A DNA stretch of 64,000 nucleotides. Source: Candidatus Cloacimonadales bacterium. GTDB taxonomy: Bacteria; Cloacimonadota; Cloacimonadia; Cloacimonadales; DAONDQ01. Location of the stretch: positions 864,001 to 928,000 of the forward strand of contig OY759316.1 in assembly GCA_963662275.1 (NCBI GenBank). The letters run 5' to 3'. Shown here in pieces: positions 1 through 64,000 of this stretch (the first letter of the stretch is position 1; each line of letters begins with the position of its first letter). The notes beneath the pieces are model-generated. The model was not told the origin of the DNA, ran no database searches, and was given only the letters and a program-made list of their open reading frames with translations. The translations under genes and the position numbers were made by a program.

Positions 1-276
1 AAAGCGAATGAATATTTTGATGGAAAGGTGAAATCCATTGCCTTTAAGAATGCAGAAGGAAATGCAACTGTAGGTGTAATGGATATTGGTGATTATGAAT
101 TCGGTACATCCACAACTGAACATATGACAGTTATTTCAGGTGAATTGATTGTGAAACTACCTGGTGAGATAAACTGGAAAGCATACTGTAAAGGTGAAAC
201 ATTCATGGTGGAAGCACATCAGAAATTCCAATTACAGGTCAAGGAGCAAACCGCTTACGTTTGCTTCTATCGCTAA
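1..276 (+). CDS. ppnP: Pyrimidine/purine nucleoside phosphorylase (YaiE/DUF1255), 5'-truncated by the window edge
   Basis: Frame 1 is open from base 1: KANEYFDGKVKSIAF...ATVGVM..GDYEFGT...EHMTVISGEL.VKLPG, the PpnP cupin signature. Confidence 0.9.
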   Translation, partial: KANEYFDGKVKSIAFKNAEGNATVGVMDIGDYEFGTSTTEHMTVISGELIVKLPGEINWKAYCKGETFMVEAHQKFQLQVKEQTAYVCFYR

Positions 277-907
277 TCACACGAAAACCAGGATCGAGGT
301 TGATCCGGTTGCTGGAATTATTCGAAAATACTCTCGCAATTCTACAGAATTTGTGGCAGAATTAAGTATTTATGAGCAAAAGCAAGAGATTACACCTCGG
401 TTAATTTCTTCTACTCCAGATGGAGTATTGGAAATAGAGTATCTTGATGCTATTCAGATTGGAGAGATGAAGAATCCTGACTTTTCCCATATTGCCAAGT
501 TATTGCATCAATTTCATCTTTTTAAAACTGATTCAGATAGAGTCATGTGTCATATTGATAACAATCCTCGGAATTATTTATATGATGCAAAGCAGGAAAG
601 ATATTATCTGATTGATTTTGCGGATTCCAGGATGGACTATCGGGAATGGGATTTGACAGGTTTCCTCCTATTTTGGGCTGCTATGGTTCAAAGAGAGAGA
701 TTTAAGAAGATAGCTTTTGATTTTCTGAATGGTTATCCCGCATTGAAATTGGTTGAAAAACAGCGTTTTGCAGATATTTTACTGGAGAACATATGTCTTT
801 TTGATGAAAGAAGAAAGAGATTCAATAAATTGGAACCATATCCAAATCCTAGTTTTGTGGAAAACAGATCAATCATACTTGCAGTATTCAATGAGATTGT
901 TGATTAG
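194..907 (+). CDS. Aminoglycoside phosphotransferase/choline kinase-like protein; start uncertain
   Basis: Brenner-type motif HIDNNPRN followed by LIDFAD. The only canonical upstream start (GTG 194) lies inside ppnP. Confidence 0.7.
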   Translation: MKHSWWKHIRNSNYRSRSKPLTFASIANHTKTRIEVDPVAGIIRKYSRNSTEFVAELSIYEQKQEITPRLISSTPDGVLEIEYLDAIQIGEMKNPDFSHIAKLLHQFHLFKTDSDRVMCHIDNNPRNYLYDAKQERYYLIDFADSRMDYREWDLTGFLLFWAAMVQRERFKKIAFDFLNGYPALKLVEKQRFADILLENICLFDERRKRFNKLEPYPNPSFVENRSIILAVFNEIVD

Positions 908-1029
908 TATCATGAGTTGTAATGATAGACGATATTCTCATTAAATTGTGTTGACGATTGTTAGAAAATATGTAGCTTGTATATAAGTGAATTGTATTCT
1001 CATTACTTATCTTCAATAAGGAGTTTTAC

Positions 1030-1428
1030 ATGAAACTCGGATTAGTAAAAACTATCTTTTGGTTGCCCAGAATTCTTTGCCTTGTGTTTGCTACGTTTCT
1101 GATCATTTTTTCCTTTGATGTATTTGAGGTGTCGACGAATATTTGGAAAGTTCTAATGGGTTTATTGATTCACAATATCCCAACTTTCGTACTTTATACC
1201 ATGATTTATTTAACATGGAAACGGGAATGGATAGCATCTGTAGTTTTAGCTTTTTTGGGAATTGCTTATATCGTCTTTTTCTGGGGCAAATTCCCTCTAT
1301 ATACTTATTTTTTAATTGTGGGTCCATTATTATTACTTAGTATTCTCTATCTGATAAATTGGATCTACAGGAAAGATATTCGGTTACGACTTAAAGAATT
1401 AAAGAACTTGCCTGAAAAAGGGGAATAA
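1030..1428 (+). CDS. Small multi-pass membrane protein (about 4 TM helices), function unknown
   Basis: AAGGAG SD before the ATG; four hydrophobic segments (WLPRILCLVFATFLIIFSFDVF...). Confidence 0.8.
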   Translation: MKLGLVKTIFWLPRILCLVFATFLIIFSFDVFEVSTNIWKVLMGLLIHNIPTFVLYTMIYLTWKREWIASVVLAFLGIAYIVFFWGKFPLYTYFLIVGPLLLLSILYLINWIYRKDIRLRLKELKNLPEKGE

Positions 1429-1500
1429 GAACTCTTTGTTTAATTATAGTTCGAATTATTTGTTATTTTAAAAAAATGAATCAATAAAAAAGGAGGAAGG

Positions 1501-1914
1501 ATGAGAATTTTCATAATGATCCTGATCGTTGCAATCGTGCTGACGGCATGTACAGCAAACAAACCCAAAGGAGGAATGATCATGACAGCAACGGGTCTGC
1601 AATACGAAGTATTAACACAAGGTAATGGAGCTACAGCTAAGGCGGGTGATAATGTTTCCGTGCATTATACTGGCTGGCTGATGGATGGAAAGAAATTTGA
1701 CAGTTCTGTGGATAGAGGTCAGCCTTTTAGTTTTAATTTAGGCGCAGGACAAGTAATCAAAGGTTGGGACGATGGAGTTTCGGGGATGAAAGTGGGTGAG
1801 AAGAGAGTTCTCATTATTCCTCCTGAAATGGGATATGGCTCTCGCGGTGCAGGTGGTGTAATACCTCCCAATGCCACGTTAAAATTTGAAGTAGAATTAC
1901 TGAAGATAAACTAA
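1501..1914 (+). CDS. FKBP-type peptidyl-prolyl cis-trans isomerase, probable lipoprotein
   Basis: [32 protein letters not shown]...[28 protein letters not shown] lipobox; AGGAGG SD. Confidence 0.95.
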
Positions 1915-1923
1915 CTAAATCTT

Positions 1924-1957
1924 TCTCACTCCTCTCTTTATCGAGAGAGGAGTGAGA
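1924..1957. terminator. Hairpin downstream of the FKBP gene
   Basis: Perfect 14-bp stem tctcactcctctct/agagaggagtgaga with a 6-nt loop; no clear U-tract on the + strand. Confidence 0.6.
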
Positions 1958-2175
1958 CTATGGCTATCTCCGAACTAAATCAAGTGATTATCCCATTATT
2001 TTACAAATAAATCTATTGACAGTTGGAATGGAATATGCAAATTAATTCCTCTTGCTTTCGAGGGTCTGTGTACTTGTTTTTTGTATAGTTTTTTGCTATG
2101 CATGATACATGGTATTCTATGTAGTTTATACAAATTCAAAACATATGTGTTAATAAGTTCTGTAAGGAGATCTCC

Positions 2176-5100
2176 ATGAAAAAACTAGTTCTGTTTTTCT
2201 CAATTCTTGTCTTGATGACTTTATCATTGACTGCCGTCAATGTGCTACAGGTTGGCAGCAAGAATGATGTAAGGCTAATTTCAAGCAGTGCAACAAGTCT
2301 TTTATTACACTACGATGTAGATAAAGTAGAAAGTTTTGATATTTCAACAAAAAATGGTACTTTCTCTTCTCTTAGTATTGAGGACTATACCAGTACGAAT
2401 GAGCTTGGAACTCCTGCCTTGCCGTTGAATCGAAGATTGATATCTGTGCCTCTTGGAGCAACAGTAAGTTTAAAAATTTCTAATAGCACATCTCATGAAT
2501 ATAGTTTACAGACTGCTGGGGTTAAGTTTCCGATTATGCCTGCCCAGGCATCTGTTTCTAAGAGCTCTGATCCGGCAACCCTACCTTTTGCATATAAGTC
2601 AGCAGCATACATGTTAAATCAATATACTGATAAACCTCTTATCCATGTGGAAGAACTTGGGATTATGCGTGGAGTCAGATTATTTGCCATAGATTTTGAA
2701 CCGGTGCAGTATAATCCCACCACTAAAATGATTAAAGTCTGGAATAATGCTGATGTTCAAGTAACATTCAATGATGCAGATCTGTATGCTACCGAACAGC
2801 TTCGATTGAAAACTTATTCACCTGCTTTCGAAGGAGTTTATGCAAATTCCCTGATTAATTATGGTCCAGTGAATGATAGAGCTTCAAATCTTCGTTCTCC
2901 GATGGGTTATCTTATCATTTCAGCTCCTGCTCTTTCCTCTACGATGGCAAGTTTTGTTACCTGGAAAAAACAGCAGGGTTACAATGTGACATTAGTAACG
3001 ACTGCCACTACAGGGACAACTACAACTGCGATTAAAGCCTATATTCAAAATATTTGGACAAATGCAACTGTGGCGAATCCTGCTCCCAGTTTCTTGCTGT
3101 TAGTAGGTGATATAGCAGAAATTCCTTCATTCACATCTACTACTACATCCGGACACGTATCAGACTTGAGCTACGCTCGATTAAGCGGAACCGATTATGT
3201 ACCCGAAATGTATTATGGACGATTCTCAGCAAGTACAACTTCAGATCTTCAGAATATTATAGATAAAACACTCATGTTCGAAAAAACAACGATGCCTGAT
3301 AAGACTTATCTAGGCAAAGTAGATATGATTGCGGGTCAGGATGCAACATTTGGTCCAACACATGGTGATGGTCAGATCAATTACGGAACAATAAACTATT
3401 TTAATGCAGCTCATGGTATTACTTCCAGTACATATTTGTATGCTGTTTCAGGTACTTCTGATGCACAAATTATTGCGGATGTCAGTGCCGGTAGGGGTTA
3501 CGTAAATTATACTGCCCATGGTGATTGGGATCGCTGGTATGATCCTACTTTTACAATTGCGAATGTCGCTACTCTTACAAATACAAACAAACCCGCTGTG
3601 ATGGTCGGCAATTGCTGTCTTACAAATCATTTTGATGATACCGTTTGTTTTGGTGAAGCACTCACACGTGCTGCGAATAAAGGAGCAGTTGCCTATATCG
3701 GAGGAACGAATAGTACTCTTTGGGATGAAGATTATTGGTGGGGTGTTGGTGCTAAAAAAACAACCGCTCAGATTACTTCTGCAGGTGGGGTTGCTCCAGC
3801 TTGGGTGGCTAGTAAGATCGGAACCTATGATGCTATTTTCCATGAACACAGTGAAGCATCCACAGATTGGGCTACTTTCATGGGTGCTATGATCTATATG
3901 GGTAATCTGGCTGTTACTCAAGCTGCCAGTTCAAACACAAATTATTATTGGGAAATCTACTCTGTTATGGGTGATCCTTCCCTTTCTCCATATATGGGTG
4001 TTCCAGCAACTAATGCAGTGACAGCCCCCGGTACAGTTCTGATAGGAGCAACGAGTTTTACAGTGCAAGCTGCGGTTAATTCCTATGTTTGTTTGTCACA
4101 AGGTGGGACTATATATGGTGTTGGCACTATAGGTTCAGGTGGTTCATTGACAATGACGATTACACCCTTTACCACTGCCGGAACTGCTGATCTTGTCATT
4201 ACTTGCCAGAATAAAATAACATACATCAGTTCAATCACAATAGCTCCCTCATCAGGTGCGTATATGACAGTTGACAGCAATGTTTATGCTGATGGAGTGA
4301 ATAATGTTTTAGAATCAAATGAAACTGGGCATTTCAATACTACTTTCAAGAATATTGGAACAGCCACGGCAACTAACACTGTTGCAACATTAAGCACAAC
4401 TGCCAGTGGTATTACGATCACAGATAACTCGGAAACGATCGCATCTCTCGCTGCTGGTGCTTCAACGACTGTGAATAGTGCATATACTTTCAGTACTGCA
4501 AATAACATTGCTGACCAGACTTCCATTCCTTTCCACATTGCCATGGTGAGTGGAACAAGTACTTGGACATATGATGCTAATAGTATTATCAATGCACCGG
4601 TTCTTGCTTTTGGAACAATCACGATTAGTGATCCAACAGGTAATAATAACGGACGCATTGATCCAGGTGAAACGGTGACAGTGTCTATTCCTTTGAATAA
4701 TACTGGTCATGCTGCAACAGCAACTGGAACAGTAACCATGGCTAGTACTACTTCGGGTGTAACCGTAACGAACGGCACTTACAATGCAGCTTCAATTTCT
4801 GCCAGCGGAACTGCTACAGCTACTTTCACTATGACTGTAGCGAGCAATGTAGCTGTAGGTAGTGTTGTGACTTTGAATTTTAATGCCACAGCAGGTGCTT
4901 ACACGGCATCAAAAACAGAGACACCGGCTGTTGGAATCGTCTCTGAAACTTTTGAAACAGGTAATTTGCTTTCACAGTCATGGATCACGGTAGGTACTCC
5001 AGCTTGGGCTGTTGTTAATACAGGTGCTCATGGTGGTACGTATTGTGCAAAATCAGGAGCAATTACCAATAGCCAAACAATTGACCTGAAAGTAACGATG

Positions 5101-8100
5101 AATATCACAACTGCCGGGAATATCTCCTTCTATCAGATGGTTTCTTCTGAATCAGGATATGATTTTCTCAAATTCTACATAGATGCAACAGAAACAGGTT
5201 CCTGGTCAGGTACGACGGCAACTGCCTATACACAGGCTTCCTATCCTGTTACCGTCGGTTCCCATACGTTTAAATGGACATACTTGAAAGATGGTTCAAC
5301 GGCAACCGGAAGTGATTGTGCCTGGATTGATGACATTGTATTTCCTCCTACCTCGGGAAGTGTATATACTTTCGATCCACCCCGTACACCAGCCGCAGTA
5401 GCTAAGAATGGTGCCGTTACTTTAACCTGGACTGCTCCTGCTACAGGAACACCTGCAAGTTATAAAGTCTATCGTGGTGGAGTAGCAGTTGCTTCCAGTA
5501 TCACAGGTCTTACTTACACAAATACTGGTTTAACCAATGGTACCAGTTATAGTTTTTACGTAACAGCAGTATATACTTCTCCTGCATCCGGCGAATCTGC
5601 TGCAAGCAGTACAGTCAGTGCAATACCAATCGCAGCGATCCCTACCGGCTTGGCAGCCGTAGCAAAAAATGGGAAAGTTTCGTTAACCTGGGTTGCACCT
5701 ACAACTGAGACTCCAACAGGTTACAATGTTTATCGGAATAGCGTGAAGATCACTGCCACACCGATCACCGCATTAACATACAGCGATACAGGTCTCACGA
5801 ACGGCACATCATATTCCTATTATGTAACATCAGTATTTACGTCTCCCGCAGCAGAATCTGCTGCGAGCAGTACAGTCAGTGCAACCCCGATTGCTTCAAT
5901 ACCCACAAGCTTAGCTGCAGTAGCCAAAAATGGCACGGTTAATTTGACTTGGACTGCACCTACACTCGAAACGCCTAATGGTTATAATGTATATCGGAAT
6001 GGTACAAAGATTACCGCAACACCTATTACGACAACGACATACAGCAGTACAGGCTTAACGAATGGCACTTCTTATACATTCTATGTAACATCGGTTTATA
6101 CTACCCCCGCAGGTGAATCTGCTGCCAGCAGCACAGTAAGTGCAACCCCGATTGCAGCTATTCCAACAACTCTGACTGCAACGGCAGGAAATGCACTTGT
6201 CAATCTATCCTGGACAGCTCCAACTACCGAGACACCTAATGGTTATAACGTTTATAGGAATAGTACGAAAATTACAGCTACTCCTATCACAACGACAACT
6301 TATAGTGATACAGGTCTGACGAATGGCACATCATACACTTATTATGTGACATCCGTATTCACAACACCAGCAGGTGAATCTGCTTCAAGCAATACAGCAT
6401 CGGCTACACCAAACAGTTCATCTGTCGTTACAATAGGGACAGGAACTGCTTCGACAAGCAGATATCCACTTTCCAGTTACTGGGGTTATGAACGCCAGGC
6501 AAGTTTGTTCACTTCTACTGAAGTTGGCACGACTGGTAATATTCAAACTCTTTCCTGGTGGCCCACTGTAACAACAACTGCATCAATTCCAGTAAAAATT
6601 TATATGACAACACAAACGGGAACTACGATTGCTTCAGCAACATGGGCTACCCTGATCAGTGGCGCTACAACAGTCTATAATGGAACGATAGCAGGATTAA
6701 CTGCAGGTGCCTGGAAGACAATTGATATAACCGATTTTGCATATACAACCAATAATCTATTGATCATGGTTGAATGTAATTATGGGAGTAGTGGTTCTGG
6801 TTCATCGACGGGCGCAGCATTCAGATATACTGCTTCAGCCACTAATATGGTTGAATCTTGGGCAGCAGATGATACTGCTCCAACAACTACTGGAACTCTT
6901 TCAACTAATAGACCAAACATTCAGATGGCAATAGGTGCTATTTCGACCAATCCTATTTTTAGTGTTAGCCCTACTTCCTTAACTTTTTCCACTACTATGA
7001 TTAATACGACAACAGCGACACAAACACTTACTGTAACAAATACCGGTGGTGGAACATTAACCATTAGTTCATGTGCAAAAATAGGAACGGATGCTGCTAT
7101 GTTTTCTTTAACCGATACCAATACTTATTCAAAAGTGCTAACATCGGGTCAGAGTATGACAGTGACCGTTGCATTTGCTCCAACATCGGTAGGTGCAAAA
7201 ACAGCAGCTATTCGTTTCACTGATACTTTAACCAAGTCGACACATGACGTGGCTTTGACAGGTACAGGGTATAATCCGACTATCACATCATTCCCATTCA
7301 GCGAGAGCTTTGATGGAACAACCTTTGCTCCTGCTGACTGGACAAACCAGCGCTTGGTGGGAACATATTCACCGGGAACCTGGGATCGCCAGACTGCTGG
7401 CACGAATCCAACCTGCACTCCTCATAGTGGTTTAGGTATGGCTCGTTATAATTCTTACACGATAACGGCGAATACGCATGGAGTATTATCTACGCCACCC
7501 ATGAATATTACAACAAACAGTTTTCGAGTTACTTTCTGGATGTACAGAGATGTAAATACAACATATACAACTTCAAAATATAGTGATGAAGGAGTAAGTG
7601 TTTGGTATGGTACTTCACCTACAGATACAACATTATGCACAAAACTTGGCTTCGTTCCTCTAAACTCCACTTTTGCACCGACAGTCACAACAGCCGGATG
7701 GTATCAATATACTTATTCCTTTGGGACAGGTTCAGCAGGAAATGCCAAATATGTAATCTTTAAAGGTAAGAGCCAATATGGTGATAATATCTTTATGGAT
7801 GATGTTACCATCGATGCAGCCGTTGCAGCGCCTGTATTCAGCATGAGTCCTGCAAGCCTTGATTTCGGCACAGTAACCACAGGTCAGACAGCAACACGTA
7901 CATTTACAATCACGAATTCTGGTGGTGCAAGTATGACAGGAAACATTACTCCCCCAACTGGCTATTCTGTGGTTCAAACATCAAAAGTGACTAATAGCGT
8001 TCTTGATAAAACCCGCAGCACTCTTGCCTATACACTTGGAATCGGTGCAACAGGTACATTCACTGTTACTTTTACACCAACCCTAGGTCAAACTTATTCA

Positions 8101-9747
8101 GGCAGCGTTGCGATTACGAGTAATGATACGAACCATCTGACAAATAGTTTAACAGTTACAGGTATTGGTGTAACACCTCCCGAAATTAGTGTTAATCCTA
8201 TAGCATTAACGAAGGATATCATCCCCAATGAGACAGGTAGCGATACAGTAACAATCAGTAATGCAGGTGGAATGAATTTGAATTATACAATTGCATTACA
8301 AGCATCAAAAAGTATTGGGGGATCGACTTTCAGTTGTACTCCAACAAGTTTCACTCCCGGAAATACCGTGGCACTTACTCTTACGGTATATAATGGCAGT
8401 ACTGATACAGAATGGATCAAGGATATTAATCTTACGTTACCCACAGGTGTTACTGTTGTAAGCAGTACAAGCTTTATTGGAGGTTCTGGTGGAGATATGG
8501 TGTCTAGCGGAACAACCGGAAATGGAGTAACAATCAATTGGCATGGTGAAACAACAAGTGGCTGGGGCTTTGTACGTGATACTGAAAGTGCGACTTGTAC
8601 AGTGAATATAAGCACATTAGGTTCTTTCGCTGGAGATTTGACACTGAGTTATCAGATTAGCGGAGATGTTTATGGTGCAGAACCTCATGTTATTAATTCA
8701 TCACTTTCTTTATCAAACCTTGGTTCAACTGTACCATGGCTGAGTGTTGCACCTGCATCGGGAACTATCATCGGTGGAGGTTCTGCAGATCTGGTAGTCA
8801 GCTATAATTCAACCGGTATGATTGCCGGTACATACAATGCTGCTATTTTAATCAATTCCAATGATACAAGCGCACCGCTAAAAGAGGTTGCTGTGACGAT
8901 GAATGTTGGCATTGTTAATCATGCTCCCTCGATCGCATTACCTGCTGCTTGGAATTATGATAAGGGAACTACATTAATCAAGGATTTCACAACGTACATA
9001 AATGATGCTGACAGTGATCCAATTTCTATTACATACAGTGGTAATACACATATTCATATACTTGTCAATAATCATAGTGTTACTTTCAGTTCAGATGAAA
9101 ACTGGGTTGGCATGGAAAATATTACTTTTACAGTAGATGATGGACAGGGTGGAACTAATCTTGATCAGATCGCTATCACAGTAAATCCCGTCAATACACC
9201 AGCCTGGACTCCTGTTGTCTATCCGAATAACTCCGCAACAATTTATTCATTAGTGACGATAGATGGTTTACCAGCAATCGCTGGAGATATTGTAGGTGCT
9301 TTTGTTAATGATGAATGTCGAGGAACAGGTACTGTTGTTTCTGATCGTTCAGCTTATGTGACGATGCTGATAAATGTAGCTGCCAATGGTGAAACCATAC
9401 ATTTCAAACTATATGACTCCGGTTCTGATGTATTATACGATGCGGAGAACACAATTACAGTAAATATTGGTGAAACACAGGGTGGACCTGGCAATTATGT
9501 TCCAGTGGAAGTCGTGACATCTGTGGCTGCTCCAAGTAATGTCCATCTTCAAATGCAAGCGAGCGATTTTACAATTGCCTGGCCTGTAGTTCAAAATGCC
9601 AATACATATCATGTTTATCGTTCAGCAACACCAGACGGTGATTATGTTGAAATTGCTGTTGTACATACGAATTCTTACAATGCAATTGATGCAACAGCGA
9701 GAATGTACTTCTACAAAGTAACGGCTGAAAAAGTCGTCTCTAAATAG
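2176..9747 (+). CDS. Secreted C25 (gingipain-like) cysteine protease polyprotein, 2523 aa, with Ig-like, 4x FN3 and adhesin/choice-of-anchor-like domains
   Basis: Signal peptide, C25 propeptide, LLLVGD, GRFSA, catalytic YTAHG and GNCCL, GDPS; FN3 repeats (LTWTAP...YNVYRN...LTNGTSY.YYVT); AAGGAG SD. Confidence 0.9.
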   Translation: MKKLVLFFSILVLMTLSLTAVNVLQVGSKNDVRLISSSATSLLLHYDVDKVESFDISTKNGTFSSLSIEDYTSTNELGTPALPLNRRLISVPLGATVSLKISNSTSHEYSLQTAGVKFPIMPAQASVSKSSDPATLPFAYKSAAYMLNQYTDKPLIHVEELGIMRGVRLFAIDFEPVQYNPTTKMIKVWNNADVQVTFNDADLYATEQLRLKTYSPAFEGVYANSLINYGPVNDRASNLRSPMGYLIISAPALSSTMASFVTWKKQQGYNVTLVTTATTGTTTTAIKAYIQNIWTNATVANPAPSFLLLVGDIAEIPSFTSTTTSGHVSDLSYARLSGTDYVPEMYYGRFSASTTSDLQNIIDKTLMFEKTTMPDKTYLGKVDMIAGQDATFGPTHGDGQINYGTINYFNAAHGITSSTYLYAVSGTSDAQIIADVSAGRGYVNYTAHGDWDRWYDPTFTIANVATLTNTNKPAVMVGNCCLTNHFDDTVCFGEALTRAANKGAVAYIGGTNSTLWDEDYWWGVGAKKTTAQITSAGGVAPAWVASKIGTYDAIFHEHSEASTDWATFMGAMIYMGNLAVTQAASSNTNYYWEIYSVMGDPSLSPYMGVPATNAVTAPGTVLIGATSFTVQAAVNSYVCLSQGGTIYGVGTIGSGGSLTMTITPFTTAGTADLVITCQNKITYISSITIAPSSGAYMTVDSNVYADGVNNVLESNETGHFNTTFKNIGTATATNTVATLSTTASGITITDNSETIASLAAGASTTVNSAYTFSTANNIADQTSIPFHIAMVSGTSTWTYDANSIINAPVLAFGTITISDPTGNNNGRIDPGETVTVSIPLNNTGHAATATGTVTMASTTSGVTVTNGTYNAASISASGTATATFTMTVASNVAVGSVVTLNFNATAGAYTASKTETPAVGIVSETFETGNLLSQSWITVGTPAWAVVNTGAHGGTYCAKSGAITNSQTIDLKVTMNITTAGNISFYQMVSSESGYDFLKFYIDATETGSWSGTTATAYTQASYPVTVGSHTFKWTYLKDGSTATGSDCAWIDDIVFPPTSGSVYTFDPPRTPAAVAKNGAVTLTWTAPATGTPASYKVYRGGVAVASSITGLTYTNTGLTNGTSYSFYVTAVYTSPASGESAASSTVSAIPIAAIPTGLAAVAKNGKVSLTWVAPTTETPTGYNVYRNSVKITATPITALTYSDTGLTNGTSYSYYVTSVFTSPAAESAASSTVSATPIASIPTSLAAVAKNGTVNLTWTAPTLETPNGYNVYRNGTKITATPITTTTYSSTGLTNGTSYTFYVTSVYTTPAGESAASSTVSATPIAAIPTTLTATAGNALVNLSWTAPTTETPNGYNVYRNSTKITATPITTTTYSDTGLTNGTSYTYYVTSVFTTPAGESASSNTASATPNSSSVVTIGTGTASTSRYPLSSYWGYERQASLFTSTEVGTTGNIQTLSWWPTVTTTASIPVKIYMTTQTGTTIASATWATLISGATTVYNGTIAGLTAGAWKTIDITDFAYTTNNLLIMVECNYGSSGSGSSTGAAFRYTASATNMVESWAADDTAPTTTGTLSTNRPNIQMAIGAISTNPIFSVSPTSLTFSTTMINTTTATQTLTVTNTGGGTLTISSCAKIGTDAAMFSLTDTNTYSKVLTSGQSMTVTVAFAPTSVGAKTAAIRFTDTLTKSTHDVALTGTGYNPTITSFPFSESFDGTTFAPADWTNQRLVGTYSPGTWDRQTAGTNPTCTPHSGLGMARYNSYTITANTHGVLSTPPMNITTNSFRVTFWMYRDVNTTYTTSKYSDEGVSVWYGTSPTDTTLCTKLGFVPLNSTFAPTVTTAGWYQYTYSFGTGSAGNAKYVIFKGKSQYGDNIFMDDVTIDAAVAAPVFSMSPASLDFGTVTTGQTATRTFTITNSGGASMTGNITPPTGYSVVQTSKVTNSVLDKTRSTLAYTLGIGATGTFTVTFTPTLGQTYSGSVAITSNDTNHLTNSLTVTGIGVTPPEISVNPIALTKDIIPNETGSDTVTISNAGGMNLNYTIALQASKSIGGSTFSCTPTSFTPGNTVALTLTVYNGSTDTEWIKDINLTLPTGVTVVSSTSFIGGSGGDMVSSGTTGNGVTINWHGETTSGWGFVRDTESATCTVNISTLGSFAGDLTLSYQISGDVYGAEPHVINSSLSLSNLGSTVPWLSVAPASGTIIGGGSADLVVSYNSTGMIAGTYNAAILINSNDTSAPLKEVAVTMNVGIVNHAPSIALPAAWNYDKGTTLIKDFTTYINDADSDPISITYSGNTHIHILVNNHSVTFSSDENWVGMENITFTVDDGQGGTNLDQIAITVNPVNTPAWTPVVYPNNSATIYSLVTIDGLPAIAGDIVGAFVNDECRGTGTVVSDRSAYVTMLINVAANGETIHFKLYDSGSDVLYDAENTITVNIGETQGGPGNYVPVEVVTSVAAPSNVHLQMQASDFTIAWPVVQNANTYHVYRSATPDGDYVEIAVVHTNSYNAIDATARMYFYKVTAEKVVSK

Positions 9748-9759
9748 CGTTTATACTAT

Positions 9760-9798
9760 GCCAGGATCAAACTTATAAAGTCTGATCCTGGCTTTTTT
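9760..9798 (+). terminator. Rho-independent terminator
   Basis: Stem gccaggatca/tgatcctggc followed by tttttt. Confidence 0.8.
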
Positions 9799-9854
9799 AC
9801 AATGAGCGATAATATGTTAGATAAGAATGTAATTAACTAGGATGGAAAAAGAAA

Positions 9855-9956
9855 ATGAAAATAGTGCTTTTAACTCTGTTGTTCCTTCTCTCATCTCCAT
9901 TCTTAATAACGCTTCTGGGAAAAAGGCATTCCCAGTATAAGGAGAGCGATTCATGA
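9855..9956 (+). other. 33-aa small ORF or vestigial M14 gene start (signal-peptide-like), stop overlapping the next ATG
   Basis: MKIVLLTLLFLLSSPFLITLLGKRHSQYKESDS*. The DNA context is homologous to 14828-14930, the start of the M14 gene. Confidence 0.45.
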
Positions 9957-12900
9957 AACGAATAGTAATACTGGTTCTTTTAATTATGGTCTGCGTAGGC
10001 ATATCAGCAGAAATCTACCGTATTAATCCTGGTCAGAACAGTGTGAATCTGATCACATCAGATCAGCAGCATACACGCATTTCTTTTGACATATCTAACT
10101 TTGAATATCAGCCGGTTAAAATCGGTAATGACACTTACTATCAATTACAACTGGGCAAGGAAGCCAATTCCTATGAAAAAGGATATCCTGAAGTTCCGCA
10201 AATTCACAGGAACATCATCATTCCGAATAATGCCAAGATGTCTGTCAATTTATCAGAAAGCAACTTTATTGACATCCCTATGGCAGTGGCTCCTTCCAAG
10301 GGTGCAATTACACGTAATATTGATCCTCAGACTGTACCTTACTCTTTTTCTCCCATATATCAGAAGGCTGAATTTTATCCTTCGACAACAGCCGAACTCA
10401 GTTCTCCTTTTATTATGAGAGATTTTCGTGGAATTACAGTAACTGCCAGTCCTTTCATTTATTATCCAATGACTAAGACACTTCGTGTTTATACACATAT
10501 GGTATTGGATATTAAAGCGACTGGCGCAGATACAATGAATACTTTGAATCGAAGTTCCAATGAATATAGTAAGTATTTCGAAGAGATATATCGGAATCTA
10601 TTCATCAATTTTACACCAGATAGATATACTTTAGTAAATGACCGCGGTCGTATGATCGTCATTGCTCCAAGTAGTTATTTAACCACAGTTCAACCTTTCG
10701 TGAATTGGAAGAATCAGAAAGGGATAAAAACAACATTAGTCGATGTTGCATCCATTGGTTCGACCGCAGCTTTACTGAAAGCATATATTCAAACTCAATA
10801 TAATCTTGGTGATGGGCTTATCTTTGTTCAACTATGCGGTGATATTGGCCAAATACCTTCTTTTTCAGTTACTTATGGCGGTGCCTCTGGTGGTTCAGAT
10901 CCTACTTATTCTTTATTAGCAGGAAGTGACTACTATCCTGAAATTATGATCGGTCGTTTTTCTGCTGAAACAACAGCTCAACTACAAACCCAGGTGGATC
11001 GCTCCATTCAGTACGAACGTGATCTGACGACTTCTGCAACCTGGCTTCAAACGGCTGTTGGAATTGCCTCTGATGAAGGTGGCAGTGGTGGTGATGCAGG
11101 AGAGTCTGATGCCATTCATATGAATAATATTCGTACTCAACTTCTAAGCTATGGCTATACGACGGTTGATCAAACATACCAATCAACAGGTCCAACGACA
11201 GCTACTTTTGCTGCAAATGTGAATACAGGGCGGGGTTTCATAAATTATTGCGGTCATGGAAGTGATACAAGCTGGTGGTGGAATCCATCTGATTTCTTTG
11301 CAAATACGAATGTCACTGCATTGACTAATACTAATAAACTGCCTTTTATTTTCAGTGTTGCTTGTGTGAATGGTAACTTTACTACAACAACTTGTTTTGC
11401 TGAAGCATGGCTGAGAGCCACAAGCAGTAGTTTGCCCACAGGTGCAGTTGGTTTCTATGGAGCCAGTATTAATCAAGACTGGGCTTCTCCCATGTTAGCG
11501 GAAGACGAATTCACTGATCTCCTAACCGCAGGTACAAAAAACACACTTGGTGGTCTTTACTATAACTCGTCCTGTAAAATGATGGATAGCTATGGAGCTA
11601 CGAGTACCAGCAGTGGTGCCAATATGTTTCTTACCTGGAATATCTTTGGTGAACCTTCATTACAAATTCGTACGAAGACCCCATCTACAATGACCGTAAG
11701 CTATCCTGTCAGCATTCCTATCGGAACTAGCTCAATTACTGTATCCACAGGTATTACGGATGCGAAGGTTTGCCTTTCCTATGCCGGTACGATTTTGGGA
11801 ACCGGATATACAGCAAGTGGAGGTAATGTTACCTTGACTCTAACAGGTGTTCCTACCGTCCCATCTACTTTAACAATGACAGTAACTGCGTTCAATAAAG
11901 TGACTCATGTAGGTTCTGTTGCATTAGTTGCATCTTCTCCATATCCAGCTCCACAAACTTTAACTGCAACTGCCTTAAATAAACGTGTCATCTTGAATTG
12001 GGCAGTTCCATATTCAGGTACTCCTTCCAGTTATAAAGTATATCGTGGCGGAGAAGTCATTGTTTCTGGACTCACTGGATTAACCTACACGAACACCGAT
12101 TTAACAAACGGAACATCTTATTCATATTACGTTACTGCTGTTTATACTTCCCCAAGTGCTGGTGAATCAGAAGCCAGCAATACTGCCAGTGCTACACCGA
12201 TTGCTTCGATTCCAACAGGTTTGGCTGCCGTTGCTAAAAATGGAACAGTCAATCTGACTTGGACTGCACCGACACTCGAGACGCCCAATGGATACAATGT
12301 GTATCGGAATAGCGTGAAGATTACAGCGACACCTATTACGACAACGACATACAGCAGTACAGGCTTAACGAATGGGACTTCTTATACATTCTATGTAACT
12401 TCTGTGTTCACTACCCCGGCGACTGAATCCGCATCCAGCAATACTGTCAGTGCTACACCGATTGCAGCAGCACCAACTTCATTAGTTGCCACTGTTGGAA
12501 ATACTTTGGTCAGTTTGTCCTGGACAGCTCCGACCAGCGAAACCCCGAATGGATACAATGTATATCGGAATAGTGTAAAGATTACTGCAACTCCTATCAC
12601 AGTGTTAAATTACAGTGATACTAGTGTCATTAATAGTGTCACATATACATATTATGTGACTTCAGTGTTTAATACCCCAACAGCAGAATCTGCTTCCAGC
12701 AATACTGTGAGTGCTACTCCAAGTAATGCCACAATGGTGACAATTGGGACAAGCTCTTCAACGTCGAGACGTCCTTTAGCAAGTTATGATGGTTATGAGC
12801 GTACTGCAAATTTATTCACAGCGGCTGAAGTTGGTACGACCGGTAATATTCAAACCCTTTCCTGGTATCCTACAGTTACAACAACAACTGCAATTCCTGT

Positions 12901-14770
12901 TAAAATTTATTTGAAATTGACAACAAGCACTTCTCTTTCACCAGCAGGAACGTGGGCTTCAATAATCAGTGGTGCCACAACAGTATTTAACGGAACCATA
13001 ACAGGTACAACAGCAAATACCTGGAAGACTATTGACATAACAGATTTTGCATATACTGCCAATAATCTTATGATCATGGTAGAATGTAATTATGGTGGTA
13101 CAGGAAGTGGAACAGGTTCTTCTACAGGTGGAGCATTTAAGTATTCAACATCCGGTTCAAATATGGTAGAAAACTGGTTTCAAGATTCATCCGCTCCAAC
13201 TGGAAGTGGGACACTATCCACTAACAGACCTAATATTCAGATGTTAATTGGTTCTATTACTCCTATCTTCAGTATTAGCCCCACATCCTTGACATATAGT
13301 TCTACACAAATCAATACAACATCTACTTCCCAAATCCTGACAGTTTCCAATACAGGACAAGGTACACTGACAATCAATTCCACAGCAAAAATAGGGACAG
13401 ATGCAACCCAGTTTACTTTAACCGATCCCAATACTTATCCAAAGGCATTAACAGCAGGACAGAGTATGAGCGTAACAGTGGCATTTGCACCCACATCTGT
13501 CGGCGCAAAGACTGCTTCCATCCGCTTTACAGATACGACAACCCATGATGTAGCTTTAGCAGGAATAGGGACAGCTCCACCTCAAATTACTGTTAATCCA
13601 TCGTCACTATCCGCTTCTCTTATACCTGAAACTACTGGAAGCGAGCAAGTTACATTAGGCAATTCTGGTGGAGTATCATTGAGTTATTCGATAACCATCA
13701 GTTACTCTTCACGTTCAAATATTAAGAATGTAGTTAAGTTGTTGGAAAGAACCATGTCCTGGCTGAGTGTCAGTCCTCTTTCTGGTAGTATTGCCGGAAA
13801 TGGTTCAACACAGTTATCAATTAATTACAATTCAATCGGTTTAGCCTCTGGAACCTATGATGCTACAATCGTCATTACTTCCAATGATCCTGTTACTCCA
13901 ACAAAGAATATTCCTGTTCATTTGGTTGTACCGGTTGTCAATCATACGCCTACGATTACATTACCTGCATCATTCAGCTTTGATAAGAACGGATATTTAA
14001 ACCAGGATTTCAATGATTATGTAGCTGATGCAGATAATAATAGCTTTTCTCTCACATTTAGTGGAAACATGCATATCCATTTGGATATGAATGCCTTACA
14101 GGTTACTTTCACGGCTGATGCAGATTGGATAGGTACAGAGAGTATAACTTTCACAGTAGATGACGGATATCGGGCAATTGCTTCAGATAGCGTCGAAGTT
14201 ACCGTGAATCCAGTCAACATACCAAACTGGGTACCTGTCGTTTATCCGAACACCCAGGCTGTTATTTATACTTCAGTAACCATTGATAATGCTGCTGCTG
14301 AACCCGGTGATATCATTGCCGCTTTTGTGAATGGTGAATGCCGTGGTTCCGCTGTTCTAGAAGCCAGGCGTTCCACATCAGCAACATTGTTAGTCAATGT
14401 GGCAAATAATGGTGAGTTAGTAAGTTTTAAACTCTATGATCTATCCACAGATGAAGTGTTTGAAGCGACAAATACTGTTACTATCGACATTGGCGTAACT
14501 CTTGGAGCACCTAATAATGATATCCCTGTGGACATCGTTACTATAGTGGAAGCTCCTGCCAGTGTGCAGTTGCATCAAGTTGTTGCTAATTTTACTATGA
14601 GTTGGCCATCAGTTGCCAATGCCAATACATACCATGTTTATCGTTCAACGACACCAGGCGGTGATTATGTTGAAATAGCTACAGTACATACGAATTCTTT
14701 CAATGCAATTGATGCAACAGCGAGAATGTATTTCTATAAAGTAACTGCTGAAAAAGTCATCGCAAAATAG
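9953..14770 (+). CDS. Secreted C25 (gingipain-like) cysteine protease with 3x FN3 and accessory domains
   Basis: Propeptide (MRDFRG), GRFSAE, catalytic YCGHG and VACVNG, IFGEPS; AAGGAG SD. Confidence 0.9.
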   Translation: MKRIVILVLLIMVCVGISAEIYRINPGQNSVNLITSDQQHTRISFDISNFEYQPVKIGNDTYYQLQLGKEANSYEKGYPEVPQIHRNIIIPNNAKMSVNLSESNFIDIPMAVAPSKGAITRNIDPQTVPYSFSPIYQKAEFYPSTTAELSSPFIMRDFRGITVTASPFIYYPMTKTLRVYTHMVLDIKATGADTMNTLNRSSNEYSKYFEEIYRNLFINFTPDRYTLVNDRGRMIVIAPSSYLTTVQPFVNWKNQKGIKTTLVDVASIGSTAALLKAYIQTQYNLGDGLIFVQLCGDIGQIPSFSVTYGGASGGSDPTYSLLAGSDYYPEIMIGRFSAETTAQLQTQVDRSIQYERDLTTSATWLQTAVGIASDEGGSGGDAGESDAIHMNNIRTQLLSYGYTTVDQTYQSTGPTTATFAANVNTGRGFINYCGHGSDTSWWWNPSDFFANTNVTALTNTNKLPFIFSVACVNGNFTTTTCFAEAWLRATSSSLPTGAVGFYGASINQDWASPMLAEDEFTDLLTAGTKNTLGGLYYNSSCKMMDSYGATSTSSGANMFLTWNIFGEPSLQIRTKTPSTMTVSYPVSIPIGTSSITVSTGITDAKVCLSYAGTILGTGYTASGGNVTLTLTGVPTVPSTLTMTVTAFNKVTHVGSVALVASSPYPAPQTLTATALNKRVILNWAVPYSGTPSSYKVYRGGEVIVSGLTGLTYTNTDLTNGTSYSYYVTAVYTSPSAGESEASNTASATPIASIPTGLAAVAKNGTVNLTWTAPTLETPNGYNVYRNSVKITATPITTTTYSSTGLTNGTSYTFYVTSVFTTPATESASSNTVSATPIAAAPTSLVATVGNTLVSLSWTAPTSETPNGYNVYRNSVKITATPITVLNYSDTSVINSVTYTYYVTSVFNTPTAESASSNTVSATPSNATMVTIGTSSSTSRRPLASYDGYERTANLFTAAEVGTTGNIQTLSWYPTVTTTTAIPVKIYLKLTTSTSLSPAGTWASIISGATTVFNGTITGTTANTWKTIDITDFAYTANNLMIMVECNYGGTGSGTGSSTGGAFKYSTSGSNMVENWFQDSSAPTGSGTLSTNRPNIQMLIGSITPIFSISPTSLTYSSTQINTTSTSQILTVSNTGQGTLTINSTAKIGTDATQFTLTDPNTYPKALTAGQSMSVTVAFAPTSVGAKTASIRFTDTTTHDVALAGIGTAPPQITVNPSSLSASLIPETTGSEQVTLGNSGGVSLSYSITISYSSRSNIKNVVKLLERTMSWLSVSPLSGSIAGNGSTQLSINYNSIGLASGTYDATIVITSNDPVTPTKNIPVHLVVPVVNHTPTITLPASFSFDKNGYLNQDFNDYVADADNNSFSLTFSGNMHIHLDMNALQVTFTADADWIGTESITFTVDDGYRAIASDSVEVTVNPVNIPNWVPVVYPNTQAVIYTSVTIDNAAAEPGDIIAAFVNGECRGSAVLEARRSTSATLLVNVANNGELVSFKLYDLSTDEVFEATNTVTIDIGVTLGAPNNDIPVDIVTIVEAPASVQLHQVVANFTMSWPSVANANTYHVYRSTTPGGDYVEIATVHTNSFNAIDATARMYFYKVTAEKVIAK

Positions 14771-14782
14771 CGTTTATACTAT

Positions 14783-14812
14783 GCCAGGATCAGGCTTATA
14801 AAGTCTGATCCT
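14783..14812 (+). terminator. Degenerate copy of the 9760 terminator hairpin, U-tract lost
   Basis: aggatcaggct-tataa-agtctgatcct stem is retained but followed by tgtattta rather than poly-T. Confidence 0.45.
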
Positions 14813-14877
14813 TGTATTTAAGAATAAGCGATATATGGTTAGCTAAGAAAGTAATTAACTGGGATGGAAAAAAGAAA

Positions 14878-17800
14878 ATGAAATTAGTCCATATTATTCT
14901 GTTGCTCTTTCTATCAATACCCATTCTTATAGCTGCAAATCCAACATATATCAATCATGGAGAAAGATACTTTTCTTTTCAGATTAACGATAGATCGGAA
15001 ATTCAGAAGCTGACCCGTATGATTTCCATTGATAATGTTCAGGGTAAAACTGTGTATGCTTATGCAAATCAGAAAGAATGGGATGAATTCAACAAACTGC
15101 AATATACAATCACTCCCTTGTTCCATCCTGGTACTTTAATTGATATTGTACCGAGTAATGATCGTGATATATGGGCATTTGATACCTATCCTTCATATAC
15201 CCAATATGAAACTATGATGACTACTTTTGCTTCAACATATCCCAATCTCTGTCAAATCTATACATTAGGAACATTAGCTAGCGGCAGGAAGATCCTTTTT
15301 GCCCACATCTCCAGTAATGTTGCCACTCCTGCTGCGAAACCGGAAGTGGAATATACTTCTACCATGCATGGAGATGAAACGACTGGCTATGTAACTATGC
15401 TTCATCTCATCAATGAACTTTTAAGTAAATACGGGACGGATACGCGTATTACGAACATGGTGAATAATCTCGATATCTGGATCAATCCTTGTGCCAATCC
15501 CGATGGAACCTATGCTGGTGGAAACGCTTCTGTGAGCGGAGCGACAAGAGGAAATCATAATGGAGTGGATTTTAATCGTGATTTTCGTGATCCTATTTTG
15601 GGCTATTTTACAAATCAAGAACTGGAAACAACTTTGTTCGAGGCTTTTGCAGATACACATCACTTTGTTCAAGTTGCCAACTTCCATGGTGGAGCTGAGG
15701 TAGTTAATTATCCCTGGGATGATTGGACAAGTTCTACATATACACATCCTGATGCAGCCTGGTTTATTACTGAAAGCAAGGCATACGCTGATACCGCAAA
15801 AGCAGTATCTTCATTTTATCTGACAAGTGTAACAGCGAGTGGTTATACAGAAGGTGGAGATTGGTACACGATCAATGGTGGCAGACAGGATTATACTAAT
15901 TATTTTTCACATGGAAGAGAAGTCACGATTGAGCTATCCAATACAAAGATGCCAGCAGCTTCTACTATGCTCACATACTGGAATTATAATTATAAATCAC
16001 TTTTCAAATATCTGGAAAGACCTTATTATGCGATACGTGGAACTGTTACAAATTCACTTGGCATTGGCGTAGCAGCCACAGTTACAGTAAACAGCCATGA
16101 TGCGATGAACTCAGAAATGATAACCGATCCGGCATTTGGAGATTACTATCGAATGATTGCTCCCGGAACATGGAGTTTGACTTTTTCAGCGGACGGTTAC
16201 AGATCTCAGACTATAAATAATGTTGTTGTTGTCGCTGGGGCTCCAACAGTATTAAATATTGTGATGCAAAGTATAGTAGAATCACCAACGAATTTGCAGG
16301 CAGTTGCTGGCAATGCTTCTGTGCGTTTGACTTGGACTGCCCCCACCGGGACACCAGATGGATATAAAGTTTATCGTAACAGTATTCTGATTACTCCAAT
16401 ACCCATTTCAGTCCCAACATATACGGATAATACAGTTACAAATGGGACTTTATATACATATTATGTGACATCTATATATACAAGTCCTGCCGGAGAATCT
16501 TCGCCAAGCGGTAACGCTACTGCAACCCCCTATGCAGCCCCACCTTCGGGGCTAACTGCCTTAGCCAAGAACGGAGCTGTTACTTTAACTTGGATTGCTC
16601 CGGTAACAGGAACACCTTCAAGCTATAAGATTTATCGTGGTGGTGTTGCAGTTGTTTCAAATATTTCCAGTCTGACATATACAAATTCAGGACTTAGCAA
16701 TGGTTCTAATTATAGTTTCTATGTGACTGCCGTGTACACAATTCCTATAGGAAGTGAATCCTCAGGAAGCAATACTGTTAATTCAACTCCGATTGCAGCT
16801 CCTCCAACAGCTTTAACTTCAGTTGCGGGAAACAATCAAGTTAGTTTATCATGGATTGCACCAATTAACGAATCACCTGGTGGGTACAACATATTTAGGA
16901 ATAGCGTTAAGATCAATGAAACTCCAATTACTATCACTTCCTATATCGATACTAGTGTCATCAATGGTATCAATTATTCCTATTATATCACATCCGTGTT
17001 CACAACACCTGCTGCTGAATCAGCAGCCAGTAATTCAGTGAATGCTACACCCTATGCAACAACTGTAATTACAATTGGAACTGGAACAAACACCCAAGCT
17101 TATCCTATGGATCGAAATTATATATATTCTGCTTATGAATCAATCTATCTTCAGAGTGAGATAGGTACAACTGGTACATTATCCAAGATTGGATTCTATA
17201 AATCCAGTGGAACTGATGTGAATGCCATAACCAATGTAACCATATATATGATGCATACAGCAGCTTCTACTCTAGCGACAGGAAATTACTCAACCGCAGG
17301 TTATACACAGGTTTATTCTGGGAACTATACGAATGATGGCACAGCAGGTTGGATGGAAGTTACATTAACCAATCCCTTTGTCTATAATAATACTAGTAAC
17401 CTGCAAGTACTAATCATGAAAGGCAATCAAACGAATACTAGTAATTATCCGCTTTGGAGATATACAAGTACGTCCACGAATTACCGGACTAGGTTCAATC
17501 ATAGTAATTCATCAGCACCAACAAGTCTTTCCAGGTCTTATTATCGGGCTAATATTCGCTTTACGATCATTCTCCCTGTGCCAAATCCAGTTTATGTAAA
17601 TAACCAAACCAGTTTTGATTTCGGGACAGTAACAACTGGTCAGGACTCTGTTCGTTCTTTTACAATTTCCAATAGTGGTGGTGGCACATTATTCGGAAGC
17701 ATTACTACACCACCTGGTTATACGGTTGCTCAAGCAGCGCGTATAAACACTTCGGATGAAAGAAATACTATGACATATAGCGTTATTGCAGGTTCACCGG

Positions 17801-18126
17801 TAACTTTCAATGTGACCTTTGCCCCTACCCTTTCTCAGATATATTCAGGAAATATTAGTATTACCAGTAATGATTCATCACATTCTTCGAACATCATTTC
17901 CGTGATAGGGGTTGGTAGAACAGAGAGACCGACGGGCGTTACAATTATAACAAATTCCGGTAATAGTACTCTTACATGGAATTCAGTACCCTATGCGACC
18001 ACTTACCACGTTTATCGATCTTCTACTCCAAATGGAACTTACAACCGGATTGATACGGTGTATACCAATTCATATGAGATCACTGATACAACAAGGATAT
18101 ACTTCTATTATATCACAGCAGAATAA
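14878..18126 (+). CDS. Secreted M14 zinc carboxypeptidase with CarboxypepD-reg-like and 3x FN3 domains
   Basis: HGDE zinc motif, NPDG, NRDF, FHGG, TIELS; signal peptide begins at ATG 14878. Confidence 0.9.
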   Translation: MKLVHIILLLFLSIPILIAANPTYINHGERYFSFQINDRSEIQKLTRMISIDNVQGKTVYAYANQKEWDEFNKLQYTITPLFHPGTLIDIVPSNDRDIWAFDTYPSYTQYETMMTTFASTYPNLCQIYTLGTLASGRKILFAHISSNVATPAAKPEVEYTSTMHGDETTGYVTMLHLINELLSKYGTDTRITNMVNNLDIWINPCANPDGTYAGGNASVSGATRGNHNGVDFNRDFRDPILGYFTNQELETTLFEAFADTHHFVQVANFHGGAEVVNYPWDDWTSSTYTHPDAAWFITESKAYADTAKAVSSFYLTSVTASGYTEGGDWYTINGGRQDYTNYFSHGREVTIELSNTKMPAASTMLTYWNYNYKSLFKYLERPYYAIRGTVTNSLGIGVAATVTVNSHDAMNSEMITDPAFGDYYRMIAPGTWSLTFSADGYRSQTINNVVVVAGAPTVLNIVMQSIVESPTNLQAVAGNASVRLTWTAPTGTPDGYKVYRNSILITPIPISVPTYTDNTVTNGTLYTYYVTSIYTSPAGESSPSGNATATPYAAPPSGLTALAKNGAVTLTWIAPVTGTPSSYKIYRGGVAVVSNISSLTYTNSGLSNGSNYSFYVTAVYTIPIGSESSGSNTVNSTPIAAPPTALTSVAGNNQVSLSWIAPINESPGGYNIFRNSVKINETPITITSYIDTSVINGINYSYYITSVFTTPAAESAASNSVNATPYATTVITIGTGTNTQAYPMDRNYIYSAYESIYLQSEIGTTGTLSKIGFYKSSGTDVNAITNVTIYMMHTAASTLATGNYSTAGYTQVYSGNYTNDGTAGWMEVTLTNPFVYNNTSNLQVLIMKGNQTNTSNYPLWRYTSTSTNYRTRFNHSNSSAPTSLSRSYYRANIRFTIILPVPNPVYVNNQTSFDFGTVTTGQDSVRSFTISNSGGGTLFGSITTPPGYTVAQAARINTSDERNTMTYSVIAGSPVTFNVTFAPTLSQIYSGNISITSNDSSHSSNIISVIGVGRTERPTGVTIITNSGNSTLTWNSVPYATTYHVYRSSTPNGTYNRIDTVYTNSYEITDTTRIYFYYITAE

Positions 18127-18183
18127 TAAAGAAAAACTTTGAAATGCAAATGATAATGAAGCTGAACAGTCATTTGTTTTTTA

Positions 18184-18213
18184 TTGACAGGAATGAAAGT
18201 TGCGTATTAATAT
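18184..18213 (+). promoter_or_regulatory. Possible sigma70 promoter for the second M14 gene
   Basis: TTGACA-N18-TAATAT. Confidence 0.35.
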
Positions 18214-18242
18214 AAAAACAGGTCTATAAGGTGGGAAAAACT

Positions 18243-21080
18243 ATGTTCACAAAATTGCTTATGATGTTCTTGCTTCTATCTATCTCTTTGACTATGCTGT
18301 TTGCTGTTATGACCCCAGTATATGTTAACCATGGAGAGAGATATTTTTCGTTCCAGATAAGAGATAAGTCCGAACTTCAAACATTAACTCGGATGATTTC
18401 TATAGATAATGTGAAAGATAATACAGTATATGCATATGCCAATCAGAAAGAATGGGATATCTTCACTAAGTTATCCTATCAAATAACTCCATTGCTGCAT
18501 CCAGGAACGTTGATTGATGCGCAAATGAGCAGCAACGAGCGGGATATCTGGACATTTGATACATATCCTACTTACACCCAATATGAAACAATGATGACGA
18601 CTTTTGCATCTACATACCCAAATATATGTCAGATCTACGAACTGGGAACATTAGCCAGTGGCAGAAAAATTCTATTTGCGCATATTTCCAGCAATGTTGC
18701 TACCGCAGCCGCAAAGCCTGAAGTGATGTTTACTTCTTCAATACACGGTGATGAAACAACAGGTTATATATTGATGTTGCATTTTATTAATGATATTCTT
18801 TCAAAATATGGAACAGATAGTCGTGCAACAGCATTGATCAATAACCTGGATATTTGGATCAATCCATTGGCTAATCCTGATGGTACTTATGCTGGTGGTA
18901 ATTCATCAGTGAGTGGTTCAACACGTGGAAATCACAATGGTATTGATCTCAATCGTAATTTCCGTGATCCTACTTATGGTTATCCTACTACGACGGAATT
19001 GGAAACTACTTACTATCAGAATTTTGCAGATGCACATCATTTTATCCAGGTCGCCAATTTACATGGTGGTGCTGAAGTCTGCAATTATCCTTGGGATGGC
19101 TGGACTCGTCTTCATACTGATGATGCCTGGTTCCAGACAGAATGCCGTGCTTACGCAGACACAGTACATGCTGTAAATTCCAGTTATATGATTGATTATG
19201 AAAATGGTATTACAAATGGTGCAGCCTGGTATGTTGTGAATGGTGGACGGCAAGATTATACGACTTATTTTGCGCATGGAAGGGAAATAACCATCGAACT
19301 GTCTTCCACAAAGCTCTTACCAGCAGCTCAACTACAGACTCATTGGAATTATAATTACAAATCTTTTTATAAATATCTTGAACGCGCCAATTATGGCATT
19401 CGTGGAACTGTTGTAAATGATGCTGGTACAGGCATTGCAGCTACTATCACTGTTTCCGGACATGATGCTGATAATTCACAGATAATCACAGATCCAACAT
19501 TTGGTGATTATTATCGGATGATTGCACCTGGAACATATACACTTGTTTATTCAGCTACAGGCTACCAGACAAAAACGATCAGTAGTATTGCCGTTGCATC
19601 ATATACTTCGGTTGTATCTCGGAATATCATTATGGATGATTTGCATGCTCCATTGAACCTGGCTGCAACACCTGGCAACACAGTTGTGAATCTGTCGTGG
19701 TCAGCACCTTCTCCTGTTCCCTCAGGTGGGTATAAGGTTTATCGGAATGGTTCTTTGATTACAACTACTGCAATTAGTACAACTACTTATTCTGATACAA
19801 ATGTGACGAATGGCACGAGCTATTCTTACTATGTGAAAGCTCAGTATAATACTCCTGTTGAGGAATCTGCAGCTTCAAATACTGTGAATGCAACACCAAA
19901 TGTTTCAAATCCAACACAAACAATTAGCTTGGCGAATGGTTGGAATCTCATAAGTTTAGATGTTCATCCAACCAGCATGGCACCTGGAAGTATCTTTTCT
20001 ACTGTCATAGCCAATCTTCTCCAAGTAAAAAATCTGTCCCAAACATATGATCCGGCAATGCCATCTTATTTGAATACATTAAGTTCCTTATCAGATGGAC
20101 AGGGATACTGGGTACGGATGAGTTCTGCTGGAAGCTTAAGCTTAACTGCGCCTGCAGTAAATACCACATCAACTACAATTCATTTGAATACCGGTTGGAA
20201 TCTGATTGGCTTTGCACCACAAACTAGTCAAGCAACGAATACATCGCTTGCAAGTATCCTGAGTCATGTGCTTCAAGTAAAGAGCCTGACACAATCTTAT
20301 GATCCAAGCTTACCTTCCTATTTAAATACTTTAACGAATTTAGTACCAGGTAAAGGATATTGGGCAAAAGTTGATGCTTCCTGTGATCTTATTTATCCTA
20401 TAGCGAAAACAGGAAGTAATGGTTCTGTGATCGCAAATAATGAACAGCCTGTCCCTGAATGGCAGCCTGTTATTTATCCGAATAATTCAGCAACTCTTTA
20501 TGCGACGGTTGAAATAAATTGTCATTCTGCTGAACCGGGTGATATTGTCGCTGCTTTCATCAATAACGAATGCGTCGCTGCCAGTGAGATTCAAATTGCA
20601 AATAATTTAGCTTATGTGACTTTAGTTATCAATATGCCTACAGATTATGCTGATGCTAATTTCATGGTATATGATGCAAGCGCTGATCAAGTGATTGAAA
20701 TGACAAACACAGAATCTCTAATTGCTGGTGGTGTTTATGGAACGGATGGTCTTGTTGCATTGCAGACAGCCATTTGTTTAGCAACTGATCCTACTGCGAT
20801 AATTCCTGTTACCTTAGGTCAAAATTATCCAAATCCATTTAACCCAACCACTTCGATTTGTTATTCATTGAAAAACAAAGACTTTGTTGAATTGAAGATT
20901 TATAACATAAGAGGCAACCTCGTGAAGACACTTGTTGAAAAAAATGACAAACCAGGTTCTCATACTGTTACCTGGCATGGAACAGATGATAGAGGAAAAC
21001 CAGTTGGAAGCGGTATATACTTCTTTAAAATTAAATCCGGTTCTTTCTCCAGCACAAAGAAAATGATTTTAATTAAATAA
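18243..21080 (+). CDS. Secreted M14 carboxypeptidase with FN3 and a C-terminal FlgD-Ig/T9SS-type sorting domain
   Basis: HGDE, NRNF, LHGG, TIELS; C-terminus LGQNYPNPFNPTT.I.YSL...KIYNIRG.LVKTL...WHGTDD.GKPVGSGIYF. GTG 18231 is an alternative start. Confidence 0.9.
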   Translation: MFTKLLMMFLLLSISLTMLFAVMTPVYVNHGERYFSFQIRDKSELQTLTRMISIDNVKDNTVYAYANQKEWDIFTKLSYQITPLLHPGTLIDAQMSSNERDIWTFDTYPTYTQYETMMTTFASTYPNICQIYELGTLASGRKILFAHISSNVATAAAKPEVMFTSSIHGDETTGYILMLHFINDILSKYGTDSRATALINNLDIWINPLANPDGTYAGGNSSVSGSTRGNHNGIDLNRNFRDPTYGYPTTTELETTYYQNFADAHHFIQVANLHGGAEVCNYPWDGWTRLHTDDAWFQTECRAYADTVHAVNSSYMIDYENGITNGAAWYVVNGGRQDYTTYFAHGREITIELSSTKLLPAAQLQTHWNYNYKSFYKYLERANYGIRGTVVNDAGTGIAATITVSGHDADNSQIITDPTFGDYYRMIAPGTYTLVYSATGYQTKTISSIAVASYTSVVSRNIIMDDLHAPLNLAATPGNTVVNLSWSAPSPVPSGGYKVYRNGSLITTTAISTTTYSDTNVTNGTSYSYYVKAQYNTPVEESAASNTVNATPNVSNPTQTISLANGWNLISLDVHPTSMAPGSIFSTVIANLLQVKNLSQTYDPAMPSYLNTLSSLSDGQGYWVRMSSAGSLSLTAPAVNTTSTTIHLNTGWNLIGFAPQTSQATNTSLASILSHVLQVKSLTQSYDPSLPSYLNTLTNLVPGKGYWAKVDASCDLIYPIAKTGSNGSVIANNEQPVPEWQPVIYPNNSATLYATVEINCHSAEPGDIVAAFINNECVAASEIQIANNLAYVTLVINMPTDYADANFMVYDASADQVIEMTNTESLIAGGVYGTDGLVALQTAICLATDPTAIIPVTLGQNYPNPFNPTTSICYSLKNKDFVELKIYNIRGNLVKTLVEKNDKPGSHTVTWHGTDDRGKPVGSGIYFFKIKSGSFSSTKKMILIK

Positions 21081-21160
21081 TTTCCAGACAACTGTGTGTT
21101 TGTTTTTTCTTGATTGAAAAATTAAGAATTAGTATTTTGCAAACAATAGGAGAGCGAATT

Positions 21161-24100
21161 ATGAAACGAATAATGGTATTCATTCTTTTGATCATGGTCT
21201 GCGCTGGCTTATTCGCAGAAATATACAGAATCAATCCAGGGCAGAACAGTGTCGACTTGCTATCTTCTAATCAACAACACACACAGATTTCTTTTACAAT
21301 TTCAAGCTTTGAATATCAACCTGTACAAATTGGTTCTGAGACTTTCTACCAGTTAAGATTTGGTAAGGAAGCTAACTCATATGAAAAGGGCTATCCTGAA
21401 GTGCCTCAGATTCATAGAAATATTATTATTCCTGATCAGGCAAGAATGAGAGTAAGTGTTACTGAAAGTTCCTATATTGATATACCAATGGCAATCGCAC
21501 CGTCTAAAGGTATCATAACTCGTAATATTAATCCTTCAACAGTTCCTTTTACTTTTTCACCTATTTATCAAAAAGCAGATCTTTATCCTTCAGCAATAAC
21601 CGAGCTTAGCACTCCGTTTATCTTGAGAGATTTTCGTGGTATTACTGTGACTGCCAGCCCGTTTGTTTATTATACATTGACCAGAACTCTTCGAGTTTAT
21701 ACTCATATGGTCTTGGATATTACAGCAGATGGAACTGATGAAGTAAATACCCTGGTGCGTCGTAACCATGAATACAGCAAGTATTTCGAGAGTATCTACC
21801 AGAATCAATTTATGAATTTTGCCCCTGACAGATATACACTAGTCAATGATCGTGGACGAATGATTGTTATTGCTCCTAATAGCTATTTATCAACTGTCCA
21901 ACCTCTTGTGGATTGGAAGAACCAGAAGGGATTGAACACGACCCTGGTTGATTTTGCCACAATCGGCAGCACGAATACAGCTCTGAAAACCTATATCCAA
22001 AATCAATATGCTCTGGGTGATGGTCTGACTTATATACTTCTTTGTGGTGATGCAAGTCAGATACCTTCTTTTTCTGTCTCAGGGGGTGGTTCTGATCCCT
22101 CCTACTCTTTAGTTGCAGGTAGTGACAATTACCCAGATATTATTATCGGACGTTTTTCAGCAGAAACCACAACTCAGTTACAAACACAGGTCGATCGTTC
22201 CATCCAGTATGAACGTGATCTTACTACATCTGCAACCTGGCTGCAAAGTGCGACAGGTATTGCCTCCAACGAGGGAGGTGTAGGTCAGGGTGATATGGAT
22301 GAATCAGATGCAATTCACATGAATTATATTCGGTCTCAATTACTAACCTATGGTTATTCATCTGTCGATCAGATATACCAGGGTACAGGAGGCAATACAG
22401 CAGGTATTTCATCTGCACTGAATTCAGGGCGTGGATCTGTTAACTATGTCGGGCATGGATCAAGTACAGGTTGGGGTTCTGTAAGCTTTTCCAATACTGA
22501 TGTTGCAGCATTGACTAATGCCAATAAATTGCCTTTTATTATGAATGTAGCTTGTGTAAATGGCAATTTCGTAAGTTTGACTTGCTTTGCTGAAGCCTGG
22601 ATGAGAGCCACTAATGGTGGAAGTCCTTCTGGAGCTATCGGTATTTATGCCTCCAGTATCAATCAGTCCTGGAGTCCGCCAATGCTTGCGCAGGATGAAT
22701 TCACCGATCTCCTCACCGCTGGGACAAAGAATACTTTGGGGGGATTGTATTATAATTCCTCCTGTAAAATGATGGAAAACTATGGTGCTGATGGGCAGGA
22801 GACGTTTCTTACCTGGAACATTTTTGGCGATCCTTCCCTCCAAATACGCTCCAAAACACCTTCTACAATGACTGTTAGTTATCCTGCCAGTATTCCTGTG
22901 GGTTCAACTTCAATTACTGTATCAACAGGTGTTACAGATGCACTGGTTTGTTTGTACCATAACAGCAGGATACTAGGAAGTGGATATACAAGCAGTTCAG
23001 GCAGTATAACCTTATCCCTGGCAAATATGCCAGGATCTCCTGCTTCATTGACAATGACTGTGACCGCCTTCAATAAAGTTTCACATGTTGGTTCTGTAGC
23101 TTTAGTAAATGTAACCGGACCTTGGATAGCAGTAGATAGTTACACATATGGTGATGCTAATAATAACCTTGTAGATTATAATGAAACTGGTCATTTCAAC
23201 ATAACATACAAGAATTTAGGAATAACTACTGCTACCAGCATAGCTACAACACTTAGTACGACTGCCACAGGTATCACGATATCAGATAATACAGAGTCAA
23301 TCAGCTCTTTGGCTGCAGGTGCTTCGACAACTGTGAATAATGCTTATACTTTTTCAACTGCGAATAACATCGTGGATCAGACTTTCATTCCTTTCCATAT
23401 TGCTATGGTTAGCGGGTCAGATAACTGGACGTATGATTTTGAAACGCTCATCAATGCTCCAGCTATTGCCTTTGGTTCAATTACGATCAGTGATCCAACT
23501 GGTAATAATAATGGACGTCTTGATCCTGGAGAAACAGTAACAATCACTATTCCTCTAAATAATACAGGACATGCTGCTTCCGTTGCCGGAACTGCGACAA
23601 TGACAAGTTCTACTTCCGGTGTGACGATCACCAACGAAACCTATAGCGCATCTGCTATTTCTGCCGGTGGACACGCCACAGCGACATTTACAATGACATT
23701 ATCAAGCAGTATGATAGTTGGAAGTATCGTGACATTGAACTTCAATGCCACAGCCGGTGCTTATACAGCATCAAAAACTGAAACACCTGGCGTTGGTCTA
23801 TATGCAGAAACTTTTGAAACCGGTAATTTAAGTGCCTTGGCTTGGATAACTGCGGGTACAACGCCTTATTGGTCAGTTGTGAATACAGGTGCCAATTCAG
23901 GGAGTTATTGTGCCAAATCTGGTGCTATCACTCATAGCCAATCCACAGACCTGAAAGTGACGATGAATATCACAAATACTGGGAATATCACATTCTTTTA
24001 TAAAGTTTCCTCAGAAGAGACCTATGATTTTCTGAAATTCTATATCGATTCAACTGAAACCGGTTCCTGGTCTGGTGATGTTGCATGGACACAAGCAACT

Positions 24101-25846
24101 TATGCTGTATCTGCAGGAACTCATACTTTCAAATGGACGTATTATAAAGATAGTCTTGAGAGTTATGGGAGTGACTGCAGTTGGGTTGATGATATCGTTT
24201 TTCCTCCATCATCAGGCAGTTTTTACACGTTTGACCCACCCCGAAGCCCAGTGGCTATGGGAAAAAATGGTGCTGTGACGTTAAGCTGGATAGCTCCAGC
24301 CTCTGGTATTCCTGCAAGTTATAAGGTATATCGTGGAGGTTTTGCAATTGCAACAGGTATTACAGGTCTGACTTATACTAATTCCGGTTTAACAAATGGA
24401 ACAAGTTACAGCTACTATGTAACAGCAGTCTATACTTCTCCTGGGGTTGGTGAATCTGAAGGAAGCAGCACCGCGAGTGCAATTCCTATTGCTGCTCCTC
24501 CCACATCATTGACTGCAACCCCCGGAAATACATTGATCAATCTGTCCTGGTCTGCACCAATGACAGAGATTCCTAATGGATATAATGTATATCGGAATAG
24601 TTTGAAAATAACAGCAACTCCAATAACAGCGACAACCTATAGTGATAATGGACTGACGAATGGCATATCTTATTCTTATTATGTGACATCCGTATTTACT
24701 ACACCAGCCGCGGAATCTGCTGCAAGTAATATAGCTAGCTCCATACCAGGTACAACGTTAATTGTTATTGGAACTGGCTCAACAACACAGACTTACCCTT
24801 TCGATCGAAATTACAGTTATTCCGCCTATGAATCAATCTATCTTCAAAGTGAAATTAATATGGCTGGATCATTAACGACGATAGGTTTCAATAAATCCAG
24901 TGGATCAAATGTGAATTCTATCACTAGTGTTACGATCTATATGAAGCATACTTCATCTTCAACATTAGATACCGGAACTTATTCTACATCAGGCTATACG
25001 CTGGTATATTCAGGAAGCTATACGAATAATTCAACGAGCGGATGGATGGAAGTTGCATTAACTTCACCTTTTATCTATAACAATACCAGCAATTTGCAAG
25101 TGCTGATTGTCAAAGGATATCAGTCAACTCTCGTTTCAGGTTATCCTTTGTGGACATATACGACTACTTCCACAAATTACAGGACTCGATTTAATCGCAA
25201 TAATTCATCAGCTCCTACAAGCCTGACTTCTTCATACTACAGGGCTAATATCCGGATGACCATCGTTCCACCAGTACCGAATCCGGCTTATGCGATTGAC
25301 CAGGCAAACCTGGATTTCGGTAATGTAATGATTGGGCAGAATGCGGTTCGTACCTTTACAATTACCAATAATGGCGGTGGTTCTTTATCCGGTAATATTA
25401 CAACACCTACTGGTTATTCAGTGACTCAGGATACGCGAAATGAAAGTGCGAGCATACGAAATACTTTGGCATATAGTGTTATGGCAGGCTATCCTGTTAC
25501 TTTCAATGTTACATTTGCTCCATCTCTTGAGCAGACATATCCTGGTGATATCAGCATTACAAGCAACGATCCTCTGAACCCATCAAATACCCTGGCTGTG
25601 ACCGGTACTGGTGTCACTTCTCAGATAGGTATTCCGATGAATCTGAACATTCAACCTCAAAACGGTAGTTTGTTGATCTCATGGGAAGAAGTACCGAGTG
25701 CAGGAACTTATTATCTATATCGTTCAACCAAACCCTACGGGGTTTATACATGTGTTGCTGAAATTCATACGAATTCGTATATGGATATGGATACTGCTGG
25801 TCAATCATATTTCTATTATGTAACTTCTGATATTACAGCTAAGTGA
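21161..25846 (+). CDS. Secreted C25 (gingipain-like) cysteine protease, paralog of 9953-14770 with different accessory modules
   Basis: YVGHG, VACVNG, IFGDPS; AGGAG SD before ATG 21161. Confidence 0.9.
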   Translation: MKRIMVFILLIMVCAGLFAEIYRINPGQNSVDLLSSNQQHTQISFTISSFEYQPVQIGSETFYQLRFGKEANSYEKGYPEVPQIHRNIIIPDQARMRVSVTESSYIDIPMAIAPSKGIITRNINPSTVPFTFSPIYQKADLYPSAITELSTPFILRDFRGITVTASPFVYYTLTRTLRVYTHMVLDITADGTDEVNTLVRRNHEYSKYFESIYQNQFMNFAPDRYTLVNDRGRMIVIAPNSYLSTVQPLVDWKNQKGLNTTLVDFATIGSTNTALKTYIQNQYALGDGLTYILLCGDASQIPSFSVSGGGSDPSYSLVAGSDNYPDIIIGRFSAETTTQLQTQVDRSIQYERDLTTSATWLQSATGIASNEGGVGQGDMDESDAIHMNYIRSQLLTYGYSSVDQIYQGTGGNTAGISSALNSGRGSVNYVGHGSSTGWGSVSFSNTDVAALTNANKLPFIMNVACVNGNFVSLTCFAEAWMRATNGGSPSGAIGIYASSINQSWSPPMLAQDEFTDLLTAGTKNTLGGLYYNSSCKMMENYGADGQETFLTWNIFGDPSLQIRSKTPSTMTVSYPASIPVGSTSITVSTGVTDALVCLYHNSRILGSGYTSSSGSITLSLANMPGSPASLTMTVTAFNKVSHVGSVALVNVTGPWIAVDSYTYGDANNNLVDYNETGHFNITYKNLGITTATSIATTLSTTATGITISDNTESISSLAAGASTTVNNAYTFSTANNIVDQTFIPFHIAMVSGSDNWTYDFETLINAPAIAFGSITISDPTGNNNGRLDPGETVTITIPLNNTGHAASVAGTATMTSSTSGVTITNETYSASAISAGGHATATFTMTLSSSMIVGSIVTLNFNATAGAYTASKTETPGVGLYAETFETGNLSALAWITAGTTPYWSVVNTGANSGSYCAKSGAITHSQSTDLKVTMNITNTGNITFFYKVSSEETYDFLKFYIDSTETGSWSGDVAWTQATYAVSAGTHTFKWTYYKDSLESYGSDCSWVDDIVFPPSSGSFYTFDPPRSPVAMGKNGAVTLSWIAPASGIPASYKVYRGGFAIATGITGLTYTNSGLTNGTSYSYYVTAVYTSPGVGESEGSSTASAIPIAAPPTSLTATPGNTLINLSWSAPMTEIPNGYNVYRNSLKITATPITATTYSDNGLTNGISYSYYVTSVFTTPAAESAASNIASSIPGTTLIVIGTGSTTQTYPFDRNYSYSAYESIYLQSEINMAGSLTTIGFNKSSGSNVNSITSVTIYMKHTSSSTLDTGTYSTSGYTLVYSGSYTNNSTSGWMEVALTSPFIYNNTSNLQVLIVKGYQSTLVSGYPLWTYTTTSTNYRTRFNRNNSSAPTSLTSSYYRANIRMTIVPPVPNPAYAIDQANLDFGNVMIGQNAVRTFTITNNGGGSLSGNITTPTGYSVTQDTRNESASIRNTLAYSVMAGYPVTFNVTFAPSLEQTYPGDISITSNDPLNPSNTLAVTGTGVTSQIGIPMNLNIQPQNGSLLISWEEVPSAGTYYLYRSTKPYGVYTCVAEIHTNSYMDMDTAGQSYFYYVTSDITAK

Positions 25847-25874
25847 TAAGAATAACCGGACTCATATCAGCGAA

Positions 25875-28808
25875 TTACGGTTTCACCCACTTCATAGGAT
25901 AAGCATCATTCTGTACAAAATCTCCCTGCAAAAGGAGATTCTTGGGATCTATATCATTATCAAAAGCCTGCCATGAATGATCGACATATTTAAACATAAT
26001 ACGCATTGATTTGACTGCTGTTTCTGTATTCCATAACCAGAAACTTAAGGAATGCTCGGAATTGAAAGGACTCATAAATGAAAAGATCAATGACGAATTA
26101 GGTCCAGAAAAAGTGCGGGAAGGTACTTGAATGCTTCCCTGTAGTATGGTAAATCCGGAAGGTAATTTATTCAGGAAACGGTTAAAGAAGGAATTTGTAG
26201 GCACACTACCAAAGACAAGAAGACTACGATTTTGCCAATCAACAGTATCTATTTTACTTGCTAGAACAGTATCAAATTGAATGCCATTTTGTTTGAACAT
26301 ATTAGTTATATTCCCAATTTCTGCCATCTTTGACCCTGATTCCGGTAAAACGATAAGAGGATTTTCCTGGAATGTGCGTTTCAGGCAAAAAACCATATCT
26401 TTTCCCGATAGTTTGCGAATGACTTTATATCCGGGATCGATTTCCAATGATTCGATATTTCCTTTAAGAGCCAGGTGAATTTGCTGATCCATATTCACTG
26501 TATCGACATAGATTGTATCTGAACCCGTTGCATAATTGACAGCAATAGGCACATGCAGCATAAATGGCGGAGATGTTTGTTTCAATACGAAATCAATACT
26601 CTTTCCAGAATGCTTGACATCAGCAAGTGATAAGGAAGGAAAATCCGGTCTGGATAACCATTGCTCAGCAACTTTAGTTAAATCCTGGTTCTTATCATGT
26701 GGATTCTGAGATTGAAGACTACGTAGCAAATCAGTCCATCCTGCATATTTTCCTTGATATTTAGCTATGAAATCCTTGAGTCCAGCAAAGAAGTCTTTTT
26801 TGCCCATCTGGTCATAAAGATTGTAAAAGACCATTCCACCTTTTTGGAAACCAATCACAGCATCGTTTTTCTTTTCTGCAAAGTAGAAGTTCTCCAAAGG
26901 ATAATGATATTGAGGAGAGAGAAAATTAATATCCTGGAGAGCGTTCTTTCGCCATAAATCAGTTTCACCACTCTTTCCATGCATCTCCAGCCAATAGTAA
27001 TTGGAAATGAAGTTATTCAGGATATCAGTCCAGTTCCCTTCAGATGATTTTGCATATATGGCATTTCCCCACCAGCTTCGTGACATTTCATGTCCCAAAA
27101 CGGTTGATGATAATAAGATATCCGATGCCTGGAATAAATTACTCGGGAAGATATACATATCCGGATAGCTCATACCTTCCGGTAAAAAGTTCTCTATCAG
27201 ATTCATGGAAGACCCCGGATATTTTCCAAACAAATTTGTATAATCAACATAATAGGTTTGCATTTGAGTAAGAAACTTGGGAGCATTTTTAGTATCTGGG
27301 GTTTTAAGATAGACTGATAGACGCATGTCACCAACCTGGAGGCTTTTAATTGTGAATTTCCCTCCAAAGAGAGTAACACCTTCATAGGGATATTCAGATG
27401 TCCAAATATAATTATAGTGGTTATCAGCAGATATTTTTATTTCTTCTTTACCGGAGCAAACAAGTCGTGTTGGAAATTTGCAAATTGCAGAGACCTTATA
27501 ATTTGCTAAACCATGACCTGGCGTTGGGTACCAGGCACCAACAGGTAAGTAGATTCCTTCCTTTTCCTGTTCAGAAATTAAGCCCCATTGTGAAGCTTCT
27601 GCTGTCAGGTCAGCATAGTTATACAATACTCCTTCATAAAAAACGGTTATTTCTGATGAATTACTATCTTTTAACAGATGAAAACTCTGGTAACCTTCTT
27701 CATTTTTTTGCAGTATGTATTTAACTTCTTTATCATTTTGCTTAATCGAGCTAATTTTAAGATAGGGAGATAAAAGCAATGAATCCTCTTCCGTGATATT
27801 TCTTGAATACCTGATCTGATCAGAGCCTTTCATGAAATGAATATCTGAAAATAATTCGATACTGATATTGTGACTGATGATTGGTTCTGCGATTGGCATT
27901 GAGTTATTATTATCATCCTGTGCCGGATTTCGATGGATAAGAACTAGGAAATCACCTTCCTTTTGCCAGATCTTTTGATATGATAATTCTTCATTTGGTT
28001 GAAAAGCAATAGGTGTAATAACAGCAATTCTCAGCTTTGGATTTAATAATGCCAGCTTCTGTGCTGTCCCTAGATGAGCCGCACTGTGAAAATCTCCATT
28101 ATAATGAATCATAGATGTACCAGGATTTTGAACCAGGTAATCATTCATACTCTCAGCCATTGTATCATCTTTGATGCATTGTGCAGCATAGATATTATCC
28201 AGGAATTGATTCCCACCAGGCATACCTTTGCCTGATCCCATGGCATCCTGCATGGTAGCCATGAACTTGATCCGATATTCATCATCCAATATCACAGGCT
28301 TTCGCATTATCCAAGTTTTTTCAGCAACAGGGAGTGATTCAAGGGCAGTAATACCACTTTTAGCAACCATTGAGGCATATCTGCGTGGAATATTGGCAGC
28401 AATTACTGGTAAAGTATGTGATTTGGCAAATGCAATAATTGGCTTGTAATCTGTTTCATGATTAGGCCAAAGCCGAACATTTTTTTTCATCTCTTCTTCT
28501 GTATCAGTACCCGACAAGTAACTATTCAGAGCGAGTTGATTATCTTTTTCAAACATCTCCATGGAAATAGCCATCTTAGGATTTTTCTGATACATGAGAG
28601 GTAGAATTTCAGCTTCCATCTGATGGAGAATTGCATCATCATGAAATTCACCAAAGAAGATCACATCATATTTTTGGATGCCAGCCACCATCTTGTCGAG
28701 TGTTACAATCTTACCGGTTTTTGTGTCGATGATACGATAATTCTCTGCCTGTGCCATTAGCAAAACACAGAAAGTAAGTAATATGAAGATAAGCAGGTAC
28801 TTGTTCAT
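25875..28808 (-). CDS. ChaN (EreA/ChaN/Tiki-like) domain fused to a degenerate M1 aminopeptidase-like domain
   Basis: N-terminal FFGEFHDD, SMEMFE, AAQCIKDDTMA, GDFHS; C-terminal LGHEMSRSWWGN..GNW and QKGGMVF. Confidence 0.75.
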   Translation of the reverse strand: MNKYLLIFILLTFCVLLMAQAENYRIIDTKTGKIVTLDKMVAGIQKYDVIFFGEFHDDAILHQMEAEILPLMYQKNPKMAISMEMFEKDNQLALNSYLSGTDTEEEMKKNVRLWPNHETDYKPIIAFAKSHTLPVIAANIPRRYASMVAKSGITALESLPVAEKTWIMRKPVILDDEYRIKFMATMQDAMGSGKGMPGGNQFLDNIYAAQCIKDDTMAESMNDYLVQNPGTSMIHYNGDFHSAAHLGTAQKLALLNPKLRIAVITPIAFQPNEELSYQKIWQKEGDFLVLIHRNPAQDDNNNSMPIAEPIISHNISIELFSDIHFMKGSDQIRYSRNITEEDSLLLSPYLKISSIKQNDKEVKYILQKNEEGYQSFHLLKDSNSSEITVFYEGVLYNYADLTAEASQWGLISEQEKEGIYLPVGAWYPTPGHGLANYKVSAICKFPTRLVCSGKEEIKISADNHYNYIWTSEYPYEGVTLFGGKFTIKSLQVGDMRLSVYLKTPDTKNAPKFLTQMQTYYVDYTNLFGKYPGSSMNLIENFLPEGMSYPDMYIFPSNLFQASDILLSSTVLGHEMSRSWWGNAIYAKSSEGNWTDILNNFISNYYWLEMHGKSGETDLWRKNALQDINFLSPQYHYPLENFYFAEKKNDAVIGFQKGGMVFYNLYDQMGKKDFFAGLKDFIAKYQGKYAGWTDLLRSLQSQNPHDKNQDLTKVAEQWLSRPDFPSLSLADVKHSGKSIDFVLKQTSPPFMLHVPIAVNYATGSDTIYVDTVNMDQQIHLALKGNIESLEIDPGYKVIRKLSGKDMVFCLKRTFQENPLIVLPESGSKMAEIGNITNMFKQNGIQFDTVLASKIDTVDWQNRSLLVFGSVPTNSFFNRFLNKLPSGFTILQGSIQVPSRTFSGPNSSLIFSFMSPFNSEHSLSFWLWNTETAVKSMRIMFKYVDHSWQAFDNDIDPKNLLLQGDFVQNDAYPMKWVKP

Positions 28809-28843
28809 TTAATTTCCTTGTTCATAGTTATTATTTGAAATTC

Positions 28844-29452
28844 TTACAGTTTTGACCATTGATTAATTTTATCGATTTTCTTCATCTCTTCTAAAAATAA
28901 CTCAACCGTTTCGCTTTTTTCTTCCTCAATCTCTAAAGAAATATGCACGATTTCACTGTAAGAACTGTCAATTTTCTCAGCACCAATCTCAGTTAACTGA
29001 TGACGAATGAAATCTTGATGATTGTAAGATGTGTCAAGTATGAAAGTGACTAGATAACGAAGAGGGATGATTTTTGTATTTTCAAGAGCTTGGTCAACGA
29101 CTGCTGAATAAGCTTCAATCAGACCGGGTATGCCAAGTTTTGTACCACCAAAATAACGGGTAACAACGACTACTATGTTCGTAAGTTTGTGTTTTATTAA
29201 TACATTAAGCATAGGTTTTCCTGCTGTTCCAGGTGGTTCACCCTGGTCTGATGCATGCTCTGTATCACCTTGATTCCCGAGGATATATGCCCAACAATTA
29301 TGGCTAGCGGAGCTATGTTCATTACTAACCTGGCTGATAAATGTTTTTACCTCAGATGTCGTACTTGCAGGACTTAGATGCGCAATGAAACGAGATCTTT
29401 TTATCTTCGTTTCAAAGCTGCTTAAATCAGATATAGTGAATAATCCTGCCAT
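28844..29452 (-). CDS. yigZ: IMPACT/YigZ family protein
   Basis: IKRSRFIAH, ASHNCWAY, SDQGEPPGTAGKPML, VVVTRYFGGTKLG..GLIEAY. Confidence 0.92.
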   Translation of the reverse strand: MAGLFTISDLSSFETKIKRSRFIAHLSPASTTSEVKTFISQVSNEHSSASHNCWAYILGNQGDTEHASDQGEPPGTAGKPMLNVLIKHKLTNIVVVVTRYFGGTKLGIPGLIEAYSAVVDQALENTKIIPLRYLVTFILDTSYNHQDFIRHQLTEIGAEKIDSSYSEIVHISLEIEEEKSETVELFLEEMKKIDKINQWSKL

Positions 29453-29508
29453 GACAATACCTCAAATGTGAGTTGCCTGCTTATCTGGGATTTGTCAATT
29501 GTTTTGTC

Positions 29509-29874
29509 ATAGACCCCCCTACCCCCCTTCTCAAGGGGGGAAGAAAGAAATCCCCCATTGAGAAGGAGAGAAGAAAGAAATCCCCCCTTGAGAAGGAGAG
29601 AAGAAAGAAATTCCTCCTTGAGAAGGAGAGAAGAAAGAAATTCCCCCTTGAGAAGGAGAGAAGAAAGAAATTCCCCCTTGGGAAGGAGAGAAGAAAGAAA
29701 TTCCCCCTTGGGAAGGAGAGAAGAAAGAAATTCCCCCTTGAGAAGGAGAGAAGAAAGAAATCCCCCCTTGAGAAGGAGGGAAGAAAGAAATCCCCCCCTT
29801 GAGAAGGTAAAAAAAATCCCCCCTTGAGAAGGTAAAAAAAATCCCCCCTTGGGAAGGGGGGTAGGGGGGTCTAT
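29509..29874. repeat. REP-like inverted-repeat element with an internal 30-bp tandem expansion
   Basis: 33-bp terminal IRs (atagacccccctaccccccttc[t/c]caagggggga, 1 mismatch); 8 copies of about tycccccttgagaaggagagaagaaagaaa at 29551-29790 plus two shorter units. Confidence 0.9.
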
Positions 29875-29970
29875 TTTCCTGCTATCCCTATATGCTCCAA
29901 ATAAACTCGACAAAATTAATAATAAAGAAAATCGTGTATTTTTAACTTTTAAAAAATGAAGGAGACTCCC

Positions 29971-32568
29971 GTGAAAAAAGCGTTATTTTTTCTTTTCCTA
30001 ATATCATTCGTTATCAGCTTATCCGCTGAACAGATGTTGCATAAAACCTTGCCTAACGGTCTTGAAGTTGTGGTTAAAGAGAATTTTTCAAATAACTCTG
30101 TAGCTGTTTACTGCTATTTACGTACAGGTTCAGTTCATGAGGAAGAATACATTGGAATGGGTCTCAGTCATGTTCTTGAACATGTTGTATCCGGTGGAAG
30201 CACAGAATTTCATACCGAAAAAGAATATGAGGAAATGGGACGGCGTATGGGTTCCATTGTAAATGCCAGTACTTGGAAAGATTGGGTGAATTACTATATC
30301 CAGGTGGATAAACAATATGCCAACGATGCTGTTAAGGAACTGGTAGAACACGTTGGTTATGCCGCACTAAATGAGTCGGAAATGGAACGTGAACTGAAAG
30401 TGATTGAAAAAGAAATTGTCATGCGCTCCACTCCTCCCACAATGAAAGTCTACCAAAGGATGAACGAGATATTTTATCCTGACTCTCCCTATCGGTATCC
30501 TGTAATTGGCTACACAGATAAACTTCGTAATATTACTCATGATATCCTGGTTGAATACTACAAACGGAGGCATAGTCCTGAGAATATGATTGTCATTGTC
30601 TGTGGTAATTTTAAAGCAGAAGATATGATGGCTGTTGTCGAAAAAGAATGGGGTGGATTGAAGCAGCGAGGTCGTATTCCATTAGTCCTCAACCAGCAGC
30701 GTCTCCTGGAGGGAGAAAATACCATTGTGGAAGAATTCGAGATTAAACAACCGACGATGATGATCAATTATCAGTTGCCGGAAGCTGCAGCATTAGATGA
30801 AACGGCAATTGAAACTGCTTTAAATTGCCTGATGCAGCAACGTAATTCACCTATTACTTACCGCCTCGTTGAAAAAGAAAAGCTTTGTACCCAATTTTAT
30901 GGTTATTATGCTAAAGAAAACGACCAGATTAGTCCAAGCATTCAAATCTGGTGTGAAACCGATAGTACTAAAAACTTACCTCGAATCATTGCAATCCTGG
31001 ATGAAGAAATAGCTAAAGCTGGAAGCAAAGGTATTGATGAAAAGCAACTGAAACGTGTTGTCTCAACAGAAAAAGCACGACAAATGCTAGACACACCTGA
31101 TGCAGCAACGGAAGCTGAGGAGATAGGTGAAACCCTTTTATCTGGCTCAAGGCAACCCGATAATAGCGCTGTTATCATTGAAAAGTACGAAAAACTGACG
31201 GTAAATGACGTAAATGAAGCGATAAAGAAATATCTTCTTCCCGGTAATCGTATTGTTTTTATAGGAGTACCAACAGGAGAAGCCAAAATTCTTGAAAAGA
31301 AGGAAACTGGAAAGCAATTGGCAAGTGATATCACAAAAATCACGATTAATCCAGCGCTAACATTGTTATACCGTAAAAACAATCGTAAACCACTGGTACA
31401 TGGAGTATTATGGTTTCCTATGTCTAGTGAAATCCAGAGACCTGAGACTGTAGGAAGTATTGAATATATGGTAGGTCTTATCACTTCGGGACCTGAAGGC
31501 CAAGATCCCTTGGATATCAGCCAGTGGGAAGAAGATCGTTCCATTGGTCTGGATGTTTCCACAAGACGTGATGGAACTGTGATCAGCTTTCGCTGTCTGA
31601 AAGAAGATTATCCTAAACTGAAGACGCTTTTAAAAGATAGTTTTGCTAAACCGGCGTTTGCTGAAAGTGAAATTGAACGCAATCGTCAATATCTGGAAAC
31701 CAGGCTGAAATATCAACTGACAAGCGATGATGCGAACCATAATGAGTTTATCAATCAATATCTTTTCCCTAGCCGACGTGAAAGTATTACATTAGAAGCA
31801 CGCACCAGGCATCTTCTAACCTTAACTACTGATAGTTTGAAAGTCTTATATCATAAGTACTTTAAAGCCGACAAAGCTCTTGTAACTCTGTTTGGAGATA
31901 TTGAAAAGGATGAAGCAACGGCTATGGCTAAAGAGCTTTACAGTTACCTTCCCAAAGGTATACCTGATGGTTCTCGCTTAAACAAGAACCCGATTTTCGA
32001 TGGACAAACACACCTCAATCAATATGATTTTGAACCTGTTAATATCACTATCGAATATACAGCTCCTACGAAAGACAGCACTGACTTTGCAGCATTTACC
32101 GTAGCAGCTATCTTATTGACCAGCTCACGTGGTCGTTTGCATGAGGCAACTCGCGGAGAAAACAATAACCTTGCTTATTACGCATATGCCACTCATGATT
32201 GGAATGCAAACTGGGGTGTAATGGATGTGATTTCTCAAACTTCAATGGATAAAAAAGATACATTAGTTGCAGCTCTTGCACGAGAGGTTCAGAAACTCTC
32301 TGGGAATGATGTCACAGTTGAAGAAATTGCCCTGGCAGTACAGGAACAGAAAAAGATTATGGAAAGCTACATGGGAGATAATGATCTTCCTGAATGGCTG
32401 ACCTATTACGAAGTAAATGGATTGGGCTGGGAATATGTCTTCAATGGTTATGAAGACTTGGAAAAGGTCACTCCAGAACAAATTAAAGCTGTTGCTCTAA
32501 AATACTTGAAAACACCAACTATCTTCATCTCAGAACCTAGTGGTAATGTGAAGAAGATGGTGGACTAG
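29971..32568 (+). CDS. M16 (insulinase/pitrilysin) zinc peptidase, secreted
   Basis: TLPNGLEVVV, GLSHVLEH (HxxEH), NAST; signal peptide; GTG 29971 with AAGGAG SD (ATG 29956 is an alternative). Confidence 0.9.
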   Translation: MKKALFFLFLISFVISLSAEQMLHKTLPNGLEVVVKENFSNNSVAVYCYLRTGSVHEEEYIGMGLSHVLEHVVSGGSTEFHTEKEYEEMGRRMGSIVNASTWKDWVNYYIQVDKQYANDAVKELVEHVGYAALNESEMERELKVIEKEIVMRSTPPTMKVYQRMNEIFYPDSPYRYPVIGYTDKLRNITHDILVEYYKRRHSPENMIVIVCGNFKAEDMMAVVEKEWGGLKQRGRIPLVLNQQRLLEGENTIVEEFEIKQPTMMINYQLPEAAALDETAIETALNCLMQQRNSPITYRLVEKEKLCTQFYGYYAKENDQISPSIQIWCETDSTKNLPRIIAILDEEIAKAGSKGIDEKQLKRVVSTEKARQMLDTPDAATEAEEIGETLLSGSRQPDNSAVIIEKYEKLTVNDVNEAIKKYLLPGNRIVFIGVPTGEAKILEKKETGKQLASDITKITINPALTLLYRKNNRKPLVHGVLWFPMSSEIQRPETVGSIEYMVGLITSGPEGQDPLDISQWEEDRSIGLDVSTRRDGTVISFRCLKEDYPKLKTLLKDSFAKPAFAESEIERNRQYLETRLKYQLTSDDANHNEFINQYLFPSRRESITLEARTRHLLTLTTDSLKVLYHKYFKADKALVTLFGDIEKDEATAMAKELYSYLPKGIPDGSRLNKNPIFDGQTHLNQYDFEPVNITIEYTAPTKDSTDFAAFTVAAILLTSSRGRLHEATRGENNNLAYYAYATHDWNANWGVMDVISQTSMDKKDTLVAALAREVQKLSGNDVTVEEIALAVQEQKKIMESYMGDNDLPEWLTYYEVNGLGWEYVFNGYEDLEKVTPEQIKAVALKYLKTPTIFISEPSGNVKKMVD

Positions 32569-32589
32569 CGGAAGAAGCTTACAGCGTAC

Positions 32590-32780
32590 AGCTTACAGGG
32601 GACAGGAAGAGCAGAGGGGAAGAGCAGACTTGTCTGATCTCCCTCTCTTTGGATAAAGCTTACAGGGGACAGGAAGAGCGGAGGGGAAGAGCAGACTTGT
32701 CTGATCTCCCTCCCTTTGGATAAAGCAGACTGATCTGATCTCCCTCCCTTTGGATAAAGGGAGGTATTAAGGGAGAGTTT
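32590..32780. repeat. 67-bp tandem duplication plus a partial third copy, ending in a REP-like hairpin between convergent genes
   Basis: Units start at 32590 and 32657; tctgatctccctcYctttggataaag occurs three times; hairpin ctccctttggataaagggag. Confidence 0.8.
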
Positions 32781-32906
32781 GATTCTTCTCTTCTCCATGC
32801 TAAAACCAAAATACTTCTGTCGGTAGTAGTATCCTTCAGGTTTCTTCAAATCATCACAAGCTAAAGACAGTGACTACCGATCTGCTCTGCTATCTTCCCT
32901 AGTCTC

Positions 32907-35900
32907 TTACTTATACGCAGTTACCCGATAGAAGAAATTTCCGATACCGGCTATACCTTCATCCGTAAATGTAGTGTCCAGCGCTGTATTCGTACTAATC
33001 AGAACCGTCCTTTCAGGATCAAACTCAGGGTCATTGCTGCGGTAAATGTGATATCCGGTTGGATTCCCTGTGCTTGCATCCCAGTTTAGTATAACTTCAC
33101 CGCTTTCTGTATCGACGCTAATTGTTATATTACTCGGAATGGACGGTGGGGTCACACTCTGCCATGTAATGGAAATCTGTGGAGATAGATTGTTCGTTTC
33201 ATTCGTTTCAGTAATTGAGTTCGCTCCATCTGCTTGAGCAAAGATGTGCCAGGTAGCTCCAACGGAGGAATTAAAATTGCAGGAAACGATAGTGCTGTCT
33301 CCATGTCCTAAAGAATATACAGCAATACGGGTATCTCCAGTTTGACCTGATGTTGGAGTGCCTGATGGATTTTTGTAGAAATCGATATAGAAGAGATTCG
33401 TGATATCTACGTTACTATTATTCCTGATCGTGATGAAGACACGTACAGAGTCTCCTGCATTCGGATTGCTATTGGATATAGAATAACGAACATATTGAAG
33501 GTCAGGAACAAATCCTTCCCAATTCACCCTGTTATAGGCATCGGATTCATGATTGGGACCGGCAAATGCGCCTGAAGGTGAAGTGAAATTCACAGTTCCC
33601 TGGTTGGAAGATTTCTTCACATTATAAGCTCCACTCCAGCTATTTGTTGGGAAAACTGCATAAGGAATTGTAAGGGTCTGGGCATTATTGATTGTCAGCA
33701 GAGTTCCGCTACTGATACCATTCTGGAATGTACAATGCGACAGTGGATGTGCTGAATTCACAGTGGCACCATTCTTGATATTAACTCCATCTGTCTTGAG
33801 CTGTTCAAAAGTAGTGTATTCTGCACTGATCGTAGCACCGGATTCAATATTGCAATCATAATAACCACTATAAGATGTAATTATAGCCTGATTTGCAGCA
33901 GTACCGATACTCGAAAGGACACCTCCCTCGTAAACAGTCAGGGCTTTATCACTGCCAATCTTCAATATTGAACTGCTATCAAGAGATAGCTGTGCTCCTC
34001 CATTGACTATTACAGAACCATCTACCTGGAGTATATGGTGATTGGTTAAAAGTTCTCCTGCCATGATATTCAATCCTGAATCACCAAAGAAATTCACATC
34101 TCCCGCTAGTGTTACTGTTTGTGATGATTCGGGAAGAATACTCACAGGCTTGTTGATGGTAACATTTCTCAATTGACCAAGCGAGCTTCCATATGTAATA
34201 CTCTGAGCCTTACGTCCCGCAAAAACCATTGTGTTGGAAGTATTCCAAAGAAGATTGGCAGTTCCCGATGTGGAGAAATGTCCATAGCTATAGCTCGTAC
34301 TTCCGGTTCCATCACCCCACGAACCAGATCTGACAATGATGTTACCAGTTACATACACGGGATTGTTCGTTGTCAATTGCCCTGTACCCTTATCAATGGT
34401 TAGATCGTAGAAATTCAGATAAGGACAGGCTGTTGAGAAGGTAGTATATGCATTACCGCTGGCTTTCACGAGGGATGTCTTGGGAGAAAAGCCCTGGTTG
34501 GAGCTGTAAAAAGCGTTTTCGTCATTCCAATTTCCATTTACAGTAAGGGTATTGGCATTGGGATCAAGACCTGCCCCTGAAGCAATATGGAAATATCCGT
34601 TACAAGTAAGAGAACACATGTTCTGCATCACCAGTATACCGTGTTGAATATACAAGTCATTATTTAAGGTCACCGTAGTAGAAGGAGCTATGTACAATGC
34701 ACGGTTCGTAGAGTCAGCCTTATTCACAATGATAGTTGAAAAAGTTTCATTTGTCAGGATGGAGCCATTTGAGTTACCTTCAAAATAGACTGTGGATGTC
34801 CCTGCAACGAATCCACCGCTACTCACGGTATCAGCCCAATTCCCATCGATATGAAGACTGTATAAACCTGGGGTAAGTTGTCCGTTCTTAATGATCATAG
34901 AACCGCCAAGTTTAACATCACTGGTGAGCGATACGCCTGTGCTCCGAGTTGTTGGTACCTGATATCCTTCATTTCTGAAGACCTGTTGAACCTCAATAGG
35001 CTTAACTCCTTTACTTGACGACTTATTGACGGACATATCCCAAAAACGTGAACTTCCTGTTTGCAAGATATTGGCATTGCGATCACCGATGAATTCAACT
35101 GTTCCGCCTATGGGACTGAAATTACTGCGATAGTTGAGGAAACTGCCATTGATTTGAATCGTGCCACCGCTGATTGCGGAGTTAAAAGAATGACCTCCAC
35201 TACTTGAAATGATAACACCGTGATCTGGAAAACGCAGTATGCCATTTGTCATATTGATCGTTGCATCGCCACCATATGAAACATAAGTGTCAAGAGCCCC
35301 ACCTGATATAGACATTATTCCACCGCTTAGATAAATACCTCCATTGATATCAATATCATGTGTTGTATCCTGTATCAGTGAAAGCGAACCTGCTGAGACA
35401 TAATAATTACCATATACAGAACTATCCACAAGATCTTGAGCAATCATTGTACCACCGCTTACATAGATGTATCCACCCCCATCGAAATGGGCTATGTCTA
35501 TATTTGCACCACTTAGCGCATGGAATTGTGCAAGAGCTGTGTTTAATTCCAGTGTTCCTGAAATGGTCAGTTCTGCATTGCTCCTAGCCAGATTATTGAC
35601 ATGGAGCGTTCCCGATATCGTAACTGGCGAACTAAACGTAAGGAAGTTGGCGCCACTCGTAGAAGCGTTGATATTGTAGAAAGTCGTTCTTCCTGATACG
35701 GTCTGTTCGTTTACAGCACTGTTAAAAGTGATTGTATTTGAACCAGATACAAAACCGGTTGTACCGACACTGTTCTGCCAATGACCTCCCACTGTCATGG
35801 AATATCCCTGGGCATTGAGTATGCCGGAAGAGATGCTGACTGAACCACGGATATCCAAATTCGTCATGACATTCAGGGTTGTACCTGATTCTTTATTCAA

Positions 35901-38900
35901 CCAAAGAGTGCCAATGTAGTTTCCGTTGTCACAGGATATTGACGTTGTACCTATACCGCTGATATCAACACCACCAGACGTTTGATGAACCATATTACTA
36001 GCTTGGGCACTGAAGTTACCCATACAGCGAAGCGTACCGCCTGTGATATTCTTGGCATCATTATTCAGAGTCATACCGGAAGAAGTAAACTGGATCAGCC
36101 CTGAAGCCATCGTCACAGCTCCACTCAGCGTGATGGTTGGAGCTATACCGGAATAATCCGTTCGGAAAGTTCCTCCGTTAACGATTAGGGAAGAGCCGAT
36201 CATATTCCCCGGACTGCCCTTGATCCACATGGTGCTGTTTCCCACATTGATTGTTCCCGAATGACTCAGTGATCCTTTATCGAGTAAATATCCACTGGTT
36301 CCAAGGGATAAGCTTGCATTTGCACTGATTTGCACATAGCTTTGCACTCTTGTCCTTCGACCATTCAGGTTCAGTGTATTGCCATCACTTACCTGGAGAG
36401 AGCCAAGTACACGTAAAGAGTCAGTTGAACCGGATGAGATATTGTTTACCCGGTCTCCGGCAGCAGCACAGAAAGACAATGAACCGAAAGAACAGTCGGT
36501 TCCATTCAGATTGATCGAGCTTCCATTCACACCACGAAATTCAGTAGAACAACTGGCTGGCAGAGCAATGGTTGTACCTGAATAGAATGTGTAATTGCCG
36601 TACACATCGAAATTACCATTAGTTATATTTGCCGTTGCCGTTGTTACCCACTCAAAATTGCCATGCACATTGAGATTATCATTACTCCCTGAATCAACCA
36701 TCTTGAGAGAACCAGCAATTACAGTATTTCCAGTGACATCGACTGTCCTGCCACCGATATTGAGAATTCCTGCAAGTACGGTCAAGTCCCCTGTTATATT
36801 CGTATTCGATGAGATATAGGCTCCTTCCGAACGATCATTCCTGGGTGCTGGACGCTCTGTTGTATAGGCGGGATGTAGAGATCGTCTTACTGATAATCGA
36901 CTTGATGATTTGTTGATGTTTAAAGAACTAAAGCTGCTCCCCGTTGCTAAGTAGATGTCCACATTACCAGTTCCATACAGCTCAACCGAACCACCTTCCG
37001 GATGGAAGTTATTCCGATAACTAAGAAATCCGCCTGTCGTACGTAATGTACCGCCCGTAATGGCTTCTGAGAAAGTGAAGGAATTACTTGATATGATCAG
37101 ACCACAGTCATGAAAATCAATAAGCCCAGAATCCATTGTTATAGATGTATCACGAGAATATGATATATAGGAATAGGAGTAACCGCCGTAAACATGGAAT
37201 TCCCCTCCATTGATATACAGATTAGCATTTAAGTCCGTATAGGAACTGGTATCCTGGTGGAGATTCACGATACAGTCAGGATTTACATTGTAATTTCCAT
37301 AGATACCGTCCTGATCAAGATCAGTTGCCGTAAAAGTACCCAACAGCATATCGAGTGTGCCGGAAGGGAAGTTAAAGAACTGGCAATCAACAACAGCACC
37401 ATCACTTATGCGTAAAGCACCGCTTGCCTTGCTAATCACCATTCTGTAAAAATGCTCATCATGGTTGATGTACTGATATCCGGTACCATTGAATGTGACT
37501 GTACCTGTTCCTTCATTTACGGCATTGGAGCCGGCAAAATTGATCCAATCACCACCTACATACACTTCCATGGGTAAATTGACTGTACCCGCTATTAAAG
37601 TGAAGCTGTCCTTTAAAGTCAAAGGTGAATTGCTGATACTGACTGTCTGGCTTCTCTCCATGCGTTTCATTCTTCCGTCTCTTTGGCGAGTATCTACGAA
37701 ATGAGGCTCTCCTGCACTGCGAGAGCCTTTATTAATAATAAGTGAATTCAACCAGGAACCACTCTGTACATCCAGGTAGGCATTCGCAGACCCATACATC
37801 TCCATGATACCACCACTGGGCTGGAAATCAGACCTGGCAATGCTTAACCATCCGGCTGTACGAATCGTGCCTCCAGTGATATTTAAATTCAAAGGAAACA
37901 TACTATTAATATAGATGCCTACATTAGCAAAATCCAAAACACCGTTGGTCATGTACAGCATCGCTGAATTCTGATAGGGTATATAGGCTGTACCCATACC
38001 GCCATGAATTGTCATCGTTCCGCTGTTGATAACGATCGTTCCCCGTAGATCAACAAATTGTGTGGAATCCTGGGTCAAATCAATGCTTCCGCTTTGCAGG
38101 AGCCAATCACCGTCTATACCGTTATCAGCCAGGTCGACAGCAGCAAAGCTGCCTCCTTCCACTTGGACTCGACCTGCTGTCCAATCATAGGATTGACAGG
38201 TCACTGCTCCTGTAATGTTCAAATATTGAAATGACTTATCCACTTCAAGTGTTCCGAATGTTCCATTGCCGAGGGTTTGTATGGAGCTTCCACTGAAGAT
38301 AACCCTGCCGTTCTGATGAACAAATACAGTACCAGTGCTATCCACCCAGGCACCATTCAGGCGAATCGTTTTACCATTTGCGTTGAATGTACCATTCTGG
38401 AGAATGAAATCATGATTGATAGTGATGTCGCTATCGAGTCGAGCATAACTGGCATCTTCCATACTCACATCATAGAAGGAATTATAACCGGAATTATCAA
38501 TGATCTTGTGTATTCCTGACCGGACAAAATGAATGGAACCGGCACCAAAGGAGTAATGTCCGCCAGTACAGTTGAATTGGTCACCGATATTGATTTTATG
38601 CGTACTATAGTAATACATCCAGCCGTTTGTCACTTCAAGTATTTCCACATTAAGATCTACGGTATTATCAGAATTAAAGCTGACATACCCAGGAGCTGTC
38701 TTATTGATACGCAATGTCCGAAATGATGTAATGCTTGTCGACTTATCTACATAGAAGGCATTATTCCAGCCAGTAAACTCGACGATGCCACTACTATTAA
38801 TGGTGGAACCTCCTGTTGATAGCCAACTACCGCCAATACTTAACCGGGCTGACTGAAAGGAATTACCGCATTGGAATTGTCCGCCATCCATCCAGGTTGT

Positions 38901-40733
38901 ATTACCGTCAACTGTGACAACAGCATTGTTATTCACCAGCATCACAGTTCCTGTGGAACTCAGATTGCCGAAAACGTGGAGGCTTCCATTATCTACAGAG
39001 AGGGTTGTTGTGGTACCAGTGATGTTAATACTACGGCATTCTGCTGCCATGGCATTATCGATCAGCGGATTATAAGTCTTTTGCGCAATTAGGATATCCT
39101 GTGTGTTGTTTGGAACACCATTAGACCAATTTGCAGGCAGAAACCAATTTCTGCTTACTGTACCCAGCCATTCATTCGGCTGTACATTGGATATCGTGAA
39201 ACTGATTGTGGATTCATTTGCGGTCCCGACATCTGAAATGACCAGGTTACCATCAATCATGGATGTTGTGTTTGTATACAACCAGGGTTTCGAGGCGGTA
39301 AAATTATTAAATACTGTTCGACCCGATTCCAGGGAGAAATTTGCGATATCTGGATAACCATTTGTGTTGATCGTCCCTCCAGGTCGATAAACGTACAATT
39401 CATCCGGTGGACCCTCTTCATTCCCTTTAATGATGGGATTACCGCTTGCATCATTTTCGTCAATCCGATAGATAATCATTCCTGATAGCGGAACATTGCT
39501 TTCGTAAAGACCACTTCTCCTGCGGAATTCGAGGATATAATACTGATCGGGGATAGATGTTGCAATTTTATAACAGGAATATGGTGATGTATCGATGGCA
39601 GTTAAATAATAGGTTGTGGGTGTGCTGGTGGGATATATTTCAGGCACATACGTGAACCAGTGTCCATATTTTCTTTTCAGATAAGTTGTCCAATGCTGTG
39701 CCGCATCCAAATCCATGAGATCCCAACCTGCAGCAGGATGAATTGAATGCCAAGGTTCATATGGATCATAATGATACAGATCAGGTGCCCCAAGGACATG
39801 GCTTAATTCATGACTGCTGGTAGAGACATTTGCACGGGTTTGAAAGGTGATGATTGCTCCATAGCAGTTTTTTCCATTCACAGTCGTTAACAATGTGGGT
39901 GAATGTACACTTTGTGGCCAGAGAAGGTTATTCCAATTGTCCGGAATACCACGAATTATAATTGTGATCGCATCCACATTATTGTCATAATCGTTATCAA
40001 TATTTAGACTTATTGGTATCATCGACCTAGCGGCATTAACAGCATCGGTTATCAAGTTTTTTTTTCTAGTGTCCAAATCTGTCAAACCATTATAGCCGAT
40101 GGGGTTGGATGTACTGTATTTCAAATAATAGTTGCGAGGATGTGAGTCTATTAAGGATATAACAAAACCTGAGCTGTCAGGTGCAGGATAAAACGTCGAA
40201 TTAATTGTGAGCTGATTTGACGAGATTTCCTTAAAATAGTCTCTTACGGAAATATTGTCTGTTAGATTGAAAACCTTGTCAAAATCACTAAAAGGTGTTA
40301 GATGATCATATTCTGTCTGGTCACTGAAACGCAGGAAGATGCAGATATTGTTCATCGTACCTGTCGTTGATGCTCGGGTGCGATTGGGAAAACACTGCTG
40401 TACACTACTTCTGCTTTGGCTGTGTTCATCAATCTTTACGAGGTTGGGTTGTATGCCTAATGTGGATGGATCCACTTGCCCTACCCGATAATTCGATGCT
40501 TTGATGGATTTCCCATCCGGCATGGCATAGACGGCAATGCCTGTGCTGGGCTGCTGCAATATTGTATAGCCTTGTTTGTCATGAACCCTGTGGTAGAATT
40601 CATCACCGCTGACAAAGACATTCAGTTTCGTTCCGTCCGGTTGTGTATACGTGAAAGGTTCATTCAAAACGAGATTTGCATGTAGCGAAAGGGTTACGAA
40701 GGTGAGCATTAAAAATAAGAATAAGATTTTCAT
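32907..40733 (-). CDS. M6 (immune inhibitor A-like) metalloprotease, 2608 aa, with a long beta-rich repeat region, a CARDB-like domain and a C-terminal FN3-like domain
   Basis: TQPDGT...SGDEFYHR propeptide; HELSHVLGAPDLY and WDLM Met-turn; ITETNETNN CARDB-like motif; TAAGGAG SD. Confidence 0.88.
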   Translation of the reverse strand: MKILFLFLMLTFVTLSLHANLVLNEPFTYTQPDGTKLNVFVSGDEFYHRVHDKQGYTILQQPSTGIAVYAMPDGKSIKASNYRVGQVDPSTLGIQPNLVKIDEHSQSRSSVQQCFPNRTRASTTGTMNNICIFLRFSDQTEYDHLTPFSDFDKVFNLTDNISVRDYFKEISSNQLTINSTFYPAPDSSGFVISLIDSHPRNYYLKYSTSNPIGYNGLTDLDTRKKNLITDAVNAARSMIPISLNIDNDYDNNVDAITIIIRGIPDNWNNLLWPQSVHSPTLLTTVNGKNCYGAIITFQTRANVSTSSHELSHVLGAPDLYHYDPYEPWHSIHPAAGWDLMDLDAAQHWTTYLKRKYGHWFTYVPEIYPTSTPTTYYLTAIDTSPYSCYKIATSIPDQYYILEFRRRSGLYESNVPLSGMIIYRIDENDASGNPIIKGNEEGPPDELYVYRPGGTINTNGYPDIANFSLESGRTVFNNFTASKPWLYTNTTSMIDGNLVISDVGTANESTISFTISNVQPNEWLGTVSRNWFLPANWSNGVPNNTQDILIAQKTYNPLIDNAMAAECRSINITGTTTTLSVDNGSLHVFGNLSSTGTVMLVNNNAVVTVDGNTTWMDGGQFQCGNSFQSARLSIGGSWLSTGGSTINSSGIVEFTGWNNAFYVDKSTSITSFRTLRINKTAPGYVSFNSDNTVDLNVEILEVTNGWMYYYSTHKINIGDQFNCTGGHYSFGAGSIHFVRSGIHKIIDNSGYNSFYDVSMEDASYARLDSDITINHDFILQNGTFNANGKTIRLNGAWVDSTGTVFVHQNGRVIFSGSSIQTLGNGTFGTLEVDKSFQYLNITGAVTCQSYDWTAGRVQVEGGSFAAVDLADNGIDGDWLLQSGSIDLTQDSTQFVDLRGTIVINSGTMTIHGGMGTAYIPYQNSAMLYMTNGVLDFANVGIYINSMFPLNLNITGGTIRTAGWLSIARSDFQPSGGIMEMYGSANAYLDVQSGSWLNSLIINKGSRSAGEPHFVDTRQRDGRMKRMERSQTVSISNSPLTLKDSFTLIAGTVNLPMEVYVGGDWINFAGSNAVNEGTGTVTFNGTGYQYINHDEHFYRMVISKASGALRISDGAVVDCQFFNFPSGTLDMLLGTFTATDLDQDGIYGNYNVNPDCIVNLHQDTSSYTDLNANLYINGGEFHVYGGYSYSYISYSRDTSITMDSGLIDFHDCGLIISSNSFTFSEAITGGTLRTTGGFLSYRNNFHPEGGSVELYGTGNVDIYLATGSSFSSLNINKSSSRLSVRRSLHPAYTTERPAPRNDRSEGAYISSNTNITGDLTVLAGILNIGGRTVDVTGNTVIAGSLKMVDSGSNDNLNVHGNFEWVTTATANITNGNFDVYGNYTFYSGTTIALPASCSTEFRGVNGSSINLNGTDCSFGSLSFCAAAGDRVNNISSGSTDSLRVLGSLQVSDGNTLNLNGRRTRVQSYVQISANASLSLGTSGYLLDKGSLSHSGTINVGNSTMWIKGSPGNMIGSSLIVNGGTFRTDYSGIAPTITLSGAVTMASGLIQFTSSGMTLNNDAKNITGGTLRCMGNFSAQASNMVHQTSGGVDISGIGTTSISCDNGNYIGTLWLNKESGTTLNVMTNLDIRGSVSISSGILNAQGYSMTVGGHWQNSVGTTGFVSGSNTITFNSAVNEQTVSGRTTFYNINASTSGANFLTFSSPVTISGTLHVNNLARSNAELTISGTLELNTALAQFHALSGANIDIAHFDGGGYIYVSGGTMIAQDLVDSSVYGNYYVSAGSLSLIQDTTHDIDINGGIYLSGGIMSISGGALDTYVSYGGDATINMTNGILRFPDHGVIISSSGGHSFNSAISGGTIQINGSFLNYRSNFSPIGGTVEFIGDRNANILQTGSSRFWDMSVNKSSSKGVKPIEVQQVFRNEGYQVPTTRSTGVSLTSDVKLGGSMIIKNGQLTPGLYSLHIDGNWADTVSSGGFVAGTSTVYFEGNSNGSILTNETFSTIIVNKADSTNRALYIAPSTTVTLNNDLYIQHGILVMQNMCSLTCNGYFHIASGAGLDPNANTLTVNGNWNDENAFYSSNQGFSPKTSLVKASGNAYTTFSTACPYLNFYDLTIDKGTGQLTTNNPVYVTGNIIVRSGSWGDGTGSTSYSYGHFSTSGTANLLWNTSNTMVFAGRKAQSITYGSSLGQLRNVTINKPVSILPESSQTVTLAGDVNFFGDSGLNIMAGELLTNHHILQVDGSVIVNGGAQLSLDSSSILKIGSDKALTVYEGGVLSSIGTAANQAIITSYSGYYDCNIESGATISAEYTTFEQLKTDGVNIKNGATVNSAHPLSHCTFQNGISSGTLLTINNAQTLTIPYAVFPTNSWSGAYNVKKSSNQGTVNFTSPSGAFAGPNHESDAYNRVNWEGFVPDLQYVRYSISNSNPNAGDSVRVFITIRNNSNVDITNLFYIDFYKNPSGTPTSGQTGDTRIAVYSLGHGDSTIVSCNFNSSVGATWHIFAQADGANSITETNETNNLSPQISITWQSVTPPSIPSNITISVDTESGEVILNWDASTGNPTGYHIYRSNDPEFDPERTVLISTNTALDTTFTDEGIAGIGNFFYRVTAYK

Positions 40734-41014
40734 AGTCTCTCCTTAGTGGTAGTTGCATCCTTCAGGTTGCTTCTGCTGGATAACAAACAGACGTTTCATA
40801 GTCTTTCCTTAGTGGTAGTTGCATCCTTCAGGTTGCTTCTGCTGGATAACAAACAGACGTTTCATAGTCTTTCCTTTGTGGTAGTTGCATCCTTCAGGTT
40901 GCTTCTGCTGGATAACAAACAGACGTTTCATAGTCTTTCCTTTGTGGTAGTTGCATCCTTCAGGTTGCTTCTGCTGGATAACAAACAGACGTTTCATAGT
41001 CTTTCCTTTGTGGT
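40728..41014 (-). repeat. 66-bp tandem repeat (4 full copies plus a partial) that includes the M6 start codon and RBS
   Basis: Units start at 40728, 40794, 40860, 40926 and 40992 (tttcatagtctYtccttWgtggtagttgcatccttcaggttgcttctgctggataacaaacagacg). Confidence 0.95.
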
Positions 41015-41405
41015 TGATCGTTTCTTACTTTCACTTTATATCAAACTATCAGAAACAGATCGTCTAAGGCAGATTCAATAAATTTCTTGTACAGATACAA
41101 TGCCTAATGTATACTTACAATATAAAATTAGTCAAGAATAAAATTTATCAATGTTACTCATTAAAAATTTCAACCTTCTCAATTTGTTATTGTCAGGATT
41201 TAGGTTATTTCTTTTCTTCTCTTCTCATTTGTAATTTCTTCTCTTCTAATTTGTAATTCGTAATTCATAATTTCTGCTCTCCCTCTGTCCAATCTTCCAT
41301 CTTCCATTTGACACAAATTATATGTGTTTACTAAGTCGCGTGGTAGATAAAAATAGAAGAAAAAAGCTCCGAAAAAAGCATCTACCTAAGAAAATCTAAA
41401 AAAGT

Positions 41406-41446
41406 CTAGATGATCCCTAGATGATCCCTAGATAATGCCTAGATGA
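41406..41446. repeat. 11-bp-period direct repeat (ctagatgatcc-like, 4 copies)
   Basis: ctagat at 41406, 41417, 41428 and 41439. Confidence 0.75.
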
Positions 41447-41504
41447 AACTTACTTCAAAAAGAAAGTGCGAAGTGCGAGGTTCGAAGTCAGAAGTTCCGA
41501 AGAG

Positions 41505-41667
41505 CAGTAGCAACGAATTTATTCGTTGTATCGGTTTGATTTATCAAACCAAACCCATTTCAATGGGAAAAATCTAGCTGTAGTGGCTGACGTCCCGGCA
41601 GCCTTATATCACGCCCGGAGGTCGTGAACTATGGCAGTTCATCCAACGACTGAAGTAGTTGCTACTG
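41505..41667. repeat. Inverted pair of GTAG-type REP-like palindromes with other palindromes nested inside
   Basis: cagtagcaacgaatttattcgttg ... caacgactgaagtagttgctactg, 20/24 inverted match. Confidence 0.6.
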
Positions 41668-41688
41668 TTCATAAGTATTTTTTATTCT

Positions 41689-41915
41689 TTGACAAATTTC
41701 CCTATCCTCTAAATCTTCATATGAATATTCAATCGTCGTTTAATAATGTTTGGGAGATGCATTCATGCCCATTAATTATATCAATATGTCTGTAGAAGCG
41801 GAGTAGCTCAATGAGCTTCACTTCGTTTCATTCTAAATACATCGCTTACGAGCTGACAAAACGCTGTTCCTCTGATCTGAAATCAGGACTGGAACGTGAA
41901 ATCAAAGTCCTATAG
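41689..41915 (+). pseudogene. Miniature, internally deleted copy of the SNF2 helicase gene with its upstream region
   Basis: 41689-41797 matches 45328-45440. ORF 41811-41915 MSFTSFHSKYIAYELTKRCSSD|LKSGLEREIKVL* joins the helicase N-terminus to its C-terminal region. Confidence 0.85.
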
Positions 41916-42246
41916 TTACAAACTTCAGGAGATAACATAATAAGCATTTCCCATCATAGACATGATTGGATATGCTGTTGAACAAGCTCAAGTAGCAGGG
42001 TGATTTTGAATATGTATTTGGAAATTGCTTTTTGAAGATTTCTTGGGTTGAATTGGATTTTTACAATTTTAGCAGAGTCTTTTACCAATGGAAGAGATGA
42101 TTTTCTTTTCAGAAGTTATCAAATCACTTTGAGATCAGACTTTTTGTGTATGGGCTGATATTGTTTTCAAGTATTTTAGCAAATTGCCTGTAATATTTCG
42201 GTTGTTTCTATAATTTAGGCAAGACAATCCCGTCGGTAAAATTAAC

Positions 42247-43389
42247 TTACAGTTTACCGCCATCAAAGCAATTTGCCAAAAACAACAGCGACCAAGGCGG
42301 TGATCTTGGTTTTCCGGTAATTGAAGCATGCTGTGTCATCTTTGATTTGCAATTAGGGCAGAGGTCTTTTTCAAATTTGGGAATTACAAAAGTTTTAGCT
42401 GTCTGATTCTTGTCATTAGAATCGGACTTTGCTGGGAAAAAGCTGTTGACCATCTCCCAGACAGATTTTGCCGCCGGACTGAGAAATCCGTAGTATCTGA
42501 TTTTCTGAAATCCCTGCGGCAGAACATGCATCAGGAACTTATTGATAAACTCCACGGAGTCGACGCTTTTAAAGGCGAATTTAGCTGAACCTGCCGGCTT
42601 GTATTTAAAGGTTACCAGCCCGTCCTTTTCCCAAAGGATGCGATTGTTGGTGATGGCGGTCCGATACACATAATTGGCCAAATAAGTCAGAGCCTCCCGA
42701 CCTTTTCCGACGGGTCGGGAGTCTGTGACAAACTCTTTTTGCTGCCAGACTAGCGGGGATATCCGACCAAACAGATGCTGATTTTCCAGTCGAAGCAAAT
42801 CACGGAATTTTGCCCGGTAAATCACCGAAAGAGCTTTGACCGGAATCAGGAACTTATTGCCTGCTTTTTGCCATTCCTTTCGTTCTTTATTCCAAGCTCC
42901 GCCGGGGACTATATAATGAATATGAGGATGATATTCAAGCTGCCTTGTCCAGGTATGAAGTACCCCGGTAAAGCCTGAAACGCCACCGGCATATTTGGGA
43001 TCTGAAAGCAATGTCTTTAAGGCTTCAGATGATGCTTTGAACTGAAGATCATAAAGCAGTTTCTGATTTGACAGGCATGTTTTGTGCAGTTCCCGGGGTA
43101 TGGTGAAAGTTACCATGAAGTACTTAACCGGCAGCAGTTTGGCAAGCTGCTTTTCCAGCCATTTCGCTGAATCATTACGGCCACACTTCGGGCAGTGACG
43201 GTTTTTGCAGGAATGATAGGAATAATGCAGTTCCGCACATTCCTGGCATAAATAGACTTCTCCGCCCAGTTCAGGTGTCCGGCAAAGGAGAATATCTCTG
43301 ATCGCTCTTAAATGGCTTTCCGGTGACTGGTTTCCATATTTTTCCAGATACTCGGACAGGTTGTTTTTGAGAATCCTGCTAAAATCCAT
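42247..43389 (-). CDS. IS91-family (HUH Y2) transposase with zinc-binding domain
   Basis: SCKNRHCPKC, VTFTIP, LHTW...YHPHIH (HUH), YLANY (Y2), HVLP.GFQKIRYYG. Confidence 0.93.
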   Translation of the reverse strand: MDFSRILKNNLSEYLEKYGNQSPESHLRAIRDILLCRTPELGGEVYLCQECAELHYSYHSCKNRHCPKCGRNDSAKWLEKQLAKLLPVKYFMVTFTIPRELHKTCLSNQKLLYDLQFKASSEALKTLLSDPKYAGGVSGFTGVLHTWTRQLEYHPHIHYIVPGGAWNKERKEWQKAGNKFLIPVKALSVIYRAKFRDLLRLENQHLFGRISPLVWQQKEFVTDSRPVGKGREALTYLANYVYRTAITNNRILWEKDGLVTFKYKPAGSAKFAFKSVDSVEFINKFLMHVLPQGFQKIRYYGFLSPAAKSVWEMVNSFFPAKSDSNDKNQTAKTFVIPKFEKDLCPNCKSKMTQHASITGKPRSPPWSLLFLANCFDGGKL

Positions 43390-44262
43390 TTACATCTTAT
43401 TCATCAGTTCATTGATGATTTTACATGACTGCTCTCGGGAAACGTTAGTCAAATGCACGTATACCATGGTCGCTCTAAGACTTTCGTGCCCGAGCAAGTC
43501 TTTGATGATGATGATACTGACACCTGCTTCCAATAAATGTGTGGCATAAGAATGTCTGAGTGTATGACAGGTTACATGCTTAGGGATGCGTGTCTCCTTT
43601 AAGGCTGACTTCAGAGCTGACCGAAGAGTTTGGACAGAAATCTGGTTCGAGGTTGTCATTCTGTTAATATCAGCCTGTCTGGTGCTTCTGCTCGGGAATA
43701 AAAGCTGTCTGTTCTGATGGGTTTTCCAATATTCCCGGAGTTCCTGATACAATTTTTCAGGCAGAGGTATTGACCTGTCTTTGTTGCCTTTGGATTGCCT
43801 TACCGTGATGGTCATCAATTCCCGGTTGATATCGGCTATTTTAATCTTGACTGCTTCCGAAATCCTTAATCCGCATTGATAGGTAAGAGTCAGTAAGAGT
43901 CGATAATCATAAGTATGAATGCGGGAGATAAGCATTCTAACTTCGTCTGTGGTCAGAATCACAGGAAGTTTGTGCTCAATCTTTGCCTTAAAAAAGGTAA
44001 AATCCTCTTGCCTGAAACCAACAACATGGATGAAAAAAAATCTGATGCCATAATAGGCTGATTTTAAACTCTGAGGACTATAATTCTTGACGTTATGCAG
44101 GTAGACAAAATATGTTCTTACCTGTTCAATAGATAGTGTGCCGGGGTCTTGACCATAATATGATGCTAAAGAAGTGACTTGTCTGATGTAATTGTATTTT
44201 GTCTCTCGGGACACGCCTCGAAGATCAAGGCACTCTAAAAAGCGAACTTCGTATGATTCCAT
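43390..44262 (-). CDS. Tyrosine recombinase/integrase with a SAM-like N-terminal domain
   Basis: KLPVILT, CGLRISE, KGNKDR, HTLRHSYATHLLEAG, LLGH...TMVY. Confidence 0.93.
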   Translation of the reverse strand: MESYEVRFLECLDLRGVSRETKYNYIRQVTSLASYYGQDPGTLSIEQVRTYFVYLHNVKNYSPQSLKSAYYGIRFFFIHVVGFRQEDFTFFKAKIEHKLPVILTTDEVRMLISRIHTYDYRLLLTLTYQCGLRISEAVKIKIADINRELMTITVRQSKGNKDRSIPLPEKLYQELREYWKTHQNRQLLFPSRSTRQADINRMTTSNQISVQTLRSALKSALKETRIPKHVTCHTLRHSYATHLLEAGVSIIIIKDLLGHESLRATMVYVHLTNVSREQSCKIINELMNKM

Positions 44263-44411
44263 ACTTACCTCCAGTTAATTTTGGGGGTAAGTATGCTTTT
44301 AGTGAGGGTTCAGTATATCAATAGTTTAAATGCATGAAACACGAGTTTACTGCGAACGGTACTGCTGCTTGCAGCTTCGTTCAACAAGATACAATCTTAT
44401 GCACGTTTTCC

Positions 44412-44440
44412 TTGACACTGATGTTACTAATAATTATAAA
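44412..44440 (+). promoter_or_regulatory. Probable sigma70 promoter
   Basis: TTGACA-N17-TATAAA. Confidence 0.5.
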
Positions 44441-44519
44441 TACAATAATAATGAAGTTGTTATAAATCATATAGGAGAAACTTGAAATCTCAAATTGCGA
44501 AATCAGGATGGAGGGAAGC

Positions 44520-45137
44520 ATGAATGATAAAAATGAACCAATAAATTCCAAATCTGTATTGTTTTCAGATATTACACATCTAATTATTGAAGCTAGGCAG
44601 AGAACTGCTATGCTTATTAACTCTGAACTTAGTTTGTTGTATTGGTCTATTGGACAAAGAATACTTACTGAGATACTTCAATCAGGAAAGGCTGCGTATG
44701 GTGATCAAACCATCAAACAGCTTTCGGAACAAATGACCTTGGAGTTCGGTACAGGTTGGAGTGATAAGCAACTTAGACATTGTCTCCGCACTGCGGAGAC
44801 AATTGATCTTCTGTTTTATCATCGCTCTTTGAAATGTATGATTGTCGTTGAACTAAAGCTAGGAGAGTTCCAAGCTTCATACAAAGGTCAAATGGAGTTG
44901 TACTTGCGCTTCCTGGAAAAGTATGAACTGAAAGAAAATGAGAATCCACCTATAGGACTTATCCTCTGCAGCGGGAAGAATGACGAACATATAGAGCTTT
45001 TACAACTGCATAAAAGCAATATTCGAGTAGCTGAATACATTACAAGTCTTCCTCCCAAAGAATTACTGTTGAAGAAACTACATCAATCCATTGAAGTTGC
45101 TAAAAACAAAATGCGTAGTGAAGTTGATAATGAATAG
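44520..45137 (+). CDS. DUF1016/YhcG PD-(D/E)xK family protein, internally deleted but in frame
   Basis: N-terminal LYWSIGQRI...YG..I..LS..MT.EFG.GWS joined directly to C-terminal IDLLFYHR.LKC..VVELK.GEF...YKGQM..YL...ENPPIGLILC; the middle region is missing. ATG 44508 is an alternative start. Confidence 0.8.
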   Translation: MNDKNEPINSKSVLFSDITHLIIEARQRTAMLINSELSLLYWSIGQRILTEILQSGKAAYGDQTIKQLSEQMTLEFGTGWSDKQLRHCLRTAETIDLLFYHRSLKCMIVVELKLGEFQASYKGQMELYLRFLEKYELKENENPPIGLILCSGKNDEHIELLQLHKSNIRVAEYITSLPPKELLLKKLHQSIEVAKNKMRSEVDNE

Positions 45138-45180
45138 CCGGAACGTTATACTCTCTGCCAATCTTACATCTTCTATTCTG

Positions 45181-45274
45181 AAAATTCTGGAAGGATGAAA
45201 GATAATAGCCCATAGCGTGAGCTATGGGAAACGATCCCCCCATGTACCATTAGAACCCCGGCAGGGGTGACATA
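45181..45274. repeat. REP-like palindromic element, same family as 60547-60612 in opposite orientation
   Basis: Hairpins cccatagc-gtga-gctatggg and acccc-ggca-ggggt. Confidence 0.75.
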
Positions 45275-45446
45275 ATCTATCCTTTCCCCCCTGATTCTGC
45301 CTGTCCTTAACGTATTCTTTTTAATGTTTGACAAATTTCCCTATCACCTGAATCTTCATATTAATATTCAATAGTCGATTAATAATGTTTGGGAGATGCA
45401 TTCATGCCCATTAATTATTTCTTATATTATATCTGTAGAATCGACT

Positions 45447-45525
45447 TGGGGTGGCAAATTCCGATTTGCCACATCTGGTTCAGAAATAAGCTCCATACAG
45501 TGGCAAATCGGAATTTGCCTCCCCA
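45447..45525. repeat. REPIN-like inverted doublet in the helicase 5' leader
   Basis: ggggtggcaaattccgatttgccac ... gtggcaaatcggaatttgcctcccc (25-bp IR, 1 mismatch; each arm self-palindromic). Confidence 0.8.
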
Positions 45526-45543
45526 TGCTTGACGAGACATTCA

Positions 45544-48396
45544 ATGAGTTTTACTTCCTTTCATTCTAGATATATCGCTTACGAACTGACAAAACGCTGT
45601 TCCTCTGATAGCTTGGAAAAGCTTGCCGGTACTCTTGTCGATGCCCAGATTGATCTGAATCCACATCAAATTGATGCTGCTCTGTTTGCTTTCCAATCAC
45701 CGTTATCCAAAGGTGCCATACTTGCTGATGAGGTAGGTCTCGGTAAAACCATTGAAGCCGGATTGGTGATAGCGCAGAAGTGGGCAGAAAGAAAACATAA
45801 AATACTGATCATCACTCCCGCAAATCTAAGAAAGCAATGGTACCAGGAATTGTCTGACAAGTTCTTTCTCGAATCAGTCATTCTGGAATCCAAAGCTTAT
45901 AACAATCTTCTGAAAAAAGGTCATAAACACCCTTTCGAACAAAAGCAGATTGTTATCTGCTCTTATCAGTTCGCAAAAGCAAAGGCATTTGATCTGATCA
46001 GCATTCCCTGGGATTTGGTGGTCATTGATGAAGCACATCGGCTGCGTAATGTATATAAACCTACCAATGTAATTGCCAATACGCTTAAGAATACACTGGG
46101 CAGTTTCCATAAACTGCTTCTCACGGCAACACCATTACAGAATTCCCTTTTAGAATTGTATGGTTTGATCAGTTTTCTGGATGATCATGCCTTTGGTGAT
46201 GTGAAAAGCTTTCGAGAGCAGTATTCCACCATTGCCGATACACGTATTTTTAATAACCTCAAGGCTCGTATCAAGCCGTATTGCCATCGTACTCTGCGTC
46301 ACCAGGTGGAGCCGTATATCCGTTACACAAAACGCTTCCCCATGTTACAGACATATACACCTGAAGAAAGTGAAGACAGGCTCTATGACCTCGTATCAGA
46401 TTATCTGCGCAGGGATAACATCCAGGCTCTGCCGGTTGGTCAACGATCTCTTATGACGCTTGTTCTCCGTAAACTGCTGGCATCATCATCATTTGCTATT
46501 GCCGGAGCTTTAGAAACCATCATTAAAAGACTAACAGATAAGCTGCATGAGAATGAGCCTGAGAAAGAACAGCTTGAAGATACGATTGGTGAAGATTATG
46601 AAATCCTGTCTGAACAGGTTGATGAATGGACGGATGACCAGGACAATGAACCTCTTACTATTTCTGATGAACAGGCTATTAAGAATGAAATTGCTGATTT
46701 GAGAAAGCTTCGTGACTTAGCAGTTTCTATCACTGCAAATGCCAAAGGACGTGCGTTGCTTGTTGCCCTGGAGCAGGCTTTTCAACAGGCTGAACGGCTT
46801 GGTTCTGAAAGAAAGGCTATTATCTTCACTGAGTCGCGTAAGACGCAGGATTATCTATTACGTGTTTTGGCTGATAGCCCATTCTCAGAAGGCATAGTCC
46901 TTTTCAATGGCTCGAATAATGACCCGCGTTCAAAAGAGATTTATACCGATTGGATTGCCCAACATAAAGGAACGGATAAAGTCACCGGTTCACGTACTGC
47001 GGATATGCGTTCTGCCATCGTTGATTATTTCCGTGAGGAAGGTCATATCATGATAGCAACAGAAGCAGGTGCGGAAGGTATAAATCTTCAATTCTGCTCT
47101 CTGGTTGTGAATTATGACCTGCCGTGGAATCCGCAGCGTATTGAACAGCGGATAGGTCGTTGTCATCGGTATGGTCAGAAGCACGATGTTGTGGTAGTGA
47201 ATTTCCTGAATAATCATAATGAAGCAGATCAAAGGGTATATGATTTGCTTTCGGAGAAGTTCAATCTCTTTGCAGGAGTCTTCGGGGCAAGTGATGAAGT
47301 GTTAGGTGCTATTGAATCCGGTGTTGACTTTGAAAAGAGAATCGTTGATATTTACCAGAAATGCCGTGCTCCTGAAGAAATTAATGAAGCCTTTGACCAA
47401 CTGCAAGCCGAGTTATCAGAAGATATCAATGATACAATTGTGCAAACCAGGCAAAAGCTGTTTGAGAATTTTGATGATGAAGTACGTGAAAAACTGCGTG
47501 TACGGGATGAAGGTTCTAAGCAATATCTTGGTCTTTATGAGCGGCTTCTCATGCAGCTTACCAAACATGAATTGAGGGATTGTGCCAGTTTTACTGATGA
47601 TTCATCATTTAATCTGCAATCCAACCCGCAAGGCTGTCAATTTGAATTGGGTTTGTATGAATTACCACGCAGGTCTGGTGAAGCTCACCTGTATCGTCCT
47701 TCTCATCCCTTGGCACATCATATTCTGAATACTTCCAAAGAAAGGTCACTGATTCCCTCAGAGATAGAGTTTAATTTGAGTGAATATGAAGGTAAAATCT
47801 CAAGTTTAGAGCCGTTCATAGGTAAATCAGGGGTTATGAGTCTTTGTTTATTTACCGTAGAATCTTTGGATGTTGTTGAAGATCATCTCATCTTTTCCGG
47901 TCAGACAGATTCCGGTACTGAATTGGATGAAGAAGCTTTACGAAGAATGTTCAATGTTCACGGTAAAGTACTAACAGAGTTACCCAACCTGGAAATACCT
48001 AATGTAATAAATGACCGAATTACTGTTAGACAGAAAGATATCCAGAAAGGCATATCTGTTCGCAATGCCCTGTTCTTTGAAACTGAAGCGCAAAAGCTGG
48101 ATGGCTGGTCAGATGATCTGAAATCAGGTCTGGAACGTGAAATAAAAGAGATAGACAGGCAAATCAAGGAAGTCCGAAAAGCAACTACCCTTGCCCCATC
48201 ACTGGAAGAGAAGCTGGAAGGGCAAAGGCAAATGAGAGCATTGGAATCACAACGCAGTCAAAAACGCCGTTCTTTGTTTGAAGCCCAGGATGATATAGAT
48301 CATAAACGTGATACATTAATTGGTGAGATTGAAAAGAAATTACAGCAGAAGTGTTCAGAGAAAACGCTATTTAATATTAGGTGGAGGGTGAGATGA
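45544..48396 (+). CDS. SNF2-family helicase of the kind found in R-M/defence islands
   Basis: LNPHQ, LADEVGLGKT, DEAH, LLTATP, ATEAGAEGINLQ, NYDLPWNPQRIEQRIGRCHRYGQ; coiled-coil C-terminus. Confidence 0.92.
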   Translation: MSFTSFHSRYIAYELTKRCSSDSLEKLAGTLVDAQIDLNPHQIDAALFAFQSPLSKGAILADEVGLGKTIEAGLVIAQKWAERKHKILIITPANLRKQWYQELSDKFFLESVILESKAYNNLLKKGHKHPFEQKQIVICSYQFAKAKAFDLISIPWDLVVIDEAHRLRNVYKPTNVIANTLKNTLGSFHKLLLTATPLQNSLLELYGLISFLDDHAFGDVKSFREQYSTIADTRIFNNLKARIKPYCHRTLRHQVEPYIRYTKRFPMLQTYTPEESEDRLYDLVSDYLRRDNIQALPVGQRSLMTLVLRKLLASSSFAIAGALETIIKRLTDKLHENEPEKEQLEDTIGEDYEILSEQVDEWTDDQDNEPLTISDEQAIKNEIADLRKLRDLAVSITANAKGRALLVALEQAFQQAERLGSERKAIIFTESRKTQDYLLRVLADSPFSEGIVLFNGSNNDPRSKEIYTDWIAQHKGTDKVTGSRTADMRSAIVDYFREEGHIMIATEAGAEGINLQFCSLVVNYDLPWNPQRIEQRIGRCHRYGQKHDVVVVNFLNNHNEADQRVYDLLSEKFNLFAGVFGASDEVLGAIESGVDFEKRIVDIYQKCRAPEEINEAFDQLQAELSEDINDTIVQTRQKLFENFDDEVREKLRVRDEGSKQYLGLYERLLMQLTKHELRDCASFTDDSSFNLQSNPQGCQFELGLYELPRRSGEAHLYRPSHPLAHHILNTSKERSLIPSEIEFNLSEYEGKISSLEPFIGKSGVMSLCLFTVESLDVVEDHLIFSGQTDSGTELDEEALRRMFNVHGKVLTELPNLEIPNVINDRITVRQKDIQKGISVRNALFFETEAQKLDGWSDDLKSGLEREIKEIDRQIKEVRKATTLAPSLEEKLEGQRQMRALESQRSQKRRSLFEAQDDIDHKRDTLIGEIEKKLQQKCSEKTLFNIRWRVR

Positions 48397-48429
48397 AAGA
48401 TTTCTCAAGAAGGGAACAGAAAAAGCTGA

Positions 48430-48457
48430 TTGACAAATATAACAAATTTGTTATATT
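48430..48457 (+). promoter_or_regulatory. TAC operon promoter with a palindromic operator
   Basis: TTGACA-N16-TATATT; a perfect 22-bp palindrome aatataacaaa/tttgttatatt (48436-48457) fills the spacer and the -10 box. Confidence 0.7.
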
Positions 48458-48487
48458 GTCTTCTGTTTGCATGAGGGTGGATAGGTA

Positions 48488-48856
48488 ATGGAGATTGTCT
48501 ATTATCCGAAGTTCAGAGTTGATGATGCGACAAGCTCACTGTATAGAGATATTCATACGTATATGAAAAGGGATCATCCACAGCAGTATTTACAGATGAA
48601 GCGTTTTCTCGATCAAGTAGAAAGACTGACACTGGAAGAAGTATCTTCATTTCTGCTTGAAGAATCGAAAAAACCATGGAAACAAAGACGAGTCAGTTAT
48701 CTGGGAGATGAGCTTTACGAGTATCGTGGAAGCCAATCAAAGAGCGGTACAATCCGCTTATACTTCCGCATAAACGATAGTCGGATCAGAATCCTGGATG
48801 CAGAGTGCAAAACCGATGATGAAAATAAAATCGAACGTGCCAAGAAACGCAATTAA
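48488..48856 (+). CDS. RelE/HigB-like (Gp49-type) toxin
   Basis: 122 aa, basic; C-terminal YLGDELYEYRG...GTIRLYF..IRILDAECKT...IERAKKR matches the RelE-fold pattern; lies upstream of an HTH gene. Confidence 0.7.
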   Translation: MEIVYYPKFRVDDATSSLYRDIHTYMKRDHPQQYLQMKRFLDQVERLTLEEVSSFLLEESKKPWKQRRVSYLGDELYEYRGSQSKSGTIRLYFRINDSRIRILDAECKTDDENKIERAKKRN

Positions 48857-48869
48857 CCTGGAGGAAGAG

Positions 48870-49427
48870 ATGAAAGAGCGGATCAGTCCTGAGAAAAGGG
48901 CTTTCCTGTTAGAGAGAGACCGCGAGATGGAACGACTGGAAAAGGAAGGATACGACTTCCACGCTCACGAAGATAAGCAGCCCGTGGATGAACAAGACGG
49001 ATACTTAGCGTTTCACACCATGATGAACGACCTGGTTCTCGAACTTTGGGATATCCGACGCGAAAAGGGTCTCACCCAAGCTGACCTCGCTCAGAAGATG
49101 GGTACTAAGCAGACTGCAGTTTCCCGTTTTGAAAACTCAGGAATCACTCCATCTTTCGAGCTTGCTTTCAAGTATGCCTGGGCTTTGGGTTTGAAACTGG
49201 CGATCACAACGCATGGTGAATACACCCTCACTCTGCCCAAAGAACTCTGGAAGCCAATGGAAATCATGGCAGAATGTGCGAAAACGACTGTGCAGCAGGT
49301 GATGTCTGAGGCAATTGAGGATTATGTCCCATCACAATACAGCAATTATGTCTTTAAGATGCTCTCAGCATCCTGCCAACCCCAGAAAAAAGTCAAGTTC
49401 GAGAGCTTGGAGGAAGTGGCTGTATGA
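48870..49427 (+). CDS. HigA-like XRE HTH antitoxin with an RHH-like segment and a C-terminal tail
   Basis: RREKGLTQADLAQKMGTKQTAVSRFENSG..PS; GGAGG SD before ATG 48870. Confidence 0.8.
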   Translation: MKERISPEKRAFLLERDREMERLEKEGYDFHAHEDKQPVDEQDGYLAFHTMMNDLVLELWDIRREKGLTQADLAQKMGTKQTAVSRFENSGITPSFELAFKYAWALGLKLAITTHGEYTLTLPKELWKPMEIMAECAKTTVQQVMSEAIEDYVPSQYSNYVFKMLSASCQPQKKVKFESLEEVAV

Positions 49428-49855
49428 AGACTCCCATTAGTCCGCAAGGTTTCACAGAATTGCTTGGAATCATTGATATTGCCAATGTTCTCCTCACAAG
49501 GATGGATTTCAAAGTCGAAGAGGGATGTACTATCCCGTTGCCCTACGAAGTACAAATGAGCAGGGATCAGCCAGTGCATATTCTAACGGATGACCAAATC
49601 TGCGGCTTGATTGGCTTCCAAATTGTTGGCGTAGCTGAGGAGAAGCAGGTTTTCATCGGTCATTTCCATTTTCAGGTGGTGTTTACACATAATGACAAAG
49701 AGAAAGTTGAGACGCTTCTATCAGATGAGAAGATACGGGAATTGTTCCTGGGCAGTCAACTGGACAAATTCGTCTGGTCATATCTGCGACGAGCAATCCA
49801 GCAGGTTGTGCTGGATGCCGGCTTCCCACCTGTAATGTTGCCCATGTACAGATAA
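49424..49855 (+). CDS. SecB-like chaperone
   Basis: 143 aa, beta-rich N-terminal part and C-terminal FVWSYLRRAIQQVVLDAGFPPVMLP, the SecB-like PY.R....GFPP..LP pattern; ATGA overlap with the antitoxin. Confidence 0.75.
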   Translation: MKTPISPQGFTELLGIIDIANVLLTRMDFKVEEGCTIPLPYEVQMSRDQPVHILTDDQICGLIGFQIVGVAEEKQVFIGHFHFQVVFTHNDKEKVETLLSDEKIRELFLGSQLDKFVWSYLRRAIQQVVLDAGFPPVMLPMYR

Positions 49856-49936
49856 GCATTCTGACCATCATAACACGATAAAATCATATAGGAGAAACTT
49901 GAAATCGCAAATTGCGAAATCAGGATGGAGGGAAGC

Positions 49937-50592
49937 ATGAATGATAAAAATGAACCAATAAATTCCAAATCTGTATTGTTTTCAGATATTACACATCTAA
50001 TTATTGAAGCTAGGCAGAGAACTGCTATGCTTATTAACTCTGAACTTAGTTTGTTATATTGGTCTATTGGGCAAAGAATACTTACTGAGATACTTCAATC
50101 AGGAAAGGCTGTTTATGGTGATCAGACCATCAAACAGCTTTCGGAACAAATGACCTTGGAGTTCGGTACAGGCTGGAGTGATAAGCAACTTAGACATTGT
50201 CTCCACGCTGTGGAGACTTTTCCAAATGAAGAGAAATTCTACGCACTGCGTAGACTATTGATCTTCTGTTTTATCATCGCTCTTTGAAATGTATGATTGT
50301 CGTTGAACTAAAGCTAGGAGAGTTCCAAGCTTCATACAAAGGTCAAATGGAGTTGTACTTGCGCTTCCTGGAAAAGTATGAACTGAAAGAAAATGAGAAT
50401 CCACCTATAGGACTTATCCTCTGCAGCGGGAAGAATGACGAACATATAGAGCTTTTACAACTGCATAAAAGCAATATTCGAGTAGCTGAATACATTACAA
50501 GCCTTCCTCCCAAAGAATTACTGTTGAAGAAACTACATCAATCCATTGAAGTTGCCAAAAACAAAATGCGTAGTGAAAATGATAATGAATAG
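49937..50592 (+). pseudogene. Second DUF1016/YhcG copy, internally deleted and frameshifted
   Basis: Near-identical to 44520-45137 with 38 extra bp near 50203-50241, which splits it into two ORFs. Confidence 0.85.
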
Positions 50593-50596
50593 CCGG

Positions 50597-51200
50597 AACG
50601 CTGTTCCTCTGACAGCCTTGAAAAGCTTGCCGGTACTCTTGTCGATGCCCAGATTGATTTGAATCCACATCAAATTGATGCTGCCTTATTTGCAATTAGG
50701 TTTGTAAGAATTACCACGCAGGTTTGGTGAAGCTCATCTGTATTGTCCCTCTCATCCATTGGCACATCATATTTTGAATACTTCCAAGGAAAGGTCACTA
50801 ATTCCATCTGAGATTGAATTTAATTTGAGTGAACATATAGGTAAAATCTCAAGTTTAGAGCCGTTCATAGGAAAATCAGGCGTCATGAGTCTCTGTTTAT
50901 TTACCGTAGAGTCTTTGGATGTTGTGGAAGATCATCTTATCTTTTCCGGTCAGACCGATTCCGGCACTGAAATGATGAAGAAGCTCTTCGCAGAATGTTC
51001 AATGTACCCGGAAAGATAGTCACTGAATTACCCAACCTGGAAATGCCTATTGCAATTAATGAAAGAATAACGGTTAGACAAAAAGATATCCAGAAAGGCA
51101 TATCCATACGTAATGCCCAGTTTTTCGAAACGGAAGCGCAAAAGTTAGATGGCTGGTCAGATGATTTGAAATCCGGTCTGGAACGTGAAATCAAAGTCCT
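50597..51200 (+). pseudogene. Internally deleted, degenerate SNF2 helicase remnant
   Basis: Matches about 45593-45689, then jumps to about 47646-48148 of the intact gene; contains a stop and a frameshift. Confidence 0.85.
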
Positions 51201-51407
51201 AAAACTACAAAATTCACGAAATATCAAGATACATTTTTCTTCTTTGCTACTTCTGAACCTGTTACCTGTAACTTGTAAGCTTTTTCAATTTTGTAGTTGA
51301 CAATCAGTTCTTGATAATATGTATGTAAATTAAGTAAGATACCTATGTGATTAGAGAGATGATATTTCAAATAGAGGTTGCTCAGAAGTTGTAAATAAGG
51401 AGTAGAA

Positions 51408-52334
51408 ATGGAGATTACGAATACACTTCATCAACAAAAAACGATGCTATTGGATCATTTAAGATCACGTGCCACAGAATCTTTCGGAGAGGTCGAACGA
51501 ACTTATGGCGTTCAAGATTACAGAAAAAGAAGTGATTTAATCAATAAAAAGATATTTAATTCTTCAAATAACATTAAAACGCAACTCTTTCAACAATCTA
51601 TTAATCAATCCTGGTCGAAAGATGACCTTTTAAAAAATATGCTAATGCTTACATACTGCACATATGTAGTCATGATAGAATTTAGAAATAGAGCATGGCA
51701 GTATGAATATATGACTTTTTCAAGAAGAATTGGTGAATTGTGGGAACCTTTCTGTAAATTGTGTTTCAGCTATCCTATTAGGACAGATGTTGAATTGTTT
51801 GAACCTCCACTTTTTGCTGAAGTTAAAGAAATACTCCAAACAGAAATTCGAACATTTATTAATAATTTGAATATTGAAAATGAAGAAAAGCTGCAACTAC
51901 TGGCTTATTACGATAAAGTATGGAGTTTGGTTACATCTGGAGAGATAAAACTAGAACTTGATCTGCATTTTAGATTAGATGGTAGAAATTTTAATGTAGA
52001 TTTTAAAAGTGGGTTCCAATCTAATGAAAAGGGTAATACTAACAGACTTCTTTTAGTAGCCTCAATATACAAAAATATCATTGCTATCAATAATGAATGT
52101 CTCCTCTTCGTTAGAGCTGATGAAGCAGATAACAATAACTACCTAAAAACGATTAAAAGATCCGGGATTTGGGATGTTTATTGTGGACATGAAGCATATA
52201 CGAAAATCCAAGAATTCACGGGTTTCAATTTATCGCAATGGATAGAAGACAACATTAAATGGGAAGATGATCTTGCTGCTGAGACGCATTCTATCTTCAT
52301 ACAAAATGATCTGGTTAAATATCTATCATGGTAA
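51408..52334 (+). CDS. Putative type II restriction endonuclease
   Basis: RIGELWE...ELDLHF...VDFKSG fits PD-(D/E)xK; overlaps the adjacent MTase start; AAGGAG SD. Confidence 0.65.
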   Translation: MEITNTLHQQKTMLLDHLRSRATESFGEVERTYGVQDYRKRSDLINKKIFNSSNNIKTQLFQQSINQSWSKDDLLKNMLMLTYCTYVVMIEFRNRAWQYEYMTFSRRIGELWEPFCKLCFSYPIRTDVELFEPPLFAEVKEILQTEIRTFINNLNIENEEKLQLLAYYDKVWSLVTSGEIKLELDLHFRLDGRNFNVDFKSGFQSNEKGNTNRLLLVASIYKNIIAINNECLLFVRADEADNNNYLKTIKRSGIWDVYCGHEAYTKIQEFTGFNLSQWIEDNIKWEDDLAAETHSIFIQNDLVKYLSW

Positions 52335-53866
52335 TAGCTGTAAATAAAAAACAGGATGAATATCAAGCTTTCTATACATCATGTGATCATATTTCTGGTT
52401 ATATGGCGAAACTATTGGATTGTAGAGATGGAATGTCATTGCTAGAGCCTTGTGCTGGGAATGGTGCTTTATTAGATCAAATAATCAACAATGATAAGAT
52501 ACTTCAAGTTACAGCTTTGGAACTAAACAGAGAATCTGTTACTTCTTTAAAAAATAAGTACTTAAAATATGATAATATAACCATTGTAGAATCTGATTTT
52601 GCTCTATATGATTCTGACAATCAATATGACAGAATAATTGCAAATCCTCCTTATGGAGCATATCAAACTCCCAATAAACGAAAAGTACTCAAGGAACAAT
52701 ATCCAGACCTATATGCAAAAGAGACATATGGTATTTTTTTGATTAAGGCAATGGAGATGTTAAAAGTTGGTGGTAAACTTGTTTTTATTATCCCCGATAC
52801 ATTTATGACTTTACATATGCATGAAGGATTAAGGAAAAGGCTTGTACATGATTATAAGATCGAATCAATTACCCTCTTCCCATCAAAGTTCTTCCCAGGT
52901 GTCAATTTTGGTTATGCTGGTCTTTCTATTATTTCTTTAGTGAATGAAAAGGCTCCAAAGGACTGGTGTTTCTCGGTATTTTCAGACTTGCAGTCTAAAT
53001 ACGACTTTGATAATATGACTTTTGCAAGAAAACTACATATTAATCTCAGTAGCCTTTCATATCGTCAAATTAAAAAGAACTCGTCATATGGATTTTACAT
53101 TCATCATGAAGGATGGATCACAGAAGTATTTTCTAGTAATCTACCTCCTTTAGGTAGCATATGTGATGTTGTTACTGGTTTTTATTCTGGGAATGATGCT
53201 AACTTTTTAAGAAAAACGATTCATAATAAAAGAATAACTGAAAAATATCTTAATGTTGATGAAAATAAGATTAACTTCGAACCATTAGCTGATACTCATC
53301 AATTTGATGGGATTTCTGGTGATAAGTTTTGGGTACCCATTGTTAAGGGAGGTAATAAACGATTCTCAAAACCCTCTGAGTGGTTTATGGATTGGAGTAA
53401 GGATGCAGTACGTAATTATAGGGATTTGGATAATAAAAAATCCAGATTTCAAAATTCCCAGTTTTATTTTAAACAGGGCATTGCAGTTCCAATGGTATCT
53501 TCTTCCTCAATAACGGGCGCCCTACTCGATGATAGGCTTTTTGACCAATCAATTGTCGGTGTTTTTCCAAAGCACAAATATCAACATCTTTTACTTTACT
53601 TGTTAGGTTTTTTTAATACCACTGTTTGCAATAAACTTATCAGAACGATAAATGCTAGTACCAATAATTCAGCTAACTATATTAAGAAAATACCAATAGC
53701 AATTCCAGATAAGAATACTGTAGAAATAATTTCTACTGTTGTTACAAATCTATATCAAATAGCTCAACAAAAAGACATAATCGAATCTGATCTATTTGAT
53801 TTGAATAAAATTTTCGACAAGATTTATGATGGAATATTTGATGATTCTTACAAATGGTCATTATAA
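52328..53866 (+). CDS. N6-adenine DNA methyltransferase (gamma class) with a TaqI-like target recognition domain
   Basis: FYT, LEPCAGNG (motif I), IANPPY (motif IV), LVFIIP, KGG..RF. Confidence 0.9.
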   Translation: MVIAVNKKQDEYQAFYTSCDHISGYMAKLLDCRDGMSLLEPCAGNGALLDQIINNDKILQVTALELNRESVTSLKNKYLKYDNITIVESDFALYDSDNQYDRIIANPPYGAYQTPNKRKVLKEQYPDLYAKETYGIFLIKAMEMLKVGGKLVFIIPDTFMTLHMHEGLRKRLVHDYKIESITLFPSKFFPGVNFGYAGLSIISLVNEKAPKDWCFSVFSDLQSKYDFDNMTFARKLHINLSSLSYRQIKKNSSYGFYIHHEGWITEVFSSNLPPLGSICDVVTGFYSGNDANFLRKTIHNKRITEKYLNVDENKINFEPLADTHQFDGISGDKFWVPIVKGGNKRFSKPSEWFMDWSKDAVRNYRDLDNKKSRFQNSQFYFKQGIAVPMVSSSSITGALLDDRLFDQSIVGVFPKHKYQHLLLYLLGFFNTTVCNKLIRTINASTNNSANYIKKIPIAIPDKNTVEIISTVVTNLYQIAQQKDIIESDLFDLNKIFDKIYDGIFDDSYKWSL

Positions 53867-54009
53867 ATAAATCCGAAAAATAGAAAGATCTCTTTATTAC
53901 AAATTATGATTTGGATTTGCATAAATGCTGTTTTGATGTACAGTAGGTGTTGGAGTTGTAAAATGAAAGAGTTAGAAACACCCTGTTAGATGCATGCGAA
54001 GGCGGTAAA

Positions 54010-57000
54010 GTGAAAACATCTAAACTTATTACACTGAATAAAATCTTACGTGCTTTAGTTATCGGCATGACTGAAGCAGCCAGTGTGAATCCAGTTGCTA
54101 AAGGTGTTCTGGCATTTGTAAACGAATTTTCAGATCAATTTAAGTTACTGGATATAGATCAGCAAACCAATCTAATAAATGCAAATAGTATAGATATTGA
54201 TGAAGCTCAAAATAATGATCAAGGGTTAAAAGAATTAATTAAAGATGCTTTTACCACTTTTGATATTAAATTGCAGGATATTTCTGTTTTTAAGTGTGAT
54301 GTTCAAACACATATATCTTCTATAGATGCTAATTTGCAAGCGATTATTTCACGATTAAGCGAAACATTTTTTGAAGTTCAACTGGAAATATTAAACAACA
54401 CTAAATACATTGTAGGTACATTCCAGAATAATTTTATGACACCTGAGAGGTTCCGTAGTAAATACTTCAGTAATAGAAATAGAATTGTTCGTAATGTAGG
54501 AAAAGGCTTAGCACAACTTTCTGATGAAACTTGGCATCTTTTACAAACTCCATTGATAGGGCGTGATACTGAAAAACAGGAACTCATTCATTTTCTAAAA
54601 AATCCGTATGAGAAATGGTATCTTTTATATGGTGAACCAGGATGTGGGAAAACATACTTAATGTTACATTTATCCGAATGGGCACAATCTGAAAGATATT
54701 CCGTGCTATTCGTTGATGAAAAGGCAATTCAAAACCTCAATGACGCTGTAATTTCATGGAATTACGAGAATCCCCTACTATTAATATGGGATGATTGTCG
54801 TTCAGAAAACAAAGAAGCAATAAAAGAATTTTTATCGTTACCTGAAAGATCAGATAAGCAAGTTAAGTGCGTAATTAATACATGGTTGATTTATCGGAAA
54901 ATAATCGACTTGGGAAAACCTCATGATGCTAATATTGTAGAATCTATCCTTCAACCCTTAAAAGACGAAACAGCATACAACGAATATGCACAGCATCTAT
55001 ATGAATGTATTCATAACGTTAATCCTTCCATCCAGTTCAAGGATTTATTGTACGTAATTAAACTTGCTCAAGGGAATCCCCAAATATCCCTTGTCGGTTT
55101 ACATTTACTACTTCAAGACATTAGCATTGATCTATTACCTAGCGAGCATTCAATTTTACATGTATATGTTGAATCAATAACTAGGGAATTACAAAAACTT
55201 GATTTACAGGAAATGTATATTGTTCTTGCTCTAATAGAATATATACCTTCTAAATGGCTAGATAAAGAAAGCACTAATGATAGATTTCCTGAATTGAAAC
55301 AAAAGTTAAAAAAACTAATTGCGAATGGATTCATCGAATATATTAATAATGAATATATTTTAAAGCCTGATGTTTTCAGAATGGCTATTTGCCATGAATT
55401 GTTTAGTAATGATACCCCATTGTTCAAAATAGTACTCCAAGATTTACCTGAATTACTTAAGCCTTTCATTCCTCTTGGACTAAGTAAGATATGGTTGTCT
55501 CTTGAACAAGCATACTCTTGCTCTCCTGCTGTTGTTATTGAAATCAAAACCATTCTGTTAAAAAAGACCCTACAAATTCTCAACAATGCTACAATGAATA
55601 AATCTTTTTACAATTCATTATGTACTATTTTCTTTTATTTATCTTCCGTTGAACGGGATTCAGACCTTATCTTGTTAATTTTAGAATGTCTTACTGAATT
55701 AACTAAAGGTAATATTACTGGTGAGCCAGCAATTGCTCTCACGGCAGCACTAACGAATGTTACGGCACAGATAAATAGTCCTACTGATTGCCATGATGTA
55801 TCAGAAAAAGTTAGAAAGATTGCCGACCGTCACAATCCAAGAGTAGTAGAAATCGATGCGAATTTATCGTTAGCGTTAGCAAATGTAAGTGCAAGGCTTA
55901 ATGATCAGACAGAAAGTATGTTGGTGGTTGAAGAGATAGAAAAGATTGCAAATTATTATTCCCCAAGAGTTGCAGAAATTGACTCTGTGTGGGCACATGC
56001 ACTTTATAATATGACAGCCCTTTTCAATGGCTTAGCTTTAAACAAACAGATAGCTAAGAAAATAGGGAAGATATCAGCTTACTATAATACACATATTGAA
56101 GGTATTGATACTGCTTTGTCAAAGACCCTTTACAATTTGTCTGTAAGAACAAAGAAATCTGCGGATAAGCTGAATATAGCTAATGTTATTAAGATGATTG
56201 CTGACTCTTATCCAATGCGTGTTTCAGGAATCGACTTCGAGTGGGCTAAAATACTTGTTAATATTTCTGCTCGAATTAGCGATCCAGTTGAAGCTCATCT
56301 TCTTGCAGATGAAATCGGAAAAATTGCTGACCTTTACGAACCAAGAGATAAAAATATCGACTTAATATGGACAATGTCCCTTTACAATGTCGCTAAAGAA
56401 TACCATAAACCTAAAGAAATCCGCTGTATCGCTGATGAAATCAAAGTGATTTCAGGATACTATAACCCACGTGTTGCTGAGCTCGATATCGAGTTAGCAA
56501 AAGCATTGGGGCATGTAACTTTGAATCTTAATGACCCAAATGAAATCAAACCCATTACAGAAGAAATAGAGAGTATTTCAAATTATTACTCTCGAAGAAT
56601 AGCAAAAATTGACACTGTATTAGCAATAACTCTTTGTGAATTGATGGAAAAAGATACAGATCAAAGTAATTTACGCCAATTAGCTAATAGAATAAGGAAT
56701 ATTGCTACATACTATAATCCAAGAATCAAAGAAATTGATATTGAGTGGGCAAATGCTCTTGCGAATGTAGCATATAATCTCATCGATTCAAATGAGTTAC
56801 AAAACGTAATAGAAGCTATTGTTCAAATTTCTGAACATTATTCGCATAGATTATCAGAAATAGATTCCTTTTTAGCAGATACACTCGTACATAAATCAGC
56901 TACCCAGGTTGATCAAATTAAGAAGAAAGAGATTTCTTATGAGATCAAGAAAATTGCAGATAGTTACAACCCTCGGGTCCCTGAAATTGATGAGGCACTT

Positions 57001-57282
57001 GTGAAATCTCTCTACAATATTATTGCCATCCTTAAAGATCCAATAGAAAGCTCACAATTGGTAAATGAAATTGGTCGCATCTCTGATATTCATAAACCGC
57101 GTCTTCCGATAATTGATGCAGTATGGTTTGTATCCTTATATCTTGTGTATGAAAGAAATAAGGAAAGTGTGATATTACCAAAGTTATATAAAATATTTCA
57201 AATGAGAGGCTACTCACTAAATACAAAAGGTGAACAGAAAGATTTCATTAAATCAGTTAATTCAATTACTGAGTCTTTATAA
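54010..57282 (+). CDS. STAND/NLR-like P-loop ATPase with an N-terminal helical domain and about 11 C-terminal 42-aa TPR-like repeats
   Basis: LIGRDTE, Walker A GEPGCGKT, Walker B LLLIWDD, GNP motif; repeat consensus EI.KIA..YNPR..EID..LA.AL.N. Confidence 0.8.
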   Translation: MKTSKLITLNKILRALVIGMTEAASVNPVAKGVLAFVNEFSDQFKLLDIDQQTNLINANSIDIDEAQNNDQGLKELIKDAFTTFDIKLQDISVFKCDVQTHISSIDANLQAIISRLSETFFEVQLEILNNTKYIVGTFQNNFMTPERFRSKYFSNRNRIVRNVGKGLAQLSDETWHLLQTPLIGRDTEKQELIHFLKNPYEKWYLLYGEPGCGKTYLMLHLSEWAQSERYSVLFVDEKAIQNLNDAVISWNYENPLLLIWDDCRSENKEAIKEFLSLPERSDKQVKCVINTWLIYRKIIDLGKPHDANIVESILQPLKDETAYNEYAQHLYECIHNVNPSIQFKDLLYVIKLAQGNPQISLVGLHLLLQDISIDLLPSEHSILHVYVESITRELQKLDLQEMYIVLALIEYIPSKWLDKESTNDRFPELKQKLKKLIANGFIEYINNEYILKPDVFRMAICHELFSNDTPLFKIVLQDLPELLKPFIPLGLSKIWLSLEQAYSCSPAVVIEIKTILLKKTLQILNNATMNKSFYNSLCTIFFYLSSVERDSDLILLILECLTELTKGNITGEPAIALTAALTNVTAQINSPTDCHDVSEKVRKIADRHNPRVVEIDANLSLALANVSARLNDQTESMLVVEEIEKIANYYSPRVAEIDSVWAHALYNMTALFNGLALNKQIAKKIGKISAYYNTHIEGIDTALSKTLYNLSVRTKKSADKLNIANVIKMIADSYPMRVSGIDFEWAKILVNISARISDPVEAHLLADEIGKIADLYEPRDKNIDLIWTMSLYNVAKEYHKPKEIRCIADEIKVISGYYNPRVAELDIELAKALGHVTLNLNDPNEIKPITEEIESISNYYSRRIAKIDTVLAITLCELMEKDTDQSNLRQLANRIRNIATYYNPRIKEIDIEWANALANVAYNLIDSNELQNVIEAIVQISEHYSHRLSEIDSFLADTLVHKSATQVDQIKKKEISYEIKKIADSYNPRVPEIDEALVKSLYNIIAILKDPIESSQLVNEIGRISDIHKPRLPIIDAVWFVSLYLVYERNKESVILPKLYKIFQMRGYSLNTKGEQKDFIKSVNSITESL

Positions 57283-57711
57283 TGTGATTTTTATTTCTTT
57301 AATTTGTTTCTTTGAAAAGTAAAGAAGGATAGAATTTTGAATAATGAGACATGAATTGGGAAAATATTAGGACTTTGAAGCAAAATTCATGAAGCTCTAC
57401 GAGCATATTTATTGGCTGTAATTGATACGAGAAGTCCTAAGGAAACAAATCCTACTATTCGTTCACAAATAACAACAATAATACCCCAAGTAGATAAAGT
57501 GATGGTTGGTCGAATACCTAAATTTGTAAAAGATATAGAATGAAACATAAATCCAAGTCAAAAATGAATAATATTCTAAATGAGAGCCACTTGTACGGAG
57601 TTTTAGAGCCACGTCTTCGCTAAAATAGAGCCACCTTGCTATTTTGAAAGAAAAAACCAACATGAATTAATGCACTGTATCAGTGTAAATCAATTCATGG
57701 AGGTCAATGCA

Positions 57712-59256
57712 ATGACCAATTACCGAGAGATCCTTCGCTTACACAGCCAGGGAATAAGCAGACGAGGCATAGCGGCGAGTTTATCCTGTTCCCGCAATAA
57801 CGTGTCGATGATCATTCAAAGGGCAACAGACCAGAGCCTTGAATGGCCGCTTCCTGATACATTAACAAATGAGATGATCGAAGAGCAGCTCTTTCCGGCT
57901 TACTTATCGTCAAACCCGCAGAAGATGCCTGATTATGAACACATACACAAGGAACTTGCCAAGAGTGGTGTAACACTGTCGCTACTCTGGCATGAATACT
58001 CTGAGGGATGCAGGAATAATCAGGCTATTCCCTACAAGTATACGCAATTTTGCAAACATTACCATGATTACTCACAAAAGACAAAAGCAACCATGCGAAT
58101 AAAACACAAACCAGGAGAAAAGCTGGAAGTGGACTGGGCTGGACAGACTGCCGCCATCAAAAACAACATTACCGGTGAACCGATCAAAGCCTATGTTTTT
58201 GTAGCAACCCTCCCGTACAGTGGTTATTCCTATGTGGAAGCCTTTCTTTCCATGAATATGGAAAGCTGGATTCAGGCTCATATAAATAGCTTCAAGTACT
58301 TTAATGGAGTTACTAAAATACTTGTTCCTGATAATCTTAAGACGGGAGTTGACCATGTGTCGTGGTATACTCCCGTTATCAACAGAACCTATGGAGAAAT
58401 GTCTGCTTATTACGATACTGCGGTAATACCTGCCAGAGTTAGAAGACCAAAGGATAAGCCCAGTGCAGAAGGCACAGTTGGAGTCATCTCAACCTGGATC
58501 ATTGCTGCCTTGCGAAACCAGACATTCTTTTCGCTTCATGAACTCAATATGTCAATCAGGGAAAAACTGGGAGAGTTCAATACCAAGCCCTTTCAAAAGA
58601 AAGAAGGAAGCAGAGAAAGTGTCTTTCAGGCAGAAGAACAGCCCATGCTTATTCCATTGTCATTGTCGCCATATGAGCTTGCTGCCTGGTCAAAGGCAAC
58701 AGTACAGTTCAATTATCATATAAGCGTGGATAAGATGTACTATTCGGTTCCTTATGAATACATAAAATACTATGTGGATGTACGCATCACAAGCAGAGTT
58801 GTCGAGGTTTTCTATAACTCCAACAGAATCGCTTCCCATGTCAGGAAATTTGGTCATCCCGGTCAGTATCAGACACTCCCTGAACATATGCCTGAACAGC
58901 ATCAGAAATATCAGGAATGGAATGCAGAGAGGTTTATCTCCTGGGCAAAGGAAATAGGGGAACATACGATGATCGTAATTAAGTCTATTCTGGCATCCTA
59001 TCGTGTTGAACAGCAGGGATACCGTTCCTGTATGGCACTTCTGAAATCAGCTGACAGGTATTCTGTGCAGAGGCTCGAAAGTGCATGTCAAAGGGCATTA
59101 TCTTATACACCCAATCCCGGTTATAAAAATATCCAAACCATACTCAAGACGGGTTTTGATAAGATCAATAATGCGGCAGAGACTGCAAAGAATGATCCTG
59201 CTTCTGATTTTGGTATTACCAGAGGTGCAGACTACTACGGGAGGAAAAATAAATGA
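57712..59256 (+). CDS. istA: IS21 transposase
   Basis: HTH N-terminus, VDWAG, VPDNLKTGV, RPKDKPSAEG (DDE); GGAGG SD before ATG 57712. Confidence 0.95.
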   Translation: MTNYREILRLHSQGISRRGIAASLSCSRNNVSMIIQRATDQSLEWPLPDTLTNEMIEEQLFPAYLSSNPQKMPDYEHIHKELAKSGVTLSLLWHEYSEGCRNNQAIPYKYTQFCKHYHDYSQKTKATMRIKHKPGEKLEVDWAGQTAAIKNNITGEPIKAYVFVATLPYSGYSYVEAFLSMNMESWIQAHINSFKYFNGVTKILVPDNLKTGVDHVSWYTPVINRTYGEMSAYYDTAVIPARVRRPKDKPSAEGTVGVISTWIIAALRNQTFFSLHELNMSIREKLGEFNTKPFQKKEGSRESVFQAEEQPMLIPLSLSPYELAAWSKATVQFNYHISVDKMYYSVPYEYIKYYVDVRITSRVVEVFYNSNRIASHVRKFGHPGQYQTLPEHMPEQHQKYQEWNAERFISWAKEIGEHTMIVIKSILASYRVEQQGYRSCMALLKSADRYSVQRLESACQRALSYTPNPGYKNIQTILKTGFDKINNAAETAKNDPASDFGITRGADYYGRKNK

Positions 59257-59999
59257 TCAGCCAATCAACAGTCAATAAGCTTCACGAGATGCATTTGAGT
59301 GCTATGGCTGATACTTTCTGCCAGCAATTACATGATGGTGCATTTAAGGATTTGCTTTTCGAAGAACGCTTCAGTCTGCTCGTAGATGCTGAATGGGCCA
59401 GACGCAAAAATAACAGACTGCAGAGGCTAATTAAGAAGGCAAACTTGAAGTTCAGCCAGGCAAGTATTGAAGACGTAGAATATCATGATGACAGAAAGCT
59501 GGATCGATCTGAGATTATCCGTTTATCAACCTGCAGTTACATCAGCGAAAATCGGAATATAATCATTATGGGAGCATCAGGAAACGGGAAATCCTGGCTG
59601 GGTTGTGCTTTCGGGATAGCAGCCTGCCGGAACTATTATCCTGTCAGATATATACGACTTCCCGAATTGCTGGATGACCTGGCAGTTGCCAGAGGTGAAG
59701 GTATTTTTAAGAAAGTCATAAAACAATACAAGCAGATCAAACTGCTGATACTTGATGAATGGCTGCTGACACCACTCAGAGAACAAGAGGCAAGAGATCT
59801 TTTGGAGATTATCGAAGCGAGGCATCAGCACTCATCAACGATCTTCTGTTCTCAGTTCAGAACCGGAGGATGGCATGAGAAGATTGGTCAGGAAACCCTT
59901 GCCGATGCCATCCTTGACCGGATTATACACGATTCCTATCCTATTTTTATCGATGGTAAAGTGTCAATGAGAGAACGCAATGGCATTAAGAAAGAATAA
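59253..59999 (+). CDS. istB: IS21 helper AAA+ ATPase
   Basis: GASGNGKS, LLILDEW, ADAILDRIIH; ATGA overlap with istA. Confidence 0.95.
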   Translation: MISQSTVNKLHEMHLSAMADTFCQQLHDGAFKDLLFEERFSLLVDAEWARRKNNRLQRLIKKANLKFSQASIEDVEYHDDRKLDRSEIIRLSTCSYISENRNIIIMGASGNGKSWLGCAFGIAACRNYYPVRYIRLPELLDDLAVARGEGIFKKVIKQYKQIKLLILDEWLLTPLREQEARDLLEIIEARHQHSSTIFCSQFRTGGWHEKIGQETLADAILDRIIHDSYPIFIDGKVSMRERNGIKKE

Positions 60000-60358
60000 C
60001 GATAGTTAATACTTGGGATGGTACTACAACTTTCCCGGCGACGGCTGCCGCTTCGCTCGGCCTACGGCCTCACTTCACGGCAGCCGTCGCAAAAAGATTA
60101 GTTATAGCTTATTTTTTTGTATATTACCTGTATTAATTATTGAAAATAGAAGAGTGGCTCTATTTTTCCGAAGACGTGGCTCTGTTGGAGCGTACACTAT
60201 GCTCTCTCACTCCGAAATATCCAAAAAAGTCTGATGTACCAGAAATCAAAGCCTTTTCTACGATTGGAAACAGGACATAAGTCAGAGCAAATATGCAGAC
60301 TACAAATAATGATGCAATTATAATACGAGGTATTGACCAACCGCAGGCTGTTGTCAGA

Positions 60359-60430
60359 TGAATATTTCGGAGTGAGAGAGCATAGTGTACGCTCCAACAG
60401 AGCCACGTCTTCGCTAAAATAGAGTCACCT
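60359..60430 (+). mobile_element. Solo IS21 terminal fragment, inverted relative to the right end of the complete IS21
   Basis: tgaatatttcggagtgagagagcatagtgtacgctccaacagagccacgtcttcg is nearly the reverse complement of 60154-60223. Confidence 0.8.
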
Positions 60431-60546
60431 ATCTTGAAGTTCGAAGTACGAAGTACGAAGTTGCAGACCAGAGGAACGCCGAATTGATTTCGGTGGTTGT
60501 TGCATTGTTTGCAACGTTCTGAACCTGTGGTTAAACGGCGAATGAA

Positions 60547-60612
60547 TATGTCACCCTTCCAGGGTTCAACGTATATCGGGGATCGGATTCCCATAGCTTA
60601 CGCTATGGGCTA
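60547..60612. repeat. REP-like element forming the 5' exon of the group II intron
   Basis: tatgtcacccttccagggtt...cccatagc-ttac-gctatgggcta; homologous to the reverse complement of 45206-45274. Confidence 0.75.
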
Positions 60613-62482
60613 GTACGATAGTGATAGATAGAAATCGGATGGGTGCAAGTCCCATTTCAGGCTACGTCATGCCTGGTAGTCTATGTAACTGCTTCATCGT
60701 GAGATGGGGTGGGGAGTAACAAATGACGAAACAGCAGTCCGTAGGATAACGAACTCGATTCGGCAGGATACAATGTCGAGCTTGCTAGCCTTAAGCGAAG
60801 ACCAAAATCTTCTGGAATGATGCACTTCGGGTGAACCGGAGTTTCCCCCGGAAGATGGCAGACAGGCTGAGATGACGTGCAAAAGCCATGTACTGATTGT
60901 ATCAAGTGACTGGAGACGGAATGTTGTGAAGGTTTCTATCTCAAGCTATGAGACCTGCTGATGGGAAGAGACATCAGCAGGAGTCAGAGTGTTCATAGTA
61001 GCGATGATATTCAGGACACTATAACCTGAAAGTAGCGAAGGGGCACAGGAAAATGAATTTTGAAAGGAGTATTGATGGAAGATCAACGTTCATTATTGCC
61101 GAAAACGGCTAAACAAGAACGAGAAATCCCTCCGCAATGGAGTTGGGTGGAACCGTCAGTATGGTCTGACAAAATGTTGGCAGCGCTCGAAATGGGCGTC
61201 AAAGGTGGAAAATGGTTCAGTCTGATAGACAAGGTATATGCCATGGCAAACCTTGCATCAGCTTGGAAACACGTGGCATCCAACAGAGGTAGTGCCGGTA
61301 TCGACAATGTCAGCATCCAGCACTACAAAAGACATGCGCTGGCAAGATTAGTACGAACCTCCGAACTGTTGCAAAAGGAAGCGTATCAACCCAATGGAAT
61401 CAAACGTGTCTGGATAGATAAACCGGGCAGTAAGGAAAAGAGACCTTTGGGCATACCGACCGTCACGGACAGAGTAGTACAAACAGCACTGCGCAATGTA
61501 ATCGAACCGATATTTGAACAGGGATTTGCCGAACACAGTTATGGCTTTCGTCCCAAACGCGACTGCAAAGATGCTTTAAGACAAGTCGATGGACTTCTCA
61601 AGCAGGGATACGTCTTTGTTGTGGATGCAGACCTGAAAGGATACTTTGACAGTATACCGCAGGACAAGCTGATGAAGCGTGTAGGAGAAAAGATAGCAGA
61701 CGGGAAAGTTCTGAATCTTATCAATGACTATTTGAATCAAAAAGTAATGGATACAACGTCAACCTGGACACCGGAAACGGGAACACCTCAGGGAGCAGTT
61801 ATCAGTCCATTACTGGCAAACATTTATCTGAATCCTCTGGACTGGCTTATGGCAGGCAAAGGCTATAGAATGATACGCTATGCGGATGATTTTGTAGTCA
61901 TGTGTCAAAGTCGAGAGGAAGCAGAAATGGCTTTATGTACAATAGGCGAATGGGTTGAAAAAGCAGGTCTGGTTTTGCATCCTGAAAAGACTAAAATACT
62001 GGACGCAGAAACGGAAGCGGTGGAATTTTTAGGATACCACTTCTTCAAGGGTAAAAGATACCCCAGACAGAAGAGTATCAACAAGTTCAAAGACAGCATC
62101 CGTAAATGTACCGGACGCAGTAATGCCCACAGCTTACAAACCATAATAGCTAAAATCAAGCCGATTCAAAGAGGTTGGTTCGAGTATTACAAACACTGTT
62201 ACAAAACAGTCTTTCCTAACTTGGATGGCTGGGTAAGACACAGGCTACGCAGTATCCTCAGAAAGAGGAAAAAGCGCTATGGTATTGCCACAGGAAAAGA
62301 CAATATCAGGTATCCAAATTACATCTTTGATAATGCTGGGTTTTTCTCATTAACCAAAGCCCATCAGGAATTATGTCAATCTCTTAAATGAGAACTCGTT
62401 TTCTGGAGAGCCGTATGCGGGAGAACCGCACGTACGGTTCGGAGGGAGGGGAGCCAGTAATGGATTACTCCCCTACCCCTAT
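60613..62482 (+). mobile_element. Group II intron (ribozyme plus intron-encoded RT)
   Basis: Domain V gagccgtatgcgggagaaccgcacgtacggttc with an AGC triad; domain VI ending cctaccccTAT at 62482; 5' end GTACG; candidate EBS1 tagcct (60786-91) pairs with IBS1 gggcta. Confidence 0.85.
61075..62391 (+). CDS. ltrA: Group II intron reverse transcriptase/maturase lacking an endonuclease domain
   Basis: GSAGID, RPLGIPTVTDRVVQ, SYGFRP, DADLKGYFD, GTPQGAVISPLLANIYL, YADD, FLGY, maturase RGWFEYY; AAGGAG SD. Confidence 0.95.
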   Translation: MEDQRSLLPKTAKQEREIPPQWSWVEPSVWSDKMLAALEMGVKGGKWFSLIDKVYAMANLASAWKHVASNRGSAGIDNVSIQHYKRHALARLVRTSELLQKEAYQPNGIKRVWIDKPGSKEKRPLGIPTVTDRVVQTALRNVIEPIFEQGFAEHSYGFRPKRDCKDALRQVDGLLKQGYVFVVDADLKGYFDSIPQDKLMKRVGEKIADGKVLNLINDYLNQKVMDTTSTWTPETGTPQGAVISPLLANIYLNPLDWLMAGKGYRMIRYADDFVVMCQSREEAEMALCTIGEWVEKAGLVLHPEKTKILDAETEAVEFLGYHFFKGKRYPRQKSINKFKDSIRKCTGRSNAHSLQTIIAKIKPIQRGWFEYYKHCYKTVFPNLDGWVRHRLRSILRKRKKRYGIATGKDNIRYPNYIFDNAGFFSLTKAHQELCQSLK

Positions 62483-62492
62483 TGATGTGACG

Positions 62493-64000
62493 GAGATGTC
62501 CCGAAACTAAATGATAGAAAAATAGCAACTATTAAATAATTAGTTATATATCTTGACATATTGTTCTATGGTGTATTATTGCCTTTAAAAACTAAGTATA
62601 GAGAGACACTATGAATTTCAGAGAACACAACCCGGATCAGGGTACTCTTTTCGGGCTTAATATAAGCGAAAAAATACCCCCCAAACATATGGTTCGTTAT
62701 GTTAACGATATCATTGAGCAACTGGACTTATCTGAGCTATACACAAGATACTCTGATGAAGGTACACCTGCTTATCATCCCAAGATGATGTTGAAGATCA
62801 TTGTGTATGCCTATATCAATGGTATTTATACCTGTCGGAAGATAGCTAAGGCTGTTCGGGAGAACATCAATTTTATCTGGCTGGCAGGAGAACAGGAACC
62901 TGATTTCAGAACGATCAACACCTTTGCCTGGACTAAGTGTTCTGATATTCTTATTGATGTATTTTATCAGGTAGTACTGAAAGCATCATCATTAGGATAT
63001 CTTGATCTCGACACCTGTTTTGTTGACGGGACGACGATTCACGCAAATGCCGGCAAGAATTCCTACATCTGGAAAAGCAATGCGCTTCGTTATCAGGAAC
63101 TGGTCAAGACACGAGTTGAGGGATTGTTTAAAAAGATCGAGGAATATAATCAGGAAGAGCAACAGCAATATGGAACCGCTGATCTTCTTGAGCTTGGTGA
63201 GCAATTGCATGCGGTTGAATCAGAGAAAACTGCTACAGTCGCATCTGAACAGATCAGAGATAGACTGGTCTCAGCAGAAAACAAGCTGAAAGAAGCAATG
63301 TCCCGACTACAGAAAAATCATCCGTCAGATACTCGGGCTATCAAGAAAATCAAATCTCTTTTGCGCGAAATCTCCAAATCAAAGAGCAATGATATAACTA
63401 AGCTGGAGAAATATGAGCAACAGCTTGAGATAATTGGAGAAGGACGCAGCAGCACATCCAAGACTGATAATGATGCCACATTTATGCGATTGAAAAATGG
63501 ACAGCTGGCACCGGGTTATGTTGCCAGTATCGGAACTTCAGAGCAATTTGTCACAGGCATTCACTTATTCAATATCCCTAAAGAAACCGTTGAATTTCCC
63601 AATCTCATGGAGCAAATGCATGATGAATTGGGACAATATCCTACCGACGTTGTTGGAGATGCTGCCTATGGCACTGCGCTGAATTTGAATTATGCTGCTG
63701 AAAAAGAGATAACAAGCTATCTCAAGACCCAGGATTATAAGAGAGATTATCGGGACTCTCTTCTGACAGGCTTCAGCTATGATGAGGAGTATGATGAGTG
63801 GGTCTGTCAATTTAATCGGAGACTGGTCAAAATCAAGGAAGAAGAGACAGAGAAGAACGGTCCGAAACGAATCGTGAAAACCTATATATGTAATGACTGC
63901 AGAGAATGTCCTCACAATAAAAAGTGTATTCCCTACAAGGATAAAACACATAAATCACTGACCTACGATCCTCATATAGCTCCACTAAAACGTCAGACCG
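62493..64000 (+). mobile_element. IS1182-family insertion sequence, right end outside the window
   Basis: Putative left IR gagatgtcccgaaact, followed by the transposase. Confidence 0.75.
62611..64000 (+). CDS. IS1182-family DDE transposase, 3'-truncated by the window edge (absent from the ORF track)
   Basis: Translated by hand: MNFREHNPDQ...G.PAYHPKMMLKIIVYAY..GIY.CRKI...RENINFIWL...PDFRTIN...FVDGTTIHANA...SKTDNDATFMRLK...GDAAYG. Confidence 0.92.
   Translation, partial: MNFREHNPDQGTLFGLNISEKIPPKHMVRYVNDIIEQLDLSELYTRYSDEGTPAYHPKMMLKIIVYAYINGIYTCRKIAKAVRENINFIWLAGEQEPDFRTINTFAWTKCSDILIDVFYQVVLKASSLGYLDLDTCFVDGTTIHANAGKNSYIWKSNALRYQELVKTRVEGLFKKIEEYNQEEQQQYGTADLLELGEQLHAVESEKTATVASEQIRDRLVSAENKLKEAMSRLQKNHPSDTRAIKKIKSLLREISKSKSNDITKLEKYEQQLEIIGEGRSSTSKTDNDATFMRLKNGQLAPGYVASIGTSEQFVTGIHLFNIPKETVEFPNLMEQMHDELGQYPTDVVGDAAYGTALNLNYAAEKEITSYLKTQDYKRDYRDSLLTGFSYDEEYDEWVCQFNRRLVKIKEEETEKNGPKRIVKTYICNDCRECPHNKKCIPYKDKTHKSLTYDPHIAPLKRQT

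Follow-up and report, generated by a model that had tools for sequence, protein, structure and literature searches.

The described group II introns that come closest to the element reported here are those of class C (IIC), exemplified by B.h.I1, GsI-IIC, the E. rectale intron and the IIC-attC introns. Their reverse transcriptase (RT) lacks an endonuclease domain, their ribozyme is small, has no EBS2 arm and carries an 11-nt AGG bulge, and they insert a few nucleotides past a DNA stem-loop in intergenic DNA. All of these traits recur at the locus analysed here. Class C was delimited by a CGC triad, a shorter domain V, an EBS1 pairing of 3-4 bp and the absence of EBS2 (Toor 2006; PMC1702495, in excerpt), and hairpin targeting is treated as its hallmark in the excerpts of PMC4424553 and PMC1702495.

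Other known systems bear on the target. In the REP/RAYT system (REPtron) and the related TnpAY1 subclass 1.2 (Quentin et al. 2018, PMC6006769), short footed hairpins are multicopy and intergenic, and a family is associated with one single-copy HUH/Y1 gene, which its units flank in inverted orientation; subclass 1.2 is generally without terminal structures (PMC6006769). REPs have also been described as targets of insertion sequences and as safe sites for several types of element (Tobes and Pareja 2006, PMC1525189, in excerpt). A table in that excerpt gives two of nine Pseudomonas putida group II intron copies as REP-associated and is, among the literature matches listed, the only one that bears on a link between introns and REPs. 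The excerpted text of Toro and Martinez-Abarca 2013 (PMC3552965) contains nothing on hairpin targets. Finally, Acido-Lenti-1 (RF01687) is classed as an sRNA without known function by Rfam and by Weinberg et al. 2010 (Table 1 of PMC2864571, in excerpt).

The window, a 64,000-nt stretch of a Candidatus Cloacimonadales genome, contains a group II intron of 1870 nt at 60613..62482 on the plus strand. We consider it likely, with a probability of about 80%, that this is an active, endonuclease-less IIC-like intron which retrohomes into single-stranded DNA beside REP hairpins. Its link to these REP-type repeats is new.

The intron edges were defined as the limits of 100% identity between genomic copies. 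There are six full-length copies in the genome, the one in the window among them, which are identical over 1871 nt, and one 5′ fragment of 272 nt. The intron starts with GTACG at 60613 and ends with CCCCTAT at 62482, so that A60612 closes exon 1 and T62483 opens exon 2. As RNA, the ends read 5′ GUACG and 3′ UAU, a GUGYG-like start and an AY end as usual for group II introns, and the GUACG start is common to seven related loci. Domains V and VI (62406-62482) match Rfam RF00029 with 63.6 bits (cut-off 40). In the Rfam alignment, domain V occupies 62408..62440 (+; 33 nt, with an AGC triad at 62409-62411 and a distal stem of 4 bp) and domain VI 62443..62479 (+), where A62475 is the presumed branch point. 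The ORF at 61075..62391 (+), situated in domain IV, codes for an RT/maturase of 438 aa with a YADD motif, which scores 378 bits on TIGR04416 (cut-off 300). A Pfam search returned RVT_1 (E 7.8e-40) and GIIM (E 2.7e-17) for this ORF and no endonuclease domain, as an earlier reading of the window made from its letters only (the sequence-only reading) had proposed. The ribozyme is small, with about 550 nt outside the ORF.

That reading had also placed the splice junction at 60612/62483, where removal of the intron rejoins the repeat, and the identity limits of the six copies lead to the same predicted junction. When the flanks were rejoined at the copies at genome positions 1449060, 1482825 and 1484835, the rebuilt units had the layout of their uninterrupted neighbours, with the sequence GGGCTA/TCATCTTGCAT (here and below, a slash marks the insertion point). 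By these comparisons, 60613-62482 is an intact and presumably mobile group II intron whose RT has no endonuclease domain. Over 60300-64000, the contigs of four public DNA runs stop at 60611 and 62483, with the flanks of other copies as loose ends, and none joins 60612 to 62483 as an empty allele would. Among 22 public runs, none is listed as RNA. A same-genus genome (240 contigs, 99% complete) gave no match to the intron DNA, which says little because repeats often stay unassembled.

The intron lies within a repeat unit. Upstream hairpin H0 (60553..60565, +, ACCCT-TCC-AGGGT) is outside the Rfam model and shows compensatory variants at this position in other copies, for example CCCC-TGCC-GGGG. 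Hairpin H1 (60590..60609, +, cccatagc-ttac-gctatggg) corresponds to P1 of Acido-Lenti-1, its stem covaries across family members, and it ends 3 nt before the junction, where the sequence-only reading had seen it. The intron splits RF01687 between model positions 23 and 24. The 3′ exon is reduced to a 9-nt remnant of the repeat linker, TGATGTGAC (62483..62491, +), with T62483 as IBS3. An empty target predicted from the letters is also real: an uninterrupted copy with three hairpins is found at 45181..45274 on the minus strand, which reads gctatgggcta/ttatc, and RF01687 matches it at 45183-45228(-) with 45 bits (E 5.8e-7).

Once the flanks of all seven copies had been collected and aligned, as had been suggested, every one of them proved to be inserted 3-6 nt past a DNA hairpin, at G(Y)GYTA/T; the six full copies continue with T, while the 5′ fragment is devoid of a 3′ end. 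Family A (Acido-Lenti-1, RF01687), the main one, holds four copies; family B holds two and family C a single one, and the three families are related repeats. With seven of seven copies, and with the base-pairing evidence described below, the association exceeds the two of nine in the excerpt of PMC1525189. The alternative that the intron carries its own hairpin along was rejected, as hairpins differ from site to site and empty copies exist. Relatives use unrelated hairpins. A stem of 6 bp or more that ends 0-9 nt upstream precedes 30 of the 34 non-redundant clade junctions, as against 20.8% of 1020 random windows from the same loci. In two genomes the targets of relatives are multicopy (132 and 19 copies, with none for reversed-pattern controls). 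The contigs of most metagenome relatives end at the intron. Together, these comparisons support the view that the intron homes next to the hairpins of a palindrome family that is multicopy and intergenic, and it is from them that we infer both its mobility and a role for the hairpin.

Filled and empty sites were counted throughout the genome, as had also been suggested. A generic hairpin scan returned 27,838 stems (7 bp or longer) and many unrelated families, and therefore searches with family consensus sequences were used. After de-duplication there are 107 repeat sites in six families, on both strands and all ending in [CT]TA, of which 7 are filled and 100 empty. The empty sites comprise 61 in which T is the next base and 39 with another base. 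None of the 39 non-T sites is filled (one-sided hypergeometric p of about 0.04, calculated by hand). Family E has a perfect GGGCTA followed by A or G, and none of its 28 sites carries the intron. Most compatible sites (61 of the 68 with T next) are empty and therefore other factors must also limit insertion. Judged by GC skew, six of the seven intron copies are co-oriented with fork movement, a bias which is not significant alone, and two of these copies are in one array.

The large number of empty compatible sites, and the neutrality of the repeats, would also be compatible with untargeted insertion, in which the intron would insert widely and selection would leave only the copies in harmless repeats. 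We consider this very improbable. The six copies are identical and therefore recent, which leaves selection little time for such filtering; their distance from the hairpin is fixed to the nucleotide, and EBS1 pairs with the end of the exon; the excess of hairpins extends over the 34 junctions, which come from many genomes.

Putative exon-recognition elements were located in domain I, using a consensus fold of 12 introns in which 60 of the 92 predicted pairs show compensatory changes. The sequence-only reading had proposed an EBS1 loop within 60780-60796, and this was right. The stem-loop at 60780..60796 (+) presents the loop CUAGCCU, in which EBS1, UAGCC(U) at 60786-60791, pairs with IBS1, GGGCTA, the final 6 nt of the 5′ exon (60607..60612, +), through 6 pairs in the window copy. 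Counted from exon position -1, an uninterrupted run of 5 or more pairs is present at 23 of the 31 clade junctions but in only 4.2% of 922 mismatched intron/exon controls, and EBS1 thus covaries with the exon end. The five Cloacimonadales relatives retain 5 of 6 EBS1 pairs with an internal mismatch and reach a strict contiguous score of 1-4. An EBS2, which had been expected along with EBS1, did not appear: in the consensus fold the d-stem is followed by the EBS1 arm with no other hairpin arm in between. The candidate EBS3 is A60804 (+), which would most likely pair with T62483, the first base of the 3′ exon. In 9 of 11 sequences, the corresponding column 198 of alignment A1 has an A when exon position +1 is a T and a G when it is a C, while the assignment fails in the other two.

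The domain I d-stem has an 11-nt bulge, AGGAUAACGAA (60743..60753, +), in the IIC-type epsilon-prime region, which was assessed by the criteria in excerpts of PMC1702495 and PMC12350094. It has AGG at its start, and the literal AGGAA is absent. With this bulge and without an EBS2 arm, domain I is IIC-type as judged from its predicted fold, and the stem-loop of the 5′ exon is found at the position of IBS2, as in class C. At the gathering threshold, no Rfam D1-D4 model was found in the window; domain I has a weak match to D1D4-3 (31.9 bits against a cut-off of 32), compared to 135 bits for a published IIC intron.

These features raise the question whether this is an ordinary class C intron, in which case nothing would be new, as insertion after terminators, attC sites and other inverted repeats is already known. 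The RT is closest to IIC structures (7uim, 216 bits; GsI-IIC, 210 bits), with IIB at 149 and IIA at 128 bits, and a tree of 21 rows unites the intron clade with the canonical IIC clade (99/99). The IIC-type domain I, the hairpin targeting and the REP-associated P. putida copies point in the same direction. However, three of the RNA characters of Toor 2006 have a different state. The triad is AGC, while the published IIC and attC comparators have CGC; the distal stem of domain V is 1 rather than 2 bp shorter (a single deletion relative to the Rfam consensus); and EBS1 forms 5-6 instead of 3-4 pairs. In RT trees the intron clade (9-10 rows, 98/98) is separate, beside and outside the CGC clade of the published IIC intron and the attC introns. 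With long-branch outgroups added, the tree gave no clear internal order within the union of the intron clade and the CGC clade, and all class trees comprise feature-labelled and paper-labelled comparators only. The target also differs, being neither a terminator nor attC but an Acido-Lenti-1 REP-type repeat. All seven copies occupy a single repeat superfamily. The genome has a second family of introns, with 11 copies, an AGC triad and a 31-nt domain V, and these are found after classical terminators. In specialising on one class of structured repeat, the lineage resembles the IIC-attC introns.

We regard an ordinary class C intron as unlikely, and the element is best called a member of an IIC-like sister lineage. 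As the second family also combines an AGC triad with insertion after terminators, this triad does not exclude IIC-like behaviour. The sequence-only reading had called the intron non-IIC. The AGC triad, the 33-nt domain V and the separate RT clade are in line with this, but the IIC-type domain I and the proximity of the RT to IIC structures are not. Similarly, the class phylogeny which it had asked for yielded a clade of its own outside the canonical CGC clade, but also the union of the two in the 21-row tree.

The sequence-only reading had described the repeats as REP-like, and this can be extended. RF01687 has 21 matches in the genome, and the empty targets match the model over its cut-off (10 in this genome). 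All four strong Y1_Tnp genes are single-copy and IS200-like, and each is flanked by its own repeat family in inverted orientation. The repeats also form tandem arrays. In genomes from elsewhere in the phylum, 6 of 20 loci with Y1 homologues have RF01687 beside the gene (on both sides and inverted in five, on one side only in the sixth). As short, multicopy, intergenic hairpins with a conserved foot they resemble REPs, and because four families each flank their own single-copy IS200-like Y1 gene, the Acido-Lenti-1-type repeats of this genome appear to behave as true REP elements, for which binding and cleavage by the Y1 proteins would be expected. There are differences from REP/RAYT. The foot, which follows the stem on its 3′ side, is GCTA/GTTA (the alternatives being separated by the slash in this case) or (G)CTA, read as TAGC on the opposite strand, rather than the canonical GT[AG]G; other repeat families in the same genome carry CTAC/TTAC. 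The unit has three hairpins, and the transposase Y1a, which has the Y---Q--HH signature of subclass 1.2, scores as IS200/IS605 transposase on NCBIfam (75.9 bits) and not as RAYT (20 bits, cut-off 80). A further 5′ fragment of an intron, close to a Y1 gene, is from the terminator-seeking family and was set aside as irrelevant.

Acido-Lenti-1 would have to be seen differently if it were a true sRNA gene that the intron interrupts and splicing restores, the DNA hairpin being irrelevant. Rfam and Weinberg et al. class the motif as sRNA, and its stems covary, as they would in RNA too. We nevertheless hold this to be very improbable. A motif with 107 copies in six families on both strands, which flanks Y1 genes inverted and builds tandem arrays, behaves as a DNA repeat and as a target of mobile elements; families B and C likewise serve as targets of the intron, and its relatives use unrelated hairpins; and the copy in the window is additionally broken by an insertion sequence.

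This insertion sequence, which the sequence-only reading had assigned to IS1182 and located in the same REP about 10 nt past the intron, was correctly recognised. It extends over 62492..64000 (+) and ends 386 nt past the window, with a total length of 1895 nt. Its inverted repeat GGAGATGTCCCGAAAC begins at 62492, 9 nt past the intron end, and its DDE transposase ORF starts at 62611 and scores 295.6 bits on the NCBIfam IS1182 model NF033551 (cut-off 270). Terminal inverted repeats, as expected for the IS1182 family, are present and match perfectly over about 20 bp. There are 20 copies, of which 13 are inside such repeats at fixed offsets (9-10 nt), and at this locus the remainder of the repeat unit resumes after the element in the genome. 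Because the IS1182-family element uses the same repeats as the intron, these are shared hotspots, and together with the seven of seven intron copies this bears out the proposal of a multicopy intergenic REP as common landing pad.

For the preferred reading, homing of an IIC-like intron beside REP hairpins, the comparisons show a target with three parts. These are a DNA stem-loop ending 3-6 nt upstream, the exon end G(Y)GYTA, which forms 5-6 bp with EBS1 (60786-60791), and, most likely, one pair of the EBS3 adenine with the T that opens the 3′ exon. By analogy to IIC and other En-minus introns, the lariat-RT particle would reverse-splice into the hairpin-bearing strand while this is single-stranded at the replication fork, and the nascent strand would prime cDNA synthesis. 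Because the repeats are numerous, intergenic and renewable, they would provide harmless landing sites.

A more specific and quite doubtful version is a mechanistic coupling of the intron to the Y1 (HUH) transposase, with insertion at the foot GCTA/ of the hairpin which the Y1 enzyme would be expected to bind and nick on single-stranded DNA. Either the transposase itself or a hairpin state that it stabilises at forks would make the site accessible or provide a 3′ end, and Y1 action would substitute for the endonuclease that the intron lacks. If this holds, the IIC-like clade would be a retroelement dependent on the repeats of a DNA transposon, which would also explain the joint occurrence of Acido-Lenti-1 motifs and group II introns.

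Mobile DNA may serve as a safe site for introns, as is known for RmInt1, which homes into ISRm2011-2. Acido-Lenti-1 motifs reportedly occur near group II introns, a proximity that is said to be unexplained in the Rfam/Wikipedia text. Homing beside REP hairpins offers a concrete reason for this co-occurrence. It provides site-choice rules at the base-pair level for an IIC-like lineage (a hairpin, an EBS1 pairing of 5-6 bp and one IBS3 base) and indicates that hairpin targeting is not limited to introns with a CGC triad and a short domain V. The two intron families of this genome split the hairpin niche between REPs and terminators and may be considered a natural experiment for retargeting rules. 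One small DNA structure thus appears to link three mobile systems, the intron, the IS1182 element and the REPs with their Y1 transposases, and would be an example of how a selfish element finds many harmless sites.

Positions 60613-62482 of the window represent a complete group II intron, located downstream of a hairpin (H1, 60590-60609). Domains V and VI match the Rfam model at 62406-62482 (63.6 bits), and the ORF (61075-62391) codes for a protein of 438 aa with a YADD motif, which is assigned to Pfam families RVT_1 and GIIM and to NCBIfam TIGR04416 (378 bits); Pfam did not reveal an endonuclease domain in this ORF. The genome is a single contig of 4.38 Mb with 39% G+C, the window being its positions 864001-928000. 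BLAST retrieved six copies of the intron from it, with 100% identity over 1871 nt, and a seventh copy that is a 5' fragment of 272 nt (98% identity). Intron boundaries were defined by the limits of identity among the genomic copies. When the flanks of three copies (at 1449060, 1482825 and 1484835) are joined, they form a repeat unit, GGGCTA followed by TCATCTTGCAT, like the adjacent uninterrupted units, and T62483 is thus an exon base. The splice junction at 60612/62483, which had been proposed in the sequence-only reading, agrees with both the identity edges and the rebuilt repeat units. In contigs from four DNA runs, the edges of the repeat are visible at 60611 and 62483, and an empty allele was not seen. 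Splicing, mobility and a requirement for the hairpin are suggested by comparison of sequences.

All seven insertions have the same arrangement, a hairpin followed by G(Y)GYTA and then by the intron, and the base after the intron is T in all six full copies. The hairpins belong to related repeat families: family A (CCCATAGCTNACGCTATGGGCTA) hosts four intron insertions, family B (CGCCGGATTGAAATCCGAGCGTTA) one full copy and the 272-nt fragment, and family C (CGCCGGGCTTACGCCCGGGTGTTA) one insertion. Family A is Acido-Lenti-1 (Rfam RF01687), and the intron interrupts this model between positions 23 and 24. The Rfam model comprises one hairpin fewer than the full family A unit, which has three, each with compensatory changes. 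The empty repeat noticed earlier in the window is indeed a family member (45183-45228, minus strand, RF01687 at 45 bits). With 150 of 433 first-look candidates scored, the genome contains at least 21 matches to RF01687 at E-values up to 1e-3, 10 of them above the cut-off.

We counted target sites by a consensus search with up to 4-5 substitutions, de-duplicated the hits and required a [CT]TA tail. Family A has 32 sites, 4 of them filled (next base at empty sites: T 27, G 1), family B has 21 with 2 filled (T 10, other 9) and family C has 8 with 1 filled (T 6, C 1). No filled site occurs in family D (14 sites, all followed by T), family A2 (4 sites, all T) or family E (28 sites, all followed by A, G or C). 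Over the six families, the 39 sites with a next base other than T are all empty, and 7 of the 68 T sites are filled (one-sided p ~0.04 by hand calculation, the events not being independent because two intron copies share one array). This array (genome positions 1482700-1486900) consists of tandem family A units with a period of ~70 nt, and the two copies are 139 nt, which is two units, apart.

The repeats that host the intron are REP-type elements. There are four strong single-copy Y1 transposase genes in the genome (Pfam Y1_Tnp), and each of them is bordered by a hairpin family of its own. Y1a (1450970-1451413, 147 aa, with HVH and YIQNQEEHH motifs) has on one side two family A copies in plus orientation, one of which carries an intron copy, and on the other side four copies in minus and then two in plus orientation. 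Y1d is located between two inverted family D copies at distances of 24 and 43 nt, and Y1b has a family B copy at 47 nt. Y1e (G000:C1:4083540-4083900) adjoins family E and contains one in-frame TGA; the gene is possibly dead, although 28 copies of family E exist. Of 201 genomes sampled in the phylum, 107 contain Y1a homologues, with 1-7 per genome. When 20 of the 29 returned loci from other genomes were scanned, RF01687 was found to border the homologue in six, on both sides and in inverted orientation in five (L052, L053, L054, L057, L062) and on one side only in L067; it was not found in the remaining 14 scanned loci. Y1a agrees with the description of TnpAY1 subclass 1.2 by Quentin et al. 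2018 (PMC6006769) in its YxxxQxxHH signature and low copy number; for that subclass, terminal structures are described as generally absent. The NCBIfam label of Y1a is IS200/IS605 transposase, not RAYT. Many other hairpin repeat families, with the classical CTAC/TTAC foot, are spread over the genome, among them AGCAAGAACGGCGTCTTGCT followed by TTAC (64 or more copies) and GGATAGACACATGGGTCTATCC followed by CTAC (40 copies). Another eleven Y1_Tnp genes (212-258 aa) may be the RAYTs of these families.

The repeat unit that hosts the intron in the window also carries an IS1182-family element, as had been noted: the copy in the window (62492-64000) starts 9 nt after the intron site, and the remainder of the unit continues past its far end. 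This element has 20 copies in the genome (98-99.7% alike) and is strongly site-specific. According to a reading of the flanks, nine copies are integrated 9-10 nt after a hairpin with GYTA, four are found between atgtc and tc(t/a)aatgg, ~25 nt before H1, and seven are elsewhere or unclear. The hairpin which normally comes after the linker is absent from the IS sites or is truncated there, and its arms are similar to the IS ends (GGAGAT...ATCTCC). As the intron copies are identical while the IS copies are not, the burst of the intron probably occurred later than the spread of the IS. Just upstream (57670-59999), an IS21-type pair is encoded (istA, 528 aa; istB, 248 aa), so that three kinds of mobile elements and the repeat occur within 3 kb.

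For target recognition, relatives were drawn from 19 genome loci, one plasmid and 80 metagenome loci, which resulted in 40 non-redundant junctions. When the 5' regions of 12 related introns were folded together (MAFFT/RNAalifold), 60 of 92 pairs showed compensatory changes, and the stem-loop at 60780-60796, already proposed to present EBS1, is contained in this consensus fold. For 31 junctions, excluding eight without the anchor motif and one with a 1-nt exon, the pairing of EBS1 with the exon end (IBS1) could be analyzed. In 23 of them, the EBS1 loop forms an unbroken pairing with 5 or more exon nucleotides, starting from position -1, compared to 4.2% of 922 mismatched intron/exon pairs; the means for the true and the mismatched pairs are 4.8 and 2.2, respectively. 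In four of the other junctions (L023, L025, L029, L035), 5 of 6 positions are paired with one internal mismatch; the remaining ones are L111, L112, L113 and L167. An exon of 40 nt or more was available for 34 junctions, two head-to-tail junctions being left out. Of these 34, 30 have a stem of 6 bp or more that ends 0-9 nt upstream (20.8% of 1020 random windows), and 15 have one of 8 bp or more (4.9% of random windows). The exon ends with CTA in 10 of the 40 junctions, which makes the Acido-Lenti-1 foot a recurrent target. In the genomes of two relatives the target hairpin is multicopy, with 132 copies, many of them in 53-nt tandem arrays, and with 19 copies; reversed-pattern controls gave 0 copies. 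The candidate EBS3, A60804, covaries with exon position +1 in 9 of 11 sequences. According to GC skew, replication starts near 4.16 Mb and ends near 1.9-2.2 Mb, and 6 of the 7 copies are oriented with fork movement, which is not significant alone and is compatible with entry at the lagging-strand template.

Class C (IIC) introns, as characterized by Toor et al. 2006 (PMC1702495), are small and have a CGC triad, a domain V with a distal stem shorter by 2 bp, an 11-nt epsilon-prime bulge with AGGAA, an EBS1 pairing of 3-4 bp, no EBS2 and a stem-loop in the 5' exon. The intron is similar in size (~550 nt outside the ORF), in the length of the epsilon-prime bulge (with AGG), in being devoid of an EBS2 arm and in the 5'-exon stem-loop, but it differs by its AGC triad, a domain V of 33 nt and an EBS1 pairing of 5-6 bp. 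Among solved structures, IIC reverse transcriptases are nearest (216 and 210 bits; IIB 149, IIA 128). The intron of Mycobacterium phage Nanz197 (OQ555808), published as IIC (PMC12350094), has CGC and a short domain V, sits after a terminator and matches Rfam D1D4-3 with 135 bits, compared to 31.9 bits for our intron; two integron attC introns also have CGC. Within the phage set, the RT with the highest similarity (41.6% identity, 253 bits) is from streptococcal prophage Javan5 (L082, MK448781.1, 9161-13231). That intron has AGC and a 33-nt domain V and is located exactly at the ssb stop codon, with no hairpin upstream; such gene-end homing is a different strategy, and its RT belongs to a neighbouring class (Rfam D1D4-4 type). 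In a 21-row RT tree (IQ-TREE), from which we omitted near-identical rows (L024, L029, L091-L099), incomplete or disrupted ORFs (L031, L036-L038, L086) and the distant sequences L039 and L040, the intron's clade (10 rows, 89/86) groups as sister with the canonical IIC introns (6 rows, 100/99). The node that joins the two has 99/99 support, and the D1D4-4 class and an IIB intron branch outside it. A 24-row tree with more outgroups (L089 and L035 dropped, L102 with a broken ORF) supports the intron's clade (9 rows, 98/98) and gives no firm order among this clade, the IIC clade and two long-branch rows. We call the lineage IIC-like and a probable sister of class C. The sequence-only reading holds for its observations as a whole, and its interpretation, largely right, is now better grounded; the label "non-IIC" is refined to an IIC-like sister lineage.

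In L030 (a Desulfosporosinus MAG contig) and in L117 and L167 (metagenome contigs), the intron 3' end (..CCTACCCCTAT) abuts a 5' end (GTGCG..). These joins may result from tandem copies arranged head-to-tail, from circular DNA or from misassembly; the domain VI hairpin with its tail resembles a target for the intron itself. The RT ORFs of L023, L024, L025, L029 and L035, from three Cloacimonadales MAGs, all contain one in-frame TGA at a shared location (near locus position 2518-2520), beyond which the frame stays in phase. This could reflect read-through, recoding or shared decay.

Acido-Lenti-1 is reported to occur near group II introns in some cases. Except for an entry on P. putida in a table of PMC1525189 (2 of 9 group II intron copies REP-associated), a connection of group II introns with Acido-Lenti-1 or RAYT-type repeats was not found in the literature searched. 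The genome also contains a second group II intron family (L090-L099; 11 copies, 450-aa RT), one copy of which (G000:C1:857561-858583) is located about 6 kb before the window start. Its copies directly follow classical terminators, a hairpin with TTTTT(G/A) preceding GTTTGCCC, and its domain V (31 nt) has an AGC triad. As this terminator-seeking family also has AGC, this triad is compatible with IIC-like targeting. The hairpin niche of this organism is divided between two intron families, one targeting terminators and the other REPs.
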